The notes under the pieces are model-generated. The model was given only the letters and a program-made list of their open reading frames with translations, did no database searches and was not told where the DNA came from. Below, one piece after another: positions 1-6,495 of a DNA stretch of 6,495 bases. The position numbers were made by a program, and so were the translations under genes. Positions within the stretch are counted from its first letter, which is position 1; the number at the start of each line of letters is the position of its first letter. Source of the stretch: a virus (lineage: Duplodnaviria > Heunggongvirae > Uroviricota > Caudoviricetes); the IMG/VR virus record IMGVR_UViG_2711768010_000010; one strand, written 5' to 3'.

Positions 1-107
1 CTCTCGTCTGGGGAATATCTCCCCGGCAGCCTTCAGGGAAAAATATCATCAGATGGCTGCTTAAAAAAAGAACAAATGGTAGTGTCCGCTATTGCCAGTA
101 CACCTCA
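1..107. repeat. Left copy of a perfect 107-bp terminal inverted repeat (IR-L)
   Basis: Reverse complement of 6389..6495 is identical to 1..107 (107/107, checked block by block). Match breaks at 108 (t) versus complement of 6388 (g). Contains internal short palindromes (GGGGA-ATATC-TCCCC near 10..24; GCAGCC..GGCTGC near 26..60). Confidence 0.95.
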
Positions 108-306
108 TCCATCACCGAAAAAAATTGGCTTTTACACCATTGGCGATAAAAGCATTTACCTGTATGACCTACGCCGCATGGATGAAATCATGGAGGCTCT
201 TGATAATCGTTCGTCGATGGATTGGTGTGTTGCTGTTCATGATATGAATGCAGGGTTTGATGAAAAGATTTTGTTCCCCTCATCAGTTGAAAGCACTGCG
301 GGTTAA
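76..306 (+). CDS. Hypothetical protein, 76 aa; first 11 codons lie inside IR-L
   Basis: ORF with ATG at 76 and TAA at 304..306. Weak RBS. No family recognised by eye. Stop is followed directly by a strong AAGGAG RBS for the next gene, which supports it being part of an operon. Confidence 0.45.
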   Translation: MVVSAIASTPHPSPKKIGFYTIGDKSIYLYDLRRMDEIMEALDNRSSMDWCVAVHDMNAGFDEKILFPSSVESTAG

Positions 307-316
307 GGAGTAACAC

Positions 317-484
317 ATGACCACTATTACCAAAGAACGTATTGAATTGTTCATTAAAAACCCGCTTGAAAACGGGCTTACCCGTGGTGAACAAATGGAA
401 CTGGCACGGATTGCGCTGGCATCGCTGGAAGCAGAGCCGGTTGTGTTCTGGTTTGAAAAATATCAAGAAGGGGCTACGGCATGA
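317..484 (+). CDS. Small hypothetical protein, 55 aa (not in the supplied ORF track, below its length cutoff)
   Basis: AAGGAG at 305..310, 6 nt before ATG 317. Stop TGA 482..484 overlaps the next ATG 481 (ATGA coupling). Product [12 protein letters not shown]...[28 protein letters not shown] resembles the N-terminal half of the downstream 114-aa protein. Confidence 0.6.
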
Positions 485-825
485 CGACTTTTACCAGAGA
501 GCAGTTAATAGCTCACGCAGAGGAGACTATTGAAGCACAGAGACTGTGCATACCGGGCACAATCGACCATGACATCATCCGCACATATAAGATGGATATT
601 GCTGTTCTGGAAATCGCACTGGTATCGCTGGCAGCAGAGCCAGCCGGTAAATTGCATGAATACAAACCAGTGGGATATCAGCGTCTGGTCGATGAGTTAA
701 CCATGCTGGTAAAGCAGTTAACCTGGCAACTGAGGAAAGCGAAGCCAGACTGCAAATTACCGGATAAGGCGATGAGTTATCTGGAGCGGAACGGACTGAT
801 AAGCGTGGAGGATATTTTACGATGA
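481..825 (+). CDS. Hypothetical prophage protein, 114 aa; paralog of the preceding 55-aa ORF
   Basis: ATG 481 overlaps the upstream stop. Shared motifs with the upstream ORF: MTT(I/F)T(K/R)E and (M)xxAxxxIALxSLxAEP. Stop TGA 823..825 overlaps the next ATG 822. Confidence 0.65.
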
Positions 826-905
826 CCTGGCCTGAAGCATTAACAACGGTAGGAATTGCGATGGCGGTGGCGCTGGTGGTGTATTCGATTTGCCGCTGGG
901 GATAA
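822..905 (+). CDS. Possible 27-aa single-pass hydrophobic peptide ([27 protein letters not shown])
   Basis: ATG 822 in ATGA overlap with the upstream stop. GGAGGA at 807..812. Hydrophobic core [15 protein letters not shown]. Stop TAA 903..905. Very short, so tentative. Confidence 0.3.
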
Positions 906-1004
906 AAACGGTTTGCGGGAAAAGGAGAGTTAAGTAGAATTGCAGCGGGTGCTTGAGGCTATCTGTCTCAGGCATGAACACCAAAAGGCAGATAGAGAAA
1001 AGCC

Positions 1005-1075
1005 CCAGTTAACATTACGCGTCCGGCAAGACGCTTAACATTAATCTGAGGCTCAATCTATGAACGGCAAATCTA
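1005..1075 (-). ncRNA. Predicted Sok-like antisense RNA (coordinates approximate)
   Basis: Inference only: in hok/sok loci a roughly 65-nt antisense RNA overlaps the mok translation-initiation region. A possible minus-strand promoter (TTGCCT-17-TAACCT) lies opposite 1078..1106. Exact ends cannot be fixed from sequence. Confidence 0.25.
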
Positions 1076-1272
1076 GGTTAGCCTCTTACGTGCCGAAAGG
1101 CAAGGAGAAGCAGGCTATGAAGCAGCAAAAGGCGATGTTAATCGCCCTGATCGTCATCTGTTTAACCGTCATAGTGACGGCACTGGTAACGAGGAAAGAC
1201 CTCTGCGAGGTACGAATTCGAACCGGCCAGACGGAGGTCGCTGTCTTCACAGCTTACGAACCTGAGGAGTAA
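1060..1272 (+). CDS. mok-type in-frame leader ORF containing hok (70 aa)
   Basis: ORF MNGKSRLASYVPKGKEKQA + Hok. GAGG at 1048..1051, 8 nt before ATG 1060. From memory, chromosomal mok reading frames extend hok in frame in the same way. Confidence 0.5.
   Translation: MNGKSRLASYVPKGKEKQAMKQQKAMLIALIVICLTVIVTALVTRKDLCEVRIRTGQTEVAVFTAYEPEE
1117..1272 (+). CDS. hok: Hok/Gef-family type I toxin, 51 aa (HokD/RelF-like)
   Basis: Product MKQQKAMLIALIVICLTVIVTALVTRKDLCEVRIRTGQTEVAVFTAYEPEE carries the Hok family signature (TM helix, LTRKxLCE, GxxEVAxFxAYE). AGGAG at 1103..1107, 9 nt before ATG 1117. Confidence 0.85.
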   Translation: MKQQKAMLIALIVICLTVIVTALVTRKDLCEVRIRTGQTEVAVFTAYEPEE

Positions 1273-1340
1273 GAGACCAGGCGGGGGAGAAATCCCTCGC
1301 CACCTCTGATGGGGCAGGCATCCTCAATGCACCCACACTT

Positions 1341-1369
1341 AACCCGCTTCGGCGGGTTTTTGTTTTTAT
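1341..1369 (+). terminator. Rho-independent terminator at the 3' end of the hok transcript
   Basis: AACCCGC-TTCG-GCGGGTT hairpin (UUCG tetraloop) followed by TTTTTGTTTTT. Confidence 0.7.
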
Positions 1370-1380
1370 TTTCAACGCGT

Positions 1381-1410
1381 TTGAAGTTTTAGATGGTGCC
1401 GGAATAGAAT
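1381..1410 (+). promoter_or_regulatory. Candidate sigma70 promoter for the downstream operon
   Basis: TTGAAG (1381..1386), 18-nt spacer, TAGAAT (1405..1410), just after the hok terminator and about 80 nt before the next ORF. Confidence 0.3.
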
Positions 1411-1492
1411 CAAAAATACTTAAGTAGCGCGCAGGGAGAAGAGGGATGGACCCCGAACAGGGGAGTGCTATTTATCTGGAAGGATTCTGTTG

Positions 1493-1774
1493 ATGAAAAT
1501 CGAAGAATTACGTGAAATTTTTAGTGAAGATGGCCTCTATACTGTGCGCGTTGAGAATGGCGCTATTGTCAGCCACTGCCTTCCAGACTACACAATTCTG
1601 ATAATTCAGCCGTCTTTGCCAGCAGGCACGGGCGGCGCTCTCACGCATTTAAATCTGATTGGTACCAGCATCCCCCATGCACTGAAGAACAGGCCGAATG
1701 GCTCATTCAGTGTTACCGCAGGCGCGGATGCGAGGTTAAAAAAGCCCTTAGCCTCGACTACCGTCACTGGATAA
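1493..1774 (+). CDS. Hypothetical protein, 93 aa; sits where rem lies in Qin-type prophages
   Basis: ATG 1493 (the track start at 1490 is TTG immediately before it). GGAAGGA about 10 nt upstream. Stop TAA 1772..1774. The rem assignment is positional only, from the recalled order hokD-rem-ydfU. Confidence 0.5.
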   Translation: MKIEELREIFSEDGLYTVRVENGAIVSHCLPDYTILIIQPSLPAGTGGALTHLNLIGTSIPHALKNRPNGSFSVTAGADARLKKPLASTTVTG

Positions 1775-1849
1775 TCTCCGTCAGGCTCCCTTACTCCGAA
1801 CGGCCAACGCGTCCGTCCCGCACATTCCAGCAACGGATCTGGAGGTAAT

Positions 1850-2908
1850 GTGCGGGTATTACTTCGACCTGTTCTGGTACCGGAACTCGGTCTGGTTATC
1901 GTTAAGCCAGGCCGTGAATCAATGTCAGCATTCCATAACGGCAGAATACTGGTGGAGCCGGAACCAAAAAGCATGCGTAATCTGCCGTCCGGGGTCGTTC
2001 CTGCCGCTCGCCAGCCGCTGGTGGAAGACAAAACATTGCTGCCGTTTTTCAGTAACGCACGGGTGATTCGTGCTGCTGGTGGTGCTGGTGCATTGTCTGA
2101 CTGGCTGTTGCGCCATATTAAATCCTGCCAGTGGCCACACGGCGATTATCATCACAGCGAAACCGTCATTCACCGTTATGGTACCGGCGCAATGGTGTTG
2201 TGCTGGCACTGCGACAACCAGCTGCGTGACCAGACATCCGAATCACTCGAGCAACTTGCTCATCAAAACCTGTCAGCATGGATGATTGACGTCATCGGTC
2301 ACGCAATAAGCGGTACGCAGGAGCGTGAATTATCTCTGGCTGAATTATCCTGGTGGGCGGTCCGCAATCAGGTGGCGGACGCGCTACCGGAAGCGGTATT
2401 ACGTCGTTCGCTGGGGTTGCGTGCGGAAAAAATTCGCTCTGTGTACAGTGAAAGCGACATCATACCGGGAGAGCAGACAGCCACCAGCATACTGAAGCAG
2501 CGCACAAAAAATATTGCGTTACTGCCTCACGTCCACCAGCAACAGAACCCACCACAGGAAAAGACGGTGGTCAGCATTGCCGTTGATCCGGAGTCACCGG
2601 CTCAGTATCTCCAGCGCCAGAAATCACAACGGGAAGAGATGCCTGTATACACGCGCTGGGTAAAAACGCAGAAATGCATGACGTGTGGCAATCAGGCAGA
2701 TGATCCGCATCACATCATTGGTCATGGACTGGGAGGGATGGGAACAAAGGCTGATGATTTGTTTGTTATTCCGTTATGCCGTAAATGCCGTAACGAACTA
2801 CATGCCGGAGTAAAAGATTTTGAAGAGAAACACGGCAGTCAGCTGTTGTTGCTGATTCGTTTTTTAATGCACGCGAGAAATTCGGGTGTTCTGAAGTGGA
2901 AAGCATAA
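1850..2908 (+). CDS. DUF968 / YdfU-like prophage protein, 352 aa, with Cys/His-rich C-terminal motif
   Basis: Long ORF. GTG start at 1850 with GGAGG at 1841..1845 (alternative in-frame ATG at 1922). C-terminus has CMTC...PHHIIGHG...CRKCRNELH, an HNH-like pattern. Similarity to E. coli YdfU is from memory. Confidence 0.7.
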   Translation: MRVLLRPVLVPELGLVIVKPGRESMSAFHNGRILVEPEPKSMRNLPSGVVPAARQPLVEDKTLLPFFSNARVIRAAGGAGALSDWLLRHIKSCQWPHGDYHHSETVIHRYGTGAMVLCWHCDNQLRDQTSESLEQLAHQNLSAWMIDVIGHAISGTQERELSLAELSWWAVRNQVADALPEAVLRRSLGLRAEKIRSVYSESDIIPGEQTATSILKQRTKNIALLPHVHQQQNPPQEKTVVSIAVDPESPAQYLQRQKSQREEMPVYTRWVKTQKCMTCGNQADDPHHIIGHGLGGMGTKADDLFVIPLCRKCRNELHAGVKDFEEKHGSQLLLLIRFLMHARNSGVLKWKA

Positions 2909-3289
2909 ATGACCGAGCGCATAGAATTTGTTTTACCTTACCCGCCGACGGTGAACACTTACTGGCGTCGTCGTGGCAGCACATATTTTGTATCAAAAGC
3001 CGGGGAGCGTTATCGCCGGGCAGTGGCGCTTATTGTTCGCCAGCAGCGGCTGAAATTAAGCCTGTCCGGAAGGTTGGCAATAAAAATTATTGCAGAACCA
3101 CCGGATAAGCGCCGCCGTGACCTGGACAATATTCTGAAAGCGCCGCTGGATGCGCTGACGCATGCGGGGTTGCTAATGGACGATGAGCAGTTTGATGAAA
3201 TCAATATCGTTCGTGCTCAGCCAGTATCTGGTGGACGTCTGGGGGTGAAGATTTATCCCATAATGCTTGAAGGGCAGGTCAAAAAATGA
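2909..3289 (+). CDS. rusA: RusA-family Holliday junction resolvase, 126 aa
   Basis: Conserved RusA pattern: LPYPPTVNTYWRRRG near the N-terminus and PDKRRRDLDNILKAPLDALTHAG (E. coli RusA has [23 protein letters not shown]). ATG 2909 directly follows the upstream TAA. Stop overlaps the Q start (ATGA at 3286). Confidence 0.9.
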   Translation: MTERIEFVLPYPPTVNTYWRRRGSTYFVSKAGERYRRAVALIVRQQRLKLSLSGRLAIKIIAEPPDKRRRDLDNILKAPLDALTHAGLLMDDEQFDEINIVRAQPVSGGRLGVKIYPIMLEGQVKK

Positions 3290-4107
3290 AACTGGAAGAT
3301 TTACCGAAATACTACTCCCCAAAATCCCCCGGCCTGACTGATGCATCGGCCTCAACGTCGAAAGATGCGCTGAGTATCACTGATGTGATGGCCGCGCAGG
3401 GCATGACACAGAATCGGGCTGAGATGGGGGTTTCTGCGTTCCTTGGGAAAATGGGCATTAGTATGAATGACAGAGAGCGGGCAACAGAATTGCTGACAGA
3501 ATATGCACTCAGTCGGTGTGATCGCGTGGCGGCGTTAAGAAAACTCCCGGCAGAAATAAAACCGGCAGTGATGCGTATTATGGCTTCGTATGCGTTTGAA
3601 GATTATGCCCGTAGCGCGGCGAGCAAAAAACAGTGCCCCTGCTGTCACGGAAAAAAATTTATTGAAAGCGAGGTTTTTACAAACAAGATCCAGTATCCGG
3701 ATGGTAAGCCGCCGGTATGGGCAAAGTGTACGAAAGGTGTGTATCCGTCTTACTGGGAAGAATGGAAAAAAGTCAGGGAGGTGGTAAAAGTTGCCTGTCC
3801 GGAGTGTGGCGGAAAGGGTGAGGTTTCCACCGCCTGTAAGGATTGCCGTGGGCGTGGTGTCGCCATTCATCGTGAAGAGTCGGTAAAACGTGGTATGCCT
3901 GTTATCAGAGACTGCCAGCGTTGTGGTGGTCGTGGCTATGAAAGACTACCATCAACGGAGGCATTTAATGCTATATGCGAGGTGACAAACCAGATAACAC
4001 GCGCGTCATGGGAAAAAACAGTTAAGAAATTTTATGATGCGCTGGTGACCCGGTTTGATATTGAAGAAGCATGGGCTGAGCGGCAGTTAAAAAAGGTAAC
4101 TAGGTAA
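3286..4107 (+). CDS. Late-gene antiterminator Q (long, Cys-rich QuuQ-type), 273 aa
   Basis: Sits immediately upstream of a lambda-pR'-like promoter, pause element and tR'. Carries repeated CxxCxGxG zinc-finger motifs (CPECGGKG, CKDCRGRG, CQRCGGRG) plus CPCCHGKK. Family assignment not database-checked. Confidence 0.7.
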   Translation: MKLEDLPKYYSPKSPGLTDASASTSKDALSITDVMAAQGMTQNRAEMGVSAFLGKMGISMNDRERATELLTEYALSRCDRVAALRKLPAEIKPAVMRIMASYAFEDYARSAASKKQCPCCHGKKFIESEVFTNKIQYPDGKPPVWAKCTKGVYPSYWEEWKKVREVVKVACPECGGKGEVSTACKDCRGRGVAIHREESVKRGMPVIRDCQRCGGRGYERLPSTEAFNAICEVTNQITRASWEKTVKKFYDALVTRFDIEEAWAERQLKKVTR

Positions 4108-4111
4108 CAAG

Positions 4112-4140
4112 GTTGATTTTTCCGGAATCTGTGGTAAATT
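4112..4140 (+). promoter_or_regulatory. Late promoter pR'-like with extended -10, followed by sigma-dependent pause element
   Basis: TTGATT (4113..4118) and TGgTAAATT (4132..4140). AACGATGGG sits 6 nt after the -10 (4147..4155), the same spacing as lambda pR' (TAAATT-6nt-AACGATGGG). Confidence 0.7.
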
Positions 4141-4187
4141 CGTTATAACGATGGGCGTTTTATGCCTGACGTTAGAAGAGTTTCTAC

Positions 4188-4211
4188 AACCCGCCGCCGA
4201 GCGGGTTTTTT
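4188..4211 (+). terminator. tR'-like rho-independent terminator
   Basis: AACCCGC-CGCCGA-GCGGGTT hairpin followed by TTTTTT, about 65 nt after the predicted pR' start. Confidence 0.7.
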
Positions 4212-4331
4212 ATGACTGAAATCGCGTCAGTACAGTAAACGCGCTGGTGGCGGTGAATACCTGTCTTTCAGCTTGCTGGCTTTTTCGACAAGAGTTATTG
4301 GTGTGTCACGTTAACCGGAAAAGGAAAAGAC

Positions 4332-4529
4332 ATGCTAAAACAGCAGGATATGACAGAAACCGCCAGAGTGGTGTTTAATGAATTAAGCGTTACCGAACCG
4401 GCGACAGTCGGGGAGATAGCGCAGAATACTTACCTTTCACGCGAACGCTGCCAGTTAATACTGACCCAGCTGGTTATGGCGGGTCTGGCAGACTATCAGT
4501 TCGGTTGTTACAGACGCCTTCCGCAGTGA
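4332..4529 (+). CDS. Small winged-helix/HTH-like protein, 65 aa
   Basis: AAGGA 6 nt before ATG 4332. HTH-like segment TVGEIAQNTYLSRERCQLILTQLVMAGL. Its 3' end is embedded in a terminator hairpin. Confidence 0.5.
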   Translation: MLKQQDMTETARVVFNELSVTEPATVGEIAQNTYLSRERCQLILTQLVMAGLADYQFGCYRRLPQ

Positions 4530-4539
4530 AGGCTTTTTT
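4516..4539 (+). terminator. Rho-independent terminator after the small wHTH ORF
   Basis: GCCTTC-CGCAGT-GAAGGC hairpin (stop codon TGA 4527..4529 lies in the loop/stem) followed by TTTTTT. Confidence 0.65.
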
Positions 4540-4542
4540 ATT

Positions 4543-4553
4543 TGTGGTAAATG
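4543..4553 (+). promoter_or_regulatory. Candidate extended -10 promoter element upstream of the methyltransferase
   Basis: TGTGGTAAAT at 4543..4552 is identical to the pR' extended -10 core at 4130..4139. No clear -35. Confidence 0.3.
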
Positions 4554-4556
4554 GGC

Positions 4557-4587
4557 GGCTGGTGGGTGTTAGGGGCACCCACCAGCC
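4557..4587 (+). promoter_or_regulatory. Perfect 12-bp palindrome (GGCTGGTGGGTG-7nt-CACCCACCAGCC): operator or RNA hairpin
   Basis: Arms 4557..4568 and 4576..4587 are exact reverse complements. No T-tract follows, so not a canonical intrinsic terminator. Lies between the candidate promoter and the methyltransferase start. Confidence 0.5.
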
Positions 4588-4679
4588 ATCTGCTCATGCG
4601 TTGGGTTCACAAGCAAACCTCAGGCCCACTGCTTTGCGCAAAAGCAGAATGAGCCTATCAGAGACAGGCTTAATGATCC

Positions 4680-5738
4680 ATGCTTAATACTGTAAAAATA
4701 TCCAGTTGTGAGTTAATCAACGCCGACTGCCTGGAATTTATCCGGTCGTTACCCGAAAATTCTGTTGACCTGATAGTCACGGACCCGCCGTACTTTAAAG
4801 TGAAGCCTGAGGGCTGGGATAACCAGTGGAAGGGCGACGATGATTACCTGAAGTGGCTGGACCAGTGTCTGGCGCAGTTCTGGCGGGTGCTGAAACCTGC
4901 CGGAAGTCTTTACCTGTTCTGTGGTCATCGCCTGGCATCTGATATCGAAATCATGATGCGTGAACGCTTCAGTGTGCTGAACCATATTATCTGGGCGAAG
5001 CCGTCCGGACGCTGGAACGGATGCAACAAGGAAAGCCTGCGGGCGTATTTCCCCGCCACAGAGCGCATTCTGTTCGCGGAACATTATCAGGGGCCGTATC
5101 GTCCGAAAGATGCCGGGTATGCGGCGAAGGGCAGTGCACTGAAACAGCATGTGATGGCCCCGCTGATTTCTTACTTTCGTGATGCGCGAGCTGCCCTGGG
5201 GATAACGGCAAAACAGATTGCAGATGCCACAGGAAAGAAAAACATGGTGTCGCACTGGTTCAGTGCCGGTCAGTGGCAGTTGCCGAATGAAAGCGATTAT
5301 CTGAAATTACAGGCGCTGTTTGCCCGGGTGGCAGAAGAGAAGCATCGGCGTGGTGAACTGGAAAAGCTCCACCACCAGCTGGTGGATACGTATACCTCAC
5401 TGAACCGGCAGTATGCGGAGCTGCTGAGTGAATATAAACATCTGCGGCGGTATTTTGGCGTGACGGTGCAGGTGCCGTATACCGATGTGTGGACGCATAA
5501 ACCGGTGCAGTTCTATCCCGGGAAACATCCGTGCGAAAAACCGGCAGAAATGCTGCAGCAGATAATCAGCGCTAGCAGTCGTCCGGGTGACCTGATTGCA
5601 GATTTTTTCATGGGGTTGGGTTCGACAGTGAAAGCGGCACTGGCGCTCGGGCGTCGTGCAATTGGCGTTGAGCTGGAGACTGAACGTTTTGAGCAGACGG
5701 TTCGGGAAGTACAGGATTTAGTCAGCCAGAACGGATGA
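4680..5738 (+). CDS. Orphan DNA methyltransferase, amino-MTase (N6-adenine or N4-cytosine), beta-class motif order, 352 aa
   Basis: Motif IV DPPY near the N-terminus (LIVTDPPYF) and motif I FxGxGS near the C-terminus (DFFMGLGST), separated by a roughly 200-aa insert. No restriction endonuclease candidate in the window. Confidence 0.85.
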   Translation: MLNTVKISSCELINADCLEFIRSLPENSVDLIVTDPPYFKVKPEGWDNQWKGDDDYLKWLDQCLAQFWRVLKPAGSLYLFCGHRLASDIEIMMRERFSVLNHIIWAKPSGRWNGCNKESLRAYFPATERILFAEHYQGPYRPKDAGYAAKGSALKQHVMAPLISYFRDARAALGITAKQIADATGKKNMVSHWFSAGQWQLPNESDYLKLQALFARVAEEKHRRGELEKLHHQLVDTYTSLNRQYAELLSEYKHLRRYFGVTVQVPYTDVWTHKPVQFYPGKHPCEKPAEMLQQIISASSRPGDLIADFFMGLGSTVKAALALGRRAIGVELETERFEQTVREVQDLVSQNG

Positions 5739-5740
5739 TA

Positions 5741-5769
5741 TTGAAGAATTAATTACGCGTCGTTATTAT
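5741..5769 (+). promoter_or_regulatory. Sigma70 promoter for the tRNA cassette
   Basis: TTGAAG (5741..5746), 17-nt spacer, TATTAT (5764..5769), then a GC-rich discriminator (GCGGCTCC) before the tRNA 5' end at 5779. Confidence 0.6.
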
Positions 5770-5778
5770 GCGGCTCCC

Positions 5779-5854
5779 GGCCCTTTAGCTCAGTGGTGAG
5801 AGCGAGCGACTCATAATCGCCAGGTCGCTGGTTCAAATCCCCGATGGCGGTCCA
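5779..5854 (+). tRNA. tRNA-Ile2(CAU)-like (ileX/ileZ-like); 3' end does not fold canonically, possibly defective
   Basis: Acceptor 5' strand GGCCCTT, D-arm GCTC-AGTGGTGA-GAGC and anticodon loop CTCATAA (anticodon CAT) match recalled E. coli ileX almost base for base. After the T-loop (TTCAAAT) the sequence CCCCGATGGCGGTCCA pairs with neither the T-stem 5' strand GCTGG nor the acceptor strand. Confidence 0.5.
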
Positions 5855-5867
5855 TTATCTGCATCAT

Positions 5868-5944
5868 GCGTTGTTAGCTCAGCCGGACAGAGCAATTGCC
5901 TTCTAAGCAATCGGTCACTGGTTCGAATCCAGTACAACGCGCCA
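5868..5944 (+). tRNA. tRNA-Arg(UCU), phage-type (argO-like)
   Basis: Full cloverleaf folded by hand: acceptor GCGTTGT/ACAACGC, D-stem GCTC/GAGC, anticodon stem ATTGC/GCAAT with loop CTTCTAA (anticodon TCT), T-arm ACTGG-TTCGAAT-CCAGT, discriminator G, encoded CCA. Differs from the recalled chromosomal argU sequence. Confidence 0.9.
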
Positions 5945-5958
5945 CACTTATTTTCCCT

Positions 5959-5984
5959 GGCTCGCTTTTGCGGGCCTTTTTTTT
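5959..5984 (+). terminator. Rho-independent terminator after the tRNA cassette
   Basis: GGCTCGC-TTTT-GCGGGCC hairpin (one G.U pair) followed by 8 T residues. Confidence 0.75.
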
Positions 5985-6181
5985 AAATGTCTCACAATTC
6001 AGACGGTTGACAGTTGTCTGTTTTGCGGGGAGTTTGTTAAAAGAAACTGGCATGGTGAATCCCCCTGTGCGGAGGGGCAATCAGCGAGTAGGTATATGGG
6101 ATAATCGCGGATTCAGGTGCTGGTACTGAATTCACCGGGAGGCACCCGGCATCATGCAATGGCACATAGCGCCACTCTCCA

Positions 6182-6204
6182 GCCCTCTCCGGAGGGGCTT
6201 TTCT
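6182..6204 (+). terminator. Terminator-like hairpin with U-rich tail in the non-coding region
   Basis: GCCCT-CTCCGGA-GGGGC followed by TTTTCT. Short stem, so weak evidence. CGGAGGGGC also occurs at 6070..6078. Confidence 0.3.
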
Positions 6205-6388
6205 GTGCCGGATACATCACAGTTTCTGGAACCTTAGGTACTACAGTATCAGTCAGGGTGCTATATTTTCAGATGTGATGAAAGCCTGTCAGCAGGCAGG
6301 GCGTATCGGAAATGACCCAGTAGAGAAAACGTTGACTCAGATACCGGTGCTGAGTTACCGGGAAACCGGCATCACATGACCGCTATCC

Positions 6389-6495
6389 TGAGGTGTACTG
6401 GCAATAGCGGACACTACCATTTGTTCTTTTTTTAAGCAGCCATCTGATGATATTTTTCCCTGAAGGCTGCCGGGGAGATATTCCCCAGACGAGAG
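6389..6495. repeat. Right copy of the perfect 107-bp terminal inverted repeat (IR-R)
   Basis: Exact reverse complement of 1..107. Carries an inverted copy of the ORF 76..306 start; on the minus strand this gives only a 21-codon remnant (6355..6420). Confidence 0.95.

Follow-up and report, generated by a model that had tools for sequence, protein, structure and literature searches.

The window, by which we mean the whole stretch of 6,495 nt that was analysed, is a 6.28-kb nin/Q late-regulatory piece of a decayed lambdoid prophage adjoining ompW in Shigella sonnei, together with the end of an insertion sequence, IS600, on either side. The features are as follows.

1-107, plus strand: left arm, the 3' terminal 107 nt of IS600 (IS coordinates 1158-1264), 100% identical to annotated copies
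76-306, plus strand: chimeric ORF, with its start and first 10 codons in the IS600 right end and its phage part at 108-306
108-110: TCC, predicted target triplet, with which the phage sequence begins after the left IS600
317-825, plus strand: two small lambdoid nin-region ORFs (55 aa and 114 aa) with no Pfam match
947-1272, plus strand: hok/sok type I toxin-antitoxin locus (sok RNA region 947-1122, hok 1117-1272)
1850-2908, plus strand: DUF968/YdfU-like protein with an HNH-like C-terminus (Pfam DUF968, 2.6e-62)
2909-3289, plus strand: RusA Holliday-junction resolvase (Pfam RusA, 1.5e-16)
3286-4107, plus strand: late-gene antiterminator Q (Pfam Antiterm, 1.6e-53)
4188-4215, plus strand: intrinsic-terminator-like hairpin and T run, about 80 nt downstream of Q
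4680-5738, plus strand: phage DNA N6/N4 methyltransferase (Pfam N6_N4_Mtase, 7.9e-42)
5782-5944, plus strand: phage tRNA cluster (hybrid tRNA 5782-5847, tRNA-Arg(TCT) 5868-5944)
6021-6210, plus strand: STnc100 sRNA-family element (Rfam RF02076, 123.6 bits)
6386-6388: TCC, target-site duplication (3 bp) of the right IS600, inner copy
6389-6495, minus strand: right arm, the 3' terminal 107 nt of a second IS600, inverted, so that the plus strand begins TGAGGTG

The interior has the gene order of PPompW-type or Stx-phage-like lambdoid prophages of E. coli, with 90-97% identity: hok, ydfU (DUF968), rusA, Q, the methylase gene, tRNAs, a nanS-p-like esterase gene and the lysis genes follow one another in those phages and at this locus. 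Unlike them, the S. sonnei prophage has no stx, is interrupted twice by IS600 and once by IS1, and is rearranged; signs of its decay are the truncation of the integrase, the inversion of an early block and the insertion of IS1. The hok/sok assignment is supported by Rfam (RF01794, 112 bits), by Pfam (HOK_GEF, 3e-23) and by the hokD annotation in locus L002. By its expected position after pR', the hairpin downstream of Q would be tR', and a second terminator-like hairpin (6181-6199) closes the STnc100 element. The hybrid tRNA is probably defective. The cluster comprises three tRNAs in the closed genomes, and the window is 84 nt shorter there; it carries this deletion relative to every closed genome examined and is an exact copy of none of them. 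At the left end, the chimeric ORF runs in frame into the 3' part of a phage gene (87 aa) that has been interrupted. It is catalogued as the S. sonnei prophage protein Q3Z0Y9_SHISS on 832 contigs, and is already found in the annotated reference proteome of S. sonnei Ss046.

The sequence-only reading had described a perfect 107-nt inverted repeat at the ends of the window, and a repeat search bore this out: positions 1-107 and 6389-6495 are exact reverse complements (100% complementary), and the match ends one base inside each arm, where T at 108 and C at 6388 are not complementary. Such a repeat within 6.5 kb cannot arise by chance. When compared with genomes, it turned out to be a multi-copy, already annotated element. 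The arm is 100% identical to annotated IS600 in 2,887 of 5,426 complete E. coli genomes (6,105 places, up to 43 per genome), the annotation at the matching loci being 'IS3-like element IS600 family transposase', and overall the 107/107 identity to annotated copies holds in more than 3,000 records. Window positions 2-64, in frame 2, encode the last 20 codons of the transposase OrfB, SRLGNISPAAFREKYHQMAA, followed by its stop codon. The left arm also includes the right terminal inverted repeat of IS600, ending in CACCTCA, and the inner boundaries of the arms, CCTCA on the left and TGAGG on the right, coincide exactly with the CA and TG termini of the element. Homology to uninterrupted prophages starts at 108 and stops at 6388. 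Both the identity of the arms and the exact position of the IS termini are thus direct observations.

The complete element has the properties of the IS3 family, to which RefSeq assigns it ('IS3-like element IS600 family transposase, programmed frameshift'): identity to annotated copies, a size within about 1.2-1.5 kb, TG...CA ends, a frameshifted OrfAB with an rve domain and a 3-bp duplication, where the family makes 3-4 bp. A full copy of 1264 bp in locus L003 has TG...CA ends and lies between two CGC triplets. The 1264-bp copy starts with TGAGGTAGCC and ends with ACACCTCA, and its terminal inverted repeat matches at 23 of 40 positions. Five IS families have expanded in all Shigella species, and IS600 is among them (PMC7373316); the element found here does not differ from it, the window showing just the last 107 nt of each copy.

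What lies beyond the window was seen in closed genomes. In eight of ten closed-genome arrangements (L018, L020-L023 and L025-L027) the segment is located between two full IS600 copies, with identity up to 99.97%. In L018 these occupy 8769-10032 (plus strand) and 16398-17661 (minus strand) and are identical at 1264/1264 positions; the pairs of the other closed loci show 1-3 differing positions or small length differences. The two copies are inverted, with both right ends facing inward, and each encodes an intact transposase of 385 aa with HTH_Tnp_1, HTH_21, rve and rve_3 domains. Two of the closed genomes carrying the segment were confirmed as S. sonnei, and the junction ORF is also labelled S. 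sonnei. A 21.5-kb IMG/VR contig likewise has the two junctions together with the two full IS copies, and related IMG/VR contigs carry one or both junctions. Neither junction was found in the 5,426 complete E. coli genomes, a collection that excludes Shigella sonnei and in which the best matches to the window cover 108-6202 only, with identity up to 96.8%; the left junction was likewise absent from JGI metagenome contigs and GTDB representative genomes.

Outside the window, therefore, the repeat extends through the whole IS600: its true length is 1264 bp, and the recombinase lies just beyond the window ends. The inner limits of the repeat are IS600 termini, and its outer ones are the ends of the window and not of any sequence element. 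The statement that no recombinase is encoded inside stands for the interior, since no transposase, invertase or integrase domain was detected by Pfam in the ten ORFs of 108-6388 (RusA is a structure-specific nuclease and not a site-specific recombinase), but each arm holds the last 20 codons and stop of a transposase gene that begins just outside the window. A cassette without transposase, beyond the known classes, is thus not what lies here, the arms being the clipped 3' ends of two full IS600. The enzyme relevant to the repeat is OrfAB, the IS600 transposase, whose gene each flanking copy carries; inspection of the flanks, which had been suggested, disclosed these transposases on both sides and a target duplication at the right copy only. 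The nearest serine recombinase in the closed genomes is a large one of 506 aa, about 6 kb upstream of the left IS600 and beyond ompW. An IS600-flanked prophage fragment is an ordinary arrangement that is already known. Its biological weight is slight; in Shigella, the expansion of IS600, the interruption of prophages by IS elements and rearrangement through IS elements are all well documented.

We then asked why the repeat measures 107 nt. IS elements are the main cause of breaks in short-read assemblies (PMC2821320). A de Bruijn assembler fed with short reads would enter the collapsed, multi-copy IS600 by k nt at each end, here 107, and then stop. This k-mer behaviour was directly demonstrated on the closed locus L018: for each k that was tried, the unitig computed from it stopped precisely k nt into IS600, and with k=107 its length is 6579 bp, that is 6495 plus the 84-nt tRNA indel, with 107 nt of IS600 per end. 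In 325 of 795 collection blocks the contigs with the junction ORF are just 5-10 kb long, and independent IMG/VR contigs stop 107/107, 72, 61, 51, 47, 37 and 32 nt inside IS600. The source, we infer, was a short-read contig assembled at k=107, and the record would almost certainly be a stand-alone contig of that kind; alternatively, the window could have been trimmed to the repeat by the pipeline that produced it. Taken as a whole, it is very probable that the 107-nt repeat represents the clipped ends of two IS600 copies flanking a decayed S. sonnei prophage fragment, as read from a k=107 contig. This has a practical side, because any short-read contig or window that lies between two inverted copies of a multi-copy IS will inevitably end in a perfect 'terminal inverted repeat' k nt long, around a recombinase-free interior. 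A pipeline that reads terminal inverted repeats as evidence that a sequence is complete, or that a new mobile element has been found, can be misled, viral-contig completeness calls being one example. The remedy is to translate the arms and count their copies, which exposes such an IS-end artefact at once.

The two IS600 copies have different histories. The right one is a simple insertion by ordinary transposition: the closed genomes read GCTATCC-IS600-TCCTTCCAGG, the uninterrupted relative L004 reads GCTATCC TTCCAGG, and the TCC-IS-TCC duplication, a direct observation, is present in all eight closed loci. Its outer flank is collinear, with the SASA esterase and holin genes. On the left, the uninterrupted relative L005 reads GATCGCTA TCC ATCACC, which gives TCC as the expected triplet; in the closed genomes, however, no TCC partner was found on the outer side of the left IS600. 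This outer flank ends in TTTAATTTT or CTGATTAG and varies between genomes. Because the outer flanks vary and no duplication is present, the left IS600 has recombined with other copies. It is a rearrangement breakpoint, and we read the missing duplication as the result of later IS-IS recombination, in which this copy would have served as a substrate, rearranging the upstream DNA. The missing 5' part of the interrupted left gene is found about 2.2 kb upstream, within an inverted block that joins the truncated integrase at a joint without IS. A simple inversion between the two IS600 as the cause of the missing duplication was considered and rejected; on its outer side the left copy is bordered neither by the phage sequence expected upstream nor by the right outer flank in reverse complement. 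In three S. sonnei loci (L019, L024 and L011) the left insertion is present and the right one is missing; therefore, the two insertions are separate events.

Could the segment nonetheless invert? The sequence-only reading had put forward a RecA-mediated invertible cassette, and the mechanism part of that proposal holds: two identical or near-identical inverted repeats of 1264 bp (0-3 differences or small length differences) lie 6.3 kb apart, and RecA-dependent recombination between them might flip the 6.3-kb segment in the population as an on/off switch. Such inversion is established for IS pairs and is invisible to short reads (PMC5009759), IS-flanked inversions are documented in S. sonnei (PMC12795559), and the variable outer flanks of the left IS600, together with its lack of a duplication, are a clear sign of recombination with other copies. 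The locus shares with these IS-bounded inverting segments of S. sonnei (PMC12795559) and E. coli (PMC5009759) an inverted IS pair around a segment; it differs from them in that no inverted state was observed and that the segment is just 6.3 kb long, within a dead prophage. Indeed, all eight distinct closed arrangements with both copies have the ancestral orientation relative to SASA and holin, the flipped state being seen in 0/8. Moreover, the right copy keeps its TCC duplication and original outer flank, a state that an odd number of inversions would not alter and that fits a history without flipping. A switch role is unlikely since the prophage is already decayed (truncated integrase, inverted early block, IS1). 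According to these results, we consider the on/off switch very improbable. RecA inversion of the IS600 pair is possible in principle and should occur at random on rare occasions, but the data give no support to a functional switch, and there is no sign of a programmed switch or of a mobile cassette. That the Q segment flips measurably often in growing S. sonnei, through homologous recombination between the IS600 copies, seems to us unlikely, though less so than a switch. If it did, subpopulations would carry Q and pR' facing away from the remnant esterase and lysis genes, and the locus would be an IS-built, recombinase-free 'accidental switch' unseen by short-read surveys.

Site-specific invertons such as Hin, Gin, Cin, Pin and the fim switch use short recombination sites (9-30 bp) and a dedicated invertase encoded inside or beside the segment. 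The present locus shares with them an inverted repeat bounding a segment near phage genes, whereas its repeat is an IS of 1264 bp. We rejected this class: an invertase gene lies neither in the segment nor next to it, the immediate neighbours being IS600 transposase genes, and a single orientation was found in the eight closed arrangements.

A fold-back or chimeric assembly artefact, in which the right-hand copy would not exist in the real genome, might be suspected because the window stops exactly at the repeat, because the length of the repeat fits a typical assembler k and because at least one IMG/VR contig (L007) resembles a chimeric join through a short stretch of IS600 end. The length of 107 nt is indeed a k-mer effect of assembly, and to that extent the suspicion voiced in the earlier reading was sound. 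However, both junctions and the full IS copies, directly observed, are present in multiple independently closed, long-read chromosomes and in the 21.5-kb IMG/VR contig. We give the fold-back practically no credence for the window, and for the S. sonnei lineage it is already refuted.

Clipped IS600 ends around a prophage fragment also have the formal architecture of a composite transposon, the same IS being found on both sides of the segment, and the two copies might then mobilise the intervening prophage DNA as one unit. Tn10- and Tn5-type composite transposons have in common with this locus an IS-cargo-IS order with inverted IS copies. Here, in contrast, the unit has no target duplication (TTT or TAG borders it on the left, TCC on the right), the IS copies arrived independently, and the cargo is in its native context with no evidence of movement. 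The right IS inserted alone, since it has its own TCC/TCC duplication, and the three loci with the left insertion only again indicate separate events. The segment remains in its ancestral prophage context, collinear with the downstream late genes and with uninterrupted relatives; a second locus or a plasmid location was never seen, and all ten arrangements share the right-hand prophage context. Circle formation in the IS3 family normally uses an IRL-IRR pair. In the present arrangement the outward-facing ends are both IRL. We therefore rejected the composite transposon, whose likelihood is negligible, and with it falls the non-autonomous mobile cassette proposed from the sequence, since the unit has no target duplication, is always at one locus and has on its right an IS with a duplication of its own. 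An inverted duplication between mosaic prophages was dismissed as well, as the repeat is an IS with as many as 43 copies per genome; it is not of phage origin, and its limits fall precisely at the IS ends. Finally, the two target sites are alike and partly resemble the right end of IS600, which, on three sites (n=3), might mean a target preference.

The two ends of the window form a perfect inverted repeat, positions 1-107 being 100% complementary to positions 6389-6495 over 107 nt each, as the sequence-only reading had stated, and the pairing stops at the next inner bases (T at 108, C at 6388). Such a repeat cannot have arisen by chance. Its outer limit falls where the record itself ends, so that the window sequence itself is silent on its real extent. 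The left arm translates in frame 2 to SRLGNISPAAFREKYHQMAA, followed by a stop at 62-64, and ends in …CACCTCA; the right arm begins with TGAGGTG…. These are TG…CA termini, which are typical of IS3-family elements. When the 107-nt arm alone was used as a query, it gave 6,105 matches, chromosomal as well as plasmid-borne, spread over 2,887 of 5,426 complete E. coli genomes with a maximum of 43 in one genome; almost all of these were 100% identical and annotated as "IS3-like element IS600 family transposase". An annotated complete IS600 (L003) is 1264 bp long, with the 5′ end TGAGGTAGCC and the 3′ end ACACCTCA, a frameshifted transposase and a 3-bp duplication (CGC) on both sides. Its positions 1158-1264 are the window arms, and therefore the inner edge of each arm is exactly the right terminus of IS600. 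Every IS600/IS3 family feature that could be tested was found, namely sequence identity, length, TG…CA ends, a frameshifted rve transposase and the 3-bp duplication. Five IS families, IS600 among them, have expanded in every Shigella species, and recent IS activity is highest in S. sonnei (PMC7373316).

Between the arms lies a lambdoid region, in the following arrangement:

Features of the window
1-107, plus strand: IS600 right end (left arm)
108-6388: lambdoid nin/Q region, with two small ORFs, then hok/sok, a DUF968/YdfU protein, RusA, the Q antiterminator and a terminator-like hairpin, a small ORF, a DNA methyltransferase, a tRNA cluster and STnc100
947-1272: complete hok/sok type I toxin-antitoxin locus (Rfam sok, 112 bits; Pfam HOK_GEF)
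6021-6210: full-length STnc100 sRNA-family element (123.6 bits)
6389-6495, minus strand: IS600 right end (right arm)

None of the interior ORFs (108-6388) carries a transposase, invertase or integrase domain. Intact related E. coli prophages align from 108 to about 6202-6389, ending precisely at the IS ends. In uninterrupted relatives, the left target lies within an 87-aa hypothetical gene at 108 (GATCGCTA TCC ATCACC), and the right target is intergenic at 6388, upstream of a SASA-family esterase gene (GACCGCTA TCC TTCCAGG). STnc100 follows the tRNA cluster and precedes the right IS600; in intact phages, the late-region esterase gene comes downstream.

Since position 108 falls inside the 87-aa gene of the relatives, the ORF at 76-306 is an IS600::phage chimera, in which the IS600 right end supplies the ATG and the first 10 codons and the 3′ two-thirds of the interrupted gene follow in frame. 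This ORF is catalogued as the S. sonnei prophage protein Q3Z0Y9_SHISS (strain Ss046) and occurs on 832 contigs; the left junction was already in the 2005-era Ss046 reference proteome. Used as a junction-specific tag in a public assembly collection, the chimeric ORF matched 795 blocks, many closed chromosomes among them, and it is a handy lineage marker of the left IS600 insertion. Two tag-positive chromosomes were confirmed as S. sonnei (CP060117, UKMCC1015; CP022457, 2015C-3566). Neither IS-phage junction was present in the complete E. coli genomes searched, whereas both were found in IMG/VR contigs from isolate genomes.

The segment is flanked by two complete 1264-bp copies of IS600 in inverted orientation (left +, right −) in eight of the ten distinct closed-genome arrangements returned, and the same structure is present in a 21.5-kb IMG/VR contig (L012). 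In closed genomes the segment is up to 99.97% identical to the window, and each flanking copy has a gene for a 385-aa transposase that contains HTH_Tnp_1 and rve domains. The left and right copies are identical over all 1264 positions in the closed S. sonnei locus L018; in other arrangements they show 1-3 differing positions (126, 980, 1148) or small length differences. The true repeat is therefore the whole IS600 rather than 107 nt, and the "missing" recombinase gene begins about 40 nt outside each window end. The earlier claim that no recombinase lies inside holds for the interior ORFs; the transposase is encoded by the flanking IS600 copies, just outside the window. Most of the interpretation built on the arms is wrong; what survives is a generic possibility of RecA inversion and a hint of an assembly effect. 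The window is almost certainly a commonplace prophage remnant, riddled with IS elements and seen in a record that is cut short, and the sole recombinase involved is the IS600 transposase of the flanking copies. Nothing in the window is outside known biology, and the arrangement is already known.

The length of 107 nt points to the assembly. At a collapsed multi-copy repeat, a contig built by a de Bruijn-graph assembler enters the repeat by k nucleotides and then ends. In a unitig simulation on L018 (k = 31, 55, 77, 107 and 127), both ends of the unitig reached exactly k nt into IS600 at every k tried, so that it carries a perfect k-nt terminal inverted repeat. The k = 107 unitig was 6579 bp long, that is, the 6495 bp of the window plus an 84-nt indel in the tRNA cluster; we infer that the window is a whole k = 107 contig, its length being accounted for to the base. 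Independent IMG/VR junction contigs end 107/107 (L013, both ends), 72, 61, 51, 47, 37 and 32 nt inside IS600, and 325 of the 795 blocks have the chimeric ORF on short contigs (5-10 kb). Reconstruction from short reads is hindered above all by IS elements (PMC2821320). A short-read contig lying between inverted IS copies can mimic a new repeat-bounded element through its perfect terminal inverted repeat of length k. In another IMG/VR contig (L007, 2690316285_000008), only 61 nt of an IS600 end (3866-3926) are flanked by the left region of the window and by a paralogous hok region (about 90% identical), which looks like a chimeric assembler join through a repeat k-mer.

The tRNA cluster of the window (5782-5847; compare 15704-15863 in L018) lacks 84 nt found in all closed S. 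sonnei loci. The deletion is bounded by the T-arm near-repeats GGTTCAAATCC and GGTTCAAGTCC and joins the 5′ body of tRNA(CAT) to the 3′ end of tRNA-Arg(TCG), giving a hybrid that is no longer called by ARAGORN and reaches only 33.7 bits in Rfam. This difference is either a true deletion or an assembly error.

The two insertions have distinct histories. The right IS600 is a simple transposition event, as indicated by a perfect TCC/TCC duplication and by an outer flank that continues the uninterrupted prophage into the esterase and holin genes. The left IS600 has no duplication, and its outer flank varies between genomes (…TTTAATTTT in most, …CTGATTAG in closed-genome arrangement L026 and in L012). 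Moreover, the missing 5′ part of the interrupted 87-aa gene is found upstream of the left IS600, at a distance of about 2.2 kb, in an ancestral block of about 1 kb (within 6230-8769 of L018) that has been inverted, is interrupted by an IS1 and adjoins a truncated integrase beside ompW. According to these results, the left IS600 has been a breakpoint of later IS-mediated rearrangement. Besides this 5′ part, the inverted block contains DUF977 and DUF4014, and its joint to the truncated integrase carries no IS; it may have arisen by IS600-IS600 inversion followed by deletion. In two closed S. sonnei arrangements (L019, L024) and one contig (L011), the left insertion is present and the right site (6388/6389) is uninterrupted; in these, the next inverted IS600 lies past the lysis genes, about 3.4 kb downstream of that site. 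The left and right copies thus inserted independently of each other, and S. sonnei is polymorphic for the right insertion. These three loci also carry an extra 250 bp, with a Rem-like ORF, at window position 1580/1581.

Rare stochastic flipping of the segment is plausible, none being observed in closed genomes. By contrast, a RecA-dependent inversion of the 6.3-kb segment acting as a functional switch is very unlikely. Near-identical 1264-bp inverted repeats 6.3 kb apart are a legitimate substrate, inversions bounded by IS copies have been documented in S. sonnei (PMC12795559), and inversion between an IS pair is invisible to short reads because no new junctions form (PMC5009759). However, in all closed-genome arrangements that have both copies, the segment keeps its ancestral orientation with respect to the late genes downstream, and the prophage has already undergone decay. 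A composite transposon was rejected, the unit having no surrounding duplication, the right IS its own duplication, the insertions being independent and the cargo in its native context. A site-specific inverton is dismissed by the lack of an invertase and by the repeat being an IS, and a fold-back artefact, for this lineage, by closed chromosomes that hold both copies.

The two IS600 target sites are alike (left, GATCGCTGTCC|ATC in the S. sonnei version; right, GACCGCTATCC|TTC), with the duplicated triplet TCC in both, when window regions 100-116 and 6378-6392 are compared with 2990-3010 of L005, a relative uninterrupted at the left site, and 6543-6553 of L018. Both also partly resemble the IS600 right-end core CCGCTATTGCC. 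A preference for targets resembling the terminal inverted repeat has been described for some IS3-family members, and IS600 might share it, judging from the very few sites compared.

Follow-up and report, generated by a model that had tools for sequence, protein, structure and literature searches.

The perfect palindrome upstream of the orphan DNA methyltransferase gene in the window (the whole 6,495-nucleotide stretch of phage DNA analysed here) is stem P1 of a conserved leader RNA, and this is the new result of the analysis. The conserved, structured 5′ leader of the methylase, about 130 nt long (positions 4551..4679, + strand), is strand-specific and travels with the methylase across Enterobacterales. 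It is apparently undescribed, is a candidate new RNA family for Rfam and, judging from its sequence, probably controls production of the toxic methylase. The methylase itself is an ordinary, already characterised type of prophage enzyme and is not new; the interesting part of the region is the non-coding RNA before the gene.

In an nhmmer search, 329 of 408 loci had the leader immediately before the methylase and at a fixed offset from it, and every hit ended at the methylase ATG. Its conserved block was seen in three alignments, and 93 non-redundant loci gave covariance-model scores of 87–165 bits. Helices were defined by covariance-model realignment, which was used instead of column-pair scanning of MAFFT alignments, as the latter was blurred by indels within the helices; regular-expression anchors matched only 9 of 176 leaders and were dropped. 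In the 93 sequences, 85.0% of the leader cells are paired, against 35–44% in slid controls, in an alignment that is fitted to the proposed leader structure and whose pair counts are biased towards it. Covariation was 0.285, compared with 0.06–0.09 in controls, and 0 of 500 shuffles reached the observed value. Both sides change at 19 of the 30 leader pairs. G·U pairs are frequent (in helix P0, 109 of the 558 cells are wobbles); on the opposite strand they would be A·C mismatches, and they therefore mark the strand of the RNA. The single-sequence fold of the leader gave z = −4.8.

Nucleotide identity in the leader is 69–85%, versus 36–62% at the third codon positions of the methylase. The length of the leader is not preserved modulo 3, and none of its frames remains open. 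We considered a leader peptide, namely the 60-aa ORF with a TTG start at 4505–4687, and rejected it, as its frame is not conserved. In Rfam 15 (4227 families) there was no + strand match, at E up to 1, on 4549–4679 or on its equivalents in four divergent loci; the sole Rfam overlap with the leader was P26, on the − strand (4556–4620), at 24 bits and below the 36-bit cut-off. A full-text literature search for the leader sequence returned irrelevant matches only, and searches on EcoGII in connection with late expression or antitermination, and on regulation of the Stx methylase, turned up nothing about control of the methylase gene.

The persistent core of the leader is the long hairpin P0–P1 (4551..4597, + strand), an 18–20 bp helix with a conserved 4-nt asymmetric internal loop. 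P0 pairs 4551–4556 with 4592–4597 and P1 pairs 4557–4568 with 4576–4587; the loop occupies 4569–4575, and the internal loop lies on the 3′ side at 4588–4591. P1 is the perfect 12-bp palindrome that the first-pass annotation had placed at 4557..4587, and we confirmed it as a perfect 12-nt inverted repeat with a 7-nt spacer. Among the relatives P1 is 92% paired, with compensatory changes at 10 of its 12 pairs, while P0 is 97% paired and shows only pairing-preserving transitions. The hairpin is kept in the short leaders of the Photorhabdus/Xenorhabdus type, and also in phiSTEC1575-Stx2k, where the methylase is missing and P0–P1 stands upstream of an unrelated gene. P1 was also considered as an intrinsic terminator and rejected, since no U tract follows it.

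It is possible, though rather doubtful, that P0–P1 is mainly an RNA-processing signal, at which cleavage would split the methylase mRNA from the upstream late RNA and free segment B, a strand with two partners in the leader. The length of the helix, its conserved internal loop, the persistence of P0–P1 alone in short leaders and before an unrelated gene, and the covariation of the second partner of segment B (in helix P2) all fit such a role, and we take the long hairpin with its 3′-side internal loop to resemble the RNase III sites of phage T7. The conserved apical GUG...CAC and the loop, however, suggest specific recognition over generic double-stranded RNA. Processing is in any case a sub-mechanism of the main explanation given below, and no true alternative to it.

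Downstream of the long hairpin, hairpin P3 (4629..4647, + strand; 4629–4635 with 4641–4647) shows both-side changes at 6 of its 7 pairs, for example GCUUU/AAAGC, CUGCUG/CAGCAG and UUGUG/CACAA. Hairpin P4 (4651–4656 with 4666–4671, + strand, within 4651..4679) forms in each clade, and because its register differs between clades it fits only 63% of the cells as aligned. Two alternative pairings on the same strand involve P0. In P2, 4592–4597 pairs with 4609–4614 and covaries (UA:56/CG:30, GC:80/AU:4), with two central mismatches in the E. coli type; in A:D, GCCCA (4624–4628) pairs with UGGGC (4552–4556), is 99.8% pairable and shows one compensatory change. Thus, the UGGGC 5′ strand and segment B have two mutually exclusive partners each, P0 or else A:D plus P2, and A:D, P2 and P1 together give a three-way junction that excludes P0.

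The methylase start has no canonical Shine–Dalgarno sequence, and an invariant UGAUC (4674–4678, + strand) stands immediately 5′ of its AUG. A pairing of UGAUC with GGUUCA (4604–4609), termed P5, is 87.6% pairable versus 18–40% in slid controls. P0, A:D and P5 are all nearly invariant, so that covariation cannot choose among them. A possible pseudoknot between the P1 loop and CUAYCA fits in 78%, against 25–43% when shifted, yet it does not fit the window's own loop; it is suggestive, and we do not claim it.

We considered whether the inverted repeat matters as DNA. Its arms carry two oppositely oriented Chi sites (4558, +; 4579, −), which might shield rolling-circle phage DNA from RecBCD or serve as a recombination hotspot for module exchange. 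The window has 10 copies of GCTGGTGG, with 0.3 expected, and this octamer leads its 168 composition-matched octamers by a wide margin. Related loci of the E. coli type carry 1.12 Chi per kb, and in the recombinant phages L007 and L008 the breakpoint falls within P1 or shortly after it; Chi-rich lambdoid phages are, moreover, documented (PMC12315714; PMC3784561). Outside the E. coli-type clade, however, the same hairpin is built of unrelated, Chi-free sequences, such as GACUGUAAAAGUG and GGCGGUUAGGUG, and the Chi on the minus strand varies even between close relatives. Chi is thus at most a secondary, lineage-specific use of the stem, and we regard it as quite unlikely that the repeat is there for it.

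Upstream of the leader lies a small ORF (4332..4529, + strand) for a 65-aa protein, which the first-pass annotation had described as a winged helix–turn–helix protein whose gene ends in its own terminator. Both descriptions are supported, the terminator in the form of a terminator-like hairpin, and all features that this annotation listed lie at the positions it gave. The protein matches phrog_331 (1.4e-37), a family that databases name 'TrmB family' or 'DprA-like winged helix'; its Pfam matches are to DprA_WH, TrmB, MarR and Rrf2 and not to HTH_3 or HTH_31, with sub-threshold matches to DprA_WH in 20 and to TrmB in 17 of 32 family members. An AlphaFold2 model built with database homologues reached a pLDDT of 90.9 with the topology H1-beta-H2-H3-beta-hairpin (the single-sequence model, at pLDDT 53, was too poor), and Foldseek matched it to IclR, MarR and SelB winged helices with TM up to 0.82. 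A profile search with the small ORF against PDB sequences gave nothing significant. The small ORF thus encodes a stand-alone winged-helix protein. A terminator-like hairpin with a T-rich tail (4516..4541, + strand; stem 4516–4533, then T6) overlaps the end of the small gene, whose stop codon lies in the loop. An equivalent hairpin and T-rich tail stand upstream of at least 57 of the 93 leaders, with differing stem sequences, and are absent in the Providencia type.

The first-pass annotation had further proposed that the small protein and the methylase form a controller-like pair. Of 323 loci, 208 have the small ORF immediately upstream; among non-redundant leaders it lies 5′ of 45 of 92 and is missing from 47 of the 92 leader–methylase units, and two phages carry it without the methylase. 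The pair is therefore not supported, and the small winged-helix protein is an optional accessory, no obligate controller. In a related reading, the palindrome would be a DNA operator bound by this protein, which would act as a restriction–modification controller on a methylase with its own promoter. Such an operator would suit a palindrome that is perfect in the window and a confident winged helix that resembles the DNA-binding domains of IclR and MarR and is so often encoded directly upstream; but only the pairing of the palindrome is conserved, not its sequence. The P1 arms change with compensatory substitutions and G·U pairs, the latter being mismatched if read as DNA or on the opposite strand, and P1 is therefore a strand-specific RNA helix and no fixed DNA site. 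In addition, the apical sequence of P1 is unchanged in the 47 representatives without the small ORF, the small ORF also occurs without the methylase, the protein does not belong to the Xre-type C proteins, and no nuclease accompanies it. Taken together, these observations make this operator model very unlikely.

A third proposal of that annotation was that the −10 core of the pR′ promoter recurs upstream of the methylase and gives it a promoter of its own. The recurrence itself is real: exact copies of TGTGGTAAAT stand at 4130–4139 and at 4543–4552. It is, however, not significant, as 12 of 200 shuffles give two or more matches at one mismatch or fewer, and the downstream copy (4543..4552, + strand) is a lineage-specific variant, found in 3 of 93 sequences, of the 5′ flank of the leader, which is conserved only as UGUG-R-AAAU. 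This flank could still be a sigma-70 extended −10 promoter (TGnGAAAAT, with the G+C-rich discriminator GGGCGG), from which a transcript of the methylase's own would start in the left arm of P1 and carry a 5′-terminal stabilising hairpin. The flank is conserved right after the terminator-like hairpin, resembles the pR′ −10 region in the window and, in about 26 of 93 relatives, has the sequence TGTGAAAAT, which would pass as an extended −10; with UGUGAAAAU fitting an extended −10 in about a quarter of relatives, there may be an internal promoter in some lineages. As a general account of the flank we nevertheless consider the promoter unlikely. G stands in place of the would-be −11 A in 64 of 93 relatives, so a conserved −10 is missing, the would-be −7 T is lost in flanks of the Serratia type, there is no −35, and a consensus scan does not call the flank. 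A start there would leave AUGGGC upstream of it, but this segment pairs in 97–99.8% of sequences, with partner variation that keeps pairing and one compensatory change. The bases just downstream of the flank are invariant and paired as RNA, so the transcript should start further upstream. A constitutive promoter would also conflict with the silence of M.EcoGII in lysogens and its toxicity.

The methylase (4680..5738, + strand; 352 aa) is an M.EcoGII-type beta-class N6-adenine DNA methyltransferase. We ran a profile search of the protein, a check named in the first-pass annotation, and it matched PF01555 (N6_N4_Mtase) with E = 7.9e-42, residues 29–340 aligning to the 221-position profile; PADLOC called it MTase_II (4.6e-163). 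The motif order is that of the beta class, with DPPY N-terminal (residues 35–38, 4782–4793) and motif I, FMGLG, C-terminal (residues 310–314, 5607–5621), and the PDB relatives M.RsrI, CcrM and MboIIA align to both halves. This order, and the fact that the ORF list, Pfam and PADLOC show no partner endonuclease in the window, bear out the earlier description as an orphan beta-class enzyme. An insert of about 200 aa reported between motifs IV and I fared less well: the segment is present, but it is no insertion, being the normal central target-recognition domain (TRD) and linker of beta-class enzymes. In M.EcoGII, the Rossmann core comprises residues 1–134 and 260–349 and the TRD residues 160–237 (PMC11551740).

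From sequence comparison, we assign the 352-aa protein as an orthologue of M.EcoGII, the E. coli prophage enzyme that methylates adenine at N6 without sequence specificity. The two are identical at 324 of 349 residues (93%) over their full length, including the TRD, the M.EcoGII reference being a machine-read sequence from Supplementary Table S1 of PMC11551740 with a few OCR slips. The methylase of phage 1720a-02, which Murray et al. (PMC5778455) named as a close M.EcoGII relative, is 95% identical to that of the window. M.EcoGII methylates adenine in any sequence context (PMC5778455); it is silent in lysogens, toxic if constitutive, and blocks many restriction enzymes (PMC5778455; PMC12707154). 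Motif I of the window's enzyme has Leu (FMGLG) where at least 90% of relatives have Ser (FMGSG), and because this change lies inside motif I the enzymatic activity of the window allele is only assumed. The anti-restriction role that the first-pass annotation had suggested is the accepted reading for the near-identical M.EcoGII. Its other suggestion, a remnant of a restriction–modification or defence module, found no support: no nuclease was found nearby, PADLOC found no defence-system proteins near the methylase, and all 14 annotated phages share one Q-to-lysis context. The methylase proved to be an ordinary and very widespread lambdoid/Stx-phage enzyme with a known (non-)specificity, an outcome that the first-pass annotation had named as counting against its reading.

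The region is the start of the late operon of a lambdoid prophage. The Q-type late antiterminator gene (3286..4107, + strand; 273 aa, with a DnaJ-like CxxCxGxG zinc-finger region) matches PF03589 Antiterm (1.6e-53), DnaJ_CXXCXGXG (5.9e-07) and the PHROG anti-termination protein Q-like. Just 3′ of Q stands what we take, from its position and its resemblance to lambda pR′, to be a pR′-type late promoter (4113..4152, + strand). It was read from the sequence, with −35 TTGATT (4113–4118), −10 TAAATT (4135–4140) and AACGAT (4147–4152) at the spacing of the sigma-dependent pause element of lambda pR′; a simple promoter consensus scan did not call it. A terminator scan placed a tR′-like intrinsic terminator at 4188..4215 (+ strand; stem 4188–4207 and a T run), and terminators are annotated at the equivalent position in SfV and Ayreon. 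On the 3′ side of the methylase, ARAGORN found a tRNA cluster (5782..5944, + strand) consisting of a degenerate tRNA (5782–5847) and tRNA-Arg(UCU) (5868–5944), with Rfam tRNA scores of 33.7 and 70.1 bits; this cluster marks the usual tRNA/stx moron site of the late operon. phiP27 and strain TOE17 have the same order, and 14 annotated phages and prophages show the arrangement Q, terminator, (small ORF), methylase, tRNAs/stx or holin. The window encodes RusA and Q as well as lysis-side tRNAs and sRNAs. The region is present in 3177 of 5426 complete E. coli genomes and in many Stx phages, and 254 phage records contain a match. The methylase always lies between Q and the tRNA/stx/lysis genes, and we therefore read it as a late-operon anti-restriction enzyme.

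We think it likely that the late operon, the M.EcoGII-type enzyme and the structured RNA leader together explain this region. In the lysogen, transcription from pR′ would stop at tR′ (4188–4207) and again at the small-ORF hairpin (4516–4533), keeping the toxic enzyme off. After induction, Q-modified RNA polymerase would read through both terminators, and the methylase would be made late. It would then modify most adenines of the replicating phage DNA, and the progeny would escape adenine-sensitive restriction in the next host. The leader, in turn, would act in cis and post-transcriptionally to set the amount of methylase, most likely by gating translation or processing. The invariant UGAUC before the AUG could be occluded by its P5 partner; given the lack of a Shine–Dalgarno sequence, this possibly occludable UGAUC and the exclusive partners of UGGGC and segment B, refolding would expose or hide the initiation region. 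Co-transcriptional folding could set off this change, as could the binding of a factor or a cut in the P0–P1 hairpin, with RNase III as one candidate nuclease.

A bolder version, which we put forward tentatively and with low confidence, is that the leader is a new class of riboregulator, a three-way-junction switch (UGGGC with segment B or with the distal GCCCA; segment B with the 5′ strand or with segment C) that gates a genome-wide adenine methylase. Its trigger could be a small molecule linked to methylation capacity, SAM or SAH, or else the methylase itself through feedback by m6A in the leader; some lineages might use the winged-helix protein instead, binding RNA in the manner of SelB winged helices. 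M.EcoGII also binds and methylates RNA.

M.EcoGII is a widely used reagent for chromatin and protein–DNA mapping and for RNA m6A engineering, and among the anti-restriction enzymes of phages it is the clearest case of the "methylate everything" kind. To our knowledge, there is no description of how phages silence and then release such a toxic methylase. A methylase gene placed behind two terminators in a Q-dependent late operon, and preceded by a conserved leader, offers a concrete handle on this control.

The enzyme's nearest counterparts are M.EcoGII and M.EcoGI of the E. coli O104:H4 C227-11 prophage (Murray et al. 2018, PMC5778455): the window methylase shares with them the beta-class order, the prophage location and the orphan state, at about 93% identity to M.EcoGII, and differs in length (352 versus 349 aa) and in the Leu for Ser of FMGLG. 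Published M.EcoGII work contains no description of the upstream leader, the small ORF or the late-operon position (PMC5778455). Chi-rich lambdoid phages (Genome Res 2025, PMC12315714; Bobay et al. 2013, PMC3784561) are matched by the window and by its relatives of the E. coli type in their strong Chi enrichment, which extends to the two P1 arms; across clades, Chi is not what is conserved in the hairpin. The controller (C) proteins of restriction–modification systems, with their C-box operators, are likewise small HTH-type proteins beside a methylase and near an inverted repeat. C proteins, however, are of the Xre type (about 70–100 aa); their targets are conserved DNA boxes ahead of their own gene, and they determine when a linked endonuclease is expressed. 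Here, by contrast, the protein has a winged-helix fold, no nuclease is present, and the repeat lies downstream of the ORF and behaves as an RNA helix.

The com-mom operon of phage Mu is similar in having a silent, toxic DNA-modifying enzyme, an upstream ORF of about 60 aa and a structured leader by a start site, which in the window may be open to occlusion. Com activates translation of mom through an RNA hairpin that occludes the start site. Com, however, is a zinc-finger RNA-binding protein, whereas the small ORF encodes a winged helix without homology to Com, and Mom is no methyltransferase; nor is the small ORF an obligate activator, being dispensable (present in 45 of 92) and absent from about half of the units. 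A parallel between the silence and toxicity of Mu mom and M.EcoGII has been drawn (PMC12707154). Among structured cis-regulatory leaders (riboswitches and attenuators, ribosomal-protein leaders, T7 RNase III sites), the leader matches none of the 4227 families of Rfam 15, and it differs in that no terminator/antiterminator pair was identified. It is like them in being a conserved 5′ UTR of several helices that belongs to a single gene family; it shows covariation and pairings that exclude each other, and its start region might be occluded.

The DNA examined covers the region of late regulation in a lambdoid prophage, with the gene order sok/hok-like module, DUF968/HNH gene, rusA, Q, a 65-aa small ORF (4332-4529), a 352-aa methylase gene (4680-5738), tRNAs and the STnc100 sRNA; both ORFs called in the first-pass annotation are present. 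The sok antisense RNA match (947-1122; Rfam RF01794, 112 bits) overlaps a 70-aa hok-like membrane-peptide ORF (1060-1272), and the pair (947-1272) resembles a type I toxin-antitoxin module within the prophage. The Q antiterminator (3286-4107; PF03589 family) is long, at 273 aa, and includes a DnaJ-type CxxCxGxG zinc-finger region at residues about 171-218. An intact tRNA-Arg(UCU) (5868-5944) follows a degenerate tRNA (5782-5847; Rfam 33.7 bits, model positions 4-67 of 71 only, no ARAGORN call), which is probably a decayed tRNA-Ile copy, given this partial alignment and the intact tRNA-Ile at the same place in the relatives phiP27 and TOE17. A full-length STnc100 match (6021-6210, 123.6 bits) lies 3' of the tRNAs, with a weak, partial second copy (21.8 bits, under the family cut-off) at 6249-6437. 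DNA of 4100-5760 is matched in 254 phage records and in 3177 of 5426 complete E. coli genomes, and all of the 14 phages and prophages with annotation share the order Q, terminator, (small ORF), methylase, followed by tRNAs/stx or holin/lysis.

The methylase is a beta-class enzyme (PF01555) that shares 93% identity over 349 residues with M.EcoGII (reference sequence from Supplementary Table S1, PMC11551740) and 95% with the phage 1720a-02 methylase, cited by Murray et al. as a close M.EcoGII relative (PMC5778455). Adenines of DNA and RNA alike are substrates of M.EcoGII, whatever the sequence around them, and the enzyme blocks many restriction enzymes; it is unexpressed in the lysogen, and its constitutive expression is deleterious (PMC5778455). 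A recent review places it with Mu Mom, as a protective modification made upon induction only (PMC12707154). The Rossmann core of M.EcoGII comprises residues 1-134 and 260-349, and its four-helix TRD residues 160-237 (PMC11551740); the supposed 200-aa insert is the ordinary TRD and linker of this layout. No nuclease or defence protein was found near the methylase, which bears out the lack of a partner endonuclease and argues against a remnant of an R-M or defence module. The identity to M.EcoGII, the constant Q-to-lysis context and the absence of a nuclease indicate, at the level of sequence, an orphan, late-operon, anti-restriction methylase, and we hold its identity and genomic context with high confidence. 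Far from unusual, it is an ordinary conserved Stx-phage methylase. Motif I (5607-5621, residues 310-314) reads FMGLG, where M.EcoGII and at least 90% of aligned relatives have FMGSG; this is a real allele, as a contig with a 100% identical protein exists (L096).

The small ORF belongs to a real gene family (phrog_331) and was correctly read as a winged-helix protein. Its AlphaFold model, from an alignment of database homologues, has a pLDDT of 90.9 and the topology H1-beta-H2-H3-beta-hairpin; in Foldseek, IclR and MarR winged-helix domains superpose on it (TM up to 0.82, rmsd 1.5-1.9 Å), as do O-methyltransferase and SelB winged helices. Pfam matches of the family fall below threshold yet are consistent (20 of 32 members match DprA_WH and 17 of 32 TrmB). 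Its linkage to the methylase is loose, which speaks against a controller-like pair: a profile search placed the ORF directly upstream in 45 of 92 non-redundant leader-methylase units (208 of 323 redundant loci), and two phages, PhiR5_1 and phiSTEC1575-Stx2k, hold it without the methylase.

Between the two genes lies the predicted palindrome, a perfect 12-nt inverted repeat (4557-4568/4576-4587), which had been taken for a possible DNA operator. When the 200 nt 5' of the methylase were aligned for 14 phages, the stretch between about 4549 and the ATG was conserved from E. coli to Morganella, and the end of the small ORF and the TGTGGTAAAT motif were not. Among 408 loci fetched by methylase from species-representative genomes and viral contigs, a profile search found this leader in 329 (176 distinct versions), in every case on the strand of the methylase and with its end at the ATG. 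A covariance model was then built and used to realign 93 leaders of less than 96% identity. In the proposed structure 85.0% of cells were in a standard pair, against 35-44% in slid controls, and the covariation score was 0.285 against 0.06-0.09; none of 500 shuffles reached the observed value. The palindrome (helix P1) was 92% paired, and 10 of its 12 pairs had compensatory changes, as had 6 of 7 in P3 (4629-4635/4641-4647). The P1 sequence itself differs between clades (E. coli types have GGCUGGUGGGUG/CACCCACCAGCC, Providencia types GACUGUAAAAGUG/CACUCUUACAGUC and Serratia types GGCGGUUAGGUG/CACACUAACCGCC), and G·U pairs are frequent in the leader helices, which fits a plus-strand RNA and not a DNA site. 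Leader identity was 69-85%, versus 36-62% at methylase third codon positions; the leader has no conserved reading frame and varies in length modulo 3. The window's own leader folds with z = -4.8. It is thus very likely that the palindrome is a conserved RNA stem and not an operator.

The methylase had also been assigned its own promoter. Exact copies of TGTGGTAAAT do occur at 4130 and 4543, but the recurrence is weak evidence by itself, as 12 of 200 shuffles equal it. Conservation of the flank 5' of the leader takes the form UGUG-R-A-A-A-U; only 3 of 93 sequences have the window's version, 64 of 93 have G in place of the would-be -11 A, and AUGGGC, just 3' of the flank, behaves as paired RNA. 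As judged from these sequences, an internal promoter is unlikely as a family feature; some lineages may have one. Terminator-like hairpins lie at 4188-4207 and, as annotated, at the end of the small ORF (4516-4533); one is present 5' of the flank in most clades and absent in some. The putative pR' (4113-4152; -35 TTGATT, -10 TAAATT, AACGAT six bases 3' of the -10) was not called by a simple promoter scan. We take it to resemble lambda pR' in detail, with AACGAT at the place of the sigma-dependent pause element in lambda.

The leader further comprises P0 (4551-4556/4592-4597) and P4 (4651-4656/4666-4671). Two alternative pairings were found: UGGGC (4552-4556) with GCCCA (4624-4628), 99.8% pairable with one compensatory change, and P2, the 3' strand of P0 with 4609-4614, which covaries (UA:56/CG:30 and GC:80/AU:4) and is mismatched in E. 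coli types. The two folds are near-equal in score (85.0% and 86.3% paired). In the window, the methylase start region lacks a Shine-Dalgarno sequence; UGAUC (4674-4678), just 5' of the AUG, is invariant and 87.6% pairable with GGUUCA (4604-4609), versus 18-40% when slid, near-invariance of the pairing leaving covariation uninformative. The transcript would be supplied by Q-dependent read-through from pR', and the leader may refold around the initiation region, thereby gating translation or processing; we give this mechanism an even chance. P0-P1 is the persistent core; it is kept in short leaders of Photorhabdus and Xenorhabdus types and 5' of an unrelated gene in phiSTEC1575-Stx2k.

Clade variants were also seen. 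In Serratia/Chania-type leaders (loci L062, L066, L182-L270) the methylase starts 8 nt further upstream, at the AUG in UUAUGAUC, preceded by a canonical GAGGG Shine-Dalgarno, whereas the E. coli type has none; the design of translation initiation thus differs despite the common leader. Xenorhabdus-type loci (L065, L073, L315, L399 and similar) carry a shorter relative of about 100 nt between small ORF and methylase, undetected by both the profile HMM and the covariance model, which keeps the GGUGAAAUG flank and the GGGCUGGUG...CGCCAGCC hairpin and lacks the P3 and P4 domain.

The window holds 10 Chi octamers (GCTGGTGG) against 0.3 expected, on the plus strand at 872, 2017, 2075, 4243, 4558 and 5378 and on the minus strand at 2481, 2533, 4579 and 5372. 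Two inverted pairs are formed, one by the P1 arms and one by the overlapping palindrome CCACCAGCTGGTGG (5372-5385) within the methylase gene. Chi density in related loci of the E. coli type is 1.12 per kb, lambdoid phages rich in Chi have been published (PMC12315714, PMC3784561), and other clades keep the hairpin but not Chi; we treat Chi in P1 as a known, secondary feature. PhiR5_1 diverges inside the left arm of P1 (L007:2860-2880) and phiSTEC1575-Stx2k just 3' of the P0 3' strand (L008:2842-2905), which places module-exchange junctions at the Chi-bearing hairpin.

What was proposed as an unusual orphan methylase under a promoter and operator of its own is for the most part ordinary and has already been explained. 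The leader, attached to an enzyme of practical importance, is the element worth pursuing. It matches no Rfam family, and a full-text literature search found no paper with its sequence; it is an undescribed addition to the cis-acting mRNA leaders, a broad class.

Follow-up and report, generated by a model that had tools for sequence, protein, structure and literature searches.

A very probable ileZ::argN hybrid tRNA pseudogene formed by short-repeat deletion in a prophage tRNA array

Why does a gene that starts as an ordinary phage tRNA-Ile2(CAU) end in sequence with which it cannot close its stems, directly upstream of an intact tRNA-Arg gene? The question is raised by positions 5779-5854, whose sequence is GGCCCTTTAGCTCAGTGGTGAGAGCGAGCGACTCATAATCGCCAGGTCGCTGGTTCAAATCCCCGATGGCGGTCCA, in a 6,495-bp stretch of tailed-phage DNA (IMG/VR record IMGVR_UViG_2711768010_000010), the whole of which is called the window below. 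Comparison with intact relatives gave a very probable answer: the locus is an ileZ::argN hybrid tRNA pseudogene that came from a short-repeat deletion in a three-gene array. The hybrid is almost certainly non-functional.

Anatomy and folding of the hybrid

The tRNA region of the window contains the following features:

5741-5769, plus strand: promoter-like site TTGAAG-17-TATTAT (consensus scan, 9 of 12 matches)
5779-5837, plus strand: 5' part of the hybrid, derived from ileZ and covering tRNA positions 1-59 (100% identity with intact ileZ in the relatives L007, L004, L001 and others)
5830-5840, plus strand: surviving copy of the 11-bp T-loop direct repeat, GGTTCAAATCC (from an intact relative and the BLAST pieces)
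5841-5854, plus strand: argN-derived 3' end of the hybrid (in intact arrays, argN, tRNA-Arg(UCG), ends in the identical sequence)
5855-5867, plus strand: argN-argO spacer, 13 nt, unchanged (alignments)
5868-5944, plus strand: intact argO, tRNA-Arg(UCU), anticodon at 5902-5904, encoded CCA (ARAGORN, Rfam)
5959-5984, plus strand: intrinsic-terminator-like hairpin GGCTCGC-TTTT-GCGGGCC followed by eight T (terminator scan; conserved in all aligned relatives)

From ileZ come the acceptor 5' strand, the D arm, the anticodon arm, the variable loop, the 5' strand of the T stem and the greater part of the T loop; argN contributes what remains of the 3' strand of the T stem, then ATGGCGG as 3' strand of the acceptor stem, the discriminator T and the encoded CCA. 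An earlier note on this DNA had assigned the first 60 nt to an ileX-type tRNA. The class stood, as an ileZ-type tRNA-Ile2(CAU), while the extent had to be trimmed: nt 60-62 (TCC, 5838-5840) are common to both parent genes, leaving nt 1-59 as the ileZ-specific portion. Assignment to tRNA-Ile2 was based on the CAU anticodon (CAT in DNA, 5812-5814) in an Ile2-type body and on the identity of nt 1-59 to genes annotated as ileZ or tRNA-Ile (AP012534.1; PGAP); the label Met(cat) which ARAGORN gives to intact ileZ is derived from the anticodon only.

With the ileZ cloverleaf taken as layout for counting pairs, the D arm had all four pairs and the anticodon arm four of five around a 7-nt loop, the latter identical to that of intact ileZ. 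The other two helices were broken, as the earlier note had maintained: two of the five pairs of a canonical T stem were formed in register and three of the seven of a canonical acceptor stem, whose positions 1-3 were occupied by G-G, G-G and C-C. The stems fail to pair because their acceptor and T-stem strands derive from two unrelated tRNAs. The T-loop box GGTTCAAATCC and the terminal 3' CCA were both kept. The minimum free energy of the hybrid was no better than that of shuffled sequence (z = -0.9), in contrast to intact ileZ (z = -4.0).

The tRNA-finding programs gave a divided result. ARAGORN, run over the whole 6,495-bp window, returned a single tRNA, tRNA-Arg(UCU) at 5868-5944, and called none at 5779-5854. 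The Rfam tRNA model RF00005 matched the hybrid at 5782-5847 with 33.7 bits (E = 3e-4), a drop of 39 bits from the 72.5 bits of intact ileZ; the match was local, confined to model positions 4-67 and including several non-standard pairs, and the alternative T stem proposed by Rfam can form only with a bulged U and a C-C mismatch.

The partial Rfam match, being above the gathering score of the model (29), speaks for a hybrid that works as a non-canonical tRNA, for instance one matured through this alternative T stem with the bulged U, or for a stable RNA resembling tRNA, which might serve as decoy or regulator through the intact D and anticodon arms. The intact D arm, CAU anticodon arm, T-loop box and 3' CCA and the position behind a conserved promoter-like site point in the same direction. 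Such a function is nevertheless highly improbable in view of the three mismatched first acceptor pairs, the two-pair T stem, a fold no more stable than shuffled sequence and the missing ARAGORN call. Moreover, the allele was conserved nowhere in the collections searched, so that nothing indicates selection, and an analogous hybrid in enterohaemorrhagic E. coli (EHEC), described below, has a mutated U33, as in a decaying gene.

The parental tRNA operon

Blastn of positions 5700-5990 against phage records matched hundreds of lambdoid and Stx phages, always as two pieces, which covered about 366-375 bp of the phage record per 291 bp of query and lay over annotated tRNA-Ile/Met, tRNA-Arg and tRNA-Arg genes. 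The matched genes are annotated as ileZ, argN and argO in AP012534.1 (Stx2a_F765), and ARAGORN found three tRNAs on the intact phage array, with the anticodons CAT, TCG and TCT.

The ileZ-argN-argO operon of Stx2a_F765, Nil3, PhiR49_2, S. sonnei 53G and E. coli prophages occupies the same position as the locus in the window, downstream of Q and a DNA methyltransferase gene. It has the same promoter-like site and terminator, and the flanks are conserved; identity extends over the 5' 59-62 nt of ileZ, the 3' 14-17 nt of argN and argO. In contrast to the operon, however, the window lacks 84 bp, which leaves only the hybrid and tRNA-Arg(UCU) in place of three genes, with ileZ and argN inactivated. 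The locus represents the ileZ-argN-argO operon family in damaged form, with fewer than the three genes typical of it.

The earlier note had suspected that the array of this kind had lost argN through a deletion, and this was borne out by the alignments to Stx2a_F765, Nil3, PhiR49_2 and S. sonnei-type relatives, all showing an 84-bp deletion next to an intact argO. Its description of argO was equally accurate. The gene begins after a 13-nt gap (5855-5867), scores 70.1 bits against RF00005 over the full length without non-standard pairs, the same as in the intact relative L007, and is identical to argO of intact relatives. A strong promoter shared by both genes, also claimed there, was found in part: a conserved promoter-like site is present upstream, the -10 hexamer being invariant and the -35 being either TTGAAG or TTGCAG in PhiR49_2, Stx2a_F765 and Nil3, and a G+C-rich stretch lies between the -10 and the first tRNA base, but the qualification 'strong' was not borne out.

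Two further suggestions of the earlier note can be dismissed on the same alignments, i.e. that the 5' part of ileZ had been fused to unrelated sequence and that the 3' end had served as a target for integration of a mobile element. It is general knowledge that tRNA 3' ends are common integration sites, and insertion sequences (IS) do flank the window. Nevertheless, the 3' part proved to be the authentic argN 3' end (its last 14-17 nt), 5841-5854 and the downstream sequence showing no difference from the end of argN, the spacer and argO in intact arrays. Neither inserted foreign DNA nor an att-type duplication was found at the locus, the flanks are collinear with intact arrays, and the junction is remote from any IS, the nearest ends of which lie at 107 and 6389. 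Hence, an unrelated or integrated 3' end is scarcely credible.

Origin of the deletion

Apart from the loss of exactly 84 bp, the window corresponds to the standard lambdoid ileZ-argN-argO array. In the alignments, GGTTCAAA of the ileZ T loop is the last sequence before the gap, and TCCCCGATGGCGGTCCA at the argN 3' end the first one behind it. Against the intact arrays of S. sonnei-type relatives it was the one clean 84-bp gap in a tRNA region otherwise without differences, and against E. coli FDAARGOS_1059 (NZ_CP066032.1) both sides of the exact gap were identical to the window.

Every tRNA gene has a T-loop box, and in the intact array (L007) those of ileZ (GGTTCAAATCC) and argN (GGTTCAAGTCC) form a direct repeat with 10 of 11 positions identical, 84 bp apart. 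The two BLAST pieces overlapped at 5830-5840, i.e. over this repeat, with a sole mismatch at 5837. The crossover lies within TCC at 5838-5840: when 84 bp were removed in silico from L007, an S. sonnei-type relative, any breakpoint within the shared TCC (repeat offsets 8-11) rebuilt the window exactly over a 300-bp test segment. The ancestral repeats flank the lost segment, a single copy survives, and the junction contains no filler DNA.

Slipped misalignment between short direct repeats is a classical bacterial mutational mechanism, whose signature is the exact loss of one repeat-to-repeat unit with one copy kept and short identity. The locus resembles such deletions in its imperfect 11-bp repeat 84 bp apart, the single retained copy, the exact loss and the missing filler. 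It differs from a simple internal slippage deletion in that the repeat is the universal tRNA T-loop box, the outcome being an in-register hybrid of two tRNA genes.

The ancestor would have been a prophage operon of ileZ (tRNA-Ile2, CAU), argN (tRNA-Arg, UCG) and argO (tRNA-Arg, UCU), in which misalignment of the ileZ and argN T-loop boxes would have removed one 84-bp unit and kept one copy of the repeat. Judged from the junction anatomy alone, the most likely route is replication slippage, that is, a RecA-independent deletion between short repeats.

The same product might have come from unequal exchange between two copies of the array, carried either by two lambdoid prophages or by sister chromosomes. 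Partner copies are common, up to 13 places matching the array being present in E. coli genomes, and the junction anatomy fits exchange as well as slippage. However, the identity at the junction amounts to only 7 + 3 bp, far under the requirement of RecA-dependent recombination according to established minimal homology lengths, and a single relative haplotype is identical to the window on both sides, without any sign of a second parent. Exchange is therefore unlikely, and replication slippage is retained as the preferred route.

Hybrid tRNA genes as such are familiar, an example being those of the E. coli tyrT tandem duplicate, which arise when tandem tRNA genes recombine unequally. The likeness to the window lies in the recombination of tandem tRNA genes in register with the loss of one unit. 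The partners in tyrT are near-identical isoacceptors giving a working tRNA, whereas the stems of the partners in the window are unrelated and the product cannot fold. Mechanistically, the ileZ::argN hybrid is not new: it can be classed with known tRNA pseudogenes that arise through short-repeat deletion or, equivalently, with hybrids of tandem tRNA genes. It illustrates, in a natural setting, how tRNA arrays contract when the T-loop box serves as a short direct repeat.

Relatives, prophage context and rarity of the junction

An exact-protein look-up with the methyltransferase encoded at 4680-5738 gave 10 chromosomal places among the matches listed, all with a common gene order: DUF968 protein, RusA, 273-aa antiterminator, 65-aa ORF and methylase. 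One of the ten, HE616528.1, is S. sonnei 53G (PMC5447701). The window was at least 99.95% identical to these relatives across 1680-6389/6495, and the deletion was the only difference in the tRNA region: ARAGORN called three tRNAs in each of the ten near-identical relatives, and none of the ten had the hybrid junction.

Outside the tRNA region, position 4144, intergenic and located after the antiterminator gene, was T in the window and C in all nine S. sonnei-type relatives checked; three relatives each had one further SNP of their own. The private SNP suggests that the window comes from a distinct lineage and not from any of the assemblies compared.

Megablast and blastn searches of 5,426 complete E. 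coli genomes did not detect the junction; in a sample of the array matches there, every row covering both of its sides was split into two pieces. The same programs did not detect it in the INPHARED phages either, and a 34-aa ORF running across the junction had no exact protein match on record. Two IUPAC junction patterns gave no matches in GTDB species representatives, JGI metagenomes or, beyond the window itself, IMG/VR; in the latter the intact ileZ pattern, used as positive control, gave at least 120 hits and the hybrid pattern matched the window once. The collections searched by DNA contain almost no Shigella genomes, and absence from them is weak evidence as regards the frequency within S. 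sonnei. On these searches the junction is probably a rare or private allele. If the allele is inherited within a Shigella sonnei clade, its 24-nt junction GCTGGTTCAAATCCCCGATGGCGG would make a clean lineage marker.

An allele seen once might also be an artefact of assembly, sequencing or cloning. Such a reading is encouraged by the failure to find the junction in any of the collections searched or in the 10 nearest relatives, and short-repeat deletions can indeed arise in vitro by polymerase template switching. Still, an artefact is quite improbable: the 11-bp repeat is shorter than assembler k-mers, which makes repeat collapse unlikely, the separate private SNP at 4144 suggests a genuinely distinct lineage, an analogous ileZ::argO deletion is real and inherited in 162 complete genomes, and the silence of collections nearly devoid of Shigella carries little weight.

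The fragment harboring the locus is a 6.3-kb piece of prophage (108-6388) bracketed by inverted IS copies in an S. sonnei-type chromosome. The window ends, 1-107 and 6389-6495, are perfect inverted copies of the end of an IS3-family element. The left copy ends in the C-terminus of an OrfB-like transposase, the relatives having an OrfA of 100 aa and an OrfB of 272 aa, and three relatives (L008, L009 and L013) were without the right-hand IS.

In such an IS-bounded prophage remnant the selection for phage tRNAs is presumably relaxed, and decay of accessory genes would be expected there. As a private loss-of-function allele in a decaying IS-flanked remnant, the hybrid probably has little biological weight.

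Two other RNA loci were recognized in the fragment. A full-length Rfam STnc100 match (6021-6210, 123.6 bits) starts about 75 nt past the tRNA terminator and has its own terminator hairpin at the end; it is followed by a weak second copy (6249-6437, 21.8 bits), which is interrupted by the IS at 6389. A type I toxin-antitoxin module of the hok/sok type is located at 947-1122 and 1060-1272, where Rfam sok (112.4 bits) overlaps a 70-aa mok/hok-like ORF and the closest E. coli relative has an annotated hokD.

Predicted consequences for the transcript

The operon promoter would still drive a transcript, of which roughly the first 90 nt would be a non-tRNA leader. The hybrid RNA in this leader would be devoid of the acceptor/T-arm helix required by RNase P, CCA-end processing, TilS/IleRS and EF-Tu. 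Both ileZ and argN are thus inferred to be lost as functional genes, because a hybrid without this helix cannot be a substrate for RNase P or aminoacylation; in particular, its recognition by TilS or IleRS is predicted to be unlikely. RNase P would cut the leader at the 5' end of argO, after which the leader would be degraded.

The predicted pair probabilities of the argO acceptor stem were 0.84-0.92 in the shortened transcript, compared to 0.92-1.0 in the intact one. According to this model, the locus most likely still supplies tRNA-Arg(UCU).

Interference of the hybrid with the folding of argO was considered separately and was not supported, the argO acceptor helix still being predicted in the shortened transcript at the values given above.

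It is very unlikely that the hybrid RNA accumulates as a stable, functional tRNA-like RNA. If it did, it might titrate TilS or other enzymes binding to the anticodon arm, or yield fragments resembling tRNA halves.

Other hybrids and plasticity of ileZ-headed arrays

A second hybrid of the same array was found with an ileZ::argO junction probe in EHEC genomes, for instance E. coli O157:H7 PV15-279 (NZ_AP018488.1, about 1667230-1667305; positions 1461-1536 of L016). It lacks 174 bp, with the crossover in CTGGTTC of the T arm, and its exact 54-nt junction was present in 162 of the 5,426 complete E. coli genomes. ARAGORN called no tRNA at this hybrid, Rfam matched it partially with 37.3 bits, and U33, which is universally conserved in tRNAs, is changed to G.

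This EHEC hybrid and the one in the window belong to the same array, with the methylase upstream and STnc100 downstream, and both resulted from a deletion from T arm to T arm that put the 5' part of ileZ on a foreign 3' end. The EHEC deletion (174 bp, crossover in CTGGTTC) is widespread, its U33 is changed and it leaves no functional tRNA, whereas the deletion in the window (84 bp, crossover in TCC) keeps argO and its junction was seen only there. The two deletions are independent events. The T-loop box could be a recurrent deletion hotspot driving contraction and mosaicism of phage tRNA arrays, with two independent events found so far. A probe for the remaining combination, an argN::argO hybrid, gave no match in the E. 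coli genomes.

The EHEC hybrid also demonstrates how such genes pass through annotation. RefSeq (PGAP) labels it tRNA-Met in the 162 complete E. coli genomes, probably a mistake of a systematic nature. When neighbouring tRNA genes are fused in register, the product retains enough of the tRNA signal to be taken for a genuine tRNA during annotation. With its Rfam score above the gathering threshold, the hybrid in the window would accordingly also be called a tRNA by some pipelines. Because PGAP gives this label to the analogous hybrid, a tRNA call by a gene caller at 5779-5854 would not by itself show function. As such hybrids receive tRNA labels, phage-borne rare-codon tRNAs can be overcounted in STEC and Shigella. 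A literature search on ileZ/argN/argO and on hybrid or chimeric tRNA genes found no paper describing either of the two hybrids or this array.

Variation was also observed in the middle (argN) slot, which in many arrays has argN-like acceptor and T-arm ends around a different centre of about 45 nt. Examples are positions 216-315 of L017 (E. coli O157 AR-0428) and 223-303 of L018 (E. coli STEC383, upstream of a stx2e-type stxA2). PGAP leaves such slots unannotated or calls them 'tRNA-OTHER' (81 nt), and neither ARAGORN nor Rfam (E <= 0.1) detected a tRNA in them; they may represent a decayed gene or an odd tRNA-like RNA.

Finally, ileZ heads several other arrays in IMG/VR contigs: ileZ-Lys-Thr-Gly (L023, 7193-7502), ileZ-Lys (L024, 4006-4160) and ileZ-Lys-Arg(UCU) (L032, 1836-2076). 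The variety of these ileZ-headed arrays indicates a modular shuffling of phage tRNA arrays.

Follow-up and report, generated by a model that had tools for sequence, protein, structure and literature searches.

Small regulatory RNAs (sRNAs) of the STnc100 class have been described as moron-type cargo of lambdoid prophages, at a site flanked on one side by the Q/pR'-tRNA block and on the other by lysis genes (Tree et al. 2014, PMC4104026). In EDL933, 11 STnc100 copies were found to have RNA-seq reads, and one of them was confirmed by northern blotting (PMC5331693). Functional work on individual members has also been reported. For example, EcOnc27 was shown to be crosslinked to Hfq and to be destabilised without hfq (PMC4104026 supplement), and overexpression of sRNA103 raised espA and fimZ (PMC7873438, PMC5030294). 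Likewise, the sRNAs PasD1 and PasD2 depend on Hfq, have targets identified by RIL-seq and carry their seed in the linker (PMC8550237), and a shared ancestor has been proposed for PasD and STnc100 (bioRxiv 10.64898/2026.05.13.724894). AsxR and AgvB are the moron-site partners of STnc100-type sRNAs in so-called "dyads" (PMC4104026, PMC7873438). Finally, variation at sRNA relatives lying directly downstream of stx2 has been statistically linked to clinical outcome (PMC12711010).

The window analysed here is a 6,495-nt stretch of Caudoviricetes DNA (IMG/VR record IMGVR_UViG_2711768010_000010). Within it, positions 5985-6388 had been singled out in a preliminary description as about 400 bp of structured non-coding DNA, possibly a deletion scar or the source of a small regulatory RNA. 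These 400 bp are made up of one complete STnc100-family sRNA gene (unit 1) and the 5' part of another, diverged copy (unit 2), which an IS600 element truncates. The reading favoured here, with a probability of about 0.8, places a short array of STnc100-family prophage sRNA genes at the moron site that separates the Q/pR'-tRNA block from the lysis genes. As such, the feature is already known and ordinary, an Rfam family at its usual place together with an IS600 breakpoint, and a previously unexplained structured stretch can now be annotated as an STnc100 sRNA module plus an IS600 end. What novelty there is appears modest: unit 2 is an unannotated paralogue, and STnc100 genes often occur in tandem arrays whose linkers differ.

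The identity of unit 1 is clear. A covariance-model search with Rfam/Infernal, as the preliminary description had proposed, returned a match far beyond chance to RF02076 (STnc100) on the plus strand at 6021-6210, with a score of 123.6 bits (E 1.3e-27; Rfam gathering score for this family, 47 bits) that extends untruncated over model positions 1-206 of 206. The gene itself, as delimited by the Rfam match, covariation and a terminator scan, occupies 6050-6207. Its predicted end at about 6204 agrees with the position of the family terminator and with the transcript end suggested earlier. Specifically, an 8-bp closing helix, P1 (6050-6057 with 6150-6157), surrounds hairpins P2 (CCCCT-GTGCGG-AGGGG, 6062-6077), P4 (6109-6133, including ATTCAG-9 nt-CTGAAT at 6111-6131) and P5 (CCGGG-AGGCA-CCCGG, 6135-6149), and the scaffold so closed contains UGGUGAAUCCCCCUGUGCGGAGGGGC and CACCGGGAGGCACCCGGCA, two blocks that are invariant. 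A 23-nt variable linker, AAUGGCACAUAGCGCCACUCUCC (6158-6180), which is the putative seed, leads into the terminator hairpin (6181-6199) and the downstream tract TTTCTGTG / UUUUCUGUG. All of the hairpins listed in the preliminary description are helices of the STnc100 family. The one at 6062-6077 lies exactly where it had been placed, and the next two are real but were each placed one base off, at 6110-6130 and 6136-6150, respectively. The terminator-like hairpin was likewise recovered, and the repeated motif, CGGAGGGGC, occurs at 6070-6078 in an arm of the second hairpin and again at 6190-6198 in an arm of the terminator, so that these two arms can pair with each other. The suggestion of a small regulatory RNA is therefore well founded, since the hairpins, terminator and repeated motif together make up an STnc100-family scaffold and its terminator. 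Two stretches of the window, 6052-6071 and 6123-6142, are exact matches to published qPCR primers for STnc100.

Conservation of the hairpins among homologous prophages, without which the earlier proposal was to be abandoned, was found together with compensatory changes. When 117 distinct homologous units were aligned with MAFFT without regard to structure, 86.8% of cells were paired, versus 37-51% with slid partners, and the observed covariation score was reached in none of 500 shuffles. Both-sided, compensatory changes affect 5 of the 8 pairs of P1 and all 8 of P4 (13/16 together), and P5 is invariant in this set as a consequence of the search pattern used. Sequence conservation exceeds 90% at 6053-6060 and 6133-6154 versus 25-55% at 6158-6181, linkers are unlike even between units of one array, and a hairpin with a T-run follows within 85 nt of the scaffold in 145 of 178 units. 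Single-sequence folding was uninformative as support for unit 1; the minimum free energy structure (-57.2 kcal/mol, z -0.38) differs from the family fold (-46.6 kcal/mol). Unit 1 shares its helices, conserved blocks, terminator and prophage context with the RF02076 consensus, from which the window allele differs by a G-U pair in the closing helix, a 1-nt terminator deletion and a variable region shorter by 11+3 nt. The G-U pair and the deletion also set it apart from the intact locus L001, and because of the deletion the window terminator is the weaker of the two (-10.2 versus -17.3 kcal/mol). Its U-tract is short and interrupted.

Comparison with the described relatives shows which features are shared and which are not. 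EcOnc27/sRNA103, located downstream of stx2B in O157 Sp5/933W-type phages, belongs to the family of unit 1 and agrees with it in strand and in position with respect to tRNAs and lysis genes. In Sakai Sp5, the STnc100 match (207.7 bits) lies 75 nt after stx2B and is followed by a convergent AsxR, and the EcOnc27 northern probe maps to the linker of this copy. The window, in contrast, has neither an upstream stx nor a convergent AsxR, and its linker is unlike that of Sp5; a BLAST comparison with the Sp5 intergenic region aligned only 5988-6078 and 6128-6158. PasD1 and PasD2 (EPEC E2348/69; EcOnc13 in Sakai) have the same architecture and share their 5' 39 nt with the window (GCAUGGUGAAUCC..., 78.6% identity), but beyond nt 1-39 there is no BLAST alignment, and the PasD seed, UGUGAG, is absent from the window. 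Because the window linker differs from those of EcOnc27 and PasD, no target can be transferred from either. A closer counterpart is the copy downstream of stx2 in LC645409; in linker and terminator, the two sequences differ only by the 1-nt deletion in the terminator stem of the window. In view of this match, Stx-negative prophages are a reservoir of the same regulator that lies downstream of stx2 in LC645409. AsxR and AgvB (RF02703 and RF02702) occupy the same moron site but are 51-60 nt long, on the opposite strand and unrelated in sequence. Neither gave an Rfam match in the window at E<=1 (AsxR positive control in Sakai, 88.1 bits), and their conserved 3' 24 nt, allowing up to 6 substitutions, were absent from both strands of the window, L001, L002 (LC645409), L003 and L070. 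A convergent anti-sRNA on the minus strand, as in Sp5, was thus considered and not found in the window.

Upstream of unit 1, a conserved stretch on the plus strand (5988-6049; homology to Sp5 starts at 5988) probably contains the promoter. It includes the perfect TTGACA at 6007-6012 noted in the preliminary description, TTGTCT at 6014-6019 and an extended -10-like element, TGtTAAAAG, at 6035-6043. A family logo anchored on GGTGAAT displays -10-like A and T positions and a Y-R start, and the RNA-seq 5' ends of PasD1/2, when aligned, fall on window position 6050. By analogy, unit 1 would start near G6050. The TTGACA is conserved in Sp5 and in unit 3 of L001, and its single occurrence alone is not significant. 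Since it lies 25 nt from TAAAAG, the best -10-like element, it is probably not the -35 of that promoter, and at a 17-nt spacing only GAGTTT is found. The 5' end of unit 1 is ambiguous, as PasD starts at GCAUGG while the northern size of EcOnc27 (~235/247 nt) implies a start some 65-75 nt upstream of GCAUGG. On the opposite strand, a promoter-like match is present at 6292-6265, with no terminator downstream.

A mode of action may be proposed by analogy with the characterised relatives. Transcription from the promoter-like extended -10 would yield a structured 5' scaffold, in which the closing helix surrounds three hairpins, followed by the linker and a Rho-independent terminator. The resulting RNA may be produced in the lysogen and would be bound and stabilised by Hfq, with the linker just upstream of the terminator pairing in trans with host or phage mRNAs. 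Such an arrangement would amount to a division of labour, the scaffold providing stability and protein binding and the linker target specificity. A discrete, Hfq-associated sRNA is known for homologues, from RNA-seq and northern blotting in EDL933, Hfq-CRAC for EcOnc27 and RIL-seq for PasD, and by analogy the window allele may behave likewise.

Between the two units lies a spacer (6208-6258) that is identical in L001 and less conserved in L003. It has no recognisable feature, neither an Rfam match nor an AsxR/AgvB-like element being present on either strand. The adjoining sequence, 6249-6388, is best read from its alignment to the family as a further STnc100-like unit, diverged and represented by its 5' three quarters; this second half of the region is a diverged sRNA unit and not merely further hairpins. 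A near-consensus extended -10, TGcTATATT (6259-6267; putative TGCTATATT promoter), occupies the position homologous to the -10 of unit 1 and is invariant in the window, L001 and L003. It precedes a scaffold (6272-6388, plus strand) that consists of a perfect 8-bp closing helix, AUGUGAUG with CAUCACAU (6273-6280 with 6370-6377), and hairpins at 6285-6300, 6333-6357 and 6358-6369. The linker, ACCGCUAUCCUUCC, begins at 6378 and breaks off behind ...ACCGCUAUCC at 6388, so that the window retains the promoter-like element and closed scaffold (6259-6377) and has no terminator; the complete architecture is found at L001 7266-7439. Against RF02076, the window copy of unit 2 scores 21.8 bits, the intact L001 copy 30.1 bits (E 1.8e-4) and the intact L003 copy 30.0 bits. 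All fall below the gathering score, making unit 2 a structural relative and not a family member by Rfam's criterion. It was detected by the covariance model alone, nhmmer with a scaffold profile leaving it unseen. Identification as PasD or another named RNA was considered and rejected; BLAST aligned only the shared scaffold start, and no other Rfam family matched. A scan of viral contigs with 15-mers gave mostly chance matches, and across 240 loci only two real sequence variants of unit 2 were recognised. These two differ by compensatory changes in the 6285-6300 hairpin, a covariation that rests on this single pair of variants, and by one uncompensated U to C substitution in the closing helix of L003. 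Unit 2 is a diverged paralogue with a near-consensus extended -10 of its own that has lost its terminator to IS600.

In intact loci, three tandem STnc100-type units score 136, 30 and 161 bits, and arrays of 2-5 same-strand units are seen among intact loci; the third unit of such loci would lie past IS600 in the present genome. Strains with the intact form of the locus, at 98.4-98.8% identity, include E. coli ATCC 11775, S88, NU14 and CE10. Gene order in L001 and L003 runs from a DNA methylase through tRNAs and the sRNA units to DUF1737, holin and lysozyme. The available literature excerpts that mention STnc100 describe no such arrays, and related Pas sRNA copies have been described as distal, not tandem. 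The arrangement resembles that of OmrA/OmrB and PrrF1/PrrF2, in which paralogous sRNA genes are adjacent, on the same strand and each equipped with its own promoter and terminator. Those pairs, however, belong to core genomes and have conserved seeds, whereas STnc100 arrays are prophage-borne, with a conserved scaffold and a varying linker.

With regard to its surroundings, unit 1 lies in a lambdoid prophage between the late regulator region and the lysis genes, RusA, Q, a methylase and tRNAs being present upstream in the window and the lysis genes following in the homologous intact loci. The left boundary of the sRNA module is the intrinsic terminator of the tRNA cluster (5959-5984, plus strand), identified by the terminator scan as GGCTCGC-TTTT-GCGGGCC followed by T8. 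The suggestion that this is where Stx phages carry stx proved exact. In Sakai Sp5 and the Stx2a phage LC645409, homology extends through tRNA-Arg and the terminator to 5985 and resumes at 5988, and between these two breakpoints lies the stx2AB cassette of ~1.33 kb.

This coincidence gives some appeal to the idea that the 400 bp are what remained after loss of stx or another moron, as do an 82-nt deletion that fuses two tRNAs in the adjoining cluster and the rearrangement of the locus by IS600. A deletion scar is nevertheless very improbable. Just 2 nt (5986-5987) separate the homology blocks, no stx-derived sequence is present, and the same clean stx-less junction, together with units 1 and 2, occurs at ~98.8% identity in 672 of 5426 complete E. 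coli genomes. Moreover, sRNA units of a kind also found downstream of stx in Stx phages explain the whole of the sequence. This evidence concerns the nature of the 400 bp and does not decide the ancestral state of the empty site. Nor is the region properly regarded as a place missing its cargo, as the preliminary description had implied, since the sRNA genes it contains are what has been described there as moron-type cargo (PMC4104026). An origin as one or more small protein genes is less credible still. Hypothetical proteins have been annotated at L001 7056-7181 (as a pseudogene) and at L003 4920-5075 and 5234-5401, several STnc100 copies of EDL933 show Ribo-seq coverage values >1, and the SD-like tatgggata listed for one EDL933 entry (PMC5331693) also occurs at window 6095-6103. 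The five ORFs (34-77 aa) overlapping the region, however, had no Pfam match at E<=1, the longest same-strand ORF within it (53 aa, 6117-6278) is frameshifted in the 98.4%-identical L001, and the family varies by arbitrary-length indels and compensatory base-pair changes, not by codon-like substitution. The earlier view that no credible ORF is present was therefore sound. Unlikely, but of more substance, is the proposal that the RNA is for the most part processed from upstream transcripts, or acts in cis within them (as a 3'-UTR-derived sRNA or stabilising 3' structure), the candidates being tRNA or stx read-through and the Q-antiterminated late transcript. The module does lie on the late-transcript strand directly behind a terminator or stop codon, its -35 is weak, with TTGACA misplaced relative to the best -10, and the length of the EcOnc27 RNA exceeds the distance from GCAUGG to the terminator in Sp5, placing its 5' end near the module start, just past the stx2B stop. 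Against this stand the PasD1/2 5' ends at GCAUGG, the presence of the -10-like element and Y-R start family-wide, including in internal array units with a terminator immediately upstream, and the near-consensus extended -10 at the homologous place in unit 2. In addition, uninduced EDL933 expresses STnc100 copies (PMC5331693), and an RpoD ChIP-exo signal has been reported at the STnc100 promoters of Salmonella LT2 (PMC10794520).

That unit 2 is an sRNA pseudogene, a duplicate that has decayed and lost its function even in loci where it is intact, leaving 6211-6388 as effectively spacer, is doubtful but deserves serious consideration. Its best score of 30 bits is well under the gathering score of 47, the invariant blocks of the family are altered (GGUGAAUCCCCC to GAUGAAAGCC and CACCGGGAGGCACCCGGCA to ACCGGGAAACCGGCA), and the small number of variants points the same way. 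The intact unit 2, on the other hand, retains its extended -10, an 8-bp closing helix with three hairpins and, beyond the scaffold, a linker that is single-stranded and a terminator that is strong, and L001:7289-7441 folds alone into the family architecture (z -2.72). Between L001 and L003, identity is 91% for unit 2 and ~77% for unit 1, and PasD1 and PasD2, although validated as sRNAs, likewise fall short of the gathering threshold (37.7 and 41.4 bits). A tentative alternative, put at not quite even odds, is that STnc100 genes are modular sRNA cassettes, each a scaffold with a swappable linker and terminator, that form moron-site arrays of 2-5 units in which the middle unit is functional and unannotated. 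Were this the case, one prophage would deliver several regulators with different specificities, and annotation pipelines would miss the middle unit because of its sub-threshold Rfam score. The middle unit is intact in ~12% of complete E. coli genomes. Together with the tandem arrays, this sub-threshold unit suggests that the family is larger and more modular than current annotation indicates.

The right-hand limit of the array in the window is set by an insertion sequence. Positions 6389-6495 (minus strand) are the right (IRR) end of an IS600 element of the IS3 family, including the 3' end of orfB, and form a perfect 107-nt inverted repeat of positions 1-107, where a second copy of the same end lies on the plus strand (orfB C-terminus ...SPAAFREKYHQMAA and stop, with IRR ending ...CACCTCA at 107). 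Both have the terminal TG...CA and are 100% identical to E. coli sequences annotated as "IS3-like element IS600 family transposase". The IR-R of the preliminary description is thus a real inverted repeat, though not a prophage structure; it is the IS600 end that truncates unit 2. The insertion at 6388/6389 cuts this unit within its linker and removes the terminator, and in this genome IS600 has inactivated unit 2 or at least taken its terminator and distal linker. The locus is a natural example of an IS element parting an sRNA scaffold from its terminator. The right junction was present in 0 of 5426 complete E. coli genomes, a junction scan of one-genome-per-species contigs gave no match, and the left junction was not found elsewhere. 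As a guess, the abundance of IS600 would point to Shigella or a related E. coli lineage. An origin of the 107-nt repeat as an assembly hairpin or invertible segment was considered and rejected, as the orfB-proximal IS600 end forms each of the arms and the right junction recurs independently. Specifically, the IMG/VR contig L070 has the same right junction followed by a full IS600, with orfA and orfB, from 3087 to ~4350.

Positions 5985-6388 carry a member of an already known small RNA (sRNA) family at a known location, and what is specific to this locus is a diverged second unit together with the IS600 insertion that truncates it. In a scan against Rfam 15, the STnc100 model (RF02076; gathering score, 47 bits) matched the plus strand at 6021-6210 with 123.6 bits and an E-value of 1.3e-27, covering model positions 1-206, and published STnc100 qPCR primers have exact matches at 6052-6071 and 6123-6142. 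The preliminary description had proposed either a small regulatory RNA or a deletion scar, and the former reading is borne out by this match and by compensatory pair changes in homologues. Specifically, the hairpins it listed are P2, P4, P5 and the terminator of the family model; that at 6062-6077 is present as described, two others exist but lie one base away from where they had been placed (6111-6131 and 6135-6149), and the terminator-like hairpin occupies 6181-6199, with TTTCTGTG. An 8-bp closing helix, P1 (6050-6057 with 6150-6157), surrounds P2, P4 and P5. The region was also rightly said to lack a credible ORF: the overlapping ORFs (34-77 aa) have no Pfam match, and one of 53 aa (6117-6278) has a frameshift in the E. 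coli ATCC 11775 prophage L001.

Comparative evidence for the fold comes from IMG/VR contigs picked by the unit's invariant 19-mer, which is found across many genera of Enterobacterales. In a MAFFT alignment of 117 distinct sequences, built without structure information, the family structure left 86.8% of cells paired, versus 76.1% in shuffles and 37-51% when partners were slid by 1-3 columns, and the observed covariation score was reached by none of 500 shuffles. Changes on both sides were seen at five of the eight pairs of P1 and all eight of P4, while the invariance of P5 in this alignment results from how the sequence set was collected. By this pair count the hairpins are kept across homologous prophages, a point on which the preliminary description had made its reading depend. 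Single-sequence folding of unit 1 (6050-6207) was not informative (minimum free energy, -57.2 kcal/mol; z, -0.38; family fold, -46.6 kcal/mol). The repeated motif noted earlier, CGGAGGGGC at 6070-6078 and 6190-6198, is common to the 3' arms of P2 and the terminator, and the minimum-energy fold therefore pairs the 3' arm of P2 with the 5' arm of the terminator, replacing two local hairpins. Units with other terminators retain P2; the alternative pairing is therefore not a feature of the whole family and could be a coincidence. Relative to L001, the window allele has a G-U pair in P1 and a 1-nt deletion in the terminator stem (-10.2 versus -17.3 kcal/mol).

The location is that of stx2. Homology with Sp5, the stx2 prophage of O157 Sakai, and with the Stx2a phage LC645409 spans tRNA-Arg and its terminator up to 5985 and restarts at 5988; the intervening insert of about 1.33 kb in both consists of the stx2 promoter, stx2A, stx2B and 41 nt, so the earlier argument that this is a site of stx cargo was right. 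The deletion-scar reading of these 400 bp, on the other hand, is contradicted by the clean junction, by the presence of the stx-less arrangement, over 80% or more of 5985-6388, in 672 of the 5426 complete E. coli genomes, and by the sequence itself, an sRNA module also present 3' of stx. In LC645409, the unit that follows stx2 has a linker and terminator identical to the window's (AAUGGCACAUAGCGCCACUCUCC..., then the hairpin), except for the window's 1-nt stem deletion, whereas the linker in Sp5 differs.

A second, weak STnc100 match in the window (6249-6437; 21.8 bits) is explained by two uninterrupted loci, L001 and L003 (phage vB_EcoS-640R1), each of which has three tandem same-strand units after the tRNAs. 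Units 1, 2 and 3 score 136.3, 30.1 and 161.0 bits on RF02076 in L001, and 138.0, 30.0 and 132.5 bits in L003; unit 2 of L001 has an E-value of 1.8e-4 in a 1-kb search. In window coordinates, unit 2 comprises an extended -10 that is invariant and close to consensus (TGCTATATT, 6259-6267), a closing helix of 8 bp without mismatch (6273-6280 with 6370-6377), three hairpins (6285-6300, 6333-6357 and 6358-6369) and a single-stranded linker, ACCGCUAUCCUUCC; in the intact loci a strong terminator follows, which is missing from the window. The intact unit (L001:7289-7441) alone folds into exactly this architecture of closing helix, three hairpins, linker and terminator (-54.9 kcal/mol; z, -2.72). Comparative support is thin because only two variants are known (100% and 90.9% identical); between them, hairpin 6285-6300 shows C-G to U-A, U-A to U-G and U-G to C-G changes, and the closing helix has one uncompensated change. 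In the window, unit 2 ends at 6388 after ...ACCGCUAUCC, within the linker and ahead of the terminator. After the third unit, L001 also carries, at 7715-7803 on the minus strand, an element with a strong terminator (GCCCGCG...CGCGGGCTTTTTTT) convergent on unit 3; it has just a weak OmrA-B-like match (25 bits) and could represent the convergent partner in the "dyad" of Tree et al.

The truncation is due to IS600. Positions 1-107 recur at 6389-6495 as a perfect inverted copy, so that the right inverted repeat of the preliminary description is real as a repeat, but it is an IS600 end and not a prophage structure. These sequences match copies that carry the annotation IS3-like IS600 family transposase and occur at up to 43 places per genome and on plasmids too, and translation of 2-64 gives the C-terminus of orfB (...SPAAFREKYHQMAA, then stop). 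The window thus has the same, orfB-proximal (IRR) end of IS600 at its two extremities, each facing the 6281-bp prophage segment, so that two IS600 copies, tail to tail, flank 6.3 kb of prophage. On the plus strand, TCC is the triplet next to the IS at either side. The 6388/6389 junction was spanned in none of the 5426 complete E. coli genomes and was absent from the species-representative genomes searched, and the left junction was not found outside the window. The right junction is carried by an IMG/VR contig, L070, with 98.8% identity over 5980-6495, a full IS600 (orfA and orfB) after the junction, and DNA further on that is not collinear. The insertion is thus real, and the IS has taken part in further rearrangement.

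Relatives of the unit have been characterised in pathogenic E. coli. In EDL933, RNA-seq reads map to 11 STnc100 copies, and northern blotting confirmed one of them (PMC5331693). In O157 Sakai, a copy scoring 207.7 bits lies 75 nt 3' of stx2B; this is EcOnc27, which is crosslinked to Hfq and destabilised without hfq (PMC4104026 supplement). EcOnc27 is also sRNA103 of Gruber and Sperandio; when overexpressed, this RNA raises transcript levels of espA and fimZ, probably by an indirect route (PMC7873438, PMC5030294). Tree et al. (PMC4104026) reported that at least eight Sakai prophages have sRNA genes in the moron site downstream of pR'. Likewise, PasD1 and PasD2 of EPEC are Hfq-dependent, with targets known from RIL-seq and a seed at the same linker position (PMC8550237), and a common ancestor of PasD and STnc100 has been proposed (bioRxiv 10.64898/2026.05.13.724894). 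In strain E2348/69, these two experimentally validated sRNAs, PasD1 (L004, 1931-2136) and PasD2 (L005, 2128-2332), fall short of the RF02076 gathering score, at 37.7 and 41.4 bits; annotation at that threshold therefore misses real STnc100 relatives.

Unit 1 is probably transcribed from a promoter immediately upstream. The TTGACA noted earlier is present at 6007-6012, separated by 25 nt from the -10-like element; Sp5 and unit 3 of L001 keep it too, there as one arm of a small hairpin. With sequences anchored on GGTGAAT, the family logo shows A at -13, T at -9 and, at -3/-2, a pyrimidine followed by a purine, and E. coli-type units carry TGTTAAAAR, which would set the start at the G of GCAUGG (6050). 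Alternatively, the RNA 5' end may arise by processing of upstream read-through or from a second start: the size reported for EcOnc27, about 235/247 nt (PMC4104026 supplement), would put its beginning near the start of the conserved module and not at GCAUGG, leaving room for either, but the start predicted from TGTTAAAAR coincides with the PasD RNA-seq 5' end. Regardless of the 5' end, conservation above 90% in scaffold blocks versus 25-55% in 6158-6181, linkers that differ among units of one array, and a hairpin with T-run no more than 85 nt from the scaffold in 145 of 178 units suggest that the RNA would bind Hfq and pair in trans through its linker. This pattern fits a scaffold that is conserved and a segment that can be exchanged and sets specificity; it is in this variable segment, between closing helix and terminator, that the seed of PasD and the probe site of EcOnc27 lie.

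Tandem arrays, mostly outside the window, may be the only new part of this analysis. Counting same-strand Rfam STnc100 matches above the gathering score in viral contigs and in Pantoea, four units were found in L015 (2265-3380, minus strand) and in a Pantoea plasmid, L286 (894-2010, minus strand), and three each in L024 (342-1038) and L037 (1702-2340). L074 has five, four in a row at 4349-5513 with an isrI match inside and the fifth about 3 kb further, and a Pantoea contig, L317, has four, three of them closely spaced at 6350-7047 (minus strand) and one outside that span. Units are spaced by about 250-480 nt, with unlike linkers, and at least two exact-core copies on one strand occur in 15 of the first 120 viral loci, usually 253 or 484 nt apart. 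The examined passages of the family literature that mention STnc100 describe no array, and PasA and PasD copies have been described as distal, not tandem (bioRxiv 10.64898/2026.05.13.724894).

Judged from its ORFs and RNA matches, the window is the late-regulatory part of a lambdoid prophage, with sok and mok/hok (947-1272), a DUF968-type ORF (1850-2908), RusA (2909-3289), antiterminator Q (3286-4107), a DNA methyltransferase (4680-5738) and tRNAs (5782-5847 and 5868-5944). Among the complete genomes examined, L001 is the closest relative (98.4% identity between its 6855-7406 and window 5838-6389); it keeps the gene order and continues with a DUF1737 pseudogene, holin, YdfR, lysozyme and terminase genes. 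In the type I toxin-antitoxin locus, sok RNA (RF01794, 112.4 bits; 947-1122) is overlapped by a 70-aa mok/hok-type ORF (1060-1272). Directly after hok lies an isrK-like element ending in a terminator (1281-1362), found at the same place in L001 (2350-2431) and L003 (1771-1852); the three copies score 25.8-27.8 bits against a gathering score of 50. Directly 3' of Q, at 4108-4214, a promoter-like stretch precedes a terminator, CCCGCCGCCGAGCGGGTTTTTT, as expected of the short pR'/tR' leader, which occupies the place of lambda 6S RNA and StxS; the sole RNA-family match there was a weak and spurious one to Trp-leader. A perfect inverted repeat of 12 bp, with 7 nt in the loop (GGCTGGTGGGTG...CACCCACCAGCC, 4557-4587), lies 3' of a 65-aa ORF (4332-4529); a weak P26 match there is on the minus strand. 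Finally, 5782-5847 is a chimeric tRNA (Rfam tRNA, 33.7 bits; no ARAGORN call): compared with the ileZ-argN-argO cluster of L001 and Sakai, 82 nt are deleted, which fuses the 5' part of tRNA-Ile (CAU), within the T-arm, with the 3' end of the first tRNA-Arg.
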